The position numbers were made by a program, and so were the translations under genes. From Clostridiaceae bacterium (lineage in GTDB: Bacteria; Bacillota; Clostridia; DSM-8532): a stretch of 64,000 nt of DNA. The notes under the pieces were generated by a model. It was given only the letters and a program-made list of their open reading frames with translations, searched no databases and was not told the origin of the DNA. The stretch lies in NCBI GenBank assembly GCA_012719645.1, contig JAAXZX010000074.1:7050-71049 (forward strand), written 5' to 3'. Positions 1 to 64,000 of this stretch are shown in pieces. Numbering within the stretch: the first letter of the stretch is position 1; every line of letters starts with the position of its first letter.

Positions 1-52
1 ATAATCCATGGGGCGCATCTCTTCCCAACTACCGGCACCCATATGTTGCATC

Positions 53-1615
53 TCAGTTTCCCCCAACCATCCTGTTCTTGATTACCATCTGCGGGTTAAG
101 TCCAAAAACCTCGGAAAAGAACTCTGATTTCATGTTGAAGGTCCAGTTTTCCAAAACAGCCTCTTCCCACGATTCCACCCTTACGATGAACTGGTCCTCG
201 GATATATCCATGGAACTGATTTTCAGCTTCTGTTTATGGCTTGTATCCATGGCGTCGGCCATCCTTATAATGGCGATCAGCTTCATGGTCTTTATACTCT
301 CGTCCGTTCCCAGTTCGGCAAGTTCACCGCTTTCCAGGTCCGGCGCATCCAGGCTGTGATAGCGCGCGATAAACGCGGTCATGCGCAGTTCATCATCGGA
401 AAGACCCAGGATCTGGGACGCGTTTATAATATTGAAGGAGTATACGCTATGGGGATCTGCGGCAATGAACTTGCCCACGTCATGGAGGATGGACGCTATC
501 TGCAGGATAAAGCGTTCCTTTTCTCCCATGCCGTGGATGCCGGTCAGCCTGTCAAATATCCGGAGCGCCGCGTCTTCAACGTAGTTTATATGCTTTTCAT
601 TGGAACGGTAACGGGCGGCCAGTTTACGGACACAGGACAGGATATCTGCCTTGAAGTCCATGCAGAAACCCATGCCGTCACAGCAGTTGAACCTGTCAAT
701 TATAAGGCCGTCCACCAGTGAAACGCAGGGAATTATTATCCTGTCGCTGCAGGTTTTATCAAGGAACTTCCTGATCAGGATCAGGGATGGGACAAACAAC
801 TCCGCGTCCGCCAGGGAGATGTCGTATTCCTCCTCAAGAGCCCTGGGGGTCTTGTTCATGGCCTTCGAGCATATGCTTTCAAAAAGATCCTTGTCCAGCG
901 AAACAACCTTTTTGCAGGCATGCGGGCCGGCGATGTTCGCAAGAAAATCCAGTTCGCCGCTGACAACGACGAAGTTCTTCACTTCATTGGAGCTTTTAAG
1001 GTATTCCACACTTTCAATATGGGCCTCAATATACTCTTCGAGAACCCTTGAAAAGTTGAGGGTATGCTTTTCGATTTTCGCAATGGACTCCTTGATCCTG
1101 AGGGCTCCCAGCTTCAGGTTCTGGCTTGATGCCAAAAGGCCGTTCTCCATGAGATGCAGCAGCAGATTGCCGGCTCCTATGTTCAGTATCAGGGTCGGCT
1201 CACCGGTATCCATGGCGCCCTCGTTCTCAAGCTGCCATTTGACAGCCTTGTAAGTGAGGAACTTTTCCTGCGAATTATTTATGATCTCCACATCAAAGCC
1301 CGTCTGATGCCTGATCCGGTCGATCATACAGTCCCGGTTGGCAGCTTCACGGATGGCGCTGGTAGCCACAGCCCTCCATTCCTGGACGCCGTAATCCGCC
1401 ATCAGCCTCCTGAATCCCCGGATTGCCTCGCATGTCTTTTTAACCGACTCGAAGGAAAGCTTTCCCTCGTTGAAGGTATCCCTGCCAAGGGGGATCAGAT
1501 GATCTACAGTCTCCAGATCCTTGATCCTGCCATCCGGTGATGCCTCAATAATCTTCATCTTAAGCCTGTGGGAACCGATATCTATGGCGGCAAAAAGCCT
1601 TTTAGGGCAATCCAT
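53..1615 (-). CDS. ppx: Ppx/GppA family exopolyphosphatase / pppGpp phosphohydrolase with C-terminal HD domain
   Basis: N-terminal AAIDIGSH, AVATSAIREAAN and IGAG ASKHA motifs; LHDVGK and ARYH HD-domain motifs; 520 aa. Confidence 0.85.
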   Translation of the reverse strand: MDCPKRLFAAIDIGSHRLKMKIIEASPDGRIKDLETVDHLIPLGRDTFNEGKLSFESVKKTCEAIRGFRRLMADYGVQEWRAVATSAIREAANRDCMIDRIRHQTGFDVEIINNSQEKFLTYKAVKWQLENEGAMDTGEPTLILNIGAGNLLLHLMENGLLASSQNLKLGALRIKESIAKIEKHTLNFSRVLEEYIEAHIESVEYLKSSNEVKNFVVVSGELDFLANIAGPHACKKVVSLDKDLFESICSKAMNKTPRALEEEYDISLADAELFVPSLILIRKFLDKTCSDRIIIPCVSLVDGLIIDRFNCCDGMGFCMDFKADILSCVRKLAARYRSNEKHINYVEDAALRIFDRLTGIHGMGEKERFILQIASILHDVGKFIAADPHSVYSFNIINASQILGLSDDELRMTAFIARYHSLDAPDLESGELAELGTDESIKTMKLIAIIRMADAMDTSHKQKLKISSMDISEDQFIVRVESWEEAVLENWTFNMKSEFFSEVFGLNPQMVIKNRMVGGN

Positions 1616-1693
1616 GAATACACGCTCCTGTCCTTATTATTCCATAAATACTCAAGATGCCCCTGAATAATGCCTGAAGCTTTTACCCGGCGA

Positions 1694-2335
1694 TCAGTAG
1701 CCCAGTTCCTCACCGACTATAATCACCTTGATGCGGTCGGGAACAAGCTGGAACCTGGAAACCACAAAACTGCTGCATATCCTGTCCTTGCTCTTGCAGT
1801 CCTGGCATTTGCCGGTTTCCACACAGGGCGTTTTGCGGGAAAGGCGCACCGCGTTTGCAGGAGCCGCCAGCTGCCTGACCCGGCTGAAAGCCTCATAAAG
1901 ATCGGTGACGATTTTATTGCGGCCGGCAATGACGATAACATTATCCGGACCGTATATCATTGCGGCAACCCGGTTCCCCTTTCCGTCCACATTGAAAAGT
2001 TCGCCTTCCTCGGTAATGGCATTGGTGCTGGTCAGGTAAGCATTGGCCGTAAAGGCTTTCCGGTGTACATCGGTAAGCTGTTCCGGCGTCAGGCCTTCAG
2101 CGTAGCGATCATAGAATATGTACCGCCCTGAGCGCAGATGATCGATAACTCCTGTTTCGAAAAGGGTTACAGATCCGCCGCACGCTACCGTATCACCCTC
2201 TTTTATAAGGGTTTCCAGCAAGGGTACGACCCCTTCCCTGGAATCCACATACCAGGCCTGCATCCTGTTTTTCCGAAGATTCTCCATTGTCCTTTCGATT
2301 CTTTTCATCGTGACGGATTGTAAATGCTTATCCAT
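1694..2335 (-). CDS. LUD-domain protein (LutC/YkgG-like lactate utilization family)
   Basis: GGSVTL, TSTNAITEEGELFNVDGKGNRVAAMIYGP, GRNKIV and the Cys-rich CVETGKCQDC...IC tail; RBS GGAGG upstream. Confidence 0.8.
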   Translation of the reverse strand: MDKHLQSVTMKRIERTMENLRKNRMQAWYVDSREGVVPLLETLIKEGDTVACGGSVTLFETGVIDHLRSGRYIFYDRYAEGLTPEQLTDVHRKAFTANAYLTSTNAITEEGELFNVDGKGNRVAAMIYGPDNVIVIAGRNKIVTDLYEAFSRVRQLAAPANAVRLSRKTPCVETGKCQDCKSKDRICSSFVVSRFQLVPDRIKVIIVGEELGY

Positions 2336-2461
2336 GTCGACACCTCCAATAGATGTATAGCAATATTATACCATAACCGGAAATCATGGTTATGCCTGTC
2401 TCCACTTCCCGGCATGCCGGTGGGCGATGCCGCAGAGAACAGTTTTACAGGCGCCGCTAAT

Positions 2462-2500
2462 AAAAAACCCGGTTTGGGAACGCCTGCGGCCCCAAACCGG
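2462..2500 (-). terminator. Intrinsic terminator downstream of serA
   Basis: 10-bp inverted repeat ccggtttggg (2469-2478) / cccaaaccgg (2491-2500), followed by a T-run on the minus strand. Confidence 0.75.
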
Positions 2501-2523
2501 ATTTTTCGCTATCATCGATTAAG

Positions 2524-4128
2524 TCAGAAGTACAGCTTGGAAACTTTCAGTATGCCGTCGGTGGCGCGGAGTTTCTCGATGATGTCATCGGGAACATCGC
2601 TGTCCACGCTGACAAAGGATACCGCCTTGCCATCCTTGCTGTTCCGGCTCCACTGCATGGCCGCGATATTGATATTGTTCGCGCCCAGAAGTGTGCCCAC
2701 CTTGCCGATGATCCCGGGAATATCCCTGTTCTGCAGGGCAATGACATACTGTGTCGGTTCAAAGTCCAACTGGTACCCGAAGAAGTCCACAATCCTTATG
2801 CTGTCCCTGGCAAACACGGTTCCCGCTATGGATAAAGTCCTGTCCCTGCGATGGATCTTCACGGTGATCAGGTTGGTGTATTTATCTATGGTGCTGGATT
2901 TGCTTTCCACCAGTTCAATGCCCACCTCATCAAGCTTCATCAGGGCGTTTACAAAATTCACGTCTGAATTCATGATGGTGGAAAGCAGCCCTTTCACAAC
3001 CGAAAGGGTAATGGGCTTTGTATCCACGTTAACAAGGTCGCCGCTGTATATGATCTCAATCTTGTTTATCCTCTCCTTCTCAGCCTGGAAGTAAATGGCT
3101 CCAAGCTTCTCGCCAAGGCTGAGGAAAGGCTTGAGTTCGTTCAGATCGCCCGAGATATGGGGCATGTTCACCGCTGATACCAGTTCCCCGTTCAGGACGG
3201 CCTCCACCTGTTTTGCAACGCCCAGCGAGCAGTTCACATTTGCCTCCTTTGTGGAAGCGCCGAGATGGGGCGTAAAGATAACCTGATCCAGGTCAAGAAG
3301 CTTGTTCCAATAGTCCTGTTCTTCAGGGGCCTTGTTGAAATTGGGTTCAACCTCCTGCACGTCAAGGGCTGCCCCTGCCACATGGCCGGATACTATGGCG
3401 TCATAAAGCGCATCTTCATCAATCATGCCACCGCGGGCCACATTGACAATCCTCACACCCTTCTTGCACAGGGCAAGCTCACGACTGCCGATGAGGTTTT
3501 TGCTTTCAGGGGTCTTGGGTATATGGATGGAGATTACGTCGGCAACCTTCAAAAGGTCGTCAAGGGTTTCCATGCGCGAGATGCCCAGTTGCCTGACCCT
3601 CTCATCCGAGATATACGGATCGTATCCCACAACGTTCATGCCAACGCCCTTAAGCTTCCTGGCAACAATTGATCCTATCTTACCCAGGCCGATAATGCCT
3701 GCGGTTTTTCCTTCCAGTTCCTCACCGACAAACCTGTTCCTTCTGAAGTCCCTGTTCTTGGCAGCGTGATGGGCCTGGGGAATGTTCCTGAACACTGAAA
3801 AGATCATGCCGACACTGAACTCAGCCGCCGCATTGGTGTTGCCCTCAGGGGTGTTGACAACCGTTATGCCGCGCCTGGTGCATTCGGCCACATCAATGTT
3901 GTCCACTCCGTTGCCTGCCCTGCCGGCAACCTTCAGTTTCACTGCCTTGTCCAGAACTTCGCCCTTTACCTTTGTGGCGCTTCTTACGATGATTGCGTCG
4001 TATTCTCCGATAATCCCGCAAAGCTCCTCGTGCGATATCCCAAAAGGAGTGTCAACCTCAAAACCCTTGCTTTTGAGGTATTCAATACCATTGGGAGCCA
4101 TCTTGTCTGTTACAATGATTTTTGCCAT
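2524..4128 (-). CDS. serA: D-3-phosphoglycerate dehydrogenase (type I, with ASB and ACT domains)
   Basis: RAGNGVDNID, GIIGLGKIG (NAD), NVARGG, TPHLGAST (catalytic His); C-terminal ACT domain DIPGIIGKVGTLLGANNINIA. Confidence 0.95.
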   Translation of the reverse strand: MAKIIVTDKMAPNGIEYLKSKGFEVDTPFGISHEELCGIIGEYDAIIVRSATKVKGEVLDKAVKLKVAGRAGNGVDNIDVAECTRRGITVVNTPEGNTNAAAEFSVGMIFSVFRNIPQAHHAAKNRDFRRNRFVGEELEGKTAGIIGLGKIGSIVARKLKGVGMNVVGYDPYISDERVRQLGISRMETLDDLLKVADVISIHIPKTPESKNLIGSRELALCKKGVRIVNVARGGMIDEDALYDAIVSGHVAGAALDVQEVEPNFNKAPEEQDYWNKLLDLDQVIFTPHLGASTKEANVNCSLGVAKQVEAVLNGELVSAVNMPHISGDLNELKPFLSLGEKLGAIYFQAEKERINKIEIIYSGDLVNVDTKPITLSVVKGLLSTIMNSDVNFVNALMKLDEVGIELVESKSSTIDKYTNLITVKIHRRDRTLSIAGTVFARDSIRIVDFFGYQLDFEPTQYVIALQNRDIPGIIGKVGTLLGANNINIAAMQWSRNSKDGKAVSFVSVDSDVPDDIIEKLRATDGILKVSKLYF

Positions 4129-4212
4129 GACAATACCACCTTTTATCCAATAGTTTACACCGGACTATTGCCGGGGTGGAGGATCCCTTGCTGGAACCGT
4201 TTCCCTGTCCAC

Positions 4213-4242
4213 AAAAAGGAAAAAGTCAAACGAGCGTTTGAC
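4213..4242 (-). terminator. Intrinsic terminator in the serA leader (riboswitch expression platform)
   Basis: Minus strand GTCAAAC-GCTC-GTTTGAC followed by TTTTTCCTTTTT; lies between the aptamers and the serA start. Confidence 0.8.
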
Positions 4243-4299
4243 CTGCAGGTTTAAACCGCTATGCAGCAGTTCAACATGATCCGGCCATAAACCTCATTT

Positions 4300-4460
4300 C
4301 CTCTGTCCTTTTGCCTGAGAGATACGTCCCAACGCGGGACTTGCCCCTTCGGCGCCTTATCGGTCTCTCCAGAGTCCCGTCGGGTCGAGGTCTTTTTACC
4401 TGAGAGTGTTACTCCTTCGGTGTGCTGAAGCCCAGCATCTCTCCCTCGGCCTTCATCCGG
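4300..4460 (-). ncRNA. Tandem glycine riboswitch (two aptamers plus leader-linker kink-turn)
   Basis: Aptamer 1 (minus strand): GGAGAG...CACCGAAGGAGUAA...CUCUCAGGUAAAAAGAC. Aptamer 2: CUCUGGAGAGAC...CGCCGAAGGGGCAA...UCUCUCAGGCAAAAGGACAGAG. The 5' CCGGAUGAAG leader can pair with the CCCGACGG linker (K-turn). These match the known glycine aptamer consensus. Confidence 0.95.
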
Positions 4461-4512
4461 TGTTGGTTCACTGCTTCATCCTGTCCGGAATGATTGTGAA
4501 ATATATAACTTG

Positions 4513-4540
4513 ATTATACTCCAAGGCTTGGAATTGTCAA
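4513..4540 (-). promoter_or_regulatory. SigmaA promoter for the riboswitch-serA transcript
   Basis: Perfect TTGACA (4535-4540) - 16 nt - TATAAT (4513-4518) on the minus strand; the spacer contains the palindrome tccaag-g-cttgga. Confidence 0.8.
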
Positions 4541-4678
4541 GTGCAAGAGACATGCGCCTGACGCGGCTGGAGAGGCTGAATAATCCTGAAGGAGCCGGGG
4601 CATGATAATGAAGGCTGGGCGCCGCGACGGTACATGCGGCCGCGTGCCAGCACAGTATGATACCACAGGAGGTTATTC

Positions 4679-4933
4679 ATGCGAAAGATTGCGGTTCAGG
4701 AAGGGCTGGACAGGGTCAGCGAGTACCTGTCCGAAAGGGGATACCAGGTGGAAAAGATCGGCTTCGACGCTGCGGCGCAGGTCAGGGGCAAGGATTACGA
4801 CGCCGTTGTGCTGTCAGGGATGAGCAGCAACTTCCTGGGCATTCATGACACCATAACCCGTGCCCCTGTAATTATCGCAACCGGCATGACTGAAGAGATG
4901 ATATACCAGCAGCTTGAAAAACGCCTTCAATAA
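4679..4933 (+). CDS. ykuS: YkuS / UPF0180 family small protein
   Basis: 84 aa; pattern IAVQEGL..V..YL..RGYQV...DYDAVVLSG...NFLGI; strong AGGAGG RBS. Confidence 0.75.
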   Translation: MRKIAVQEGLDRVSEYLSERGYQVEKIGFDAAAQVRGKDYDAVVLSGMSSNFLGIHDTITRAPVIIATGMTEEMIYQQLEKRLQ

Positions 4934-4943
4934 GGCAGGATAA

Positions 4944-5087
4944 TTAATTGTCCCGCCTGCTGCCAACGAGCGGCACATAGTCACTGAAAGCCTTCCTCTC
5001 CGCTATGTTGAGCCGCTCGATATAAGGCTTGCCATCGCTGTATTTCCAAAGGGTGATCTGGCTTGGCTCCACCTCCACGACACGTTC
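4944..5087 (-). pseudogene. C-terminal remnant of a clostridial pyridoxamine 5'-phosphate oxidase-like (PNPOx fold) gene
   Basis: Hand translation of 47 codons between two stops: ERVVEVEPSQITLWKYSDGKPYIERLNIAERKAFSDYVPLVGSRRDN. It resembles the EVEP.LITLWKY..GKPY C-terminus I recall from this family; no ATG or N-terminal part is present. Confidence 0.5.
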
Positions 5088-5248
5088 TTAACTTTTAATG
5101 CTCCATTCCCCTCTAAACAGGGCAGAACGGTCAGCTGCAGCCGCCATTGCGGCGGGGAAAAAGGTTTGTGACATTGCCTGATATCTTTCACAGGGAAAGA
5201 GTATTACGATTACACTGTATTAGAAATGCTTTAAGTGGTGATATTCAC

Positions 5249-5959
5249 ATGAGCCATATAACAAAGCTTATCCTGGTCATGGTTGCCTTCGGCCTGCTTG
5301 GCGGGGTTGTAAACTACATAAACAGCTATTCGGCGAAGAATAAAAAAGCTCCGAAGCCCAAAGTCTCCGATCTGATAAAAACCATGATAACGGGTGTTGC
5401 GGCCTCATTCCTGGTTCCGGTTTTCCTTAATACGATATCCAGCAATATCGTCAGGGAATCGGAAACGGATCCGATCAAGCTTGTGGTGTTCGCAGGCTTT
5501 TGCGTAATAGCTTCGGTCTCGGCAAAGTCATTTATCAGCGCAATTTCCGGCAAGGTCCTGGAAAAGATGAGCAAGGTGGAAGAGGATGTGCAGGCTGTCA
5601 GGACTGTAATCCGGCCGGTGATCCTCAAGCACACCGAACTGGATGATGACGGCGGCAATGGGAAAACAGCGGTTATTGGGAATACTGAAGCCAGCAATGG
5701 GACTTCGGACCAGGTTGAAAGCAGCAGGCTGAAGGTATTGCAGGAACTGTCCGGCAGCGAATATGCCTTCCGGACCATCAACGGCCTTGCCAGGGATACC
5801 AATATGGAGCCTGAGTTGGTGCAGGAGTGCCTGGAAGATTGCGTGTCCAGCGGCCTTGTCGGAGCAATCGACAATAGCCTTGGGACCCGGTTCTATATAA
5901 CCGAGGATGGGCAGGCCCATTTATTGAACCATAACGGAAAAACGGATAATGAGAGTTGA
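5249..5959 (+). CDS. Membrane protein: three-TM YLATT-like (YEATS-associated helix) domain plus C-terminal winged helix
   Basis: ATG at 5249 after AAGTGGTG; 236 aa. Hydrophobic segments FGLLGGVVNY, ITGVAASFLVPVFLN and LVVFAGFCVIASVSAKSFI; C-terminal RTINGLARDT...GLV...GTRFYITEDG wHTH pattern. Confidence 0.65.
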   Translation: MSHITKLILVMVAFGLLGGVVNYINSYSAKNKKAPKPKVSDLIKTMITGVAASFLVPVFLNTISSNIVRESETDPIKLVVFAGFCVIASVSAKSFISAISGKVLEKMSKVEEDVQAVRTVIRPVILKHTELDDDGGNGKTAVIGNTEASNGTSDQVESSRLKVLQELSGSEYAFRTINGLARDTNMEPELVQECLEDCVSSGLVGAIDNSLGTRFYITEDGQAHLLNHNGKTDNES

Positions 5960-5973
5960 ACGGGAACTGCCCG

Positions 5974-6885
5974 TCAATCCCCCAGAAGGGCTTCCGCAAA
6001 GTCCTGCGGAATAAAAGGCTGCAGGTCATCCATCTGTTCGCCGACACCCACAAATTTCACGGGCACATTAAGCTCGTCCTTTATGGACAGTATGATCCCG
6101 CCCTTGGCCGTACCGTCAAGCTTGGTCAGGATCAGCCCGGTCAGCTGTGAAACCTCCGAGAAGGTCTTGGCCTGGGATACCGCATTCTGGCCCGTGGTAG
6201 CATCAAGCACCAGCAGTGTTTCGACGGCAGCACCGGGAAGTTCCCTGTTGATGATTCGGAACAGCTTCTTCAGCTCTTCCATCAGGTTCTTCTTGGTATG
6301 GAGCCGCCCGGCGGTATCGCAGATCAGCACGTCCACATCCCTTGATTTGGCTGACTGGATGGCGTCGTAGACCACCGCCGATGGATCGGAACCCTCCGAA
6401 TGCTTGATGAGCCCTGCGCCGGCGCGTTTTGCCCATATTTCAAGCTGGTCGATAGCCGCGGCGCGGAATGTGTCCGCGGCAGCGACCAGCACCTTTTTAC
6501 CCTGCATCCTGAGCATATGGGCGATCTTTCCGATGGATGTGGTCTTGCCAACCCCATTGACTCCGATTATCACGATAACCGACGGTTTCGTGGAAAGGTC
6601 CAGGCCGGCCTGTTCATGGCTTAATTTTTCTGATATGATTTCCTTTATTGCTTCCCTGACACCCTCGGGGTCAGTAATCTTCTCCTTTTTAACCTTATCC
6701 CTCAGCTGGTCAATGATGCCCACCGAGGTTTCGACACCTACGTCTGAAGTTATCAGTATCTCCTCGAGCTCCTCAAACAGTTCCTCATCCACCTTGCCAA
6801 GTGATACCAGCACCTCGTCTATCCTTTTGGCAATGGACTCCCTTGTTTTCTTCAGACCGTTCTTCAGTTTATCAAATACACCCAT
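5974..6885 (-). CDS. ftsY: Signal recognition particle receptor FtsY
   Basis: [28 protein letters not shown] and [10 protein letters not shown] motifs; follows smc as is usual in Firmicutes. Confidence 0.97.
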
Positions 6886-6928
6886 GTTTTCCTCCTGTAG
6901 TTTAATGGCTGCGTTTCATTACGCCAGG

Positions 6929-9900
6929 TCATCCTGCGTTTCGCTCAAGGCCTTCGCCCAGCCTCAGGGAAACCACCTTGGACACCCCGTATTCCTGCAT
7001 GGTTACGCCATACAGGGTGTCAGCGGCTTCCATGGTGCCCTTGCGGTGGGTGATGATGATGAACTGGGCTTTGTCGGTGTACCGCCGGATATATTCCGCA
7101 AACTTGTAGACATTGGCTTCATCGAGGGATGCTTCTATCTCGTCGAGTATGTAGAACGGCGCCGGGCGCATCCTCAAAATGCCGAAGATGAGCGCTATGG
7201 CAACCATTGCCTTCTCCCCTCCCGATAGAAGAAGCATGTTCTGAAGCTTCTTGCCCGGCGGCTGTACGATTATATCTATATTGCTCTCAAGCACATTTTC
7301 CTCGTCGGCAAGCTGCACCTCTGCATGACCGCCATCGAACAGTTCCCGGAAGACTATGTTGAAATTCCGGTTGATCAGCGCAAACTGCTCGATAAACTGC
7401 TTCTTCATTACGCGGGTGATATCCTGGATGACACGGCACAGCTTTTCCTCGGACTTAACCAGGTCATCACGCTGGGTTATCATGAAAGTGCATCGCTCCT
7501 TTGTCCTGGCATAGTCCTCTATGGCAGCCACGTTCACCGGGCCGAGGCTCCTGATCTCTTCCTTCAGTTCGGTGATCCTGGCCTGGGTGGCCTTTACATT
7601 GGAGATCTCCTGCCTTAGTGGCTCCGCGTTGCCGTAGGTAAGTCCGTATTCATCCCAAAGCCTGTTCTGGATGGTTTCCAGTTCGGCTTCCATCTTGGCC
7701 TTCCTGGCTTCCAGCCTTCCAAGCCCGTCCTGCAGGGTCATTATAGTGTTATTATAGCTGGTAACAGCATCAAGCATGCCGGATAATTCTTCCTCCAGCA
7801 CCCGGATCTCTTCGGCGATACCCTCAGCCTTCAGTTCGAGACCGGTTTTTTCCTCTTTCATGCCGCGTATCTTTTCCTGTACGCCAGCAATTGAAACCTT
7901 CAACTCCTCAATGCGCTCCAGGTTGCGTTTCCGGTCAGCCTCACGCTTTTCCAGGCTGCCTGTGATGCTTCCCTGCTCCTCTTTGAGCTGCTCAAGCTGT
8001 TCCTTCAGGTTCTGGATGCTCTCTGCTATGGAATTGATGGAAACCCGGTAGTCGTTGATGTCAGTATGCAGCAGGTTTCTCTTGTCCTGCTCGTCCTTGT
8101 TCTTTACCTGTTGGGACCGGATCAGATCCTTCAGCTCCTGGATCTCTGCCTCTATCCTGTGGGTGTTTTCAGCCTCCTGGGCAATTTCACCCTCGATCTT
8201 CAGGATATTCCCTTCAATCTCTTCCTCCTGCTGTTTCAGCATCTCGGCCCTTGCAGCCAGACGCTTGATATTTTCCAGCAGTCTTGCCACATGACTCTCG
8301 TCCCTGAGCCTTACAAGTTCCAGGTCGGAAAGCGTTTTCCGGTTTGCCTCCAGTTGCTCGGTGATCTGCCTGCTTTCCTGCTCAACGGCTGCGATCTCCT
8401 CGTCCAATTCCTTCTGGCGTTTTCCGACCGCCCTGATCTTGCTCTCAAGCTCCTTTATAACCCTGTGCCTGCTTATCAGGCTGGACAGCCTGGAAGACTC
8501 GCTGCCGCCGGTAATGGATCCGCCGGTGTTCAAAACCTCCCCGTCCCTGGTAACAATGCGGAAGGAATATCCGAATTGCCTTGCCATCTTTATGGCTGAA
8601 TCCATATTATCAACAATGACAGTTCTGCCAAGGAGGTTCAGTATGATGCCCCTGAACCTGCTGCTGCATGATACCATGTCTGCGGCTATGCCTTCGAATC
8701 CTGGCATGCCGCGCACCTGGCCGAGGACTTCCGGTTCCAGTGTACGGGGTTTGACTGAGGAAATGGGCAGGAATGTAGCCCTGCCCAGGCTATTTCTTTT
8801 CAGGAATTCAATAGCCCGTTTTGCGGCATACTCATCCTCTGTGACAATATTCTGAAGAGCGCCGCCAAGGCAGACCTCAACGGCCGTCTCATATTCTTCC
8901 TTAACATTGATAAGCTGGGCAAGGGCGCCGTAAATGCCTTTGCCGAATTCCCTGTTTTCCCGGCAGGCATTCATGACGGACTTGACGCTGTGGCTGTAGC
9001 CCTCCATGGTGGCTTCCATGTCGAGCAGGACCTTGCGCCTTGACTCCAGGCTCTGCAGGTCGCGCGCGACAGCGTCACGCTTTCCTCGCAGGGACTCAAG
9101 CCTGCCCACTATTCCGTTTCTCTGTTCCTCCAGGCTATTTACCGTATCCTTCGTGGCGGCTATTTCGTCACGCGTCTTCCTCAAAGAGGCTTCCATGTCC
9201 TCTTTCTCCATGTTCTCCCGGTCCTTGTCCAGCAAGGCCTGGCGGATATCCTCGGAAAGCCTTCCTCTAAGCTGTTTGTAGTTCTCCAGGTCATTCCTCA
9301 GGTTGTTGGCGCGTATCCTGGAATCGGACAACTGGTCCTGCTTGTCCATCACCGATTGCTTGGCTTCCTCGATGATCCTTTCGCTTTCATCCAGCTTTGC
9401 CATGATCTCAGCAAGCTGCTGCTCTGCCTCCGCCAAAAGCCGGGCAAATCTTTCCGAGTCTCCGGTTAGCTGCTGGATCCTTTTTTCCTTGCGCTCAGCC
9501 TCGGTTTCAAGAGCCGCCATTCTCTCCCTGATGCTGCGGATGTCTTCGCCGAAACCCTCGATATTGGACTGGAGATGGCTTATCTTTTCCTCAAATATCC
9601 GGATATTGCTTTCATTCTTCTCTATGCCGGAATCCAGGGCGTATATGGATTCCCGGATCTTCCCGGCTTCAGCTTTTAGCCGCTCAAGGCTCTCGTTCTT
9701 GCTCCTGTTCCTGCAGCGGATATTCTCAATCTTGCTGTTTTCCTCATCAATCTGTTCCTTGAGTCCCGCAGCCTGGTTCTCAACCTCGGCTATCCTGTTC
9801 TTCAGCCTGTCAATGGTGTCCAGGAACATGCTGACCTCAATGCCCTTCAGTTCGTTGCTGAGGTCGATGAACCTCCTTGCCGTCTCTGCCTGCTGGGCCA

Positions 9901-10513
9901 ACGGCTCCAGCTGGGATTCCAGTTCCATGATTATATCATTGATGCGAAGAAGGTTCTGCCGGGTATTCTCCAGCTTCCTTTCGGCCTCCTTTTTCCGGGC
10001 CTTGTATTTTGTTATGCCTGCCGCTTCCTCAAAGACAAGCCTTCTTTCCTCGGAGCGCGCGCTGAGAATCTCGTCAATGCGGCCCTGGCCGATGATGGAA
10101 TAGCCCTCGCGGCCTGCGCCTGTATTCATAAACAACTCGTTGATATCCTTCAGGCGGCATGGAGTTTTATTGATGGCATATTCGCTTTCTCCGGAGCGGT
10201 ACATCCTTCGGGAAATAGTAACCTCGGAAAAATCAATGGGAAGGGCCCTGTCGAAATTATCGATGACCAGGGATACTGAAGCGAAACCCACAGGCTTCCT
10301 GTGCTGGGTGCCTGAAAAGATGACATCTTCCATGCGGCTTCCTCTCAGGGTTTTGGCACTTTGTTCGCCAAGGACCCAGCGAACGGCATCGGCAATATTG
10401 CTTTTTCCGCTGCCATTAGGCCCCACAACCGATGTCAGCCCGGGGTTGAAATTCAGCACTATTTTTTCCGCGAAAGACTTAAAACCCTGTATCTCAAGGG
10501 ATTTCAAATACAA
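6929..10513 (-). CDS. smc: Chromosome segregation protein SMC
   Basis: Walker [10 protein letters not shown], long coiled coils, hinge GRATFLP, signature LSGGEK, Walker [11 protein letters not shown]; 1194 aa. Confidence 0.97.
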
Positions 10514-10573
10514 AGCCGCACACCTCGGAACGATGAATTAATAAAAGATCTATATCATTTTACCACAGAAAGG

Positions 10574-12238
10574 TTATTTGAAAAATAGTTCCATGATACC
10601 GTAAATGTTTACGGGTCTGTAGGCATATATCCTTCTGTCGGTTTTTGAATGGATATCTTTAATGGCTTTGTTCAGATCAAAACCAATTTCCCCGTTATCG
10701 CTTACTTTGACCGTGACTGAACCAACGTCCTCATCAGCCTTTCTGACCACATGGGAAACAAAGGCATCGTAGTCCATGGCAATCATGTCATTGTAGACAT
10801 AATAGTTGTAATCTGTGGAAACACAGGCAGGATATACTGACTTGTCCCATTTGTGATCCCTGCCGATATCCCCGTCCGGAAGATTGAAATATGTATAGGT
10901 CGGATAGCTGCTTCCATCATTCATTACCGGATCATCCCATGTGGTATCAAGGTGATAATACTCGCCCTGGATTTTGACAATATTCCAGGCATGGTTCTGG
11001 TACCTGCCAGTATCGATGTTGATAGCCTGCCCGATAATAATTATGCTTTCCACTCCTGCCATATCGAGGAGAAGCTTTGTCGCCTGCGAGTACCCTTCGC
11101 AGACCGCTTTTCCAAGGCACAGGGCGCCATAGGCCGTGTAGGACTCGGGAGGCTTGTTTTCCCTCAGGTCATAGGTGCAATTGTTAACAATATAGTCATG
11201 AATGGCAAGTTCCTTTTCGTAGTCGGTCATGCCAGGCCTGATCAGCTGTTTGATCACGGATTCGGCCTTCTTTTCAAGAAGGTCCAGGTGTGTTTTTACG
11301 GTCTGTACATCCTTGCTGTATTGAAAGGTTAAAAGGCCGATGTCCGCCCGGTATGTAACTGTTGAGTTATACAGGATGCGTGGATCGCTGCATACTACTT
11401 CCCGCCATATTTCAAAGACTTCTTCGGCCGTATCGGAAGCCGAGTTGATGGGAATGATGACCGATGTGGAAACCGAAAGGAGCGCTTTTTGGATCGCCTG
11501 ACGGACTATCTCCCGGTCGGACAGCACAGGCAGAAGTTCCCCGGAGCCGGGGACAGCGCTGTGGTCTATGAACCCGCACTCTGCCGCGATGTCTGCATTT
11601 ACGAATCCCTTGAGGATCAACATTTCGATCAGGGAGCGCCCATCGGGCAGGACCGCGTTCAGTGCCGCATAGATAATTCCCACCGCTTCATCCCTTCTCA
11701 GTTCATCCCTGTTCAGGATGGCGATGGTGGTTTTATCCAGGCCGCTGATTTCGCCCAGGAACTCCAGTGAGCGGAGGTAGGTTTCACGGGAATTCACGGT
11801 ATATCCCATATTTTTTATAATCATGCAGGCGAAAGAAACGCCGTCAACCCATACCTGGGGGCCCAGGGTAGTCGGGGATGTACCCGCGACCATACCTGTT
11901 TTTACCGCATATGCCATATACGGCCGTGCAAATGATGCAATAAGATGGCTGTCGGAAAATCGGGACAGGATCCGGTCAATCTCGCTCTGCGGAAGAGCAA
12001 GGGCATCATCCTTTTCGCCAAACATTTTGACAATGAGGATGACCGCTGTCTGTCTCTGGACCTTTGAGCCCAAAGCCGGATCAAATGTTGCGGGATTGCA
12101 TCCGTCAAGAATGCCCAATCTATTAAGTACAGCCGCTTCTTTCATGAAGCGGTAGGCAAACGCCGGGGAAATAGTAAAAGCTGAAACGACAAGATGAAAT
12201 ATAAGAAGGATCGCTGTTATTCTGCCTGGCTTTTTCAT
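10574..12238 (-). CDS. Secreted transglutaminase-like (Cys-His-Asp) protein with a degenerate SLH-like N-terminus
   Basis: Signal peptide; SLH-like AYAVKTGMVAG and RRDEAVGII; catalytic AVCEGYS, HAWNIV and HLDTTWDD motifs. Confidence 0.8.
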   Translation of the reverse strand: MKKPGRITAILLIFHLVVSAFTISPAFAYRFMKEAAVLNRLGILDGCNPATFDPALGSKVQRQTAVILIVKMFGEKDDALALPQSEIDRILSRFSDSHLIASFARPYMAYAVKTGMVAGTSPTTLGPQVWVDGVSFACMIIKNMGYTVNSRETYLRSLEFLGEISGLDKTTIAILNRDELRRDEAVGIIYAALNAVLPDGRSLIEMLILKGFVNADIAAECGFIDHSAVPGSGELLPVLSDREIVRQAIQKALLSVSTSVIIPINSASDTAEEVFEIWREVVCSDPRILYNSTVTYRADIGLLTFQYSKDVQTVKTHLDLLEKKAESVIKQLIRPGMTDYEKELAIHDYIVNNCTYDLRENKPPESYTAYGALCLGKAVCEGYSQATKLLLDMAGVESIIIIGQAINIDTGRYQNHAWNIVKIQGEYYHLDTTWDDPVMNDGSSYPTYTYFNLPDGDIGRDHKWDKSVYPACVSTDYNYYVYNDMIAMDYDAFVSHVVRKADEDVGSVTVKVSDNGEIGFDLNKAIKDIHSKTDRRIYAYRPVNIYGIMELFFK

Positions 12239-12412
12239 CAGTTTCCTCCATACTTTAGCATAATACTATTATAGAGGCTATTTCCAGAAAACAAAACTAA
12301 AATTATGTTACAATTTCATAAAAAATAGAAAAGATAGGATCCATGAAGAATAGAAAAGGAGAGAAGCCTGCTTTGGGAACCCGGTACTTATCCCCCCCAG
12401 GCTGGAGCAGGT

Positions 12413-12445
12413 AAAAAGAGAGGCTGTTTTTGTATCAGCCTCTCT
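12413..12445 (-). terminator. Intrinsic terminator overlapping the citrate synthase stop codon
   Basis: agagaggctg (12417-12426) / cagcctctct (12436-12445) inverted repeat followed by a T-run on the minus strand. Confidence 0.65.
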
Positions 12446-13805
12446 CCTGCAGCCTGATATATTCCATGGGTCTCTTTATATTCTTGTAGGCCGGCCTGAT
12501 GATCCTGCCTCCGTTGAGATGTTCTTCTATGATATGGGCACACCAGCCCACCACACGAGCGACCGCGAAAATGGGAGTATTCATTTCCCTTGGTATGCCA
12601 AGCATGTCATATACAAAGCCGGAGTAGAAGTCTATATTGGCGCACATGGGCTTGTCGGATTTCTTTATCTCCCTGAATACTTCGGGTGCAATCCTTTCCA
12701 CACTTTTATGAAGCTCAAACTCTTCGGTTCTTCCCTTCTGGCGGGCAAGCTCCTCAGCCTGCTTGCGGAGCAGGACGCACCTGGGATCCGACAGCGTATA
12801 AACCGCATGTCCCATTCCGTAGATCAGTCCGGTACGGTCAAAGGCTTCCTTCATGACTATCCTGGCAAGATAATCCCTTATCTGGCTATCGTTCCCCCAA
12901 TCCCTGACCTCTCTTTTCAATTCATCCATCATACCGATGACCTTGCTGTTGGCGCCGCCATGCTTGGGGCCTTTCAGGCTGCCAATGGCAGCGGCAAGCG
13001 AGGAATATATGTCGGTGCCCGAAGATGAAACCACATGGGCAGCGAAGGTGGAATTGTTGCCTCCGCCGTGCTCCGCGTGCAGCACAAGGGCCAGGTCAAG
13101 TATTTTTGCCTCCAGGGGTGTGTATTCACCCGACGGTCTCAGCAGCATCAGCAGGTTTTCGGCTGCGCTCAGCTCGTACCTGGGTTTATGTATCACAAGG
13201 CTCTTCCCGTCGAAGTAATGGGCTTTTGCCTGGTAGCTGTAGGCGGCCATCAGCGGGAACTTGGAAATCAGGTTTACGCTTTGCCTGAGCAGATTTTTCA
13301 CGCTGGTATCATCCGGGTTTGGATCATAGGAATACCAGATGAGGACCAGCCTGGCAAGCTGGTTCATGACGTCTCTGCTTGGTACGGTGAGAATATTTGA
13401 CCTTACAAAATCCTCGGGGATGTCCCTGAAGGATGCCAGCACATCCCTGAAAAGATCCAGTTCACGGCAGGTGGGAAGATCACCGTGGAGAAGCAGGTAG
13501 GCACACTCCTCAAAACCAAAACGGTCCTCGGACAGAAAGCCCTCCACAAGATCATAGATATCAATGCCCCGGTAGGTGAGCCTTCCTTCCACTGGAACCT
13601 TCTCATTTTCATCAACGATATAGGCATGGACATCGCCGATCTTGGTGAGCCCGACAAGCACGCCGGACCCATCTTCGTTCCTCAGGCCTCTCTTTACATT
13701 ATACTTGCTGTAAACGCCGGGTTTGAACCTGCTTTTTACTTCCGCGGCCTCGCTGAAGATATGGAAGTAATTATCCAGTTCAGCCTTGGACAATCCGGTA
13801 TTCAT
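12435..13805 (-). CDS. gltA: Si-specific citrate synthase
   Basis: HAEHGGGNNSTF, GPKHGGAN, YGMGHAVY..SDPR and ANIDFYSG motifs; true start is probably ATG 13805 behind GAGGAGG (456 aa). Confidence 0.92.
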   Translation of the reverse strand: MNTGLSKAELDNYFHIFSEAAEVKSRFKPGVYSKYNVKRGLRNEDGSGVLVGLTKIGDVHAYIVDENEKVPVEGRLTYRGIDIYDLVEGFLSEDRFGFEECAYLLLHGDLPTCRELDLFRDVLASFRDIPEDFVRSNILTVPSRDVMNQLARLVLIWYSYDPNPDDTSVKNLLRQSVNLISKFPLMAAYSYQAKAHYFDGKSLVIHKPRYELSAAENLLMLLRPSGEYTPLEAKILDLALVLHAEHGGGNNSTFAAHVVSSSGTDIYSSLAAAIGSLKGPKHGGANSKVIGMMDELKREVRDWGNDSQIRDYLARIVMKEAFDRTGLIYGMGHAVYTLSDPRCVLLRKQAEELARQKGRTEEFELHKSVERIAPEVFREIKKSDKPMCANIDFYSGFVYDMLGIPREMNTPIFAVARVVGWCAHIIEEHLNGGRIIRPAYKNIKRPMEYIRLQERG

Positions 13806-13928
13806 TGATGCAGCCTCCTCTCGCGGCAGCTTATGTTCTATCTCCAATACTCCGATGACCCCGCCCATAGCCTGGATGGGCCTGGCTTCTGCAAATAGTT
13901 GGTGATAGGAGGTCAGTAACTTTGTATC

Positions 13929-13957
13929 ATTGTATACAATCAGTAACCTTGCGTCAA
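13929..13957 (-). promoter_or_regulatory. SigmaA promoter of citrate synthase with a palindromic operator over the -10
   Basis: TTGACG - 17 nt - TACAAT on the minus strand; the -10 lies within the perfect palindrome ATTGTATACAAT (13929-13940). Confidence 0.65.
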
Positions 13958-14139
13958 GAGATTTTGCAATTGCCGGGACAAAATATTGCAAAAAATTACA
14001 CGCCAACTGCATGATGCGTTTTGTCATAATGCCCAATAAACCATGTCATTAGGTGAATATGGGAGATTTTCCCGGGAGACCGCGGCATCTGAAGATGGAA
14101 GATTATATATCACTACTTGCAAAAGAGCGACAAAAAAAA

Positions 14140-14176
14140 GCATAAAAATGCAGATAACCCTGTGAGATTATCTGCA
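14140..14176 (-). terminator. Intrinsic terminator downstream of the second transglutaminase-like gene
   Basis: tgcagataa / ttatctgca inverted repeat (14149-14176) followed by T-rich tracts on the minus strand. Confidence 0.7.
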
Positions 14177-14248
14177 AATAATTCATATACTGCTTCATTT
14201 TACCGGGCGGTTCAATCGCCGGGATTGACGAACGCCCCCTGTCTTCCT

Positions 14249-15043
14249 TTAATACTCCTTGCTCATGGTGTACTCGGAGGCCGGTTTTTCCATGCTGACG
14301 GCTTTTTTGGCTTTTTTCAGGACTGAATCGTAGGTGGTGTCAACAACCATCCACCGGTCCTCATCCGCCAGGTAAACCCCGTTCCATGCGTGATATCCCT
14401 TCACATATGTTGTATATCCCTTGATAAGCTTGCAGGGTATGCCCTGGCTTCTCAGCATGGCGGCAAAAACAGCGGAATAATCATAGCATATCCCCTTGCC
14501 GGACTTGAGGGTCTCATCGATATTGGGGACATAGGTGGACGGAAGATTGTTCAGTTTGTCATAATCGTAGCTGAAATTATCAACCACGTAGCGGTAAATG
14601 GCATTGATCTTTTCCCGGTCCGTCTTAAGCCCTTTCGTGAGTTCCGCAGCCTTCTTGATGGCTGCCATATCCTGGTTCCAGTTTACAGTCTGTATGGAAG
14701 CCAGGAAGACCTTCAGGGGATTCTCCAGGTTGGCCGTTACATTCTGGGATTTTGCCACCCTGTACTTCGTTCCCTCCAGGTGCTCGTATATAGTGACCTT
14801 GTAATCCCCGTTTCCGAGTTGAAGCGGGAAGTATTCATAATTGTCCCTGCCGAAAAGGTCATAGTCGTAATTGACCTGATCCCTCTGGACGCGGGTTTTG
14901 ACCCTTTTCTCGGCTGCAGGTATATAACGGGCGCCCACTGATCCGTCGGGAACCCTGGTGTTGTCGAATTCTTTATAAACCTGGGATACCTGGCCTCCAG
15001 CCAGCGCAGCGCTGATAATCAGCGCAATCAATATCTTAAACAT
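14249..15043 (-). CDS. Secreted transglutaminase-like domain protein
   Basis: Signal peptide MFKILIALIISAALAGG; GICYDYS, YHAWN and VVDTT catalytic triad motifs. Confidence 0.82.
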   Translation of the reverse strand: MFKILIALIISAALAGGQVSQVYKEFDNTRVPDGSVGARYIPAAEKRVKTRVQRDQVNYDYDLFGRDNYEYFPLQLGNGDYKVTIYEHLEGTKYRVAKSQNVTANLENPLKVFLASIQTVNWNQDMAAIKKAAELTKGLKTDREKINAIYRYVVDNFSYDYDKLNNLPSTYVPNIDETLKSGKGICYDYSAVFAAMLRSQGIPCKLIKGYTTYVKGYHAWNGVYLADEDRWMVVDTTYDSVLKKAKKAVSMEKPASEYTMSKEY

Positions 15044-15194
15044 ATTAAATCCCTCTTTTTCATGAAGGCACAATCAATCTGCCTCTTTTACTATTTACCA
15101 ACTTAGGCGCCTCTATAAACACCGATGAACGCCGGGACGCGAAGAAATCAACCCCGCCGGTCACAGCCGCGTGGCGAAGGCAGCATATCCAGGG

Positions 15195-15848
15195 TCAGCT
15201 GAAATAATCGATTATGTCTTTCTGGCTTGACTGCCTGCAGATGATGAACACAGTGTCATTCTCCTGCAGAACGGTTTGGCCATTGGGGACAAAGGTTTCA
15301 TTGTCCCTGATAACCGACATCAGAATTGTTCCTTTCGGAAGCTTCATATCCGCTATCTTCCTGTTGCATGCGTGGGATTTTTTAGAAAGTCGCACCTCGC
15401 TGATTATAAGGTCGCTCTTTTTCAGTTCTGCCAGGGTTTTTACCGCAGAAAAGTCTATCTCTTTCTCGATCATCTCTGCAATGGTGGAGGTGCTGGAAAC
15501 CGGAATATCCACTCCCAGTTTTTCAAAGACGACAATGTTCTTGGGATTGTTGACCCTCGCAATGGTCCGCTTTACATGGAAGTTTCGCTTGGCCAACTGG
15601 CAGGCTATCAGGTTATCCTGGTCCTTTCCCGTCACCGCTATAAACACATCGGCATGCTGCGTACCGGCCTCGGAAAGCAGGTTTATATCGGTTCCGTCTC
15701 CGTGAATCACCGCAACCTCCAGGTCAGCAGCCAGCCTGTCGCAGTATTCCTGGCTCTTTTCAATTATGGTAATCCTGTGCTTTGTGTGTAAAAGCGTTTT
15801 CACAAGATAATAGCCTACTTTGCCGGCACCTACAATTACTATATACAT
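15195..15848 (-). CDS. TrkA/KtrA-type RCK_N + RCK_C potassium uptake regulatory subunit
   Basis: GAGKVG Rossmann motif, VIHGDGTD, AVTGKDQDN, ARVNNP; RCK_C tail IRDNETFVPNGQTVLQENDTV. Confidence 0.88.
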   Translation of the reverse strand: MYIVIVGAGKVGYYLVKTLLHTKHRITIIEKSQEYCDRLAADLEVAVIHGDGTDINLLSEAGTQHADVFIAVTGKDQDNLIACQLAKRNFHVKRTIARVNNPKNIVVFEKLGVDIPVSSTSTIAEMIEKEIDFSAVKTLAELKKSDLIISEVRLSKKSHACNRKIADMKLPKGTILMSVIRDNETFVPNGQTVLQENDTVFIICRQSSQKDIIDYFS

Positions 15849-15882
15849 AGCATATTCCCTTGTATAAACTCATTGAGCTTCA

Positions 15883-16497
15883 TTAATCCAACTTGCTGGC
15901 AATAATAAATTTGCTGTTCTTGTCCACCACCGCGTAGGGGTGGGCGAAGGTAAACCTGCCATCGGTTATTATTCCAAAGATAAATTGGTCATCCTGCGGC
16001 CTGATATCCAAGATCTGGCTTCCCACAAGACTTGGGTCGACGTCCTCAATCCTGAAGGAAAATGTGTTGGATCCTATTGTGCAGGTGGCCTCAACAGACT
16101 TGCCGGTAAGTATCGCTGCAATGGTTTCGACGCTCAGGTTGGTAGGACATATTGTATCAAGCCCGAACTGATGGAAGATATCCTCCCGGGCAGGGTTGGA
16201 TATCCTGGCCACAACCCTGGGTATCCCGCAGATATCCTTGGCCACCTGGCTTACCATGATGTTCATGTTGTCATCCGGGGTCACGGCGGCCAGTGCATCG
16301 GCCTGGTCAATGCCTGCTTTCTTGAGTACATCCTGATCGACGGGCACACCCACCACCCGGAGTCCTTCAAAGTCATCGTCAAGCCTTTTGAACGATGCTT
16401 CATCGCTGTCAATTATGGCAACATCATGGCCTTCCCTGTAAAGCTTGCAGGCCAGTCCGGATCCGACCGTACCGCATCCCGCGATGATTATAAACAT
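15883..16497 (-). CDS. TrkA/KtrA-type RCK_N potassium uptake regulatory subunit
   Basis: GCGTVG, AVTPDDNMN and VVARISNP motifs; degenerate RCK_C. Confidence 0.85.
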   Translation of the reverse strand: MFIIIAGCGTVGSGLACKLYREGHDVAIIDSDEASFKRLDDDFEGLRVVGVPVDQDVLKKAGIDQADALAAVTPDDNMNIMVSQVAKDICGIPRVVARISNPAREDIFHQFGLDTICPTNLSVETIAAILTGKSVEATCTIGSNTFSFRIEDVDPSLVGSQILDIRPQDDQFIFGIITDGRFTFAHPYAVVDKNSKFIIASKLD

Positions 16498-16514
16498 AAT
16501 ACTCCACCCCGTCG

Positions 16515-17726
16515 TTATACAAGCAACTTGTCAAGGCGTTTTTTGATCTCCAGCAGGAAATCGCGTGTGTTGACCTTCCTGATATCGGGCAGGCTTGAAA
16601 GCACCGCAAGATCCCCTGTCATAACGCCTTCCTCTATTGTATTCTTTGCGGCTTCCTCCAGTTTGTCGGCAAAGTTGAAAAGCTCTGTGCACCCGTCAAG
16701 CTCTCCCCTCTTCCTCAGGGCCCCGGTCCACGCAAACAGGGTCGCCACTGAGTTCGTGGATGTTTCCTCGCCCTTCAGGTGCTTGTAGTAGTGGCGCTGT
16801 ACCGTGCCATGGGCTGCTTCATATTCATAGAAGCCATCGGGGGATACCAGCACAGATGTCATCATAGCCAGGCTTCCGAACGCGGTGGCTACCATATCGG
16901 ACATGACATCCCCGTCGTAGTTCTTGCATGCCCATATGAATCCGCCCTCGGAGCGAACCACGCGGGCTACCGCATCATCTATGAGGGTATAGAAATAGCT
17001 AATGTCCGCGTCTTCGAACTTCTTCCTGTAATCGGAATCAAAGATTTCCTGGAATATGTCCTTGAACCTGTGGTCGTATTTCTTTGAAATAGTGTCCTTG
17101 GCTGCGAACCATAGATCCATCTTCTGGTCCAGGGCATAATTGAAGCAGGCATGGGCAAAGCTCCTTATAGAGGCTTCGGTATTGTGCATGCCCATAAGGA
17201 TACCGGGTCCCTGGAATTCATGGACTGTCTGGCGCTTTTCGTTGCCTTCTGCGTCGGTAAAGACCAGTTCAGCCTTTCCGGGCCCGTCAACCAGCATCTC
17301 GGAGCTCTTGTATATATCTCCGTAGGCGTGACGTGCAATGACTATGGGCTTCTTCCAGGTCCGCACAAACGGATCGATTCCCTTCACCAGTATGGGCGCC
17401 CTGAAAACGGTGCCGTCAAGGATGGCCCTGATGGTGCCATTCGGGCTCTTCCACATTTTCTTCAGGTTATACTCCTTCACCCTGTCCGCATTGGGGGTAA
17501 TGGTGGCGCATTTGACTGCAACACCGTATTTTTTCGTGGCCAGGGCAGCTTCCACCGTTACCTTGTCATCCGTTTCATCCCTGTTTTTCAGTCCAAGGTC
17601 ATAATACTCGGTCTTCAGTTCCACGTAGGGTTCAATAAGTATTTCCTTAAGCCAGCCCCATATCACACGGGTCATCTCGTCCCCGTCCATCTCTACCAGC
17701 GGGGTTTTCATTGCGATTTTTGCCAT
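16515..17726 (-). CDS. icd: NADP-dependent isocitrate dehydrogenase (eukaryote-like dimeric type)
   Basis: [36 protein letters not shown] and [11 protein letters not shown] motifs. Confidence 0.96.
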
Positions 17727-17740
17727 GTCTGTACCTCCGG

Positions 17741-19660
17741 TTAAATATGCTTTTTAATCCAGGGGAGCTTACCGCCTGCTTTAAGTATCTCGGCATCCAT
17801 TGCTGAAAGGGTATGCTCAAGCTCGATAACCTCGCCCGTTGTCCTGTTGGTAAGCGAGCATCCGCCGCTGAGATCGCCGATGGTTATTTCCAGTTCATCC
17901 CCTTCGGAAATCCTGTCATAATCCCCAGGATTCCTGAATGTCAGCGGGACAATGCCGAAGTTGATGAGATTGGCCAGATGTATCCTGGCAAAGGACTTGA
18001 CAACAACGGCCTTCACTCCAAGATACTTGGGAGCCAGAGCCGCATGCTCACGGCTTGAGCCCTGACCATAGTTCTCCCCGCCAACGATAAACCCGCCGCC
18101 CCAGGACCTGGCCTTCTCGTAGAAAGAAGGATCTACGGCTTCAAAGACATGCTTCGAGATTTCCGGTATATTGCTGCGCAGAGGCAGTATCTTCGCGCCG
18201 GCCGGCATGATATGGTCGGTGGTGATATTGTCGCCCACCTTGATCAGGACTTTTCCTGCCAATACATCGCCGACAGGCTCGAAGCTCGGAAGCGGCTTTA
18301 TATTGGGGCCCCTGACGATCTCGACCTCCCTGGCCTCCTCCTCGGGCAGGGGCTTAATTATCATGTTATCGTTTACCTGGAACTTCTCGGGCATCATGAT
18401 CTTCGGGGCTTCTCCCAGGTCCCTCGGATCGGTGAGGTATCCGTTTATTGCCGTCGCTGCCGCGGTTTCAGGACTCACCAGGTATACCATGGCATCCTTT
18501 GTGCCGCTGCGCCCTTCGAAGTTCCTGTTGAAGGTCCTTACAGAAACCCCTCCGGAACGAGGCGCGCTGCCCATTCCGATGCAGGGGCCGCAGGAATTCT
18601 CCAGGATCCTGGCGCCTGCACGGACCAGGTTTGCATAGCCGCCGCTGGAAACAAGATGGTCTACAACCTGTCTTGAACCGGGACTGATGGTAAGATGCAG
18701 GTCCTCGGAAATGGAGCGGCCTTCGAGGATCGCGGCAACCATCATGAGGTCCCTCAGGGATGAATTGGTGCATGATCCGATGCACACCTGGTCCACCCTG
18801 ACAGGGCCAACATCCCGCACCCTCCTGACATTGCCGGGGCTATGGGGCAGCGCCACCATGGGTTCAATCCCGGACAGGTTGATCTCTATGATCTCATCAT
18901 ACGTTGCATCCTCATCGGGGATAATAAGCTGCCAGTCTTCCTCCCTGCCCTGTGCCTTCAGGAATTCCCTTGTTATCTCATCGCTGGGGAAAATGCTGGT
19001 GGTACAGCCGGTCTCAGTCCCCATGTTGGTGATAGTCGCACGATCCGGGACGCTCAGGGTCTTCACGCCCTCTCCGAAGTACTCAAAAACCTTGCCAACA
19101 TTGCCCTTGACATCCACACGCCTCAGCACTTCCAGGATAACGTCCTTGGCGGATACCCAGTCATTGAGGCGGCCGGTCAGCTTGATCCCTACAATCTTCG
19201 GATACTTGATCCTGAAGGGGGCGCCTGCCATGGCGCACGCCACATCCAGGCCTCCTGACCCCATGGCAAAGCAGCCAATTCCTCCGGCCGTTGGGGTATG
19301 GCTGTCCGAGCCTATCAGGGTATTTCCCGGACGCGCGAAGCGTTCCAGGAATACCTGGTGGCAGATTCCGTTGCCCGGCCTGGAAAAATAGATTCCATAC
19401 CTTTTGGCAACGCTCTGCAGGTACAGATGGTCGTCAGCGTTTTTGAAATCGGTCTGCAGCGTGTTATGGTCCACAAAGCTGACGCTGAACTGGGTCTTTA
19501 TACGATCAATGCCGATGGCCTCAAACTGAAGATAGGCCATGGTTCCCGTGGCATCCTGGGTAAGGGTGTTGTCGATCCTCAGGGCCACTTCCTGCCCGGT
19601 AACGGGCTCTCCCTCCAGGATATGCCTGGACAGTATCTTTTCCGTAACGGTTCCTGCCAT
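17741..19660 (-). CDS. Aconitate hydratase (short 640-aa type)
   Basis: [41 protein letters not shown] and GSSREHA motifs; directly upstream of icd. Confidence 0.9.
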
Positions 19661-19813
19661 TTATCCTTTCTCCCTTGCCATGTTTTTATATGAATTCAGG
19701 AAGTTGCATGACCCCCGAAATAAATCCTGTGATGATTTCTCAGCATCCTGATGATGACGGGCAATGATATGCCCCGCTCCGAAAAACAGCGGGCAGCCCG
19801 GTGAATAAACCTT

Positions 19814-19842
19814 ATTATATAATACACCAAATCAGGTGACAA
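19814..19842 (-). promoter_or_regulatory. SigmaA promoter of the aconitase-icd-trkA-trkA operon
   Basis: TTGTCA (19837-19842) - 17 nt - TATAAT (19814-19819) on the minus strand. Confidence 0.65.
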
Positions 19843-19937
19843 GTTGGATGTGAGATGCGGAAGCCAAAACACTTCACTTTTTGCCGCGGCTCTGATAGAA
19901 TCCAGAATTGTAAACCACGTATCAGGGAGTTGCCGCC

Positions 19938-20474
19938 ATGGATTACGAGAGTTTTGAAAAAGCGGAAAACAAGGTGCTACTGCTGTACTTCCTCAGGCAA
20001 ATCCAGATACCTGTAAGCAACATGCAGCTTACCCGGGTAATATTGGAAAACCGCTTTATGAATTATTTCCTGCTGCAGCAGGGTCTGCATGAGCTGATCA
20101 GCGACAGGCTTATAAGCAGTGAAACGCGGGATAATATCGACTATTACACAATTTCAGAACAGGGCGTAAAAATACTTGAGATGTTTGAAGGCATCCTTCC
20201 CGCGGGCATAAAGACCAGGATCGGGGAGGTCGCCGATGCCATAAGGACTGAATTCAGGCATGAAGCCTCGATCATCGCCGAATACACCCTTGAAAACGAG
20301 AACGAGTATGAAGTGAGATGCAAGATCGTCGAGAACTCCAGGCCCCTTATCGATATACGCCTGTCTGTCGGTTCAAGGGATGACGCCAGGCATATCTGCA
20401 GCAACTGGAAGGAACAGGCACAGGAGATCTATCCGCAGGTGATCGGGGTTCTCCTGGGAAGGGGAAGGGAATAA
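19938..20474 (+). CDS. DUF4364 family protein (putative winged-helix)
   Basis: AENKVLLLYFL, MNYFLLQQ.L.EL and ASIIAEY...NEYEV motifs; 178 aa. Confidence 0.75.
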   Translation: MDYESFEKAENKVLLLYFLRQIQIPVSNMQLTRVILENRFMNYFLLQQGLHELISDRLISSETRDNIDYYTISEQGVKILEMFEGILPAGIKTRIGEVADAIRTEFRHEASIIAEYTLENENEYEVRCKIVENSRPLIDIRLSVGSRDDARHICSNWKEQAQEIYPQVIGVLLGRGRE

Positions 20475-20479
20475 ACAGG

Positions 20480-21265
20480 TTAATAGTCCACCAGCATCGA
20501 TTTTATGAAAGCGAAGAACTCCCTGAGATAGCTGTTGATCAAGATAACCGATGGCGTAGGAGCGGGTATGGCATAGGCCTCAAACCCGTTTCTTTTTGCG
20601 AGGATCCTTGCCCTGAGCACATGGAAATCGCTTGTTACGAACACAAGTTTTACAGGCTCTTCAAGATCCGGAGGCAGCAGGTCGCGGCTGAACCTGAAAT
20701 TCTCCATGGTGCTGGTGGACCTGGGCTCAGTTATGATGGAGACTTCGGGAATACCCCTTTTCACAAGGTATTCCGCCATGGATTCGGCTTCAGGTATGGG
20801 TTCATCGGCTCCCTGTCCGCCTGAAACAATAATCTTCACATGTGGATGTTCGGAGTAATACTCGGCCGCTTTATCCAGCCTGTTTGCAAGTGCAAGGGTC
20901 GGGCTGCCGTCAGGCCAGATACGGCATCCCAGGACAAGCAGCCAGTCCACGTTTCCCGCAAGTTCAGCCCTGTGGAGATACGGGTCGGCGATAATTAACC
21001 CTTCCGCAACGATAAAGAACACCAGGCAAGCTATGATGATCCATCTGATAACGGTCCTTATCTGCCTGCTCTTAATTATGGGCCGGTCAGTAAGCGCCAT
21101 TTTGAGGGCAGCTGTAACCAAAAAAACCCCAGAAAAGGCGGATACAACAATTCCCATGTTGACGCTCCTGGTATAATTCCATGTGTTGATGGAATCCCGG
21201 ACCAGGATGACCCCCAAAGCCGCGAAAAGTGCAACTGCAACAATTCTCCTTCTGTTCAATGCCAA
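20480..21265 (-). CDS. YdcF/DUF218 family membrane protein
   Basis: Three N-terminal TM segments; LVLG, IIVSGGQG.DE, STSTMENF, VTSDFHVLRA and REF motifs. Confidence 0.88.
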   Translation of the reverse strand: MALNRRRIVAVALFAALGVILVRDSINTWNYTRSVNMGIVVSAFSGVFLVTAALKMALTDRPIIKSRQIRTVIRWIIIACLVFFIVAEGLIIADPYLHRAELAGNVDWLLVLGCRIWPDGSPTLALANRLDKAAEYYSEHPHVKIIVSGGQGADEPIPEAESMAEYLVKRGIPEVSIITEPRSTSTMENFRFSRDLLPPDLEEPVKLVFVTSDFHVLRARILAKRNGFEAYAIPAPTPSVILINSYLREFFAFIKSMLVDY

Positions 21266-21320
21266 CCTCGCTCTTTCTATTCATATGCCCGCGGCAGCAT
21301 TGCCGCGAAAGCGGCCGCTC

Positions 21321-22070
21321 CTACTTTATTTCCTGTATTTCGACAGTATGGATTATGACATTCTTAAGCGGTTTATCCTCTTTATCGGTTTCCACCGCGG
21401 CGATCTTGTCCACAACATCCATCCCCTCGTACACCTGGCCGAAAACCGAATGCATGAAATTAAGACCCGGCGTGCCGCCATGTTCCACAAACAATGATAA
21501 CAGGTCCTCGGGATAACCGGCATCCCTCATGGCATCCACTTCACCTTCGGTAATCTGATCCCGCTGAACGATGAAGAACTGGCTTCCGTTTGTGTTCTTT
21601 CCGGCATTGGCCATGCTCAGGGCTCCCCTGTAATGGAGCAGGTTAAGGGAGAACTCGTCCTCAAATGGTTCGCCCCAGATGCTTTCTCCACCTGTTCCAT
21701 CACCCTTCGGGTCCCCGCCCTGGATCATGAAGTCATCGATGACCCTGTGGAAGGTCGTGTTATCATAATACCCGTTCCTTGAATGGGTAACGAAATTCTC
21801 CACCGCTTTGGGGGCCTCATTGGGAAACAGCAGTATCTTTATATCCCCCATGCTGGTTTTTATAATGGCTACGGTATCTCCCGATTTGGGCTGCCTGAAC
21901 TGGTATCCGGGGATATACTCCAATCCGCCCGTCTCAGTTGGGGTGGGTTCAGGCGTCCCGGTGGGTTTCCGGGTTTCGTCATCCCTCCCCGGCTCGGTTT
22001 TTGACGTGCAGCCCGATATCACAAACAGCGCCAATAATGCGGCAACCGCCGCGAGTCTTCTTCTTTTCAT
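21321..22070 (-). CDS. Cyclophilin-type peptidyl-prolyl cis-trans isomerase, lipoprotein
   Basis: Lipobox VISGC; [31 protein letters not shown] and HSVFGQV motifs; start ATG 22070 behind GGAGG. Confidence 0.92.
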
Positions 22071-22268
22071 CAGTTTGTTCCTCCATTTGCCCGATTTTGT
22101 CCATATACCCAATACGGCATTTTCGGCTGCATTCTCATGCTTTTATTATTAAACCTTTTGGATTACCTATTATAACACATATTCCCACTGTGTTTAAACA
22201 TGGATCGATCTCCGTCATTTCCGCCCGTCCCGGGCTGCCCAGGCCTTTTGCAGTTGAACGGTTGTCTG

Positions 22269-22283
22269 TGTGACTATGTTACT
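22269..22283 (+). promoter_or_regulatory. Palindromic site TGTGAC-TAT-GTTAC upstream of trxA (candidate Crp/Fnr-family operator)
   Basis: Imperfect palindrome inside TTGTCT-17-TATAAT (22262-22290); a near-identical site lies at 27898-27912. Confidence 0.45.
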
Positions 22284-22384
22284 GTATAATAAATCCAACC
22301 TGAGCTATATTATTATCAGAGGAGCCAATAGCAGCCTGACGGAACCGGCAGTCGCAAGCGGTTCTACGAAAGGAGTTTTTAGCC

Positions 22385-22690
22385 ATGAATATTACGAAAG
22401 CAAATTTTGAATCCGAGGTTTTGAAATCAGACTTACCAGTCCTGGTGGATTTCTGGGCGCCCTGGTGCGGACCCTGCAGAATGCTCAGCCCGATAATTGA
22501 GGAACTTGGAAATGAACTGAAGGGCGAAGCAAAGGTAGTTAAAATAAATGTGGACGAGGAACCGGAACTCGCCTCCCAGTTTGGAGTCATGACCATACCG
22601 ACAGTCATAGCTTTCAAACAGGGCAAGGCCACATCCAAGGTCGTTGGCTTCAGGGCCAAGGAAGACCTTAAAAGTTTATTGCTGAGATAG
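22385..22690 (+). CDS. trxA: Thioredoxin
   Basis: WAPWCGPC active site; 101 aa; AAAGGAG RBS. Confidence 0.97.
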   Translation: MNITKANFESEVLKSDLPVLVDFWAPWCGPCRMLSPIIEELGNELKGEAKVVKINVDEEPELASQFGVMTIPTVIAFKQGKATSKVVGFRAKEDLKSLLLR

Positions 22691-22726
22691 TTTTGATTAC
22701 AACATAAAATGACCCGAATCCCATAT

Positions 22727-22773
22727 AAAAACCCGGGTTTCAATTGGCAAGCCGGTTGGAACCCGGGTTTTTT
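22727..22773 (+). terminator. Intrinsic terminator after trxA
   Basis: aaaaacccgggtt / aacccgggttttt inverted repeat ending in a T-run. Confidence 0.75.
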
Positions 22774-22822
22774 ATCGCATTAAAGCTCGTCATTACACCT
22801 GACAGCCCGCCAAGCGTTCCTG

Positions 22823-22851
22823 TTGACCATGAATCTCTACAGTGCTATTAT
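22823..22851 (+). promoter_or_regulatory. SigmaA promoter for the serine hydrolase gene
   Basis: TTGACC - 17 nt - TATTAT with an extended TG; implies a leader of about 125 nt. Confidence 0.55.
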
Positions 22852-22983
22852 TGGTTAGTATGTCATTATTATGCCATCTTCAGAAGTCCCTTCTTTTTTC
22901 ATCGTCCCCCCAAGGGCTCAAGGATGAACATAATTGACCTGTCATCCCCTGAACTCAGTTATATAGAAGGAAGTGGTAATAAT

Positions 22984-24036
22984 ATGTCTTTAAAGGCAAA
23001 GTGTATTTTGTTTTTGCTCATATCTGTCTTAATTATTGGAGGTTGCGGCACATCTGCTATGACGGCCGCCCAGAAAGATATGGCAAATCAGATAGACCAG
23101 CTGTTGACCAAAAGAAACTTCAGCGGATCCATTCTTGTGGTCAATAACGGGCGCATCATTCTCGATAAGGGCTATGGCCTTGCCAATCTGGAAGACAAAA
23201 CGGCAAATGAGCCCGATACGGTTTTCAGGCTCGGCTCCATAACTAAACAATTTACAGCAGCAGCGATCCTGCTTCTTGAGGAAAGAGGCGCCCTGACTGT
23301 GGATGACCCTCTCAGCAGGTATATCCCCGATTACCCCAACGGGGATAAAATAACCATACATAACCTGCTCACTCATACATCGGGCATTCCTGAATACCTT
23401 CAATATGTCGACCAGTCCGATGACTATCCCTATACACCCGCTGAACTTATCGATCTTTTTAAGCATGAACCCCTCTCTTTCAATCCCGGTGAGAAATTTA
23501 CCTACAGCAACTCCAACTATATTCTCCTGGGCTATATTATCGAACAGGTTTCCCAAATGACCTATGAGGAGTTTATGAAGGAAAACATCTTTAAACCGCT
23601 GGGAATGGATCACACAGGATATGGCAGCAACGGGTATTCCGCCGGAAAGGCTGTCGGCTATGAGAACATGCAGGAGGGCAGAGAATCACCGTATGTGAAT
23701 ATGGCTATTCCCTACGCCGCCGGGGCACTGGAATCAACCACCCGGGATCTTTATAAATGGCTCCAGGCACTTAATGGCGCCACGCTTTTGACCAGGGAAT
23801 CCCTGGACAAGATGTTTACCCCATACCTCGGCAATTATGGATACGGTTGGGTATTCGATCTTTTTTACAAAAATGAAATGTCCCATTCGGGCAGGATTAA
23901 CGGGTTTTCAACTTATATTTACCGCGACACAGAGCGGGATAATGCTCTCATAATCCTGAGCAACAAAGCCCTGGCAAGTATGACCATGCTCAGCGAGAAA
24001 ATCCTCCCGATCCTGAAGGCTGGAGGAGAAAGATAG
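22984..24036 (+). CDS. Serine hydrolase, beta-lactamase/AmpC-like family, probable lipoprotein
   Basis: SxxK (GSITKQF), YxN (YSNSNY) and HSG motifs; lipobox IIGGC; start reassigned to ATG 22984. Confidence 0.88.
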   Translation: MSLKAKCILFLLISVLIIGGCGTSAMTAAQKDMANQIDQLLTKRNFSGSILVVNNGRIILDKGYGLANLEDKTANEPDTVFRLGSITKQFTAAAILLLEERGALTVDDPLSRYIPDYPNGDKITIHNLLTHTSGIPEYLQYVDQSDDYPYTPAELIDLFKHEPLSFNPGEKFTYSNSNYILLGYIIEQVSQMTYEEFMKENIFKPLGMDHTGYGSNGYSAGKAVGYENMQEGRESPYVNMAIPYAAGALESTTRDLYKWLQALNGATLLTRESLDKMFTPYLGNYGYGWVFDLFYKNEMSHSGRINGFSTYIYRDTERDNALIILSNKALASMTMLSEKILPILKAGGER

Positions 24037-24140
24037 AAAAGAGGCGTGGCGGGTGACCGCCCCTGATTTGGACAGGCCGTTCCCATATGATATACTACAG
24101 GTAAGAATTCTGTTGGCATGCAAACAGCGGGTGATGAGAT

Positions 24141-24794
24141 ATGATAGATGCCAGGACACTAAGCGACATGCGGAAGGCTTTCCCGTTTGTAAAGGATTTG
24201 GGACCTGCAGAGGAACTGCTCTGCAATTCGGCGAGGCTGCACAGGTTTGAGGCAGGCACGGTTATCATGGACCAGAACCAGAACTGCTCAGGGGTTATCT
24301 TTGTCCTGTCGGGCGTAGTCAGGATCCTCAGGCTGTCAGAGGAGGGCAGGGAGATGACCCTGTACCGTATCAGCAGGGGTGAAACCTGTGTCCTCACGGT
24401 AGCCTGCCTCCTGGGAACCGGTGATGTTCCTTTCCCTGTTTCCGCATATGCTGAACAGGACACGACCGTGGTGCAGATACCTGTGGATACCTTCAGGCAG
24501 CTTTTTTTCGAATCACCGGCCGTCCAGAAGTTCATCTTTTCTTCCATGTCCGCCAAGTTCTACTCGGTGCTGGGGCTGCTGGAGAGCATTACCTTCAAGC
24601 GCACCAGCGACCGGCTGATGGATCTCCTGTTAACCAAAACCGCAGGCGGCGCATACCCGTTCTATGCCACCCATGAATCCATAGCATCTGACCTTGGAAC
24701 AGCGCGTGAAGTGGTAAGCAGATTGCTTAAAGATCTGGAGAGCAAGGGCATTGTAAAGCTGAGCAGGGGCAAAATCCAGTTGCTTAAGCCTTAG
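24141..24794 (+). CDS. Crp/Fnr family transcriptional regulator
   Basis: cNMP-like beta-barrel (SEEGREMTLYRI..GETC) plus the HTH THESIASDLGTAREVVSRLL; four Cys residues. Confidence 0.92.
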   Translation: MIDARTLSDMRKAFPFVKDLGPAEELLCNSARLHRFEAGTVIMDQNQNCSGVIFVLSGVVRILRLSEEGREMTLYRISRGETCVLTVACLLGTGDVPFPVSAYAEQDTTVVQIPVDTFRQLFFESPAVQKFIFSSMSAKFYSVLGLLESITFKRTSDRLMDLLLTKTAGGAYPFYATHESIASDLGTAREVVSRLLKDLESKGIVKLSRGKIQLLKP

Positions 24795-24896
24795 TGATTT
24801 TTGAATGAATAGATCGGCATACGGGAAAATGCCTTGATGAACAGGGTGAAAGCGGCCGGTTCCTGCCTTCTGCAGGAAGTCTGAGCTTAAAGGGCA

Positions 24897-26348
24897 TCAG
24901 ATATTAACCCGCTTCCAGGATGAGGGCGAGAACATCACCAGAACGGGCAGGATTTCCAGCCTGCCTATGAGCATGTCAACCGACAGGACGATTTTGCTAA
25001 GCAGCGAGAAGCTTGAGAAATTCCCCACAGGTCCTGCCACCCCAAGGCCCGGACCAACATTTCCGATGGTACAGATCACCGCAGTTACCGATGTAACCGG
25101 GTCTTTCCCTTCCAGTGCCACGATGAGGGTGGATACCACGAGAACTGCCATATAGAGAAAGAAGTAGGACATAACTGCGCCAAGGGCTTCTTCGCTGACC
25201 ACCTTGCCTCCAATCTTCACAGTGTGAACCGATCTCGGATGAATGATCTTCACTATTTCACGCCTGGCTGCCTTAAAGAGCAGTACAATACGAATGCACT
25301 TCAACGCGCCTCCGGTTGATCCGGCGCACGCCCCCACAAGCATCAGAACAACAAGGATCGCCTTGCTGAACACCGGCCAGAGGTTAAAATCGACAGTAGA
25401 GTATCCGGTTGTGGTTATTATGGAGCTTACCTGGAATGATGCGTAGCGCAGGCTGTCCCAGAAACCCTGGTATACCGTCCCCAAGGTGTTGATCACAATC
25501 AGTGCTATGGCAATAACCACGGTGCCTGTATAGAACCTAAATTCCTCATCACGCCAGAAAGCTTTGAAGTTTCCTTTCAGCCCCTGGTAATACAGTGAGA
25601 AATTCACCCCGAAAATGAACATGAACACGGTTATGATGATCTCCACAGCCACATTGTTATATTCTCCCACACTCCTGTTCATATTGGAGAATCCACCTGT
25701 ACCTGCAGTACCAAAGGCATGGATGAAGGCATCATACACCGGGAGTCCGGCAATGATAAGCAATATGACCTGAACCAAGGTCATGGCAATATATATTGCG
25801 TAGAGTATTTTCGCGGTCTGTCCTACCTTGGGAACCAGTTTTCCCGGCGCTGGCCCGGGGCTTTCAGCCTGCATGATGTGAAGTGATCCTGCCTTTGCGG
25901 AGGGCAGGATGGCCAGTGTCAGTACCAGCACACCCATCCCGCCGATCCAATGGGTGAAGCTTCTCCATAAGAGAAGTCCCTTTGGAACACTTTCAATGTC
26001 GGTAAGTATTGTCGACCCTGTTGTGGTAAAACCGGAAACACTTTCAAAAAAGGCATCTATGAACCTGGGTATCGCTCCGCTGAACAGGAAGGGAAGCGCC
26101 CCAAAGACTGATATCAGCAGCCAACCCAGGGCCACTATGGCAAAGCCGTCCCTGGTATAGAGATCATCATGTTCAACCCTGATCCGTGATATAGCCATAC
26201 CTGTTGCAATCAACAGCAGTATTGTAATGAGAAACGCGGTAAAATCGGGCTGCCCACAGGCCAGTGACACAAGCAACGAAGGCAGCATGCACGCTGCCTC
26301 GATGACAAGCACGTAACCCAGGTTCTTGACGATCAGCCTGATATTCAC
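24897..26348 (-). CDS. trkH: Trk system potassium uptake membrane protein TrkH
   Basis: SGFTTTG, GTAGTGGF, TTTGY and GNVGPG selectivity-filter motifs; GSTGG; GRLEI. Confidence 0.93.
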   Translation of the reverse strand: MNIRLIVKNLGYVLVIEAACMLPSLLVSLACGQPDFTAFLITILLLIATGMAISRIRVEHDDLYTRDGFAIVALGWLLISVFGALPFLFSGAIPRFIDAFFESVSGFTTTGSTILTDIESVPKGLLLWRSFTHWIGGMGVLVLTLAILPSAKAGSLHIMQAESPGPAPGKLVPKVGQTAKILYAIYIAMTLVQVILLIIAGLPVYDAFIHAFGTAGTGGFSNMNRSVGEYNNVAVEIIITVFMFIFGVNFSLYYQGLKGNFKAFWRDEEFRFYTGTVVIAIALIVINTLGTVYQGFWDSLRYASFQVSSIITTTGYSTVDFNLWPVFSKAILVVLMLVGACAGSTGGALKCIRIVLLFKAARREIVKIIHPRSVHTVKIGGKVVSEEALGAVMSYFFLYMAVLVVSTLIVALEGKDPVTSVTAVICTIGNVGPGLGVAGPVGNFSSFSLLSKIVLSVDMLIGRLEILPVLVMFSPSSWKRVNI

Positions 26349-27715
26349 TCCAGGATCCCTCCAGGCGCCAGTATCTCATTCAAATCAGTAAGACCGCTGT
26401 TCATGGTCACCACTATGACGCTGTCACCCAGCCTGATTGAGTCATTGCCATGGGGAATTATTATCTTTCCTTTCCTTGCAATGGCCGCCACAAGAGTGTT
26501 TTCTACCAATCTGAGCTTTTTCAGCGGCACATTGAGAAACCTGGTGGAAGTACCGGCAATAAATTCGATAGCTTCCGCTTTTCCGTTGATGATACGGTAA
26601 AGCGTTTCAATCGGGTTCCCTATGGCGTTCTTAAGACCCCTGACATAACGCACGATATGATTGGTCGTTATCAGCTTGGGGTTGATAATGTTATCGATAC
26701 CCATTGTCTTTATCACATGCGGGTAATCGGTCCTGGTGACCTTGGCTACCACCTTGCCTACATTCAGCTGTTTGGCGGTAAAGGCCATCATCAGGTTCAC
26801 CTCATCGTTGCCTGTTAGGGATATAAAGGCATCCATGTCGCGGACGTTTTCAGAAAGAAGCAGGGATTCGTCAGAACCGTCTCCATGAATGATAAGGGTA
26901 TCGGGGAGAAGCTCGGTGAGTTCCAGGCATCTTTCCCGGTTATTGTCAACGATCTTTACCTTCATATCGTTTTTCCTGAGAAGCTGCACCAGGTAATAAG
27001 CAATCCTGCCGCCTCCAACAACCATGATGTTCCTGATTTTCTGTGTGCATTTCCCAATCTGCCTGCAGAAATTATAAACGCTTGACGGGCTGCCTACCAC
27101 ATAAAGGATATCGCCCTTCTGTATTTCAAAATCGCCGTTCGGGATAACCAGATCTTCGCCTCTTAGCACCGCGCCAATCAGGATATCCGAAGAAATAGCC
27201 CTGTGAATGTTTTTAAGCTGCATTCCTACAATCGGTGTATCATCCGCAAGGATTTCCACAATCTCAACCCTGCCCCTGGCAAAGACTTCTATATTGACCG
27301 CGGAAGGGAATCTCAGAAGCTGGGCAATTTCGCCGGCAGCAGCCTGCTCCGGGTTGATGACAAGGTCAAGACCAAGCTCATGCTTCAGGATCGATAGTTC
27401 ATCAGTGTATTCCGGATCCCTGATCCTGGCCACTGTGTGGCCGGCGCCAAGCCTTTTGGCGGTAAGACAGCAGACCATGTTCAATTCATCCCTTGAAGTA
27501 GCAGCGATAACGAGGTCCGCCTGCCTGACGCCTGCCTCGATCATGACACGAGCACTTACACCGCTTCCTCTGACGCACATTACATCAAGGTTCTCGCTGG
27601 CCTTCCTGAGCGCCTCGTCACTCTTGTCAATAACGATTATATCATTGTCTTCCTGCGACAGGGTTTCAGCCAGGCTATAGCCCACCTTGCCGTCTCCTAC
27701 GATAATTATCTTCAT
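26345..27715 (-). CDS. trkA: Trk system potassium uptake protein TrkA (tandem RCK domains)
   Basis: GDGKVG and GGGRIA Rossmann motifs; 456 aa; overlaps the trkH start by 4 nt. Confidence 0.93.
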   Translation of the reverse strand: MKIIIVGDGKVGYSLAETLSQEDNDIIVIDKSDEALRKASENLDVMCVRGSGVSARVMIEAGVRQADLVIAATSRDELNMVCCLTAKRLGAGHTVARIRDPEYTDELSILKHELGLDLVINPEQAAAGEIAQLLRFPSAVNIEVFARGRVEIVEILADDTPIVGMQLKNIHRAISSDILIGAVLRGEDLVIPNGDFEIQKGDILYVVGSPSSVYNFCRQIGKCTQKIRNIMVVGGGRIAYYLVQLLRKNDMKVKIVDNNRERCLELTELLPDTLIIHGDGSDESLLLSENVRDMDAFISLTGNDEVNLMMAFTAKQLNVGKVVAKVTRTDYPHVIKTMGIDNIINPKLITTNHIVRYVRGLKNAIGNPIETLYRIINGKAEAIEFIAGTSTRFLNVPLKKLRLVENTLVAAIARKGKIIIPHGNDSIRLGDSVIVVTMNSGLTDLNEILAPGGILE

Positions 27716-27750
27716 GGTTCAGACCTTCACATCACCGAAATATCATAATC

Positions 27751-27779
27751 AGCATATTAAACGGTATCGGTTTTGTCAA
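27751..27779 (-). promoter_or_regulatory. SigmaA promoter for trkA-trkH
   Basis: TTGACA - 17 nt - TATGCT on the minus strand. Confidence 0.5.
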
Positions 27780-27897
27780 CACAGCCATCATACCTGTATG
27801 GCGCTAAATGCTGCCGGGTGTCATATTAACCCGACAGGGGCAATATAACATGGAAGGTTCCATTGCCCCGGTCTTCTGATTCTTTGGCTGTAAGATC

Positions 27898-27912
27898 TGT
27901 AACATGGTCACC
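27898..27912 (+). promoter_or_regulatory. Palindromic site TGTAAC-ATG-GTCAC upstream of the CoADR-rhodanese gene
   Basis: Sits about 30 nt upstream of TATGAT / TG-A-TATAAT -10 elements (27934-27944), a Crp class II-like position; same motif as at 22269. Confidence 0.45.
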
Positions 27913-28008
27913 GACCATATGCTCCCGACAATGTATGATATAATTGGCTTGCAGAAATCCCTGCTGCAAGGTATATTTCCCTTTGACCCATGGAAAGGAG
28001 TGTTCTTG

Positions 28009-29706
28009 TTGGGCAGAAAGGTATTGATTGTCGGTGGCGTCGCTGGAGGCGCCACAGCCGCGGCGAGGCTCAGGAGGCTTGATGAGGAAGCCCGGATAAT
28101 CATGTTTGAAAAGGGTGACTACATATCCTTTGCCAATTGCGGCCTTCCCTACTATATAGGCGATGTAATCAGGGATAAGGACGTTCTGACCCTCCAGACT
28201 CCCGAATCCTTTTCACGGCGTTATAACGTGGATGTAAGGATAAAAAGCGAGGTGACCGGCATCAACCGCCGGGACAGGATGGTAACCGTCAGGGATCTTG
28301 CCTCGGGCAAAACCTATGATGAATCCTATGACGTGCTGATTCTTTCACCCGGAGCGGAGCCGGTTGTGCCTCCCATTGAGGGGGCGCGCCTTGACGCTGT
28401 TTTTACCCTGCGCACCATTCCGGACACATTCAGGATCAAGGAATACATACAAAGGAACAGGCCCCGTCGCGCCGCAGTGGTCGGGGCAGGGTATATCGGC
28501 ATGGAAATGGCCGAGAACCTCCATAATCTCGGACTTGATGTTTCGGTAATCGAGCTGACCGATCACGTGATTCAGCCGCTGGACCCTGACATGGCCGCAG
28601 AGGTTCATCATCACATTATGAGCATGGGTGTTTCCCTGCATCTTGGCAAGGCTGTGGCAGCCATCAGGCCGTCCGGGGATGGTTATGAACTGGCCCTGAG
28701 CAGCGGTGAAAGCCTTCCCGCGGATATGGTGATCCTTGCCGTGGGGGTCCGTCCCGAAAGCAGGCTTGCCAGTGAGGCCGGGCTTGAAACCGGGAACCGG
28801 GGCTGTATTGTCACCAACAACCGGATGCAGACCTCCGACCCGAATATATACGCAGTGGGCGATGCGGTGGAGGTTATGGATTTTGTAACCGGTGAAAAGG
28901 TGTTCGTTCCCCTTGCCTCGCCCGCCAACAAGCAGGGGCGCATAGCCGCCGACAACATATGCGGGATTGACAGCACATACAGCGGCGCCCAGGGCACAGC
29001 AATACTGAAAGCCTTTGACATGACCGTGGCCGTTACCGGAAGTAATGAGCGGACCCTTAAGGGCCTGGGAATCGACTATGAGAAATCCTATACATATAGC
29101 CCATCCCATGCCGACTATTACCCCGGAGCGGATTACATGACCATAAAGCTCCTGTTTGACAGAAAAACCGGCGTCATACTTGGCGCCCAGATCGTCGGCC
29201 GACAGGGAGTGGACAAGCGCATTGATGTTTTGGCCACAGCCATACGGGCCGGGATGAAGGTACAGGACCTGGCGGAGCTTGAGCTTGCCTATGCCCCTCC
29301 TTTCGGTTCTGCCAAAGACCCGGTCAACATAGCCGGTTATGTGGCATCCAACATCCAAAACGGCAGCATGCGGGTATTCCACTGGCATGACGTCAGCCGG
29401 ATCGACCCTGCCAGTTCCATCCTTCTTGACGTGAGGACAAAAAAAGAATTTGAAAGGGGAACCCTGAAAGACGCCATAAATATACCCCTCGACTCCCTCA
29501 GGGACCGCATCGATGAACTGGACAGGAACAAGCCGGTATATGTCTTCTGCCAGGTCGGCCAGAGGGGCTATATTGCTTCACGCATACTTATGCAGAATGG
29601 GTTCAGCCAGGTCTGCAACCTGTCTGGCGGCTATCGTTTATACAGGATGGTTTCCTCCCCTCCGAGCCTGCGGGAAGCGGGTGCTGCCGGAAGCACTGAC
29701 CACTGA
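28009..29706 (+). CDS. CoA-disulfide reductase with C-terminal rhodanese domain (persulfide/polysulfide reductase-like)
   Basis: GGVAGG, SFANCGLPY (redox Cys), GAGYIG and YAPPFGSAKDP motifs; rhodanese VFCQVGQRG; TTG start after AAAGGAG. Confidence 0.9.
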   Translation: MGRKVLIVGGVAGGATAAARLRRLDEEARIIMFEKGDYISFANCGLPYYIGDVIRDKDVLTLQTPESFSRRYNVDVRIKSEVTGINRRDRMVTVRDLASGKTYDESYDVLILSPGAEPVVPPIEGARLDAVFTLRTIPDTFRIKEYIQRNRPRRAAVVGAGYIGMEMAENLHNLGLDVSVIELTDHVIQPLDPDMAAEVHHHIMSMGVSLHLGKAVAAIRPSGDGYELALSSGESLPADMVILAVGVRPESRLASEAGLETGNRGCIVTNNRMQTSDPNIYAVGDAVEVMDFVTGEKVFVPLASPANKQGRIAADNICGIDSTYSGAQGTAILKAFDMTVAVTGSNERTLKGLGIDYEKSYTYSPSHADYYPGADYMTIKLLFDRKTGVILGAQIVGRQGVDKRIDVLATAIRAGMKVQDLAELELAYAPPFGSAKDPVNIAGYVASNIQNGSMRVFHWHDVSRIDPASSILLDVRTKKEFERGTLKDAINIPLDSLRDRIDELDRNKPVYVFCQVGQRGYIASRILMQNGFSQVCNLSGGYRLYRMVSSPPSLREAGAAGSTDH

Positions 29707-29815
29707 ACAAAAAAAATAACAGCATAAGGTCGGCTTTTGTTGAAAGCCCTTATCCGGTCATGCTATTATAGCAATGGTTTGTTATTCGCAGCAAAAATAT
29801 GCAGGAGGAAATCCC

Positions 29816-30988
29816 ATGACAATCGGAGAACAATCCCTGAAAAAGCACCTGGAATGGAACGGCAAGATCGAGGTGGTCTGCCGTGCCCCTGTAAACAACA
29901 AGGAGGATCTGACCCTTGCCTATACCCCGGGCGTAGCCGAGCCCTGCCTGGATATACAGAAAGACATTGACAAGTCTTATATCTATACCAGGCGCTGGAA
30001 TCTCGTCGCGGTGGTTACCGACGGCACCGCCGTGCTTGGCCTGGGCGATATCGGTCCCGAGGCGGCCATGCCGGTGATGGAAGGCAAATGCGTCCTGTTC
30101 AAGTCCTTCGGGAATGTGGACGCATTTCCGATATGCATCCGTTCCAAGGATGTGGATACCATCGTAAACACTGTCAAAATGATAGCCGGAAGCTTCGGCG
30201 GAATCAACCTTGAAGACATATCCGCTCCCCGCTGCTTTGAGATCGAGCGCAGGCTGAAGAAAGAATGCGATATACCCATCTTCCACGACGACCAGCATGG
30301 GACTGCCGTAGTCACGCTTGCGGCCATGATCAACGCGCTGAAGATCTGCAAAAAGGATATACGGGATATTGAAGTGGTGGTCAATGGCTCAGGTGCGGCG
30401 GGTATCGCCGTGACCAGGCTTCTGATGAGCATGGGCCTGAAGAAAGTCATCCTATGCGATACAAAGGGCGCCATTTACAAGGGACGCGAAGGCCTTAACC
30501 CGGAAAAGGAACTGATGGCCGAGATCTCCAACCTTGAGATGAAGAAGGGTTTCCTGCGGGATGTGGTCAGGGGCGCAGATGTGTTCATAGGCCTGTCCGG
30601 CCCAGGAATAATGGATGAGGAAATGGTAAGAAGCATGGCCAGGGATCCCATTATCTTCGCCATGGCCAACCCGGTTCCGGAAATCATGCCCGATCAGGCT
30701 TTGGCTGCAGGAGCCAGGGTCGTGGGAACAGGCCGTTCGGATTTCCCAAACCAGATCAATAATGTATTGGCCTTCCCGGGCATTTTCAGGGGAGCACTTG
30801 ACGTACGGGCAAGCGATATCAACGACGAGATGAAGATCGCGGCGGCAGAAGCTATCGCATCGTTGATCAGCGATGAGGAACTGGAGCCGGGCTATATACT
30901 GCCTGCACCCTTCGACAAGCGCGTTGGTCCTGCAGTCGCCGCCGCCGTAGCGGATGCCGCGAGGAAAACCGGCGTCGCAAGGATCTGA
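29816..30988 (+). CDS. NAD(P)-dependent malic enzyme
   Basis: AYTPGVAEPC, DGTAVLGLGDIG, GINLEDI, FHDDQHGTA, GSGAAG and NQINNVLAFPG motifs. Confidence 0.93.
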   Translation: MTIGEQSLKKHLEWNGKIEVVCRAPVNNKEDLTLAYTPGVAEPCLDIQKDIDKSYIYTRRWNLVAVVTDGTAVLGLGDIGPEAAMPVMEGKCVLFKSFGNVDAFPICIRSKDVDTIVNTVKMIAGSFGGINLEDISAPRCFEIERRLKKECDIPIFHDDQHGTAVVTLAAMINALKICKKDIRDIEVVVNGSGAAGIAVTRLLMSMGLKKVILCDTKGAIYKGREGLNPEKELMAEISNLEMKKGFLRDVVRGADVFIGLSGPGIMDEEMVRSMARDPIIFAMANPVPEIMPDQALAAGARVVGTGRSDFPNQINNVLAFPGIFRGALDVRASDINDEMKIAAAEAIASLISDEELEPGYILPAPFDKRVGPAVAAAVADAARKTGVARI

Positions 30989-31076
30989 GCGCACGGGCTC
31001 CATGTGACAATAAATACTATTCCCCCTGCTTTCCGCGTATAGATAAACCAGGACGCGGGCAAGGCAGGGGATTTTC

Positions 31077-31670
31077 ATGCATGGGAACAGTTCAGTCGTT
31101 GAACATGATATAACCGATACTGTAGACCTCCGGTTCGGGTCCGAAGGATATGAAATCTTCAGGGTCAGGGCGGCAGTAAGCTATGTGGGATGCGAAAAGG
31201 CTGGGGACAAATACTTCCTGGTGTACGGCGAATACATCCTGTTCCTTATACTGAAGGGCGTTGACAGAAATCATGATTACAGCATAAAGGCCATCCGCTG
31301 CCCCTTTATTAAGAGCGTACCCGCAAGCGGGAAGCTGTCAGCCTTTATAAACAGCCCCAGGCTCCAGGTTTCCCTTTCCGGGAACCCCGAGTGCGCCGTT
31401 GAGGATATGAAACCTGTCAATAAAAACGCGGTATATCGTATCACTCTGACCTGCCGCATTGAGTTCAGGGAACCGGGGAAAAACAGGAATGACGCCATTC
31501 CAGAAAAGCCCGCGGTTATGGAGAGTACCGGCACGGATTCACCCGACAGCGGTACTGTGAGGGTTTGGAGGGTGGACAGTTCAAAAAAACATACCATAGA
31601 ACAGCTTTTGAGCATGGACAGGGATGCCCTGGAACAACTGGGAAAAAGCCATGACCAGGAGCATGACTGA
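31077..31670 (+). CDS. Hypothetical protein (possibly spore-coat associated, beta-rich)
   Basis: 197-aa ORF filling the gap, with a plausible RBS; no recognised motif; convergent with a SPOCS-domain gene. Confidence 0.5.
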   Translation: MHGNSSVVEHDITDTVDLRFGSEGYEIFRVRAAVSYVGCEKAGDKYFLVYGEYILFLILKGVDRNHDYSIKAIRCPFIKSVPASGKLSAFINSPRLQVSLSGNPECAVEDMKPVNKNAVYRITLTCRIEFREPGKNRNDAIPEKPAVMESTGTDSPDSGTVRVWRVDSSKKHTIEQLLSMDRDALEQLGKSHDQEHD

Positions 31671-31709
31671 AAAAGAGGGCTGCTCTGCAGCCCTCAGCCC
31701 CCATATTCA

Positions 31710-32333
31710 TTACCAGCGGCTTTTAAATGGAAAAGCGCCGTCCTTCACACAGAACTTGTCGTCCTTGTCCTTATCTTTGTCCTTGCATTTGTCGAAGTCC
31801 TTTTCCTTGAACTTATCGAAGTCCTTGCACTTGTCATCCTTAAAGTCGTCCACCATGACATGCTGCACCCTTACGACCTTGAAGGTCACACGTACAACTG
31901 ACTTCTCGAGGAGTTTTTCAAAGACAGGAACTCCGCAGACAATGGTCTTGCACTGCAGGTCGTCAATCTCGCCTTCCACGAAGGCCTCGATCAGTTCGGG
32001 AGTGTCTCCCGGGCAGACCTTTTCGCCTTCGGCGGGGCAGATCGGGACAAAACCGCCGAACGGGATCTTGGTGGTTAAGTGGAACAGAGGCCCGTTGACC
32101 GAATCGTCATGTACATGCTCCACGGTTTTGTAGTTAATGTCTTTCCACAGGTAGGCGTTGAAGATAACCTTTCCGGGAATGACCTTAACATCATACACCT
32201 CAACCCACTTCTTGATCTCCTTGATCTCAAAAATCGGCGGGCTCGGAGGAGAAACCTTTATCTCTTTCTCGATAAAGAACTGCTCACTGCCGACGCCTAC
32301 GACAACAGGCACTTGAAGCTCTTTCTTGCCCAT
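31710..32333 (-). CDS. DUF3794/SPOCS (CsxC-like) spore coat protein with an Asp/Lys/Cys repeat tail
   Basis: VIPGKVIFNAYLWKDINYKT...HLTTKIPFGGFV pattern; RBS AAGGAGA; low-complexity tail KDFDKFKEKDFDKCKDKDKDKDDK. Confidence 0.65.
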   Translation of the reverse strand: MGKKELQVPVVVGVGSEQFFIEKEIKVSPPSPPIFEIKEIKKWVEVYDVKVIPGKVIFNAYLWKDINYKTVEHVHDDSVNGPLFHLTTKIPFGGFVPICPAEGEKVCPGDTPELIEAFVEGEIDDLQCKTIVCGVPVFEKLLEKSVVRVTFKVVRVQHVMVDDFKDDKCKDFDKFKEKDFDKCKDKDKDKDDKFCVKDGAFPFKSRW

Positions 32334-32609
32334 TCTTTCATCTCCTTCCTTCTGATGGTTGTTGCGGCTTGCCGGTCAGTCGAACAAGCCCACTACATAC
32401 TATTCGGGCCCGTCCACTTTTGTTACGGGGTGAAAAACCGCTTATGATCACGCATGCATGTTTTCTCCGCATCTGATCGGCAACAGGATTCAAACAAAAC
32501 CGACAGGGAGATGATTGGTTCCTTATATGAAAGCCATGCCTTAGGCCTATGGCAAATTTAGGATTAATGCTATAATATGAATCAGATATCCGCATATGGA
32601 GGGTATGTC

Positions 32610-34157
32610 ATGAAACAATGCCTTTTTGCAAAGAAGACTCTTCTTTGGGCACTGATTTTTTCGATGGCTCTTATCATCCTGCCCGGGTGCGGCGAGACCC
32701 CGCCTGAATTTCTTTTTGCAACACCACCGTCCGGGATAAGCCCAACGCCTTCGGCAACGCCTGAAGCCACTCCCGAGGCAACACCTGAACCAGCCACCCC
32801 CACTCCTGACTCCGGTCCTACCTTCGTGGACCTGAACGGGAAACTGAGGGTTGAAGGTTCACAACTGGTGAACGAGGCAGGCCAGCCGATTCAGCTGAAA
32901 GGAGTAAGCTCTTCCGAGGTCGCATCCTTCGGCTACCTGGTTACATACGAAATGCTCAAAAGCATGAGGGATGACTGGAACCTGAATGTATTCAGGATAG
33001 CCATGTATACCGAGGATGCCACCGGGTATGTCAGGAATCCCGGGGTGATGGAAACCGTTACCCGGATCGTCGACCTCTGTATAGACCTTGGAATTTATGT
33101 CATAGTGGACTGGCATATACTCTATGACAATACCCCGTTAAAATACAAGGACCATGCCGTTGAGTTCTTCTCTGAAATATCAGCCCTTTACGGGGATTAC
33201 CCAAATATTATCTACGAAATCTGCAATGAGCCCAATGGCAGGGACACTACCTGGGAAGGCCATATTAAGCCTTACGCTGATGAGGTCATACCCGCAATCA
33301 GGAAGAACGATCCCGACAACATCATCATTGTGGGTACGCCAACATGGAGCCAGGATGTGGATATAGCGGCGGACGACCCGCTGCCATATGACAACGTCAT
33401 GTATGCCTTTCACTTCTATGCGGGATCCCACGGCCAGGCTCTAAGGGACAAGTTTGACTACGCCCTGTCAAAGGGACTTCCCATATTTGTCAGCGAATGG
33501 GGAAGCTGCCTTAATACCGGCGACGGGCCCACATTCCATGAAGAATCCATGGAATGGATCAAATTCATGGATGAGCGCATGATAAGCTATGTGAACTGGG
33601 CATTCAGCGTTAAGCTGGAAGGCGCCTCCATCCTGCGCCAGAAGGTTAACGCAAACGCCCCGTTGAGAGATATAGACCTGACAGAAGGCGGCCTGTTCGC
33701 AAAGTATGCCATAAAGAGCACAAAGGAAACGGTCCTGTTTGCCGACGGCTTTGAAACGAAAACCTTCAATCATGGCAAATGGAAAAGGACCAACAATAGC
33801 ACTACATATGAAACCGAAAAACCCTACAAGGGGGACTATGCCGCGTCCATAGGCAAGGATGGCTTCCTTGAGCGGCCTGTAACCACAGTACCCTATGAAA
33901 ACCTGAAGCTGCATCTCGCCTATGCCATTGACGGCGGAAAACCCGGTGACGTCGTTAAGATCGACTGGTTCAACGGTACGGAATACGTACCTGTCGTTGA
34001 CCTGCCCTTTGCTGACGGCTGGACCGAACTGGACGTGGAACTGCCCGACAGCGCCTCAGGCGTACGGGAATTCTCTGTCAGGCTCACGGCAGCAGTGGCC
34101 GGCGAGGGAACCAGGGTTTTAATAGATGAGATTTGGCTGGCCGCGGAGAAAAGATAA
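32610..34157 (+). CDS. GH5 endoglucanase lipoprotein with a Pro/Thr linker and a C-terminal CBM-like domain
   Basis: Lipobox LPGC; ATPE repeats; VIVDWH, YEICNEP (acid/base), FHFYA and IFVSEWG (nucleophile). Confidence 0.9.
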   Translation: MKQCLFAKKTLLWALIFSMALIILPGCGETPPEFLFATPPSGISPTPSATPEATPEATPEPATPTPDSGPTFVDLNGKLRVEGSQLVNEAGQPIQLKGVSSSEVASFGYLVTYEMLKSMRDDWNLNVFRIAMYTEDATGYVRNPGVMETVTRIVDLCIDLGIYVIVDWHILYDNTPLKYKDHAVEFFSEISALYGDYPNIIYEICNEPNGRDTTWEGHIKPYADEVIPAIRKNDPDNIIIVGTPTWSQDVDIAADDPLPYDNVMYAFHFYAGSHGQALRDKFDYALSKGLPIFVSEWGSCLNTGDGPTFHEESMEWIKFMDERMISYVNWAFSVKLEGASILRQKVNANAPLRDIDLTEGGLFAKYAIKSTKETVLFADGFETKTFNHGKWKRTNNSTTYETEKPYKGDYAASIGKDGFLERPVTTVPYENLKLHLAYAIDGGKPGDVVKIDWFNGTEYVPVVDLPFADGWTELDVELPDSASGVREFSVRLTAAVAGEGTRVLIDEIWLAAEKR

Positions 34158-34210
34158 TAAGTCGGCATTGTAACTTACAACTATTAAAGTATAACAGGAG
34201 GATGCGGATC

Positions 34211-35140
34211 ATGGCAGGCACCATCAGAAAAGCGCATATATCCGGCCTGGGAGCTATAGGCAGTGTTTTTGCGTCAATTCTCTGGGAGCATGACAGGGAA
34301 TCGGTAAAGGTGATAGTGGACGCCGAAAGAGCGCGCCGGTACCAGGCCCAGGGCGTTACCGTAAACGGCAGAAGGTACGATTTCGATTATGTAATATCCC
34401 AGCCCCAGGCGGAACCCGCGGAGTTGATCCTGATCGCGGTCAAAGGCCATCAGCTTGGTGAATCCATTGAAGCCATCAGGCCTTTTGTGGGTGAGGATAC
34501 CATTATAATATCGCTCCTCAACGGCATCAGCAGCGAGGACATCCTGGCAGCTGAATTCGGGGATTCCCATATCCTCCACGCCTTCGTGGTCGGCACCGAT
34601 GCCACCCGGGACGGGCTGAACACAAGGTATGGCAACAGGGGAAAGATAGTCTTCGGTCATAAAAGCCAGCCCGATTCACCCGATGTAAAGGCAGTCAAAG
34701 ACTTTTTCGACCGGACCGGTGTTCCCTGCTCAATTCCATCCGACATCCGCAGGGAGCAGTGGTGGAAGTTTCTTATGAATGTGGGCGTCAACCAGACCTC
34801 CGCCGTCCTGAGAGCACCCTACAGCGTCTTCCAGAACATAAAGGAAGCCAGGGACCTCATGATGAGCGCCGCCATGGAAGTCATACCAATCGCGCAAAAG
34901 GAAGGGGTCAACCTTAAGGAGGAAGACATCGGGAATTTCATGGACATTATGTACACGATGACTCCCGATGGAAAGACATCAATGCTCCAGGATGTTGATG
35001 CCGGAAGAAAAACCGAAGTTGAATTGTTTGCACTGACGGTAATGGAGCTTGGCAGGAAGCATGGCATCCCAACACCGATCAACGAGGTATTGTACAGGAT
35101 GATCCGCGTCATTGAGCAATCCTATCCTACCCGATCCTGA
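34211..35140 (+). CDS. panE: 2-dehydropantoate 2-reductase (ketopantoate reductase family)
   Basis: GLGAIG, AVKG, SLLNG, WWKFLMN and SMLQDV..GRKTE motifs. Confidence 0.85.
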   Translation: MAGTIRKAHISGLGAIGSVFASILWEHDRESVKVIVDAERARRYQAQGVTVNGRRYDFDYVISQPQAEPAELILIAVKGHQLGESIEAIRPFVGEDTIIISLLNGISSEDILAAEFGDSHILHAFVVGTDATRDGLNTRYGNRGKIVFGHKSQPDSPDVKAVKDFFDRTGVPCSIPSDIRREQWWKFLMNVGVNQTSAVLRAPYSVFQNIKEARDLMMSAAMEVIPIAQKEGVNLKEEDIGNFMDIMYTMTPDGKTSMLQDVDAGRKTEVELFALTVMELGRKHGIPTPINEVLYRMIRVIEQSYPTRS

Positions 35141-37484
35141 CCTCGGTTTCGGATCCATCCAGTTCAAAACGCCAGGCATGGTCCTCATATACGCAGTCTT
35201 CCGACGGAAGATCGCCATCCAGCCCATATACGGTCGCGAAAGCTTTCTTAAAGCCCTTCGCATAGCCTTTCTTCAGGTTTTTCAGCGTGAACCTGAAGGC
35301 CCTGGGCGAGGGAGAGTACTGTGCAAAACGGCGGAGATTGAAAGCTCCGTATTGATAATCCATGGACAGGCCGTCATCTTCATAAAGGGTGAAGCTGCCT
35401 TCCGGCCCGGCATAGATTTCTATCCACAGCGTGCTCAAGTCCATGGACTGGGTGCTGCAGGCGCTCCGTGCCATCGGGATGATCGCGCCTTCGCGGACAT
35501 AGAGAGGTATCCTGTCCAAAGGGGCATCGGCAATTATATACCTGCCGCCTTCCAGCCTTTCCTTGGTGTGGAAATCATACCAGCCTCCCTGGGGCAGGTA
35601 AACCATGCGTTTCCTGTCACCGGGATGCGTAACGGGAGCCGCCATGATGTCCCTTCCAAACATGAACTGATCGTTTATGCCATATACATTCCTGTCATCC
35701 TGGAAATCAAGGATCAGGGGTCTCATGACAGGAAGCCCGGTTTCGCAGGCCTGCCTGAACTCGCTGTACAGGTAGGGCAGAAGCTCATACCTCAGCCTTA
35801 TTGCCTTTTGAGCTATTCTCTCCACCTCGGGGCCGAAGGACCACGGTTCGTGGTCCCGGGTTCCCTTCTCGGAATGGGCTCTGAAGAAAGGCGTGAAGGC
35901 TCCCAATTGGATCCAGCGTGCGTAGAGTTCCGGGCTGCAATTTCCCTGGAAACCTCCCACATCCGCTCCCACGAAGGGAATTCCGGACAAACCGATATTC
36001 AGATGCATGGGTATGGAAGCCGCCAGGTGCTCCCACCAGCTGTGGTTGTCTCCTGTCCATACCGCGGCATAGCGTTGTATGCCCGCATAAGCCGACCTTG
36101 TGACCATGAACGGACGTTCTTTGGGTTTCAGTGCCCTGAAGCCCTCATATGCAGCCCTGCACATGAGGAGTCCGTAGGCATTGTGGCACCTGGAGAAGGG
36201 CTGGGGTTTCCCGTCAAAATCCATCATGAGATCATCGGGCACGGTCATTTGAATACGGTTCTCCAATCCCGTCCCCGATGTAAAATCGCTGGGCTCGTTC
36301 ATGTCGTTCCATATCCCTGAAACGCCTGCATCAAACAGGCTTGCGTGTTTAAGGCCCCACCACTTTCGCGTCCTGTCCCTGGAGAAATCGGGAAACGCCG
36401 CCGTGCCCGGCCACACCTTCCCATGGTAGACCTCTCCGGTGGGAAGTTTGCAGAAATGCCCCTCCCGGGCGCCCTCCATATATACGGTATAATCCGAATC
36501 CTTCCTGATAGCGGGATCAACTATGGTAACGATCCTGAACCCCTGCTCCCTGAGCTGTGATGTCATCCCTTTGGGGTCCGGGAACCGGTTGGAATCCCAG
36601 GTGAATATGCGGAATCCATCCATATAGTCTATATCCAGGTAGATCGCATCACAGGGTATCTGCCTGGTCCTGAAGGTTTCGGCAAGTTCCAGGACCTTCT
36701 CCTGGGGATAATAGCTCCAGCGTGACTGCTGGAAGCCAAGGCTCCATATGGGCGGCATCTCCATGCGTCCTGTCAGCATGGTGTACTGCCGTATAACCTG
36801 GGAAATGGACTGGCCATCTATGATATACAGGTCCAACTGGGAATCGTAAACCGTGACAGACAGCCTTTCCCTGTCCTCATATCCAAGATCAAACTCCGAG
36901 CGGGCCGTGGAATCGACAAAAAGACCATATGCCCTTTTCCCGTCAAAGCCGATCATAAAGGGAATGCTCTTGTAAAGCGGATCCTTGTCCGGCGTGTGCA
37001 GGGGATCATCGGTATTCCACATGATGTAGCGGCGTCCCCTTTTATCAAGAAAGCCTGTTTTCTCACCAAGTCCAAAGAACATTTCGGCCTCGCTGATCCT
37101 GCCTGAAACCGACAATGCCTTCCCGACTCTATAGAAGGCCTCGTCCATGTCCAGTATTGGATAGCTGTCATGGCCGGTTACGGAAATGAAAGACTTATCC
37201 CTTCTAAAGCTGACGGTTAACGGACCGCTCTTCACCGAAACGACGCCTTTCTGATCGGACAGCTTCAGACGGCTGTCGGGCTTTGCGATCACCGCAAGGG
37301 ATTCCGTATCGGTAAACTCCCCGGCTGTCAGGGTCATCCGCAGGATCCCTTCCCCGAAGGATTCCATCCTTGCACTTCCCCGTTCGAAGCTGATAAAAGC
37401 CCGGCCATTATCCATGCGATAGCCGGCAATCTTTCCGGCCGATATTTTTCTTGGTTCTTCCACCGTTTCCCAACTGTTGATCAT
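35127..37484 (-). CDS. GH31 alpha-glucosidase/alpha-xylosidase family
   Basis: GLGEK, YLDIDYM, GIWNDMNEP (nucleophile), WTGDN (acid/base), GADVGGF and FFRAH motifs. Confidence 0.93.
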   Translation of the reverse strand: MINSWETVEEPRKISAGKIAGYRMDNGRAFISFERGSARMESFGEGILRMTLTAGEFTDTESLAVIAKPDSRLKLSDQKGVVSVKSGPLTVSFRRDKSFISVTGHDSYPILDMDEAFYRVGKALSVSGRISEAEMFFGLGEKTGFLDKRGRRYIMWNTDDPLHTPDKDPLYKSIPFMIGFDGKRAYGLFVDSTARSEFDLGYEDRERLSVTVYDSQLDLYIIDGQSISQVIRQYTMLTGRMEMPPIWSLGFQQSRWSYYPQEKVLELAETFRTRQIPCDAIYLDIDYMDGFRIFTWDSNRFPDPKGMTSQLREQGFRIVTIVDPAIRKDSDYTVYMEGAREGHFCKLPTGEVYHGKVWPGTAAFPDFSRDRTRKWWGLKHASLFDAGVSGIWNDMNEPSDFTSGTGLENRIQMTVPDDLMMDFDGKPQPFSRCHNAYGLLMCRAAYEGFRALKPKERPFMVTRSAYAGIQRYAAVWTGDNHSWWEHLAASIPMHLNIGLSGIPFVGADVGGFQGNCSPELYARWIQLGAFTPFFRAHSEKGTRDHEPWSFGPEVERIAQKAIRLRYELLPYLYSEFRQACETGLPVMRPLILDFQDDRNVYGINDQFMFGRDIMAAPVTHPGDRKRMVYLPQGGWYDFHTKERLEGGRYIIADAPLDRIPLYVREGAIIPMARSACSTQSMDLSTLWIEIYAGPEGSFTLYEDDGLSMDYQYGAFNLRRFAQYSPSPRAFRFTLKNLKKGYAKGFKKAFATVYGLDGDLPSEDCVYEDHAWRFELDGSETEVRIG

Positions 37485-37505
37485 TCTTAAACTCCCTGTT
37501 TTCTC

Positions 37506-38291
37506 CTATACGATTCTTACCAACCTTTTGTTCTTATGCAGATGTATATTATTCAAAAAGCTATAAACAATCTCATTTATCAGGTCAGGCTCGGCCAGCG
37601 GCAGGCTGTGGCCGGCGCCCGAAACCAGGTAACCGGTGCAGTTCCGGTTGGCCCGGACCATATCCTGTGCCGAAGCCCGCATCCTCCTTAATTCTTTCGC
37701 GCCTGCCAGTATAAGCGCCCGGATGTTTGAGGCGGAAAACGACTCGGGCAGGATATAGCCCATATTGGCCTCCATCATGCGCATGAAATTGTCCCGTGTC
37801 AGTTTCAGAGAGTCCTGGTAATACTGCTCCCGGTATTCCCCCGGGATATGCATGCTCCTGGCCTGCCATTCAGAGAACCACCTGGCACGGGCAAGCCCGA
37901 AAGTCCATTTAAGCAGGGAAAGAAGGAAATATTTCCCTGAGTTCACAGGCCGGACCATGGCGCTGATGATAACGGCAGACTCCACCTTTTCGGGCCATCT
38001 GCCCATAATCTCCACAGCAACCTGGGCGCCCAGAGAAAACCCCACCAGGTTTACCCTTTCATTTTCCACCGCGCCTTCTACCGCCTCCAGGACCTTTGAA
38101 GCCGCATCGCTTATGGATATAAACGGGATTTCTGCGCTTCTACCATGGCCGGGGAGATCGGGTATGATAACATGGTAATCCTTGAAGAACTCAGCCTGCC
38201 TGTTCCACATCCAGCCGGCAACGCCGCCGCCGTGCAGGAACACCAGCGGCGGGCCCAGGAATTCGCCCGTACGCCTTACAAAAAGGTCCAT
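37506..38291 (-). CDS. Alpha/beta hydrolase
   Basis: HGGG oxyanion hole, DLPGHG, GFSLG nucleophile elbow and GAGH motifs. Confidence 0.88.
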   Translation of the reverse strand: MDLFVRRTGEFLGPPLVFLHGGGVAGWMWNRQAEFFKDYHVIIPDLPGHGRSAEIPFISISDAASKVLEAVEGAVENERVNLVGFSLGAQVAVEIMGRWPEKVESAVIISAMVRPVNSGKYFLLSLLKWTFGLARARWFSEWQARSMHIPGEYREQYYQDSLKLTRDNFMRMMEANMGYILPESFSASNIRALILAGAKELRRMRASAQDMVRANRNCTGYLVSGAGHSLPLAEPDLINEIVYSFLNNIHLHKNKRLVRIV

Positions 38292-38459
38292 GTCCGCTCC
38301 TTTCGAGAATCAGGAAACATTCCCCCGAAACGGCTATATAAGCCGACAGTTCCCGGTTTCTACAATACTAATATAGCAAATACCCGGTATAAGTAAAACA
38401 GAAAAAACCGGCGGTTCCTGATGCAGGCTGGGCCCTGACCGGATCCATATAGCAAATTA

Positions 38460-38482
38460 AAAAAGCCAGCCCGTCAGGGCTG
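38460..38482 (-). terminator. Probable terminator after the GT4 gene
   Basis: cagccc-gtca-gggctg hairpin followed by a T-run on the minus strand. Confidence 0.55.
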
Positions 38483-38503
38483 ACCCTTCAGCATACGGCC
38501 CAA

Positions 38504-39673
38504 TCATGCCCGGATCCTTTTGTATGCGTTCACTATTTCCCTGTACCTTCCATAAACCTCATCCACAATTTTCTCCCAGTTCCTGTACAATGTTTCATGG
38601 GCCTTATCCCCGATCTTTGAAAGGTCATACATGAGGACGCCATCGTATATTTTCCTTGCTATGGCCTCCGGGCTGTTCTCGCACAACAGGCCATTCACTC
38701 CGTCTATGACGCCCTCCGCGGTGTTGGAACCCTTCACGAGGAGCGGCGGGCATTTCTGGGATGCCGCTTCCTGCACAACAATGGAAGCGTTATCATAAAC
38801 CGATGGGAACAGCAAAAGGTCTGCCCTGCAAAACAGGGATCTCAGGTACTCCCTGTCATAAACCGTCCCGAGGAAGATGACACAGTCAGTAAGGTACAGG
38901 TCATTCACCATTTTCTTCAGATCTTCCCCGGCATAACCCATTCCCGCGATAAGCATCCTGTAGTCCAGACCCATATCCCTGAGAAGGGCAAGGGCATTGA
39001 TAAGCGTCTTCAGGTTTTTCTGCCAGACAAGCTGCCCGACATACAGGAATACCAGTTCATCCTGCTTCAGGTTAAGCCTTGCGTTGACCTTTTGTCCTTC
39101 GGCCTTCCTGTCCCTGGCGGGTTCAAATTCCGTTCCGTTATTGACAATCTCAATGTGGCCCTTGTAGCCATACTCCCTCAAGGTCCCCGCGGTCGCGTTA
39201 TTGACCGTCCAGACAAAGTCCGCCTGGTTATAGAAGTCAACGATCACAGATACCCCGATCCTCGCGGCTCCCTCAAACTTCAGGGATTCCAGCAGGTCAT
39301 CGTAATACTTGGAATGGAAGGAAGCAATAATTGGTATCCCTCGCCTGTGGGCGATGTTCATTGCTATCCTGCCGGCACTGAAAGGAGAATGGGCATGAAC
39401 GATATCGAAAGGTATGTTCCTGATCCGGCGCATGAACTGGATATCAAAGGACGGCACACCCGTACGGTACGGAGGTCTTGTGGGCACACTGAACGAGTGG
39501 TACCTGAGGACCTCGAACTCCTCTTTATCCTTATAGTTTGGAAAATGGGGCGTTATAACATAACTGATACCGTGTTTCCTGTTCAGCCAGTAAGCATAGT
39601 TCCTGACCACGTTGGTCACCCCGTCCATGATGGGGGTGAACGCTTCGTTGAACTGGCCGGTTATCAGACCCAT
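38504..39673 (-). CDS. GT4 glycosyltransferase (diacylglycerol glucosyltransferase-like)
   Basis: DGV, DIVHAHSPF, VGQLVWQKN and FPSVYDNASIVVQEAA motifs. Confidence 0.88.
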   Translation of the reverse strand: MGLITGQFNEAFTPIMDGVTNVVRNYAYWLNRKHGISYVITPHFPNYKDKEEFEVLRYHSFSVPTRPPYRTGVPSFDIQFMRRIRNIPFDIVHAHSPFSAGRIAMNIAHRRGIPIIASFHSKYYDDLLESLKFEGAARIGVSVIVDFYNQADFVWTVNNATAGTLREYGYKGHIEIVNNGTEFEPARDRKAEGQKVNARLNLKQDELVFLYVGQLVWQKNLKTLINALALLRDMGLDYRMLIAGMGYAGEDLKKMVNDLYLTDCVIFLGTVYDREYLRSLFCRADLLLFPSVYDNASIVVQEAASQKCPPLLVKGSNTAEGVIDGVNGLLCENSPEAIARKIYDGVLMYDLSKIGDKAHETLYRNWEKIVDEVYGRYREIVNAYKRIRA

Positions 39674-39874
39674 GCATATACCTCCATTATTGTCTTCATA
39701 ACCTGATACCTTTGCATTTTGCCCGATGAAGCCATGACCATGCAGCCCGACCAATTTCTGCTAATTCCCGGTAAAGACTATTATATACTCATGTCCGGAG
39801 TGTCTTCAAGCTTGCACGCTATTTTTAATGATGTTCTAATCCAATTCTTACCCTGTCAGCACCCCTGTCCTGGC

Positions 39875-42205
39875 TCAATCCTCATATTTCTGGGTCATAA
39901 AACCCGTGCCCATATACAGGTAGTACGGCTCCTCGGGCAATGGTATTTCCGGCTTGACACCGGATTTGAATGACTTTGTCCACTCGGGCTGCGGAGGCTG
40001 GCTCTTATCCTTAAGCATCTGCTGCCACTCCTCATCGGTAAGCCTTGTTCCGCTCAAGAACTCGTAGTAATCAAAGACCGCACCGCGGGCCAGGTATAAC
40101 TCTCCCTCGATGGGCACCACAACATAGATCTCGGAAGCCAGTCCCACAGCTTCTTCCAGGTACGATCCGGGCACGGTATGCACATCGGCAATAACCGCCA
40201 TGTTCCTGTCGGTTTCGGACGTGATCTCGAACCATCTTACGCCTTCATCAGACATCCAGCTTGTCAGGTCTTCCAGGATTGCCCCGTACTCAAAAAGCCT
40301 GTAATGCTCATCCTCTGTTAACGGCTCATTATTGAGTTCCTTGATGGAGCATGTGGTCAGGAAATCAAGGAGATCCTCAAATACTTCCATCCGCATCCGA
40401 AGGACTTCCGGCAGGATACCCCTCGCCGTCAGGTTCTCTCTTGAATAACGTGTCAGCCACAGCAGTTTCTGGTAGAGTTCCACATTGGGTTCCACATAGC
40501 TTTTTACAAGGGGGAGCAAATCGCCGCCGCCTTCCGCGCCTGTCGGCTTGCCGTATAGTATGGTATCATGCCGAAGCTCGCTCCAGCTTGCCAGCGCTGT
40601 GCTTAATGACTTATCCTCCCAGGCATCGGTGGTCATAAAGGACGGATATCCTTCACCAAAGGGTTTCAGGAGCGCCTTGAGCGTCCAGAGCCAGCCGTAA
40701 TACATGTTGGATCGCCATGTTTCCTCGGGAAGTTCCGAGAACTTCTTTCTCACTTCCTGGAACCTTTCAGGGTACTCGGGCCACTGCTCAGCCACGCCAT
40801 AGTCCCGGACCAGGTAATCATATGCCCTGTCGGATCCCAGCGCCGCCATCACATCAAGGCCTGACGGCATGGGCCTCTGTATTGGTTCAACCAGGGTTTG
40901 CAGTATCTCGGAATCAGGGATGCAGCGCTGTCCCATGAACCGGAACTGTTTGCCCGACGGGGCATTAACCGATATCCATTCCTGACGGATCTTCGGTTCA
41001 GGAAGCTTTTGGGCTTCCTCCAGGAGCTTCTGCGCTTTGTCATTGTCCAGGAAGGAGTTTGGATCAGGATCATCGCCAAACACCTGAACAAGCAGATCCT
41101 TATAATCATAAACCGTCAGGTCGTCGGCACTTCCCACATAGAATACCGTCGGGTCATAGATGTTTTCCCACAGCTCAACATCGGATACCCCGCTGCCACC
41201 CATAAAGAGGGCATAGGTCATCAACAGGGCCCGGCAGGTGGCTTCTTCATCAAGGATAACATCATCTCCCTGTTCCTTAAGAAGCGGGAAGGGCACCAGC
41301 CCGTACCACATCATGACCCTGAAATATTTCTCAAGCTCCTCGCTCCGGGTATAGTGCCCTCTGGGTTTAAACTGGCTGTAATCCAGATCGAACCCGAAAA
41401 GGGGTGATGTTTTGAAACCTGGCGCCTCCAGCATAAGGCCATATTCGGCATTGGCGAAATCAACAGCTTCAGCCGGAACATATTTGGGTATCTCTCCGCC
41501 GAGAGCCAGCCAGGCAGCCGAGAAGCAGGCAATGTTCATCAATGCCTGCTCCCTGACCTCTGAATTCTCAATGTTTTCATACAGCCAGACCGATTTGTCA
41601 AGCATGCTTTGGGTCAGTTTTTCAAGGTCGCCCAGCAGCATTTTCGCTTCAAGGGTTCTTAAGGAATAGTCAAAAAAGACATGGTACACCTGGAGCACCG
41701 AATCGGCTGAAATAAAGCTGGGGATCAAGTAGTACGCATTGAGTTCGTATATATAGAAAAGCTGCTCCCACTGGCTGGAAGTCACAACAAACCCGTTCCT
41801 GGCGAGCATTTCCCGCTGTTCCCCTGTAAACTCGCCGAACTGTTCCAGGTTGGCTATATTGGAGAGGTTAATATCGGTACTGTAAGGACGCACCTGGGGT
41901 TTACATGCCGGAAGTTCAAAAGGCACCGGCAGGTACTTCCTTTCCGGCACGGCAGTAAATATGGGCTTGGTGTAAGGGCCAGGAGCCTCGCCGGGTTCCT
42001 GTTTTCCGCCTGGATCCACCGCGGCAGCAGGGGTTTCGGAAGGAGTTCCGGTGGGTGTTTCCACGGGCGGTGTGTGCACTGAACTATCGGTTTCCCCGGG
42101 CTTTTGGGTTTCGTCCGGACCGGCGCGTCCACCGCAGCCTGTGACCAAGACTGTAAACAGGTAAAGGACGCATATCAACAGGGCTATGCTTCTTTTGGAA
42201 TTCAT
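39875..42205 (-). CDS. DUF3160 domain lipoprotein
   Basis: Lipobox VTGC; Pro/Thr linker; LARNGFVV, DYSQFKPRGHYT, FRFMGQR, WSELRHDTILY and ARGAVFDYYEF motifs. Confidence 0.85.
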   Translation of the reverse strand: MNSKRSIALLICVLYLFTVLVTGCGGRAGPDETQKPGETDSSVHTPPVETPTGTPSETPAAAVDPGGKQEPGEAPGPYTKPIFTAVPERKYLPVPFELPACKPQVRPYSTDINLSNIANLEQFGEFTGEQREMLARNGFVVTSSQWEQLFYIYELNAYYLIPSFISADSVLQVYHVFFDYSLRTLEAKMLLGDLEKLTQSMLDKSVWLYENIENSEVREQALMNIACFSAAWLALGGEIPKYVPAEAVDFANAEYGLMLEAPGFKTSPLFGFDLDYSQFKPRGHYTRSEELEKYFRVMMWYGLVPFPLLKEQGDDVILDEEATCRALLMTYALFMGGSGVSDVELWENIYDPTVFYVGSADDLTVYDYKDLLVQVFGDDPDPNSFLDNDKAQKLLEEAQKLPEPKIRQEWISVNAPSGKQFRFMGQRCIPDSEILQTLVEPIQRPMPSGLDVMAALGSDRAYDYLVRDYGVAEQWPEYPERFQEVRKKFSELPEETWRSNMYYGWLWTLKALLKPFGEGYPSFMTTDAWEDKSLSTALASWSELRHDTILYGKPTGAEGGGDLLPLVKSYVEPNVELYQKLLWLTRYSRENLTARGILPEVLRMRMEVFEDLLDFLTTCSIKELNNEPLTEDEHYRLFEYGAILEDLTSWMSDEGVRWFEITSETDRNMAVIADVHTVPGSYLEEAVGLASEIYVVVPIEGELYLARGAVFDYYEFLSGTRLTDEEWQQMLKDKSQPPQPEWTKSFKSGVKPEIPLPEEPYYLYMGTGFMTQKYED

Positions 42206-42219
42206 GAACCGCAACTCCC

Positions 42220-42900
42220 TTATTCGAGGATCAGGACCCCCTCTTCATAGGAAAGGACAACTCTTTTACGTGTTCCGTCATCAAGGGTTGCCAGGGCAGA
42301 TGGTTTTGCGCCGCTTTCAGAACCAGCCTCAAGTTCCTTTATATCCTGAAAGCCCTGGCCCTGGCAGAGCCCTTCAAATCCAAAACCCTTCCATTTATAG
42401 ATATTCAGGACCTTTCTGCCATCTGCCAGGAACTCGACGGCAACAAGCTCGTCCCTGCCATCGCCATCCAGGTCGGAAAACGCATAATCCTCAAATGGCT
42501 TCGACAGCCTGGTGCCCAGCCAAACCGGATACAGCCCCTTATCGGTGAGCCGGAAAAGAAAAAGCCTCTTGTTCAGCTCAGGATCTGAGCGGGCCCTGGT
42601 ATAGACACCCAGGGACACTTCCCGCTTCCCGTCACCGTCAACATCCGCCGTCTGCACCTTCCAGGGGTTTATGTCCGACAGGTCAAAACGCATGATTTCA
42701 ATACCGCTCTCCGTGATGACAAGATATTTCCCGAATGGGCCATAACCACCCTCAAGTCTTAAGGTCTCCGCCACCCCGTCGTTGTTCAGATCGGCTGTAC
42801 ATCTGCTTACAACGCGTTCGCCGAAAGAGCCGCCCAATAGGAGGCCGGCTGCCGGAATCAGCAGTATCAATAATATAAACCGGCAGGCGTATTTATGCAT
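42220..42900 (-). CDS. Secreted protein with FG-GAP/VCBS-like DxDGDG repeats
   Basis: Signal peptide; ADLNNDG, ADVDGDG and SDLDGDG motifs; 15 nt upstream of the DUF3160 gene. Confidence 0.7.
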   Translation of the reverse strand: MHKYACRFILLILLIPAAGLLLGGSFGERVVSRCTADLNNDGVAETLRLEGGYGPFGKYLVITESGIEIMRFDLSDINPWKVQTADVDGDGKREVSLGVYTRARSDPELNKRLFLFRLTDKGLYPVWLGTRLSKPFEDYAFSDLDGDGRDELVAVEFLADGRKVLNIYKWKGFGFEGLCQGQGFQDIKELEAGSESGAKPSALATLDDGTRKRVVLSYEEGVLILE

Positions 42901-43041
42901 ATTGGCTCCCGTATCGTCATGCAACGATAACCAGTATTATCCGCCCCTAGGATATCACATCCATCCCGGGTGGTCAAAGTTATGATGGAAATAGTATCCA
43001 GAATTGACTGTGAGGTCAGCGGCCTTCATTTTCTGCCTATG

Positions 43042-43704
43042 TCATGCCATCAGCAGCCTGCCCAGATCCTCCACCGTCTTGACAATACAGGTGGGATTCT
43101 CTCTTTGCAGGTCGTCAATTGTACCATACCCGTACAGGACGGCAATGGAATCTATGCCGACCTCCCTTGCGCCCACAATATCGAATCTTGTGTCCCCCAC
43201 CAGAACAACCTCTTCGTGTTGGCTGATGTTAAGGCTGTAAAGGCAGTTTTGAAGAACCTCGGCCTTGGCAGCGCCCGAACCGTCAGGATTGCTGCCCGTT
43301 ATCACCGTGAAGTAATCAGACAGCTTCAGATTATCCATAATTGTTTTAGCTATAAACTCCGTTTTGGATGTGGCCACGGCAAGTGTCTTCCCCAGGGATT
43401 TCAGCCTTTTGAGAAGCCCGGGTATCCCCGGATACACCGTATGCTCATAGATTCCTTTTTCTATATAATACTTGCGGTAAACTTTTATGATCTCTTCGGT
43501 CTTCTCTTCATCAAATCCGCAATGGTTCATGAACGATTGCTTCAGAGGGGGACCTACAAATTTCCTGAGGCTGTTCAGGTCATCGACCCCCATCCCGAAA
43601 GCTGTAAGCGCATGGTTTACCGAATGCACTACCCCGTCCATCGAATCGATGAGCGTCCCGTCAAGATCAAAGAGAATGGTTTGATACTTTTTAGAATTCT
43701 GCAC
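43042..43704 (-). CDS. HAD-superfamily phosphatase (subfamily IA)
   Basis: FDLDGTL, VATSK and VGDTRFDI motifs. Confidence 0.9.
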   Translation of the reverse strand: MQNSKKYQTILFDLDGTLIDSMDGVVHSVNHALTAFGMGVDDLNSLRKFVGPPLKQSFMNHCGFDEEKTEEIIKVYRKYYIEKGIYEHTVYPGIPGLLKRLKSLGKTLAVATSKTEFIAKTIMDNLKLSDYFTVITGSNPDGSGAAKAEVLQNCLYSLNISQHEEVVLVGDTRFDIVGAREVGIDSIAVLYGYGTIDDLQRENPTCIVKTVEDLGRLLMA

Positions 43705-43781
43705 TCTGTTCACTCCTTAAGCAGCATCATGTTATGCCGATGAGCAATGCCGTTTCCTGCACCGCTTTTCCAATTCTCTTC

Positions 43782-45836
43782 CTAAATATATGGAAGTATC
43801 CCTTCGTATTCAACATTCCAGCTCCCGTCCGCGGGGAATCCCGGCGCACGGGTTCCCTGGCCTCCGTCCCAGCCTGCGGCCATCATGCCCGTTGCCAAAA
43901 GCAGCGCGCCGTTCCCCGGAAGGTAGATGGGAAGGTCCTCCCTGCCGGCCTGTGCGTTATGGCCATTAGGAAGGTATGTATTCTTCCCTGCATCCATCAT
44001 GAGAATGTCTATGGCTTTGGATGTCATCCCAAGCCTTGCACAGCACATGGCCATCATGGGGAAGTCCCAGCCCCACATGGAATCCATATCCCAGCATTCA
44101 AGGACCCGTTCCACGGTCCGCTTCATAACCAGGGGGTCAACTCCCTCTCCCGGCAATACACCCAAAGCTCCCACCATGGACGGGTGGTCCTGGTTGAATG
44201 GGGCTTTTCTGAAAGTATCCGGACAGTTTTCATGGGCGAGGTAAACATCTCCCCCTACGGGAAGCCGCGAGAGATTTTCCGCCACCTGGTCGAAGAGTTC
44301 CACAGGCTGTTCCCCGAGACGTTTCAGCCACTGGCTGGCAGTTTTCAGCCCCCACCTGAAATATTCCAGTTCAAAGGCCGGGTTCAGGGTGCCGGTGGGA
44401 TCATGGGTTTCCTGGACCGGAATAAGCGGAGGTCCCAGCACATACCTGCCTTTCTTGCTGTCGTAATGGGCAAAGTCCGCCATAAAGAGGGCGCTTTCAA
44501 CCACCAGGTCCCGGTACTTCATGAGCGTGGCCCCCGATGGACAGGCCCGGTAGCACAGTTCGGCCAGCATAATGGGATGGGGCTGCTGCCAGACAAGCAA
44601 AACCCCTATGGGAGAGGGCGAATCGCGGCCGCTGCTGTCGCACATTTTGGGCCAGCGAACGCCTGAATAGCCCTGGCTCTCAGCCTTCCGCCGCGCAACG
44701 GGCAGGATTTCATGGTACCATTCAAGGCTTTTCTCCAGCATCTGCCGCCTTCCCCATACAGGAAAATGGGCAGCGTGCCAGAAATGCATTTCAAGATGAA
44801 ATTTGCCGTACCAGCTGTTGAAGGTAAGGCCCGTTTCGGCAGGAGGTGTGCTCCCGCTGCACTGTATGGCAGTCAGGTATTGGGAAAGAACAATCCTTCT
44901 CTCCAGTTCGATTGCCCTGGGATCCCGGGAATTGGCCAGTTCTATGGCCCCGCCATCGCTCCAGAACCTTTCCCAGTATTCCGCTGCGCGCTTTTTTATG
45001 GCTCCATGGTCCGGCGGGGCGAAGCTAAGGTCCTCTGATGTGAAGCGGCATGCAAAGGCAATCTGTTCCGCGTTATCCCCGGCTGTTATCACAAACGTAT
45101 GGGGATCTTCCTGCCGCAGTGTACAGTTTTCCTGGAACACAAGATCAGCATAATAAACAGTATCGTCAAGAACACGCCTTATTGTCGCCCGCCCAGCCTG
45201 CCTGCGAATGATTTCACTGCTGTGGCGTTCGGGATGATCCCAGTCGGAGGCGTGCTTTTCCGGGCTTCCATAGGGAAATGATATCCTTACCGATACAACC
45301 CCGTATCCAACCCATGGTGATGATACCAGCGCGCTGACAGCATCCTGGTCGGGGCTTACGCAGGTTTCCACCGTTACCTCTTTGCCGGAAAGGGTAAACC
45401 TTGATCTTAACAGCCCGCTCCACATATCCAGGACCTGTTCCGGGCACTGGATATCCGCAAGCCGTGCCCTCTGCCCCTCCTTCTCCATGTTAAGGCCGAT
45501 GGAGGCCAGGTTAAGCCTGTGTGGGTTCTGGCGCAGGTCGTTAAACAATTTATGTTGTCCCGCCGGATCATAGGCATACCCAACCTTCCGGCCAAAGGTA
45601 TCAAAGCATGTCTGTTTCAGACGGCTCTCGTCAAGGCTTACGGGGAATGAGTGCCATCCCCATTGGGACATGGTGCACAGGGGTACAATCCTGTAATCAT
45701 CCATAAAGGTTTGAAGGCCGGTGATATCGGCAGTAAAGGTAAACTCGCCGTTACCGACAGACAGGGGTGTCCGCGGGTCAGGCTTCCTCAGGACCGGGTT
45801 ATGCCGCAGAACAAGTTCCTTCCTGTCGATTGCCAT
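43782..45836 (-). CDS. Six-hairpin glycosidase, GH95/GH65-like, family unassigned
   Basis: SVGNGEF N-terminus; WYGKFHLEMHFWH, PPLIPVQE, DHPSMVGALGVLPG, WGWDFP and YLPGNG segments align by eye with the GH95 motif order. Confidence 0.65.
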   Translation of the reverse strand: MAIDRKELVLRHNPVLRKPDPRTPLSVGNGEFTFTADITGLQTFMDDYRIVPLCTMSQWGWHSFPVSLDESRLKQTCFDTFGRKVGYAYDPAGQHKLFNDLRQNPHRLNLASIGLNMEKEGQRARLADIQCPEQVLDMWSGLLRSRFTLSGKEVTVETCVSPDQDAVSALVSSPWVGYGVVSVRISFPYGSPEKHASDWDHPERHSSEIIRRQAGRATIRRVLDDTVYYADLVFQENCTLRQEDPHTFVITAGDNAEQIAFACRFTSEDLSFAPPDHGAIKKRAAEYWERFWSDGGAIELANSRDPRAIELERRIVLSQYLTAIQCSGSTPPAETGLTFNSWYGKFHLEMHFWHAAHFPVWGRRQMLEKSLEWYHEILPVARRKAESQGYSGVRWPKMCDSSGRDSPSPIGVLLVWQQPHPIMLAELCYRACPSGATLMKYRDLVVESALFMADFAHYDSKKGRYVLGPPLIPVQETHDPTGTLNPAFELEYFRWGLKTASQWLKRLGEQPVELFDQVAENLSRLPVGGDVYLAHENCPDTFRKAPFNQDHPSMVGALGVLPGEGVDPLVMKRTVERVLECWDMDSMWGWDFPMMAMCCARLGMTSKAIDILMMDAGKNTYLPNGHNAQAGREDLPIYLPGNGALLLATGMMAAGWDGGQGTRAPGFPADGSWNVEYEGILPYI

Positions 45837-45851
45837 GGACTGCTCCTGCCT

Positions 45852-47345
45852 TTAGTATTCGCTCTCTTTCAGGATTACATCATGGGCCCCGCCTTCAATG
45901 AGGCTGGTGGAGGACACGAGGACAAGCCTGGCGTTCTCATGCAGCTCCTTGATGCTTTTGGCGCCGCAACTGGACATGGTTGCCCGCATCTTGCTAAGCG
46001 TAACATCAAGGTTGTCCTTCAGCTTACCGGCATAGGGCACATAACTGTCCACACCCTCTTCAAATTTCAGGTAGGCGTTCCCGCCAAGATCGTAGCGCTG
46101 CCAGTTTCTCGCGCGGTTGGAGCCTTCACCCCAGTATTCCTTAACGTAGCTGTTGCCCCGTTTCACTTTCTTGGTGGGGCTTTCATCAAACCGGGCAAAA
46201 TACCTGCCCATCATGACAAAATCAGCGCCCATGGCCAGGGCAAGGGTTATATGATAGTCGTGCACTATGCCGCCGTCGGAACAGATGGGGATATAAATGT
46301 CGGTTTTTTCATAATACTCATCCCTGGCTTCAACCACATCAATGATGGCGCTTGCCTGCCCGCGTCCAATACCCTTCTGTTCGCGGGTAATACAAATAGA
46401 ACCTCCTCCGATGCCCACCTTAACAAAGTCTGCGCCCGATTCAACCAGGTACATGAAGCCTTCGCGGTCAACCACGTTTCCGCCGCCAACCTTTGCTTCA
46501 GGATATTTCTTCTTGATTGTCTGGATGGTTTCCCTCTGGAACTCGGTATACCCATCCGATGAGTCCACGCAGAGGATGTCCGCTTCGGCCTCCAGCAGGG
46601 CGGGTACCCGTTCGTTATAATCCCTGGTGTTTATGCCCGCGCCGACCATCAACCTCTTCTTGGAGTCCATCAACTGCAACGGGTTCTGTTTATGCTCTTC
46701 ATAGTCCTTTCTGAATACGAGATATTGGAGCCTTTGGTCCTTATCTATGATGGGAAGGGAGTTGAGTTTATGTTCCCAGATGATATCGTTGGCTTCGCTC
46801 AGGGTGATACCCACGTACCCAACTATGAGATCTTCGAATGGAGTCATGAAATCTGCCACTTTTTTGTCCAGGGGGTCACGGCTCAGCCTGTAATCCCTGC
46901 CGGTAACAATTCCCAGAAGCTTTCCGTTGGCTGTTCCGTCGTCAGTTACGGCAATCGTGGAGTGCCCGGTCTTTTCCTTGATAGCCAATACATCCCTCAG
47001 CGTATGGTGCACCGAAACATTGGAGTCACTAACCACGAATCCGGATTTATGCTTTTTAACCCTTCTGACCATTTCGGCCTGGTCCTCAATGGATTGAGAG
47101 GCGTATATAAAGGAAAGTCCGCCGCATTTTGCCAGCGCAATTGCCAGCGTATCATTTGAAACTGCCTGCATGATTGCAGAAACGATCGGGATGTTTAACC
47201 TGATGGATGGTTCCTCGCCTTTTGCGAATTTCGTGATGGGTGTTGCCAGGTCGACATTTTCCGGTAAACAATCCCTGGTAGTCAGATTTGGCAGCAGCAG
47301 AAATTCGCTGAAGGTTCTTGATACATCCGAAAAAATAGTAGCCAT
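45852..47345 (-). CDS. guaB: IMP dehydrogenase with CBS pair
   Basis: [26 protein letters not shown] (catalytic Cys), SDGG and YWGEGS motifs; start ATG 47345 behind GGAGG. Confidence 0.94.
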
Positions 47346-47394
47346 GATAATCTCCTCCCCCATATAATTATTGTTCGTGCTATAAATTTTAAAT

Positions 47395-47423
47395 ATTTTA
47401 TATGACTTTCCTGCCCGTGTCAA
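47395..47423 (-). promoter_or_regulatory. SigmaA promoter for guaB
   Basis: TTGACA - 17 nt - TAAAAT on the minus strand. Confidence 0.75.
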
Positions 47424-47466
47424 CCACATTTTATTATCCGGTAATCGCCATCGTCAGTAACCTCAT

Positions 47467-47519
47467 TTGAAAAAGTAAATTCCACTCCAAAAAGTACAAA
47501 GCGGAATTTAGTTTTTCAA
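47467..47519. repeat. 17-bp imperfect inverted repeat between the divergent guaB and uxaE promoters
   Basis: ttgaaaaagtaaattcc (47467-47483) vs ggaatttagtttttcaa (47503-47519): 16/17 complementary, with a 19-nt spacer. Confidence 0.7.
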
Positions 47520-47605
47520 TTGACCCGCCATCGCCAGGTAAAAGAATTAATGCGGGGTGCTTTTCGGCGTTGCAGATCCATCATCCCACGTCTCGCTTCC
47601 ATATC

Positions 47606-47656
47606 TTGAAACAGGAAAAAAGTAAGGATATGATTATGATATACTAATATATCATA
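47606..47656 (+). promoter_or_regulatory. SigmaA promoter of uxaE-GH4 with a downstream palindromic operator
   Basis: TTGAAA - 17 nt - TATGAT (47606-47634), immediately followed by TATGATATA-CTAA-TATATCATA (47635-47656). Confidence 0.65.
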
Positions 47657-47657
47657 G

Positions 47658-49205
47658 ATGGAGAAGATTGGCATGGATGGGTGGAAAGCCTTTTGCGGCG
47701 AACATTTGCTGGCAGCTGACATCATGGAGCTTCGTAAGCTGGCCAGGGAAGATTTTCGCAACTTCCGTGTGTATCCCGGATCCATTCACAGGAAGGACGG
47801 CTGCTGCTTTTTCATGACATGGGATTCGGGCAGGAAGGTTCTCGTGGTGTACGGCAACGGGGATATTGCAAAACGCTTTTCCGGCAGCGAAACTATGGCT
47901 GGCGGCGACACGGCAAGGATTTGTCCGCTGACAGACGAAAACTGTGAAACCTTGCGAAAGGAATTCCCTTTTACGGCTCCCATATCCCATAAAGGAAAGA
48001 GGATCACCATCGGCCTTGGCGACAGGCTTGGCCTGGCATCCCCCGCCCATCTGCGGCTTATACAAGACAAGGACATTTTTCCGGTATTGGCCCAGCAGTC
48101 CATCCGTGAACTGAACCTGACCGGGCGCACGTATCATGATGTTCTGAATGCGGCTTCCTGGGCGGTTTTCCAGGAAGGCTACACCCAGGGCTTCGGGGCA
48201 GACGGAGACCATTTAAAGACACCGGAAGAGGTGGACATGGCCCTGGACTGTGGATTTACCATGATTACCCTTGACTGCTCCGACCACATGGACAATAAGG
48301 CCGCAGCCTATGATGACCGGACATTGGATGAAAAATATGCCGCAATATCCCTGCCAGTGCGTGAAGCTCTCGAAGGCAGATACCTCAATACTGAAATACC
48401 GCTTCATGACGGCTCACGGCTCCTGTTTGAAGATAAGGAATTTAAAAGGATTGTCCTGGTTTATCTCAATGCCATCAGCCATGCAGTGAGTATCTGGCAC
48501 AATACCATTATGAAACGTGGAAAGCCGGTCGACTTCGAGTTGTCCATCGATGAAACCCTCATCCCTACCACTCCTGAAGCCCATTATTTCGTGGCAGACC
48601 AACTCATCGGAAAGGGTGTGGAGATAACAAGCCTGGCTCCAAAGTTCTGCGGGGAGTTTCAGAAGGGCATCGATTATATAGGCGATAAAGAGCAGTTTGA
48701 ACGGGAGTTCTCCCGTCACGTTGCCATAGCGGAGCATTTTGGGTATAAGATCAGCATCCACTCAGGAAGCGATAAGTTCAGTATATTCCCCATCATAGGG
48801 GAGAAAACGCATGGCGGATATCACCTGAAAACAGCGGGAACCAACTGGCTGGAAGCCGTAAGAACTATTGCCTGTAAAAATCCTGCCCTATACAGGGAAA
48901 TGCACGCGTTCGCCGTTGAACACCTTAATGAGGCCAGAAAGAACTACCATATAAGCGCTGACCTTGCCAAAGTTCCTGATATAAGCAAAATAAGCGATTC
49001 CGGGCTTCCCGGTCTCATGGACCAGGACGACGCAAGGCAGGTTCTTCACATCACATACGGGCAGATACTTCAGGCCAAAAAAGCTGACGGCGCCTTCAGG
49101 TTCAGGGACCGGATATATGAAACCCTCAACCGGTTTGAGGAAGATTACTGCAAGGCACTGGAAAACCATATTGGCAGGCATTTGTACCGGCTGGGCATTC
49201 AATAA
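47658..49205 (+). CDS. uxaE: Tagaturonate/fructuronate epimerase
   Basis: GLGDRLGLA, AQQSIRE, GADGDH, ELSIDE, EFQKGIDY, SIHSGSDKF and HLKTAGTNWLEA motifs; alternative start at 47673. Confidence 0.92.
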   Translation: MEKIGMDGWKAFCGEHLLAADIMELRKLAREDFRNFRVYPGSIHRKDGCCFFMTWDSGRKVLVVYGNGDIAKRFSGSETMAGGDTARICPLTDENCETLRKEFPFTAPISHKGKRITIGLGDRLGLASPAHLRLIQDKDIFPVLAQQSIRELNLTGRTYHDVLNAASWAVFQEGYTQGFGADGDHLKTPEEVDMALDCGFTMITLDCSDHMDNKAAAYDDRTLDEKYAAISLPVREALEGRYLNTEIPLHDGSRLLFEDKEFKRIVLVYLNAISHAVSIWHNTIMKRGKPVDFELSIDETLIPTTPEAHYFVADQLIGKGVEITSLAPKFCGEFQKGIDYIGDKEQFEREFSRHVAIAEHFGYKISIHSGSDKFSIFPIIGEKTHGGYHLKTAGTNWLEAVRTIACKNPALYREMHAFAVEHLNEARKNYHISADLAKVPDISKISDSGLPGLMDQDDARQVLHITYGQILQAKKADGAFRFRDRIYETLNRFEEDYCKALENHIGRHLYRLGIQ

Positions 49206-49236
49206 CCGAAAATTCATTGTAAAAGGAGTAAAAGCG

Positions 49237-50619
49237 ATGCGATTTGTAAACAACCGCGCAGAGGATGTCAACATAGCCTATATAGGCGGAGGATCGAGGG
49301 GATGGGCATGGGCTTTTATGGGCGATCTGGCCCTTGAAGAAAGCATGTCTGGTACGGTAAGGCTCTACGATACCAATTTCACAGCGGCAAAGGACAACGA
49401 GATCATAGGCAACCGGCTTCTTGATCATCCCGGGTCAAGGGGAAAATGGGTGTACAAGGCCGTGGAAAGCATTCGGGAAGCCCTTACAGGCGCTGATTTC
49501 GTAGTAATCTCCATCCTGCCGGGAACCCTGGATGCAATGGCTTTGGATGTCCATGAACCCGAAAGATATGGAATAAGACAGCCGGTGGGCGACACGGTAG
49601 GTCCCGGCGGCATTGTCCGGGCTTTGAGGACCATCCCCATATTCGCAGGGTTTGCTGAAGCCATCAGGAAATACTGTCCTGAAGCCTGGGTAATGAACTA
49701 TACCAATCCCATGGCCCTGTGCACCCGGGCGCTGTATGAGGTCTTTCCCGGTATCCGCGCTTTTGGCTGCTGCCACGAGGTATTCTTCACCCAGAAGCTT
49801 TTGTGTGAAGCCCTCAGGGAGATCATGGGCATTGATGGCGTGACCAGGGAAGAAATCAAGACCAATGTGCTGGGAATTAACCATTTTACCTGGATAGACA
49901 GGGCCTATTACAGGAATATGGATCTCATGCCCGTTTACAAAACCTTTGTGGACAAACATTACGAGGAAGGCTTTGAAGGGAATGAAAAGGGACACTGGAT
50001 CAACAGCGTGTTTGGTTCGGCAAACAGGGTCAAGTTCGACCTGTTCAGGCGGTACGGGGTCATCGCAGCTGCCGGGGACAGGCACTTGTCTGAATTCGTA
50101 CCCGGAGACTGGTACATAGCCAGCCATGAAAAATGGAAATTCAATCTGACACCGGTCAGTTGGCGCAAGAAGAACCAAAAGGACAAGATCGAAAAGGGAA
50201 AGCGCCTTCTGTCCGGCGAAGAGAGTTTTGAACTCAGGCCGTCCGGCGAGGAAGGGGTCCGCCAGATGAAGGCCCTGCTGGGTCTTGATGAGCTCTTCAC
50301 CAACGTTAATCTGCCCAACAGGGGCCAAATGGAGGGTGTTCCCCTGGGCAGCGTTGTGGAAACAAACGCCCACTTCTCAGGTGACAGCGTAAGGCCGGTG
50401 ATGGCCGGCAGGCTTCCCGACCCGGTCCAGAACCTGGTGGTAAGGCATATCTATAACAATGAAACCGTCCTTAGGGCCGCTTTGAACAGGGACAGGGAGA
50501 TGGCCCTCAGAGCCTTCGTCAACGATCCGCTCGTAAACCTGAGCCTGGAAGACGCAAGAGCCCTGCTGGACAGTATGATACGGAACACGGCGAAATGGCT
50601 CCCGGGATGGGAAATATAG
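49237..50619 (+). CDS. lplD: GH4 NAD+/Mn2+-dependent glycosidase, alpha-galacturonidase (LplD) type
   Basis: YIGGGSRGW, DTVGPGG, NYTNP, GCCHEV and GINHF motifs; CHEV is the GH4 alpha-galacturonidase signature. Confidence 0.85.
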   Translation: MRFVNNRAEDVNIAYIGGGSRGWAWAFMGDLALEESMSGTVRLYDTNFTAAKDNEIIGNRLLDHPGSRGKWVYKAVESIREALTGADFVVISILPGTLDAMALDVHEPERYGIRQPVGDTVGPGGIVRALRTIPIFAGFAEAIRKYCPEAWVMNYTNPMALCTRALYEVFPGIRAFGCCHEVFFTQKLLCEALREIMGIDGVTREEIKTNVLGINHFTWIDRAYYRNMDLMPVYKTFVDKHYEEGFEGNEKGHWINSVFGSANRVKFDLFRRYGVIAAAGDRHLSEFVPGDWYIASHEKWKFNLTPVSWRKKNQKDKIEKGKRLLSGEESFELRPSGEEGVRQMKALLGLDELFTNVNLPNRGQMEGVPLGSVVETNAHFSGDSVRPVMAGRLPDPVQNLVVRHIYNNETVLRAALNRDREMALRAFVNDPLVNLSLEDARALLDSMIRNTAKWLPGWEI

Positions 50620-50623
50620 ATCC

Positions 50624-51241
50624 CTACTTCCTGGATGTACCGGTCATCCTGCGGCGTGTATCGTAGGGGCCGAAAAAGGGTATCCTGTGGGATGTTTTCG
50701 TCGGAAAAATACCCGCGTGGGCAGTCTTTACCGCTTCTATGGAATAGAAGACCTTAGAATCGGTTCCCTCCACAATTGATACTGCTTTGTCCAGGTCCTT
50801 CCGCCGTATCAATGAATACAGCAGGGTGACCTCTCCGATGGATCCTCTTCCTTCAACTACAGTTACGCCAAAGCCCGCTTCAATAAGCTTTGCCATAAGG
50901 CTTTCATTAGCGGAGTTCTCCCTCGGAACGAATATTCTGAGCACCAGTAAGCCGATAGCCAGCTTTTCTTCAACCATGATGCCCAGGTAATTGCCTATGG
51001 CGAATCCCAGGGCATAGGCAATATAGCAGAGCGGATTGTTCAGGTTCTGCATGATCTGGCTGATGGCCACTATCCAGATAAGCACCTCAAAAAAGCCCAG
51101 GATAGGGGCAGCCAGGCGGCTGCCTCTCGATACAAAGATGATCCGCAAGGTTCCCAGGGTTACATCTATCATGCGCGCCAGGATAATGAGTATGGGCAGC
51201 ACGACCCAGGAAAACAGGTCGCTGGACAAGAATTCTGCCAA
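50624..51241 (-). CDS. UPF0316/DUF2179 family membrane protein
   Basis: RMIDVTLGTLR, LGFFEVLIW, YALGFAIGNYLG and GFGVTVVEG.G motifs. Confidence 0.85.
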   Translation of the reverse strand: MAEFLSSDLFSWVVLPILIILARMIDVTLGTLRIIFVSRGSRLAAPILGFFEVLIWIVAISQIMQNLNNPLCYIAYALGFAIGNYLGIMVEEKLAIGLLVLRIFVPRENSANESLMAKLIEAGFGVTVVEGRGSIGEVTLLYSLIRRKDLDKAVSIVEGTDSKVFYSIEAVKTAHAGIFPTKTSHRIPFFGPYDTRRRMTGTSRK

Positions 51242-51384
51242 ATCTTCTCCCCCTCCGGTGATCCCATTGTCAAAAAAGCCTGGATCACCATACCGTATAT
51301 ATTATACTTACCCAGGCAGATGAATTGATTCATATGAAATGATCCCTCCGCGCAGGGAGGCAGCGGGCGGGCATAGACACCGTT

Positions 51385-51912
51385 TTATTCCTTCGTCTCA
51401 ACTGCCACGCCCAGAGCTTTGATGACAAGCAGGGCAAGAACTCCGCCTATGACGGCTGTCACAAGCTGAGGCCAACTGAAGGTGGCAATCATGGCCGTCG
51501 CTTTCTGAGCGGGAATTCCCATAAGATTAACAAAGATGTTCACACCAAGGAAGAGAAACCCGAACTTCAGGACGGCTCCGACCGCAATACCCAGTATATG
51601 GTTCTTCTTTATCAATATATACATCAAAACCAGAATGAAATTGCCAACAGCAATAACAGGGGCAAAGGGCAGCGGCACGGCGGCGCCTGTAAGAATGGCC
51701 CCGAAGGGAGCCAGCAGGGCAACAGCCGCTCCTCCCCATAACCCTGTGGCCGCGGCGGCTACCACAAGGCAGGCATTGACCAGCGATCCCGTGATGAACT
51801 GGTTGAACTGGCCCAGGGTGATAGCACGCCCGATGGTCTGGAATACGATGGTCAATGCAAGAAGTATGGCTGTTCTGGTAATTAAACGAACTGTTTTTAT
51901 CCTGGCTGCCAT
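51385..51912 (-). CDS. ECF transporter substrate-specific (S) component, substrate unknown
   Basis: 175 aa, about 6 TM segments; RTAILLAL, NQFITGSLVNA and WPQLVTA..GG patterns; no ATPase or T gene nearby (group II). Confidence 0.75.
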   Translation of the reverse strand: MAARIKTVRLITRTAILLALTIVFQTIGRAITLGQFNQFITGSLVNACLVVAAAATGLWGGAAVALLAPFGAILTGAAVPLPFAPVIAVGNFILVLMYILIKKNHILGIAVGAVLKFGFLFLGVNIFVNLMGIPAQKATAMIATFSWPQLVTAVIGGVLALLVIKALGVAVETKE

Positions 51913-51944
51913 TTATTCGAACCTCCTTGTCCCATGGACAGGTT

Positions 51945-53660
51945 TCATTTCTTCAATTCCTTGTAGCGCTGGATCTTCCGGGTGGTTGTTTTGGCAAACT
52001 CCTCATCCCTCAGCTCAAAATGCCTGATGTACTTATACAGCACCAACTGCCTGTTCACGTTCCTGACCTCGCTGCCTATCACTTCATGGGGGGTGGTTCC
52101 GGGAGCAGTGCCGTTTTTAATGTCTTCTTCTATTTTTTCGTAATCGGGCACAATCTGGGCGTGGACTACGATATCATCATCCTCACCGATGTTCCCGTAT
52201 ACCAGGGATTCCTTGATATAAGGGCTCCTGCCCAGCAGGGTTTCAATCTCTTCAGGATAGATGTTCTTTCCGTTCTTGGTGACAATGACATTCTTTTTCC
52301 TTCCGGTAATGTGAAGGAAACCGTCCTTATCAAAGTATCCAAGGTCACCCGTATAGAACCAGCCATCCCGTATGGCTTCCCTGGTCGCTTCTTCGTCCTG
52401 GTAATATCCCAGCATCACTGATGGCCCCTTGACCTTGATCTCACCAATTCCATCCTGGTCCGGGCTGTCAATCTCTACTTCCAGATTTGGCAGTGGCAAC
52501 CCTGCGGCGTCGTCCTTATAGCAAACATCACGGTTCAATGCTACTATGGGTGAACACTCGGTAAGGCCGTATCCCTGCACCAGGGCGATTCCGAGATCCC
52601 TGAAGCCTTTGGCAACCATGGGATCAATGCCGGCCGCTCCGCTGATGAACAGCCGTATCTTTCCTCCGAAGGCATCATGGACCTGCTTGAACAGTTTATG
52701 CCTGATATCGATGCCGATCCTGCGCAGACCGTTGCTGATTTTAACGCCAATTTTAAGCTTCAGCAGCCCGCCCGGCTTTTTGGCAGCCTGGTTCATGATC
52801 TGTTTGTACATGGACTCGAAGATCAGCGGAACACCGTTCATGATTGTGCAGCCTGATTCTTTCAGGTTTTTTACGATATGCCGGAGCCCTTCACAGAACG
52901 CAACGGTGCTTCCCCGGTACATCTGGCACAAAAAGCCGCAGGTACACTCATAGGTATGGTGGATGGGAAGTATTGAAAGGAACGTGTCCTTATCATCAAT
53001 GTAGAGCATGGAGCACATGTTCATAAGGTTTTCGCATATGTTTTTCTGTGAAAGCATGACAGCCTTGGCGGTATCGGTGGTTCCCGAGGTAAACAGCAGG
53101 ATGCTCATGACTTCGGGATCTACAGTTGCGTCAAGGAACAACCTGTTACCCTTTTCAAGAAGTTCCCGTCCCTGCGCCATGAGCCGGGAGAATGACAGAA
53201 CACTGCCGCTGTCCTGGTCGGCGTCCATATTGATGAAGCGTATCCCTCCATAGGCGGCACGGATGGCATCCATGTGTTCCGCCAGGTTCTGGGAGTAGAT
53301 AACGGCATCTGCGGCGGAACGTTTTATAAGATTGTCAATCTCGTTGACCGGAAGCTCCTTGTCAAGGGGAACGGCAATCCCTGTGCCGCACAGCACCGCA
53401 AGATAGGATACATTCCATTCATAGCGGTTCTCACTGATAATAGCGATCCTTTTATCCTTTAGCCCCAGGTTGACAAGGGCCGTGCCCAGGGCGTCTATGT
53501 CCTGTTTGAATTGCCTGTATGAGACAGGTATATAATCCGCACTGCCCCCTCTTTTCACAAGGAAGGCCGCTTTTTCTCCAAACAGCTCGACGCTTGAGGT
53601 TATCATGTCCTTAAGGTCACGTATAGGTCTTACTTCGTATAGATTCTCGTACTTCGCCAC
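51945..53660 (-). CDS. Long-chain acyl-CoA synthetase (AMP-binding)
   Basis: FTSGTT..AKAV, QGYGLTECSP, TGDLG, GRKKNVIV..NGKNIYPEE and KTTTRKIQR motifs; GTG start assumed. Confidence 0.88.
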   Translation of the reverse strand: MAKYENLYEVRPIRDLKDMITSSVELFGEKAAFLVKRGGSADYIPVSYRQFKQDIDALGTALVNLGLKDKRIAIISENRYEWNVSYLAVLCGTGIAVPLDKELPVNEIDNLIKRSAADAVIYSQNLAEHMDAIRAAYGGIRFINMDADQDSGSVLSFSRLMAQGRELLEKGNRLFLDATVDPEVMSILLFTSGTTDTAKAVMLSQKNICENLMNMCSMLYIDDKDTFLSILPIHHTYECTCGFLCQMYRGSTVAFCEGLRHIVKNLKESGCTIMNGVPLIFESMYKQIMNQAAKKPGGLLKLKIGVKISNGLRRIGIDIRHKLFKQVHDAFGGKIRLFISGAAGIDPMVAKGFRDLGIALVQGYGLTECSPIVALNRDVCYKDDAAGLPLPNLEVEIDSPDQDGIGEIKVKGPSVMLGYYQDEEATREAIRDGWFYTGDLGYFDKDGFLHITGRKKNVIVTKNGKNIYPEEIETLLGRSPYIKESLVYGNIGEDDDIVVHAQIVPDYEKIEEDIKNGTAPGTTPHEVIGSEVRNVNRQLVLYKYIRHFELRDEEFAKTTTRKIQRYKELKK

Positions 53661-53925
53661 TATATACCATTCCTCCATATCACAAAGCCTGCGGCAGAAA
53701 CCTGCCGTTTTTTTATCTCACCGGCCGGATTTACCTTTTTTGCATAACATGATTCTATCAAACACGCCCTAAAAAAGGAAGAAAAAACTGTAACACACAG
53801 CGACATTAAAACGGGGACGTCCATCCTCCGCCAAGGGGATACTCCTTTTTTATGTTGTGCATTCCCGTACTTTTTGCTATGCTTATTTGTAGATTTTGTA
53901 TTTTTCTGGCGAAGATGGCCTGCAG

Positions 53926-55623
53926 GTGATCGGGTTGCGCAAAATACGCATTGCTCCTCAATTATTTGTATTGACTGCAATTTTCATATGTACGCTGATT
54001 ATTTTCATTTCTTCAGTGGGTAGTGTCAACCCCATCTCCAGGGATGAGTCTGCAACCATAACTGATGGCTGGACCTGTTCCTGGGTGGACTCCGACGAAG
54101 AGATCATTCTGAGCCTTCCCGGAAGGGTACCCGGCGGTCATGCGGGAAGAATCCTTCATATTGCCAATACATTGCCTGAAAGATTTTTTAACAGCCCGAG
54201 TCTAATGATCAGAACATCGGAACAGAGCGTTACCGTTCATTTGAACGGTATTTCCATTTATGAGTACATACCGGGAAACCCCCAAAGAGCGCCGGGCAGC
54301 ATGTATCATTTTATAAGCCTTCCGAACGGGTATGGAGGAGGAAGGCTTGATATCTACCTGTCTTCCCCCCTTGACCAGTTTTCAGGGATAGTCAACGCTG
54401 TCCGGATAGGCAGCATCACCTCCCATATCCTGTATATCCTCCAACAGGGCAGTGTTGGCCTCTTCCTTGCCGTGGTGGCCATCATGCTGGGATTCATAAT
54501 GCTTGCCTTTTTCGTATCCATGTGCGCTTCAGGTTCCAGGCATCCGAACATCCTGTACCTTGCCCTGTTTGTGGTATTATCCGGGTGCTGGATGTCCTCC
54601 GAAAGCCGGGCCCTGGAACTTTTCATCAGAAATCCCCTGCTGATTACCTGCGTTGCCTTCATGTCCCAGTATCTTGCGCCAATTCCTCTTCTTGCGTTTG
54701 TCATAAGCACCTACAAGCCGAAACATACCAGCTGGCTGGCGGTTTACCTGCATATTTTCGCAGCCCACTTCCTTGTATCCACAACGCTGTACCTGCTGGG
54801 TATAATTGAGTTCTATGATACGGTTATCTTCTTCCATTCCCTTCTTGCAAGCTGTGTCGTTGTGTTTCTGTACACGGCCGTTACCGAAATGCGGCGCGGC
54901 AAAAAGAGCGCCAAGCTCTTTTTCCTGGGTTGCATAGTGCTTAGCATGTCCATCTGCGCCGATGTCGCGAGATATTACTTCCGGTCCCTGCCATGGACTG
55001 TGAAGCCGGTGATATACCAGTACGGTCTTCTTATCTTCATTATTACAACCACTGCATCCCTGGCCCATCACATATTTTTATCCCATGAGGAGAAGATCAG
55101 CCATGACATCCTCATGTCCCTTGCCTTTACCGATACCCTTACAGGCTTCAAGAACCGGAGGTCTTTCGATGAAAGAATTACGGCTATCAATGAGAACATT
55201 GATTCCTACTCGTCCGTCCACCTGGTCATCCTGGACATAAATGGCCTGAAGAAGGTAAATGACACCTATGGCCACAGGGAAGGCGACCAACTTATCATTG
55301 ATGGAGCCCGCCTCATCAAGGAAACCCTGGGACAACTTGGGGAGATGTTCCGTATAGGAGGCGACGAGTTTGTTGTGCTTGTCACCAATATCGAGCCCTA
55401 TTTCATCCAGGTCGAGCTGGATAACCTTAACAAAATGATTGCCGACTTCAATCAGAATGCCTCCACCTTCCAAATCAGCATAGCCTATGGCTTCGCAAGC
55501 TTCAACAAGGACCATGACATGGATCTGAATGATGTATTCGAGCGGGCGGATAAGTCCATGTATATCTGCAAGGAGAACCAGAAGGGGCTGCACCAGGCAA
55601 TCAGGCAAAACAAATCATACTAG
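53926..55623 (+). CDS. Membrane diguanylate cyclase with an extracellular sugar-binding-like domain and a 7TM region
   Basis: N-terminal TM, extracellular beta domain, multiple TM segments; DTLTG.KNRR, DINGLKKVND.YGH.EGD and RIGGDEF motifs; no RxxD I-site seen; start uncertain (53896-53935). Confidence 0.9.
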   Translation: MIGLRKIRIAPQLFVLTAIFICTLIIFISSVGSVNPISRDESATITDGWTCSWVDSDEEIILSLPGRVPGGHAGRILHIANTLPERFFNSPSLMIRTSEQSVTVHLNGISIYEYIPGNPQRAPGSMYHFISLPNGYGGGRLDIYLSSPLDQFSGIVNAVRIGSITSHILYILQQGSVGLFLAVVAIMLGFIMLAFFVSMCASGSRHPNILYLALFVVLSGCWMSSESRALELFIRNPLLITCVAFMSQYLAPIPLLAFVISTYKPKHTSWLAVYLHIFAAHFLVSTTLYLLGIIEFYDTVIFFHSLLASCVVVFLYTAVTEMRRGKKSAKLFFLGCIVLSMSICADVARYYFRSLPWTVKPVIYQYGLLIFIITTTASLAHHIFLSHEEKISHDILMSLAFTDTLTGFKNRRSFDERITAINENIDSYSSVHLVILDINGLKKVNDTYGHREGDQLIIDGARLIKETLGQLGEMFRIGGDEFVVLVTNIEPYFIQVELDNLNKMIADFNQNASTFQISIAYGFASFNKDHDMDLNDVFERADKSMYICKENQKGLHQAIRQNKSY

Positions 55624-55670
55624 GTCCCGGGCTGGGGATAATACTATTCTGCATCCCGGATTAGAAAGCG

Positions 55671-56951
55671 GTGATCATTCTGACCTTCAGGGAATTGTAT
55701 AACAGGCTTGTGGACGCCGCACTGAGGAACGATCTCGAACAGGAGGCAAAAAGAATAGCTGATTCAGGCGAATGCAGCAGTGAGGATGTGGACCGGCTGT
55801 TGCATCCCATGGAGTATCCCGTTGTGATGAGAGCGGGAGAATGCAAGTGCCCGCCGGATGAAAGCAGCGAGCAATGCGCAGTACAGTGCCTGTTTTCAGC
55901 GATAGAACGTGACGAAAACGGCAATGTGGTCGTTTCTCCGGTTGATTGTACCGGCTGCGGCCTATGCATCGAGGATTGCAGGCACCAGGTCCTGACTGAC
56001 CGCAAGGAGATCATACCTGTCCTTGAGCACCTGAACTCAAGGAAGAACCCTGTCTATGCCATGATAGCACCCGCCTTCAATGGCCAGTTCAGCATGGACG
56101 TCACCGCGGGCAAGCTTCGTACCGCTTTTAAACTTGCGGGCTTCTACGGCATGATCGAGGTTGCCCTTTTCGCGGATATTCTGACGCTTAAGGAAGCCCT
56201 GGAGTTCGACAGGTCCATCCTTACCCACAAGGATTTTATGCTCACAAGCTGCTGCTGTCCCATTTGGGTCACGATGATCAAAAAAATCTACCATGAGCTT
56301 ATCCCCCACATGCCGCCATCGGTTTCGCCCATGGTTGCCTGCGGACGTGTTATCAAGCGCATCCATCCCGAAGCCGTAACGGTGTTTATAGGCCCCTGTG
56401 TCGCCAAAAAGGCTGAAGCCCGCGAAGCCGACATCTCGGACGCGGTTGACTATGTGCTTACTTTCCAGGAAATCTCGGATGTTTTCCAAAGGATGGGTAT
56501 AGACCCCGCCTTACTTCCGGAAGACATGCGCGACCACTCTTCCAGGTGCGGCAGGATTTATGCCCGCACCGGCGGTGTAAGCGAGGCGGTCCAGGATGCG
56601 CTGAACAGGCTGAAACCCGACCGTGGGATCAAGCTCAGGGCAATGCAGGCCGATGGCGCTGCCGACTGCAAGAGGCTCCTGTCAGAGATCATGGAAGGCA
56701 ATATCACTGCGAATTTCATTGAGGGCATGGGCTGCAAGGGCGGTTGTGTGGGAGGCCCGAAAGCAATAATAGACAAGGAAGATGGTACCATCCATGCCAA
56801 CCAGTACGGCGATCGGGCCATCTACGAAACCCCCATAGATAATCCCCACGTTGTTCACCTCCTGGAAAGGCTGGGGTTTCACACCATTGAAAGCCTTCTT
56901 GAAACCGATAACCTGTTTACACGCAGGTTCGAAAGTGGTAAGAAGGAATAA
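55671..56951 (+). CDS. Monomeric [FeFe]-hydrogenase-like protein, group B-type H-cluster motifs
   Basis: TSCCCPIW (P1), GPCVAKKAE (P2), EGMGCKGGCVGG (P3); ferredoxin motif CTGCGLCIEDC. Confidence 0.85.
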   Translation: MIILTFRELYNRLVDAALRNDLEQEAKRIADSGECSSEDVDRLLHPMEYPVVMRAGECKCPPDESSEQCAVQCLFSAIERDENGNVVVSPVDCTGCGLCIEDCRHQVLTDRKEIIPVLEHLNSRKNPVYAMIAPAFNGQFSMDVTAGKLRTAFKLAGFYGMIEVALFADILTLKEALEFDRSILTHKDFMLTSCCCPIWVTMIKKIYHELIPHMPPSVSPMVACGRVIKRIHPEAVTVFIGPCVAKKAEAREADISDAVDYVLTFQEISDVFQRMGIDPALLPEDMRDHSSRCGRIYARTGGVSEAVQDALNRLKPDRGIKLRAMQADGAADCKRLLSEIMEGNITANFIEGMGCKGGCVGGPKAIIDKEDGTIHANQYGDRAIYETPIDNPHVVHLLERLGFHTIESLLETDNLFTRRFESGKKE

Positions 56952-56978
56952 GGCAAAAAGCAAAGAGGGAGATGAACC

Positions 56979-57377
56979 ATGGTCAGGACATTATCCATAA
57001 GAACAAGCGCAAGAACACAGCTTCTGGACATAACGTCCCAGGTGCGGCGGGTCGTTGAGGAATCCGGCGTGCAGGATGGACTCTGCACGGTATACGTACC
57101 CCATACCACAGCCGGTGTGACCATCAACGAAAACGCCGACCCCGACGTGGTTTCCGATATCCTTAAAGAGATAAACAAGGTTATTCCTTTCAATGATGAT
57201 TACAGGCACATGGAAGGCAATTCGGCCGCCCATATCAAAGCAAGCCTTTTCGGCTTCTCACAACAGGTCATCATAGAGTCAGGCCGGCTGCTCCTCGGAA
57301 CATGGCAGGGCATCTATTTCTGCGAATTTGACGGTCCCAGGAACAGGCAGGTCAAGGTCAAGATCATTGAAGGCTGA
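56979..57377 (+). CDS. yjbQ: YjbQ/UPF0047 family protein
   Basis: HTTAGVTINENADPDV, HMEGNSAAHIKASL and GTWQGIYFCEFDGPR motifs. Confidence 0.92.
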   Translation: MVRTLSIRTSARTQLLDITSQVRRVVEESGVQDGLCTVYVPHTTAGVTINENADPDVVSDILKEINKVIPFNDDYRHMEGNSAAHIKASLFGFSQQVIIESGRLLLGTWQGIYFCEFDGPRNRQVKVKIIEG

Positions 57378-58551
57378 CCATGGTATCGGCAAGGCGCATA
57401 ATCCCCTGCTCTATGCGGTTCTCAGGCATATTGGAGAAGTTGAGCCGCATGGTATTCTTCCTTGGTGCGCACGGGAAGAAAGGCGCACCCGGCACGAAGG
57501 CCACATCCCTTTTTAAGGCTTCCTTCAACAACTGCGCCGCGTCAATCCCGGCGGGAAGTTCCACCCACGTGAAAAGGCCGCCTTCGGGATAGTTATAGCG
57601 TGAATCTTCGGGGAAGTACCGGCCCATTGCGCGGGTAATAGCGTCCCTTCTTTTCCTGTAAACCTGCCGAAGCCTTTGGACATGTGCATCAAAATCCTCT
57701 GTTTCAATAAACAGGTTGATCTGCATCTGGCTGATGGTGGAGGTATGAAGATCAGCCCCCTGCTTAACCAGCACGAGCTTCTCTATGAGATGGCGGTTGG
57801 CCGCAACCCAGCCAATGCGCATGCCGGGGCACAGCGTCTTGGAGAATGTGCCAAGGTAAACAACCCACCCCTCTGTGTCCAGGGCCTTGATGGCGGGCAC
57901 CATCTCACCCTCATACCTGAGCTCGCCATAAGGGTTGTCTTCCACCACAATGATACCATATTTGCCGGCCAGCTCCACCAGGGCTTTCCGGCGCTTGACA
58001 GACCACGTCCTGCCCGTCGGGTTTTGAAAATCGGGAACCACATAGATGAACTTAGGATGTTTCGCACTCTTCAGCGCTTCCTCAAGGGCTTCCGGTATCA
58101 TCCCGCAGGAATCGGTTTCCACCTCCACGAATTTCGGCTCATATGCCCGGAAGGCATTGATCGCTCCCAGGTAGGACGGGCTTTCCATGAATACCTCATC
58201 CCCGGGGTTGATCAGCACTTTGCCAATAAAGTCAAGGGCCTGCTGCGACCCCGATGTAATCATGATTTCATCCACGGCAGCATTGGCATGGAAGACTTTT
58301 TTCATGCGGCTTGAGATCTTTTCCCGCAGCGGTGTATAACCCTCCGTGGCGGAATACTGGAGAGCTTTTTTCCCCTCATCAATGATGAGACGGCTTGCCA
58401 ACTCGGCCAAAGTCCTGATCGGGAACAACTCCGGCGCGGGAAGACCCCCCGCGAAGGAAATAACCTCCGGCCTTTCAGTTATCTTCAAAAGTTCCCGTAT
58501 TTCTGACGCCTTAATATATTCCATTCTTTGAGCGAATAACGTCGCAACCAT
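57364..58551 (-). CDS. PLP-dependent class I aminotransferase (LysN/ARO8-like)
   Basis: ISFAGGLPA, TSGSQQALD, DFQNPTG, EDNPY and GTFSKTLCPGMRIGW motifs. Confidence 0.9.
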   Translation of the reverse strand: MVATLFAQRMEYIKASEIRELLKITERPEVISFAGGLPAPELFPIRTLAELASRLIIDEGKKALQYSATEGYTPLREKISSRMKKVFHANAAVDEIMITSGSQQALDFIGKVLINPGDEVFMESPSYLGAINAFRAYEPKFVEVETDSCGMIPEALEEALKSAKHPKFIYVVPDFQNPTGRTWSVKRRKALVELAGKYGIIVVEDNPYGELRYEGEMVPAIKALDTEGWVVYLGTFSKTLCPGMRIGWVAANRHLIEKLVLVKQGADLHTSTISQMQINLFIETEDFDAHVQRLRQVYRKRRDAITRAMGRYFPEDSRYNYPEGGLFTWVELPAGIDAAQLLKEALKRDVAFVPGAPFFPCAPRKNTMRLNFSNMPENRIEQGIMRLADTMVSLQ

Positions 58552-58637
58552 TTTAACCCGCCTTTCCTTATTCACGATCACCTGGATTTCAACAGCGGCC
58601 CGGCTGTGACCAGGTTCTTTCAGGAGATAATTTCTGC

Positions 58638-60152
58638 TTATACAATGGGCTTGATGGATCTTTCCTCTGCCGGGTATTTTTGCGGTGTTTTCTCCAGGGT
58701 AGCGGTGATGGCCTCCTTCAGCCGTTCTATACCTGCCGGTATATCCTCCCTGGAAGGGTAGGTGAAGTTCAGGCGCATGTACTGGCCGCCTTTCCCGCCC
58801 AGGTAGAAAGCCGTTCCCGGAACATAGCTTACTCCGCGCTCCGCCGCGTTCACCAGGAGGGACATGTTGGGGGTTCCCTCAGGCAGCTTGCACCAGAGAT
58901 AATAGCCTCCAGCAGGCTTGATCCACTCCATTCCGGGGATCGGCCTGTCCAGCAGCGCATCAAGCATTATATCCCGCTTTACCCGGTACTCTTCGCTGAT
59001 CCTGCGCACATGGTCTTCATACCTGCCGCTGCGCAGGAAGCGCTCTACAATCCACTGGGAAATGCTGTTGGCATGGAGGTCCTGAAGCTGCTTGATCATG
59101 GCAAACTGGTGGATTATGAGCCTGGGAGCCGCCACCCAGCCAATCCTTATCCCCGGGAAGAGTATCTTGGAAAAAGTGCTCAGATAAATGACATAACCAT
59201 AAGGATCAAGTTCCTTCAGACAGGGCTTCCTTGCTCCCTCAAACCTGATTTCGCTGTAAGGATCATCTTCCATGATCAGGACCTTTCTCCTGAAGGCCAG
59301 TTCCAGCAGCCTCCTGCGACGCTCCAGGGCCATGGAAACGCCCGAAGGGTTCTGGTAGGTTGGCATGGTATAGATCAGCTTTGGCCTGTACCTTTGCAGG
59401 AGCTGTTCCAATACATCAACCCGCATTCCCTGGTCATCCACAGGAACGCCTATAATCCTGGCGCCCGCGGCGCTGAATATCTGCAGGGCGCTGAAAAAGG
59501 ACGGCTCCTCGACAATAACCACATCTCCCGGGTCTATGAAAACCCGGGCCGCGATGTCAATCCCCTGCTGTGATCCGGATAAAACCAGGATCTCATCGGG
59601 GGAAACGCTGATACCCCTTTTCTGCATGAGGTCCGCTATGGCTTCCCTGAGCGACCAGAACCCTTCTGTAGGTGTATGCTTCAGCGCTTCATGGTTAGGC
59701 TGGTTTATAATCTCTTCTTCTATCCCATGGAGGGCTTCAACAGGATCTGTTTCAAAGGCAGATATACCCGCGGAGAAGGAGATCACATCGGCACGGTTGG
59801 CCATCACCAGCAGGTCCCGCAGTAAAGGATCATTGGCCCTTTCGGAGATCTGGCTGAAGAACTGGGAATACAGGGGTGGGTCAAATTCATTGTGTGATTC
59901 GGATACCTCCGACATGACGGACAGGACCACGGTTCCCCTTCCCACGTGGGGGTCCGCCAGGCCGTCCGCCTTCAGTTCCCGGTAAGCCGTAAGGACAGTG
60001 CTTCGGTTAACGCCAAGGCTTTCAGCAAGTTTCCTTTCGGGAGGAAGAAGGCTTCCAGGCGGAAGCCTGCCGTCAAAAATCATGGCGCGGATCTGGTTCC
60101 GGATCTGGATGTATATGGGCGTCCGGCTGTTCCGGTCAATTTTTATATGCAT
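58638..60152 (-). CDS. MocR/GabR family regulator (GntR wHTH plus aminotransferase domain)
   Basis: LPPERKLAESLGVNRSTVLTAYREL, TYQNPSG and STFSKILFPGIRIGW motifs. Confidence 0.92.
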   Translation of the reverse strand: MHIKIDRNSRTPIYIQIRNQIRAMIFDGRLPPGSLLPPERKLAESLGVNRSTVLTAYRELKADGLADPHVGRGTVVLSVMSEVSESHNEFDPPLYSQFFSQISERANDPLLRDLLVMANRADVISFSAGISAFETDPVEALHGIEEEIINQPNHEALKHTPTEGFWSLREAIADLMQKRGISVSPDEILVLSGSQQGIDIAARVFIDPGDVVIVEEPSFFSALQIFSAAGARIIGVPVDDQGMRVDVLEQLLQRYRPKLIYTMPTYQNPSGVSMALERRRRLLELAFRRKVLIMEDDPYSEIRFEGARKPCLKELDPYGYVIYLSTFSKILFPGIRIGWVAAPRLIIHQFAMIKQLQDLHANSISQWIVERFLRSGRYEDHVRRISEEYRVKRDIMLDALLDRPIPGMEWIKPAGGYYLWCKLPEGTPNMSLLVNAAERGVSYVPGTAFYLGGKGGQYMRLNFTYPSREDIPAGIERLKEAITATLEKTPQKYPAEERSIKPIV

Positions 60153-60246
60153 GGACCACACCCCTTTTGGATTAATCCAATTTTATAATATATCGGGAGA
60201 TTCCTAAAATAAACAACCAATTGGATTATTTTTTGCCCATCCAATT
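60152..60246. promoter_or_regulatory. Array of TGGAT/ATCCA half-sites upstream of the MocR gene (probable autoregulatory operator)
   Basis: TTGGATTAATCCAA perfect palindrome (60167-60180); AATTGGAT-N12-ATCCAATT (60219-60246); TGGAC at 60152. Confidence 0.6.
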
Positions 60247-60378
60247 TCATTCAGGAGTCAGCCCGGTTTTATCAATACTGCGCACGGGATGCAAAACGGC
60301 AAGGGTAATCCCCTTGCCGCAATTCCGCATTATCATGCTGCAACTTCGCAGGAAGGCTTTTCCTGCCAAAGGCCTGTA

Positions 60379-61344
60379 TTATTTTATCAGGGCTGTTACC
60401 TCTTTCAAGGTAGGCATGGCCGGAATGGCTCCCTTCCTTGTGGTGGCCAGGGCGCCTACCGCATTGGCAAAATCCACGGCGCCGTGCAGTTCTTCAAAGG
60501 TAAGCTCCTGCAGGCGGCCAAAATAGGGCCTTATCCTGTACAGGAATCCTCCGAGGAAAGCATCGCCGGCGCCGGTGGTGTCTATGGTTTTCACATCATA
60601 GGTGGGAAGCCTGTCATACCTTCCATCCATGCCGAAGAAACAGCCATCCGGACCCAAGGTGACCAAAAGGATCCTGCCCCTGTACATATCCGCAAGGCGT
60701 TCAGCCCCTTTTTTCAGATCGGTTTCCCCGGTCAGGAATGCCAGTTCATCCTCTGAAATCTTCAGGATATCGGCAAACTCCAGGCCCCTGATGATTACCT
60801 CCCTGGCCTCTTCCAAACTGCTCCACAGGGCAGGCCTCAGGTTAGGGTCGTAGGAAATAGTCTTGCCCATCTCCCTTGCCAGCCTCGCTGATTCAAGGGT
60901 CGCAGTCCTGGAAGGTTCGTGGGTCATGGAAACAGAGCCGAAGTGAAAAGCCTCCGCATCCCTGATGATGTTCCGGTCCACTTCATCGCAGGAAAGCATC
61001 ATGTCAGCCCCGGGATTCCTGTAAAAACTGAAGCTCCTGTCACCGGTACTGCTGAGATGCACGAAAGCCAGGGTAGTATTCACCTTTTTGTCAAACCTCA
61101 GCCCTTTGCTGTCTATTCCATTCTTTTTCAGGGTGTCGGACAGGAATCTGCCGAAGGTATCCGACCCCACCTTGCCGATAAAAGCACCTGTTCCGCCCAG
61201 CCGTACAAGAGCGGCAAGAACATTGGCCGGCGCGCCGCCGGGATTGCACTCAAACAGTGGGTTTCCCTGGCCTGATACGCCAGACGGTGTGAAATCGATC
61301 AGGAGTTCCCCTAATGCCGCCAAATCCGGCATATGCATCACCAT
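60379..61344 (-). CDS. PfkB family carbohydrate kinase (fructokinase-like)
   Basis: GELLID, PGGAPANV, YDPNLR and DTTGAGDAF motifs. Confidence 0.92.
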   Translation of the reverse strand: MVMHMPDLAALGELLIDFTPSGVSGQGNPLFECNPGGAPANVLAALVRLGGTGAFIGKVGSDTFGRFLSDTLKKNGIDSKGLRFDKKVNTTLAFVHLSSTGDRSFSFYRNPGADMMLSCDEVDRNIIRDAEAFHFGSVSMTHEPSRTATLESARLAREMGKTISYDPNLRPALWSSLEEAREVIIRGLEFADILKISEDELAFLTGETDLKKGAERLADMYRGRILLVTLGPDGCFFGMDGRYDRLPTYDVKTIDTTGAGDAFLGGFLYRIRPYFGRLQELTFEELHGAVDFANAVGALATTRKGAIPAMPTLKEVTALIK

Positions 61345-61431
61345 CCCGCAAGAATAGGTATTCAGTCAGATTCATTGTCACAGATATCCAGGTGATTGGC
61401 AAGTGGTGGATTTTCTGTTTTCATGCCCAAT

Positions 61432-62949
61432 TCATCTGATTTGCGGGTTTATCCTGTTCTTTTCCTCATCATGGCGGTTAAGGGGAAGGCAGGCCGGTCC
61501 TTCCAGCACATTGCCCTTGTAATCGAACCTGGAACCATGGCATGGGCAATCCCATGAGGCTTCCAGTTCATTCCACTTCAGTTCGCATCCCATATGGGTG
61601 CATGTAATATCCAGGATATGCTCGTTTCCTTCCTCATCCTTGTAATAACCGCAGCGCTTGCCGCCAAGGTTGACAACCCGGCCGATTCCCGCGGATTCCG
61701 GCAGTTCTGTGTCGCCCGATTTCAGTTTTCCGCTGACCAGCTGGGCAGTGACATCGGCGTTTTCAGTGACAAAGGTGGAGGATGCGATATCCTTCAGGGC
61801 TGAATGGGAATAGAGTTTCTCATAGGGCGAGCTTCCGTTCAGAATCATGTTGCTGATAACCATGCCGGCTGCGGTGCCGCCCGATATTCCCCATTTATTA
61901 AAGCCTGTCGCCACATAGATATTTGGGGTGTCTTTTGTCAGGTATCCCACATACGGGATCTTCCGGGGAGGTTCATAATCCTGGGCCGACCATTGGTACT
62001 GGTAATCCTCGATACCGAATACCTCATTGCCGAATTTCTTAAGCTCAAGATAGCAGTCTTTGTTCTGATGGCCCACCTTGTGGCTTTCACCGACAATCAG
62101 CAGGGAACCGGCTTCGTGCACATACCTCAATGACCTTGTCGGTTCCTCAGCGCTGATGAAATGACATTCGGGGAAACTCTCGACGTACTTGGCCATGACG
62201 GCGTAAGTCCTGAGAGGTTTCAGCCTGGCGAAGTAGAATCCCATCCCGTCATAGCAGGGAAAATGCGTGGCGATCACCACGCGCCCTGCGTCAATGGTTT
62301 TTTTGTCCCCCGTTTTGAGGATGCAGCGCTCACCCGGCTGGAGATCAACAATACGGGTATCCTCATATATGGCGCCGCCCTGCCTGACGGCTTCCTCTGC
62401 CAGCGCATCAATGTATTTCTTGGGATTGACCTGGGCCTGGTTATTCAGTACCAGGGCGTTCTTCACCCTGATGGGTATGGGAATCTCTTTTTCCAGGCTG
62501 CAGTCCAGTTCCAGCTTCATGTACGTCTCATATTCCTGCCTGATTTTATCTGCATACCCTTCATCCTGGGTATACACGCATGCCGCGACCCTCTGGAAAT
62601 CGCACTGGATGTTGTACCTGGCAATAAGGGTTTCCATCAGTTCCAGGGCTTTATAGTTGATCTCATAATACTGGCGGGCCCTTTCCAGGTCGAATTGGCT
62701 CTCGATGTCGTAATAGACCAGGCCATGCTGGGCAGTGATCTTGCCGGTATTCCTGCCGCTGCAGCCATATCCTGTCCTGTCTGCGTCAATCAATACCGCC
62801 TCAAGTCCGGCTGAGACCAGGAGATAAAGACAGGTAATTCCCGCCATCCCGCCCCCGACTATGAGGCAGTCCGTTTTGATGTCACTGTTCAGCTTTTCAA
62901 AGCGTTTACCCTCCGAACTTTCAATCCAATAAGATTCATTCATGTCCAT
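61432..62949 (-). CDS. yhfW: FAD-dependent oxidoreductase with C-terminal Rieske domain (YhfW-like)
   Basis: VGGGMAG, SGRNTGK, WSAQDY and TGFNKWG motifs; Rieske CTHMGC...WDCPCHGSRF. Confidence 0.88.
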   Translation of the reverse strand: MDMNESYWIESSEGKRFEKLNSDIKTDCLIVGGGMAGITCLYLLVSAGLEAVLIDADRTGYGCSGRNTGKITAQHGLVYYDIESQFDLERARQYYEINYKALELMETLIARYNIQCDFQRVAACVYTQDEGYADKIRQEYETYMKLELDCSLEKEIPIPIRVKNALVLNNQAQVNPKKYIDALAEEAVRQGGAIYEDTRIVDLQPGERCILKTGDKKTIDAGRVVIATHFPCYDGMGFYFARLKPLRTYAVMAKYVESFPECHFISAEEPTRSLRYVHEAGSLLIVGESHKVGHQNKDCYLELKKFGNEVFGIEDYQYQWSAQDYEPPRKIPYVGYLTKDTPNIYVATGFNKWGISGGTAAGMVISNMILNGSSPYEKLYSHSALKDIASSTFVTENADVTAQLVSGKLKSGDTELPESAGIGRVVNLGGKRCGYYKDEEGNEHILDITCTHMGCELKWNELEASWDCPCHGSRFDYKGNVLEGPACLPLNRHDEEKNRINPQIR

Positions 62950-63142
62950 TCTCCTTCACAGCATCCGTGTGACGCCGGCTTCCAGTCCCCTGCGCAGCAC
63001 AAAAGCGCCAGGGTCATGGATATCTCCATAACGGGAGAAAGCCACATTTATTGTCTGTTCAGAGGGTAATTTTATGCATGGGAATGGCATTATTTCACCG
63101 GAACAAGCTGTCTGAGACCGTACCAAAGCGGGATCATGAGGC

Positions 63143-64000
63143 TCAGGGCTTCATGGATCCGTCAGTTCCGGATTTCATACGCCGGCTCCTGATAACCGGA
63201 ATGCAGCACCAGGCGGTAATCACAGCCAGTACCACGGCGCCGCCCGCAAAGGCCATGGTACCGGGTACTTCTCCAATAGTCAGGAATACCAGGACCGGGT
63301 TGAGCACCGGTTCAATAACAGGTATAAGGATAATCTCCAGGGCTGTAAGATGTTTGACTGCTTTGACATAAAAAATATACGGCAATCCCAGTTGGAATAC
63401 ACCTAAAAGAACCAGACCGGCCCAGCCCTTTGCATCCGGCAGGTCACCAAAAAGAAAAGGGAGTCCGATCAACGCCGTGAGCAAATTGCCCAGCAGTACT
63501 GTCTCAAGGGGTGATCCGTCCTTCTGCATCCTCATGAACACTGCAAAAAGGGCAAAGCTTACACCGCTCAGCAGGGCACAGGCATTGCCCATAAATCCGC
63601 TGGTGTCAAGGCTGTCCATAAAAAACAGGATCATACCCCCAATGGTCAATATGATGGCTCCCCAGTCATAGAGCTTTGCCTTCTCTTTCAACAACCAGGC
63701 GCCGAATATGGCCACATAAACCGGCGCTGTGTACTGGAGAAGTATGGCGTTGGCAGCAGTAGTCAGCTTGTTTGGCTGCAACAAAAAGTATAACCGTCGC
63801 CGTATATGCCAGGGCAGCCCCGATTTGGGCGGCTGACCATGTGAACCTGGGCTTTCTGAGATACAGGAATATGATCAGTGCAGCGAAAGCGCTCCTGGTT
63901 CCTGCTATGGCAAGCGCGTTTGAGTTCACGAGCTTGATCAGGATACCTCCAAGGCTCCACAATATCGCTGTAATAACAAGGCAAAGGATGGCTTTGGGTC
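63143..64000 (-). pseudogene. EamA/DMT family transporter, split by a +1 frameshift; 5' end beyond the window
   Basis: Frame 1 reads ...WSLGG...TVILFVAA and frame 2 continues NKLTTAANAILLQYTAP. Removing one T of ttt at 63771-63773 gives a continuous FVAANKLTT. Confidence 0.8.

Follow-up and report, generated by a model that had tools for sequence, protein, structure and literature searches.

How could glycine, once bound by a pair of aptamers, reach a terminator that begins 57 nt past the second of them and shares no nucleotides with it, and would binding stop or permit transcription? The leader of serA in the window (the whole 64,000-nucleotide stretch of DNA analysed here) raises this question. 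The riboswitch (4460–4301) lies in the 5′ UTR of this glycine/serine metabolism gene and on the same strand; all leader elements and serA are on the minus strand, and the RNA runs from high to low coordinates. The leader is an ordinary two-aptamer glycine riboswitch that most likely shuts serA off when glycine is plentiful. The best explanation as a whole, to which we give about an even chance, is that this tandem riboswitch attenuates serA at the terminator at 4243–4213, most likely as an OFF switch. In the order of transcription, the elements are:

4513–4540, minus strand: sigma-A/sigma-70-type promoter (TTGACA 4540–4535, 16-nt spacer, TATAAT 4518–4513; 12 of 12 matches)
Near 4506, minus strand: transcription start, inferred position only
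4461–4506, minus strand: 5′ leader upstream of the riboswitch, carrying a second copy of the K-turn strand (GGAUGAAG, 4481–4474)
4452–4460, minus strand: P0 5′ strand CCG (4460–4458) and K-turn loop strand GAUGAA (4457–4452), from the RF03166 alignment
4383–4451, minus strand: glycine aptamer 1, RF00504 58.9 bits, P1 4451–4444:4390–4383
4375–4382, minus strand: linker with K-turn strand CGA (4382–4380), P0 3′ strand CGG (4379–4377), then GA, from the RF03166 alignment
4301–4374, minus strand: glycine aptamer 2, RF00504 57.9 bits, P1 CUCUG 4374–4370:CAGAG 4305–4301
4283–4299, minus strand: segment s1 (AAAUGAGGUUUAUGGCC), 5′ strand of the candidate antiterminator AT1
4251–4274, minus strand: hairpin X, UUGAACUGCU 4274–4265, loop GCAU, AGCGGUUUAA 4260–4251, –10.3 kcal/mol
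4213–4243, minus strand: intrinsic terminator, GGUCAAAC 4243–4236, loop GCUC, GUUUGACU 4231–4224, then UUUUCCUUUUU to 4213
4129–4212, minus strand: post-terminator 5′ UTR, read from the sequence
2524–4128, minus strand: serA, D-3-phosphoglycerate dehydrogenase, 534 aa, with intervening and ACT domains

A first-pass annotation of this DNA had proposed both the promoter and serA as the target, and both were confirmed. The sigma-A-type match at 4540–4513 is complete, and promoter-like sites number 3 against 0.4 expected. The open reading frame at 4128–2524 matches PF02826, PF19304, PF00389 and PF01842 in Pfam (2-Hacid_dh, PGDH_inter and ACT domains), and the SerA region of Thermoclostridium caenicola is 90% identical to the SerA encoded here. 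The 5′ leader with its second K-turn strand copy is conserved in four related leaders (L081, L001, L003 and L004). Conservation in the leader is lowest in the post-terminator UTR (76–77% identity to the closest relatives), which contains two small hairpins (GGAA 4204–4201:UUCC 4196–4193 and CCGG 4174–4171:CCGG 4163–4160), a CCACC stretch at 4179–4175, and the Shine-Dalgarno sequence GGUGG at 4140–4136.

The two aptamers of the first-pass annotation were borne out by an Rfam covariance search. RF00504 matches aptamer 1 at 4456–4378 (58.9 bits) and aptamer 2, scanned alone, at 4382–4293 (57.9 bits), against a gathering score of 32, and all nearly invariant core nucleotides of glycine aptamers are present. 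The tandem model RF03166 (glycine-GGAnGA variant) aligns 4460–4299, leader/linker helix included, and scores 89 bits, below the family gathering score of 110. We take that family to be defined by its altered GGAnGA core; both aptamers here have the canonical GGAGAGA. The K-turn leader proposed earlier is also recovered in this alignment, where P0 pairs 4460–4458 with 4379–4377 and is flanked by the loop strands GAUGAA and CGA; the geometry of the turn is predicted only. RNAalifold analysis of 54 unique leaders found double changes at 20 of 38 pairs and supports P0 (7 double changes at one pair), P1 of aptamer 1 (16–23 per pair) and P3. In the window, P1 of aptamer 1 has one C·A mismatch and amounts to –8.9 kcal/mol as a duplex. 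Apart from 3 G·U cells, P1 of aptamer 2 does not vary among the 54 sequences. Overall, the locus is very likely a tandem-type glycine riboswitch with an attenuator, and glycine binding is predicted.

A survey of glycine riboswitch–serA pairs, of the kind suggested at first pass, found that about 45 of the 80 best genome relatives, and further metagenome contigs, carry tandem aptamers and the same terminator before serA. The same arrangement was present in about 55 related species (Thermoclostridium and relatives), with about 55 distinct leaders, and is thus clade-wide; judging by this recurrence, the association of riboswitch, terminator and serA is not chance. The terminator motif (GGUCAAAC...GUUUGRCU) is common to nearly all related serA leaders. 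Its stem in the window (4243–4224) was found 57 nt after P1, in agreement with the roughly 55 nt given previously, and is followed by an interrupted U tract that ends at 4213. The window leader, L081 and L001 do not differ in terminator, U tract or s1, and platform identity to these two relatives is 94–95%, versus 65–71% at third codon positions of serA. This argues for a working attenuator, and the conservation indicates that the 87-nt platform between the aptamers and the terminator is under strong purifying selection. When we searched DNA metagenomes for platform variants (80% likeness), only the identical organism covered 4195–4300, and other organisms aligned to the aptamers alone. The serA locus is present in 20 metatranscriptome runs as assembled contigs of flat depth, whose breaks track strain variation (4040–4071) or sequence shared with riboswitches of other organisms (4335–4374). 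Assembled contigs carry no 3′-end information, and hence depth there says nothing on termination.

In most relatives, the antiterminator would be a helix that we call alternative P1. The 5′ strand of aptamer-2 P1 together with the linker (GACCUCUG) would pair with CAGAGGUC, which duplicates the P1 3′ strand and forms the base of the terminator 5′ arm, and the glycine-locked P1 of aptamer 2 would serve as the anti-antiterminator. The leaders L027 and L036 are examples of this consensus design. Among 59 unique leaders, 50 have their best spacer complement of the P1 5′ strand overlapping the terminator base, against an expectation of 10.4, with energies of –9 to –16 kcal/mol. When truncated transcripts were folded without bias, the alternative-P1 segments paired in about 30 of 43 leaders, and variants with CCGGAG for CAGAG retain complementarity to CUCUGG. 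Alternative P1 shows no classical covariation (0 double changes in 47 sequences) because both of its strands are conserved. The invariance of aptamer-2 P1, next to a freely covarying P1 in aptamer 1, suggests that a further pairing constrains it; alternative P1, which encloses the whole aptamer, would explain why aptamer-2 P1 never varies.

The predicted sign of the switch was derived from constrained ensembles in which P1 was formed or forbidden by soft penalties. In the family outside the window clade, the advantage of the terminator is +4 to +11 kcal/mol when P1 is formed and ∼0 when P1 is forbidden. For L003, L002 (Thermoclostridium caenicola DSM 19027) and L084, which belong to the window clade, the terminator balance goes from +1.3 to +2.7 kcal/mol with P1 formed to –0.6 to –3.3 kcal/mol with P1 forbidden. 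Altogether, the models of the relatives show a clear OFF-type shift of 3–10 kcal/mol. Torgerson et al. 2020 (PMC7161355) associated an asymmetry of three G-C pairs in site 2, and type-2-like singlets, with OFF switches. With alignment columns assigned to the published “binding site” pairs by our own reading of that paper, binding site 2 has three G-C pairs (columns 161–163: G-C, C-G, C-G) that are invariant but for one A-U cell in 54 sequences, and binding site 1 (columns 68–70) reads A-U, C-G, C-G in 52 of 54. Two leaders, L063 and L066, are type-2-like singlets with aptamer 1 reduced to a ghost. The combination of three G-C pairs in site 2, fewer in site 1 and a conserved K-turn is thus of the OFF type described there. 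In addition, a glycine riboswitch with a T-box Ser before serC-serA-serS has been called “likely OFF” (PMC9481103). We consider it probable that glycine leads to termination in the window riboswitch too. Accordingly, what was read at first pass as a tandem glycine riboswitch acting on serA through a distant terminator, with OFF as the most likely sign, stands; the specific relay of helices drawn to connect them is not supported, as discussed below.

The design of the antiterminator is less uniform in the clade of the window itself. There alternative P1 is mostly lost, leaving a GAC(U)CUG:CAGGUC remnant of about –4 to –7 kcal/mol, and the candidate antiterminator is AT1. In this helix s1 (4299–4283) would pair with the 5′ arm, the loop and the start of the 3′ arm of the terminator (4243–4228, which would double as the 3′ strand of AT1), closing around hairpin X; it may extend into the P1 3′ strand through AGAG 4304–4301. 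Without glycine, the P1 3′ strand and the adjoining core would be free and AT1 would be at its longest. With glycine, both would be held in the aptamer, and the shortened AT1 would compete with an alternative helix between s1 and 4258–4247, which would let the terminator form. The AT1 duplex has an energy of –15.3 kcal/mol (P-value ∼0.013–0.016, post hoc), or –25.4 when extended. Hairpin X, paired in 92% of cells across 4 relatives with three one-sided changes, reaches –19.2 kcal/mol together with the terminator and –25.6 kcal/mol together with AT1, which is the most stable state of the platform. The segment after P1 pairs with its own terminator at –8 to –17.5 in the window clade, versus a median of about –4.5 elsewhere, a pattern reciprocal to the loss of alternative P1. 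Moreover, adding the P1 3′ strand moves the balance toward AT1 by 0.7–3.2 kcal/mol in the window leader, L081, L001 and L088.

Other results are less favourable to AT1. It shows no classical covariation, with one compensatory pair, in L088, among four sequences, and within the window clade cognate AT1 duplexes did not differ significantly from non-cognate ones (–13.6 versus –12.3, sd 2.6). Full constrained models of the window leader, L081, L001 and L088 prefer AT1 to the terminator both in the glycine-bound (–2.5 to –4.5) and in the free state (–1.5 to –3.6), and predict neither a switch nor a sign. In the window leader AT1 is incompatible with the terminator but has only a marginal overlap with P1, and the model shift is absent, whereas relatives shift by –3 to –10 kcal/mol. 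The part of AT1 shared with P1 is split from the rest by a G·G mismatch there and pairs with 4225–4222, nucleotides that leave the polymerase only around the termination decision. When full-length leaders are folded at equilibrium, the ligand state makes no difference: relatives always adopt the terminator, and leaders of the window clade AT1. Such folding is uninformative for a switch under kinetic control. On balance, AT1 may equally well be or not be the operative antiterminator in the window. More tentatively, we suggest that the clade kept the aptamer pair, the terminator and the target gene and replaced the antiterminator, with the balance in the window lineage near neutral and a sign that could even have flipped.

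Two further pairings were dropped. The P1 3′ strand and the AAAAGGA core are truly complementary to the U tract (AGAG:CUUU and AAAAGGA:UCCUUUU), but this was rejected as the decision step because U-tract bases are still inside the polymerase or just leaving it at the decision. A pairing of the 5′ leader (4478–4457) with 4284–4266, present in some minimum-energy folds, meets four substitutions in L081/L001, two wobble-compatible and two disruptive.

If the sign was inverted in the sub-clade, the switch would be ON: the platform would fold into hairpin X and AT1 and be read through, and without glycine aptamer strands would capture s1 and lead to the terminator. Candidate capturing pairs are UCUGG 4373–4369 with CCGGA 4284–4280, AGACCUC with GAGGUUU, and the leader CCGG. 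Platform-only and glycine-bound models of the window leader, L081, L001 and L088 favour AT1 over the terminator by 2–4.5 kcal/mol, in line with this scheme, and pairing of the terminator 5′ arm at the decision point amounts to 93% in the platform alone versus 67% in the full transcript. The clade's best complement of the aptamer-2 P1 5′ strand sits in s1 (AUGGCCGGAUCA, –7.5). AT1 would also form ahead of the synthesis of the terminator 3′ arm, and findpath gives a barrier of 9–12 kcal/mol between hairpin X with AT1 and hairpin X with the terminator, in that direction. However, removal of glycine is predicted to move the balance toward the terminator by only about +1 kcal/mol, within model error, and the capturing helices (5–7 bp) are not kept across the clade. 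Glycine inducing the first enzyme of serine synthesis would make little metabolic sense; models of the sister groups L003, L002 and L084 and of the entire wider family give OFF, and the aptamer asymmetry is of the OFF type (PMC7161355). An ON switch is therefore unlikely here.

AT1 would be incidental if the remnant of alternative P1 still worked as in relatives, with G4376-A-C-(U)-C-U-G4370 pairing with C4245-A-G-G-U-C4240 at the terminator base in the absence of glycine. The position is homologous to the family-wide helix. Over a slightly wider stretch the duplex reaches –7.0, versus –4.6 for P1 itself, and in L088 the same six pairs plus a bulge make the best spacer complement there (–8.0). 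Yet the minimal strands give –4.2 with a loop of >120 nt to close, L001 and L081 lack one further residual pair, and L003 and L004 lack the pairing altogether. Forbidding P1 in the model of the window leader gives no antitermination shift either, and we regard this use of the remnant as improbable.

The terminator might also no longer respond to glycine, with AT1 making the bypass constitutive or the terminator being a fixed attenuator, and the aptamers acting via ribosome access, Rho or RNA stability. This would fit with the fact that no thermodynamic model predicts a switch for the window leader, and with the degraded terminator of L088 (6 bp, 8-nt loop, poor U tract). The CCACC stretch could pair with the Shine-Dalgarno sequence, and similar CC(A/G)CC stretches are seen by inspection in L081, L001 and L002. 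On the other hand, the identity of terminator, U tract and s1 and the platform conservation described above speak against such decoupling, as does the low conservation of the post-terminator UTR. The aptamers showed no complementarity to the ribosome-binding region. We regard this option as quite improbable.

In the relay originally drawn, UUGAACUGC 4274–4266 would pair with GCAGGUCAA 4246–4238 as antiterminator and be blocked by AGGUUUA 4294–4288 (part of s1) pairing with UAAACCU 4253–4247; without glycine, GAGGUUU would be held by AGACCUC 4393–4387, the 3′ strand of aptamer-1 P1, and glycine would free it for termination. All three complementarities are real strings at these positions, with duplex energies of –7.3, –5.6 and –7.4 kcal/mol. 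When GGCCG:CGGUU is added, the s1:s3 helix comes to –11.7, isoenergetic with hairpin X (findpath barrier 6–8 kcal/mol), the weakness of aptamer-1 P1 makes its opening not absurd, and RNAfold also chooses AGACCUC:GAGGUUU in unconstrained folds. However, the antiterminator has an internal A·G mismatch in 4/4 sequences and two more breaks in L088; with only four alignable sequences, 82.8% of its cells are paired and none shows a double change. At –7.0 kcal/mol in context it is out-competed by hairpin X, which shares its 5′ strand and is kept in L088 via a G·U to A-U change, and by the –19.2 of hairpin X with the terminator. With s1 free, hairpin X and AT1 (–25.6) beat the blocking helix plus terminator (–20.6 kcal/mol) and sequester the terminator, so the relay as drawn predicts termination without glycine, the opposite sign. 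The aptamer-1 pairing occurs only in the near-identical window, L081 and L001 leaders, is partial in L002 and by inspection is absent from 4 of 8 clade relatives (L088, L003, L004 and L084), and the predicted switch of the wider family is built around aptamer 2. We consider this relay very improbable.

For annotation the outcome is ordinary: serA is placed under glycine riboswitch control. To our knowledge, work on glycine riboswitches has dealt almost entirely with ON switches that control glycine cleavage, and we know of natural transcriptional OFF versions on a biosynthetic gene only from gene-context predictions. With about 55 serA leaders of diverse sequence, the clade provides a simple antiterminator design that can be tested, and a sub-clade including the window in which the consensus design appears to be replaced. 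It is therefore convenient for asking how tandem aptamers drive an OFF platform and whether aptamer 2 dominates OFF switches, as Torgerson et al. proposed. If the antiterminator was indeed swapped, the leaders form a natural series for the study of riboswitch platform rewiring.

The tandem riboswitch of the Bacillus subtilis gcvT-gcvPA-gcvPB operon (RF00504, gcvT motif) shares with the serA leader two aptamers with GGAGAG, CCGAAGG and CUCAGGCAAAAGGAC cores, a leader-linker K-turn (P0), a single platform after aptamer 2 and control by an intrinsic terminator. In that ON switch, the role of antiterminator falls to P1 of aptamer 2, which overlaps the terminator (PMC7161355). The serA terminator, in contrast, is 57 nt downstream, hence a separate antiterminator is needed, and the target is biosynthetic rather than a glycine cleavage operon. 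A distant terminator with a separate antiterminator is the generic OFF layout (PMC2258182). Sodium:alanine symporter leaders, the RNAs of V. cholerae and F. nucleatum as classed by Torgerson et al. 2020 (PMC7161355), and type-2 singlets are predicted OFF glycine riboswitches. As in these, the K-turn of the serA leaders is conserved, site 2 but not site 1 has three G-C pairs, and aptamer 2 is more conserved than aptamer 1; the ghost aptamer 1 of L063 and L066 resembles type-2 singlets. The gene class differs, and the likeness is judged on the aptamers.

The first-pass view that the arrangement is unusual or uncharacterised was only half right, as serA/serC pairs predicted to be OFF had been reported (PMC3766115, PMC9481103). 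Sun et al. 2013 (PMC3766115) described a glycine riboswitch before serC/serA, as did Kazanov et al. 2007 according to the citation in PMC3766115, and Sherlock et al. 2022 (PMC9481103) found the glycine and T-box Ser combination before serC-serA-serS. The gene association and the predicted repression logic are the same: excess glycine can be converted to serine, and serine synthesis would be repressed. In contrast to the serC-serA-serS case, an Rfam scan gave no T box here, and serA is the first gene, without serC. Those reports are gene-context predictions from one or two genomes, whereas about 55 distinct leaders of one clade are compared here; we found no experiment on a glycine riboswitch–serA/serC OFF pair in the literature.

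The classical OFF platforms (SAM-I, lysine, FMN and guanine) resemble the predicted serA platform in their mutually exclusive helices: P1 as anti-antiterminator, antiterminator and terminator. In these switches the antiterminator is typically built from the P1 3′ strand. Most relatives of the serA leader would instead use the P1 5′ strand and enclose the whole of aptamer 2, whereas the candidate helix of the window clade would start beside or within the P1 3′ strand.

The serA leader of the window (WIN) carries the elements reported by the first-pass annotation at the coordinates it gave, but all of them lie on the minus strand, where the RNA reads from high to low coordinates.

Parts of the serA leader region.
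4540–4513, minus: promoter, TTGACA (4540–4535), 16 nt, TATAAT (4518–4513), 12 of 12 consensus matches
45 nt, minus: leader between promoter and riboswitch
4460–4301, minus: tandem glycine riboswitch (Rfam)
87 nt, minus: expression platform between riboswitch and terminator
4243–4213, minus: intrinsic terminator, stem 4243–4236:4231–4224, U tract as far as 4213
84 nt, minus: UTR past the terminator, Shine-Dalgarno GGUGG at 4140–4136
4128–2524, minus: serA ORF, 534 aa, with 2-hydroxyacid dehydrogenase, PGDH intervening and ACT domains

By its domain set, the predicted product is long-form SerA. It is 90% identical to the corresponding region of Thermoclostridium caenicola and 93–96% identical to uncultured anaerobic-digester relatives. 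Genes for a LUD-domain protein (213 aa, 2335–1694) and a Ppx/GppA phosphatase (520 aa, 1615–53) follow serA on the minus strand, and a UPF0180 protein (84 aa, 4679–4933, plus strand) is divergent from the riboswitch promoter. The RNA contig of run X27 over serA and its leader ends at 4494 and runs into Illumina adapter sequence; many RNA fragments may thus have an end at this position, ∼12 nt downstream of the start that the –10 box predicts.

Both aptamers pass the Rfam glycine model separately (58.9 bits for aptamer 1 and 57.9 for aptamer 2 scored alone; gathering score 32). The RF03166 tandem model aligns end to end, leader-linker helix included, but at 89 bits stays below its own threshold of 110, and both cores contain the canonical GGAGAGA. 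Judged by these sequence features, the element is thus a standard glycine riboswitch and not a GGAnGA variant. Compensatory changes at 20 of 38 pairs in a 54-sequence alignment of unique tandem aptamers support the standard structure. The aptamer-1 P1 covaries freely (16–23 double changes per pair), whereas the aptamer-2 P1 (CUCUG:CAGAG) is invariant in 54/54. The putative binding-site helix has three invariant G-C pairs in aptamer 2, and an A-U and two G-C pairs in aptamer 1 (52/54). The aptamer-1 P1 (4451–4444/4390–4383) has a C·A mismatch, C4449 opposite A4385, in five aligned sequences; by inspection it occurs in WIN and the relatives' leaders L001, L002 and L088, with a standard pair in L081 and L003. 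The K-turn strand GGAUGAAG is present twice, at 4481–4474 and 4458–4451 (minus strand), 23 nt apart. The upstream copy, in the 5' leader and preceded by the palindrome UCCGGA (4488–4483), is kept in L081, L001, L003 and L004 and could act as a decoy, or as another pairing partner, for the linker.

Glycine aptamers precede serA in ∼45 of the 80 closest species representatives, and added metagenome contigs bring the set to ∼55–60 distinct leaders; variants of the window's own platform were not seen in metagenomes. In RNA runs X31, X33 and X35, short contigs of the conserved aptamer-2 core alone (4335–4374) reach depths of 1,000–2,400 versus about 80–200 for the locus, so glycine riboswitch leaders of other organisms must be very abundant in these digester metatranscriptomes. 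At L026, also upstream of serA, the aptamer pair adjoins the ribosome-binding site and a terminator scan found none; glycine control may be exerted at translation here.

Among these leaders the terminator is near-universal (GGUCAAAC-loop-GUUUGRCU plus U's), and in relatives a conserved (C)AGAG or CCGGAG precedes it. Reverse-complemented, CAGAGGUC gives exactly GACCUCUG, the end of the linker plus the aptamer-2 P1 5' strand. In unbiased folds of transcripts cut before the terminator 3' arm, the two segments pair in ∼30 of 43 leaders. The best spacer-wide complement of the P1 5' strand overlaps the terminator base in 50 of 59 unique leaders (10.4 expected if random), at –9 to –16 kcal/mol versus –4.6 for P1 itself. 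In fixed register, 81% of 376 cells of this alternative P1 are paired, versus 30–50% with the partner slid. Both strands are conserved and there are hence zero double changes, so its support is conserved complementarity, together with CCGGAG variants still pairing CUCUGG, and not classical covariation. An ensemble model, with each transcript ended at the terminator 3' arm and the aptamers kept in native fold, favours the terminator by +4 to +11 kcal/mol with P1 formed and by ∼0 with P1 forbidden. As modeled, the relatives' platform is a clean OFF design: glycine-locked P1 would leave the terminator free to form, and without glycine the longer alternative P1 would grip the base of the terminator 5' arm. 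Aptamer-2 P1 presumably cannot vary because its strand is also needed for the alternative P1.

In the window clade (WIN, L081, L001, L088, L003, L004, L002, L085 and L084) one C is missing from the linker (GGGACUCUGG or GGAACUCUGG) and the flanking sequence is CUGCAGGUC or one like it, which leaves the alternative P1 with ≤6 pairs and a bulge (–4 to –7 kcal/mol). The post-P1 segment is instead complementary to its own terminator, at –8 to –17.5 kcal/mol (family median elsewhere ∼–4.5). Mainly because this complementarity is reciprocal to the loss of alternative P1, we take the candidate helix AT1 as the replacement antiterminator. In the window, AT1 joins A4299–C4283 with G4243–U4228 (15 pairs, two bulges, duplex –15.3 kcal/mol; post hoc p ∼0.015 versus shuffles and versus all 21-mers of the window) and closes around hairpin X (UUGAACUGCU 4274–4265:AGCGGUUUAA 4260–4251; –10.3 kcal/mol).

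Free energies of window platform states at 37 °C.
X + AT1: –25.6 kcal/mol
Extended AGGUUUA:UAAACCU helix + terminator: –20.6 kcal/mol
X + terminator: –19.2 kcal/mol
First-pass antiterminator alone: –7.0 kcal/mol

AT1 extends into the final three nt of the P1 3' strand in L081, L001, L088 and L084, matching the classical OFF overlap; a G·G mismatch breaks this extension in WIN. Platform identity between WIN and L081/L001 is 94–95%, versus 65–71% at serA third codon positions and 76–77% in the post-terminator UTR; the platform is under strong constraint. CC interrupts the terminator U tract (4224–4213; UUUUUCCUUUUU) and gives it complementarity to AAAAGGA of the invariant aptamer-2 core (within 4312–4301); in L002, L084 and L085 GC takes the place of CC (UUUUUGCUUUUUU), and the tract matches GCAAAA of that core in another register. 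These would be two different ways to pair U tract and core. Between terminator and start codon, CCACC (4179–4175; CC(A/G)CC counterparts in L081, L001 and L002) could sequester the Shine-Dalgarno GGUGG. Two small post-terminator hairpins recur in the clade (4204–4193, GGAA...UUCC; 4174–4160, CCGG...CCGG), the second with U·G changes.

The first-pass annotation had proposed an OFF relay through aptamer 1. Its antiterminator, UUGAACUGC:GCAGGUCAA, carries an A·G mismatch in each of the four sequences that can be aligned and is broken further in L088, where rival hairpin X is retained with a G·U to A-U change; energetically it is no competitor for X plus terminator. The AGGUUUA:UAAACCU helix is plausible, its extended form being isoenergetic with X (barrier 6–8 kcal/mol), but X + AT1 outcompetes it once the terminator 5' arm emerges (–20.3 versus –11.7 kcal/mol for a transcript ending at 4232). 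GAGGUUU can pair with the aptamer-1 P1 3' strand only in a near-identical trio (WIN, L081 and L001), and in part in L002. Were the post-P1 segment 4299–4283 bound by that strand when glycine is absent, the model would predict termination without glycine, opposite to the relay's conclusion.

For WIN, L081, L001 and L088 no switch is predicted: every thermodynamic model run prefers AT1 over the terminator, by –2.5 to –4.5 kcal/mol with P1 enforced and –1.5 to –3.6 with P1 forbidden. We therefore rely on homology, gene logic and aptamer asymmetry, which suggest that the window riboswitch is probably OFF. Making the P1 3' strand available moves the platform-only balance 0.7–3.2 kcal/mol toward AT1, the OFF direction, and in the sister groups L003, L002 and L084 modeled P1 release flips a terminator-favoured platform to antiterminator-favoured. 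An inverted, ON switch in the window, the sign that aptamer-1 capture of the post-P1 segment would give, is unlikely. A terminator decoupled from glycine, which would agree with the absent predicted switch, is also unlikely.

A glycine riboswitch ahead of a serine-synthesis gene is an already known kind of element. Comparative genomics placed one before serC and serA in one Clostridium species only (Sun et al. 2013, PMC3766115), a paper that also cites one before phosphoserine aminotransferase in metagenomes. A two-aptamer, "likely OFF" riboswitch followed by a serine T box precedes serC-serA-serS (Sherlock et al. 2022, PMC9481103). Our literature search found no experimental study of these pairs. 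If confirmed, the relatives' antiterminator from the P1 5' strand and its replacement in the window lineage may be new. Aptamer asymmetry and a conserved K-turn, as seen here, are reported for OFF switches of the tandem type, and singlets of type 2 are almost always OFF (Torgerson et al. 2020, PMC7161355). The more distant serA leaders L063 and L066, with aptamer 1 shrunk to a short "ghost" stem, resemble such singlets and retain GACCUCUG, AGAGGUC and the terminator. The window layout, with its terminator far downstream and a putative additional antiterminator, fits the generic OFF riboswitch design (PMC2258182).
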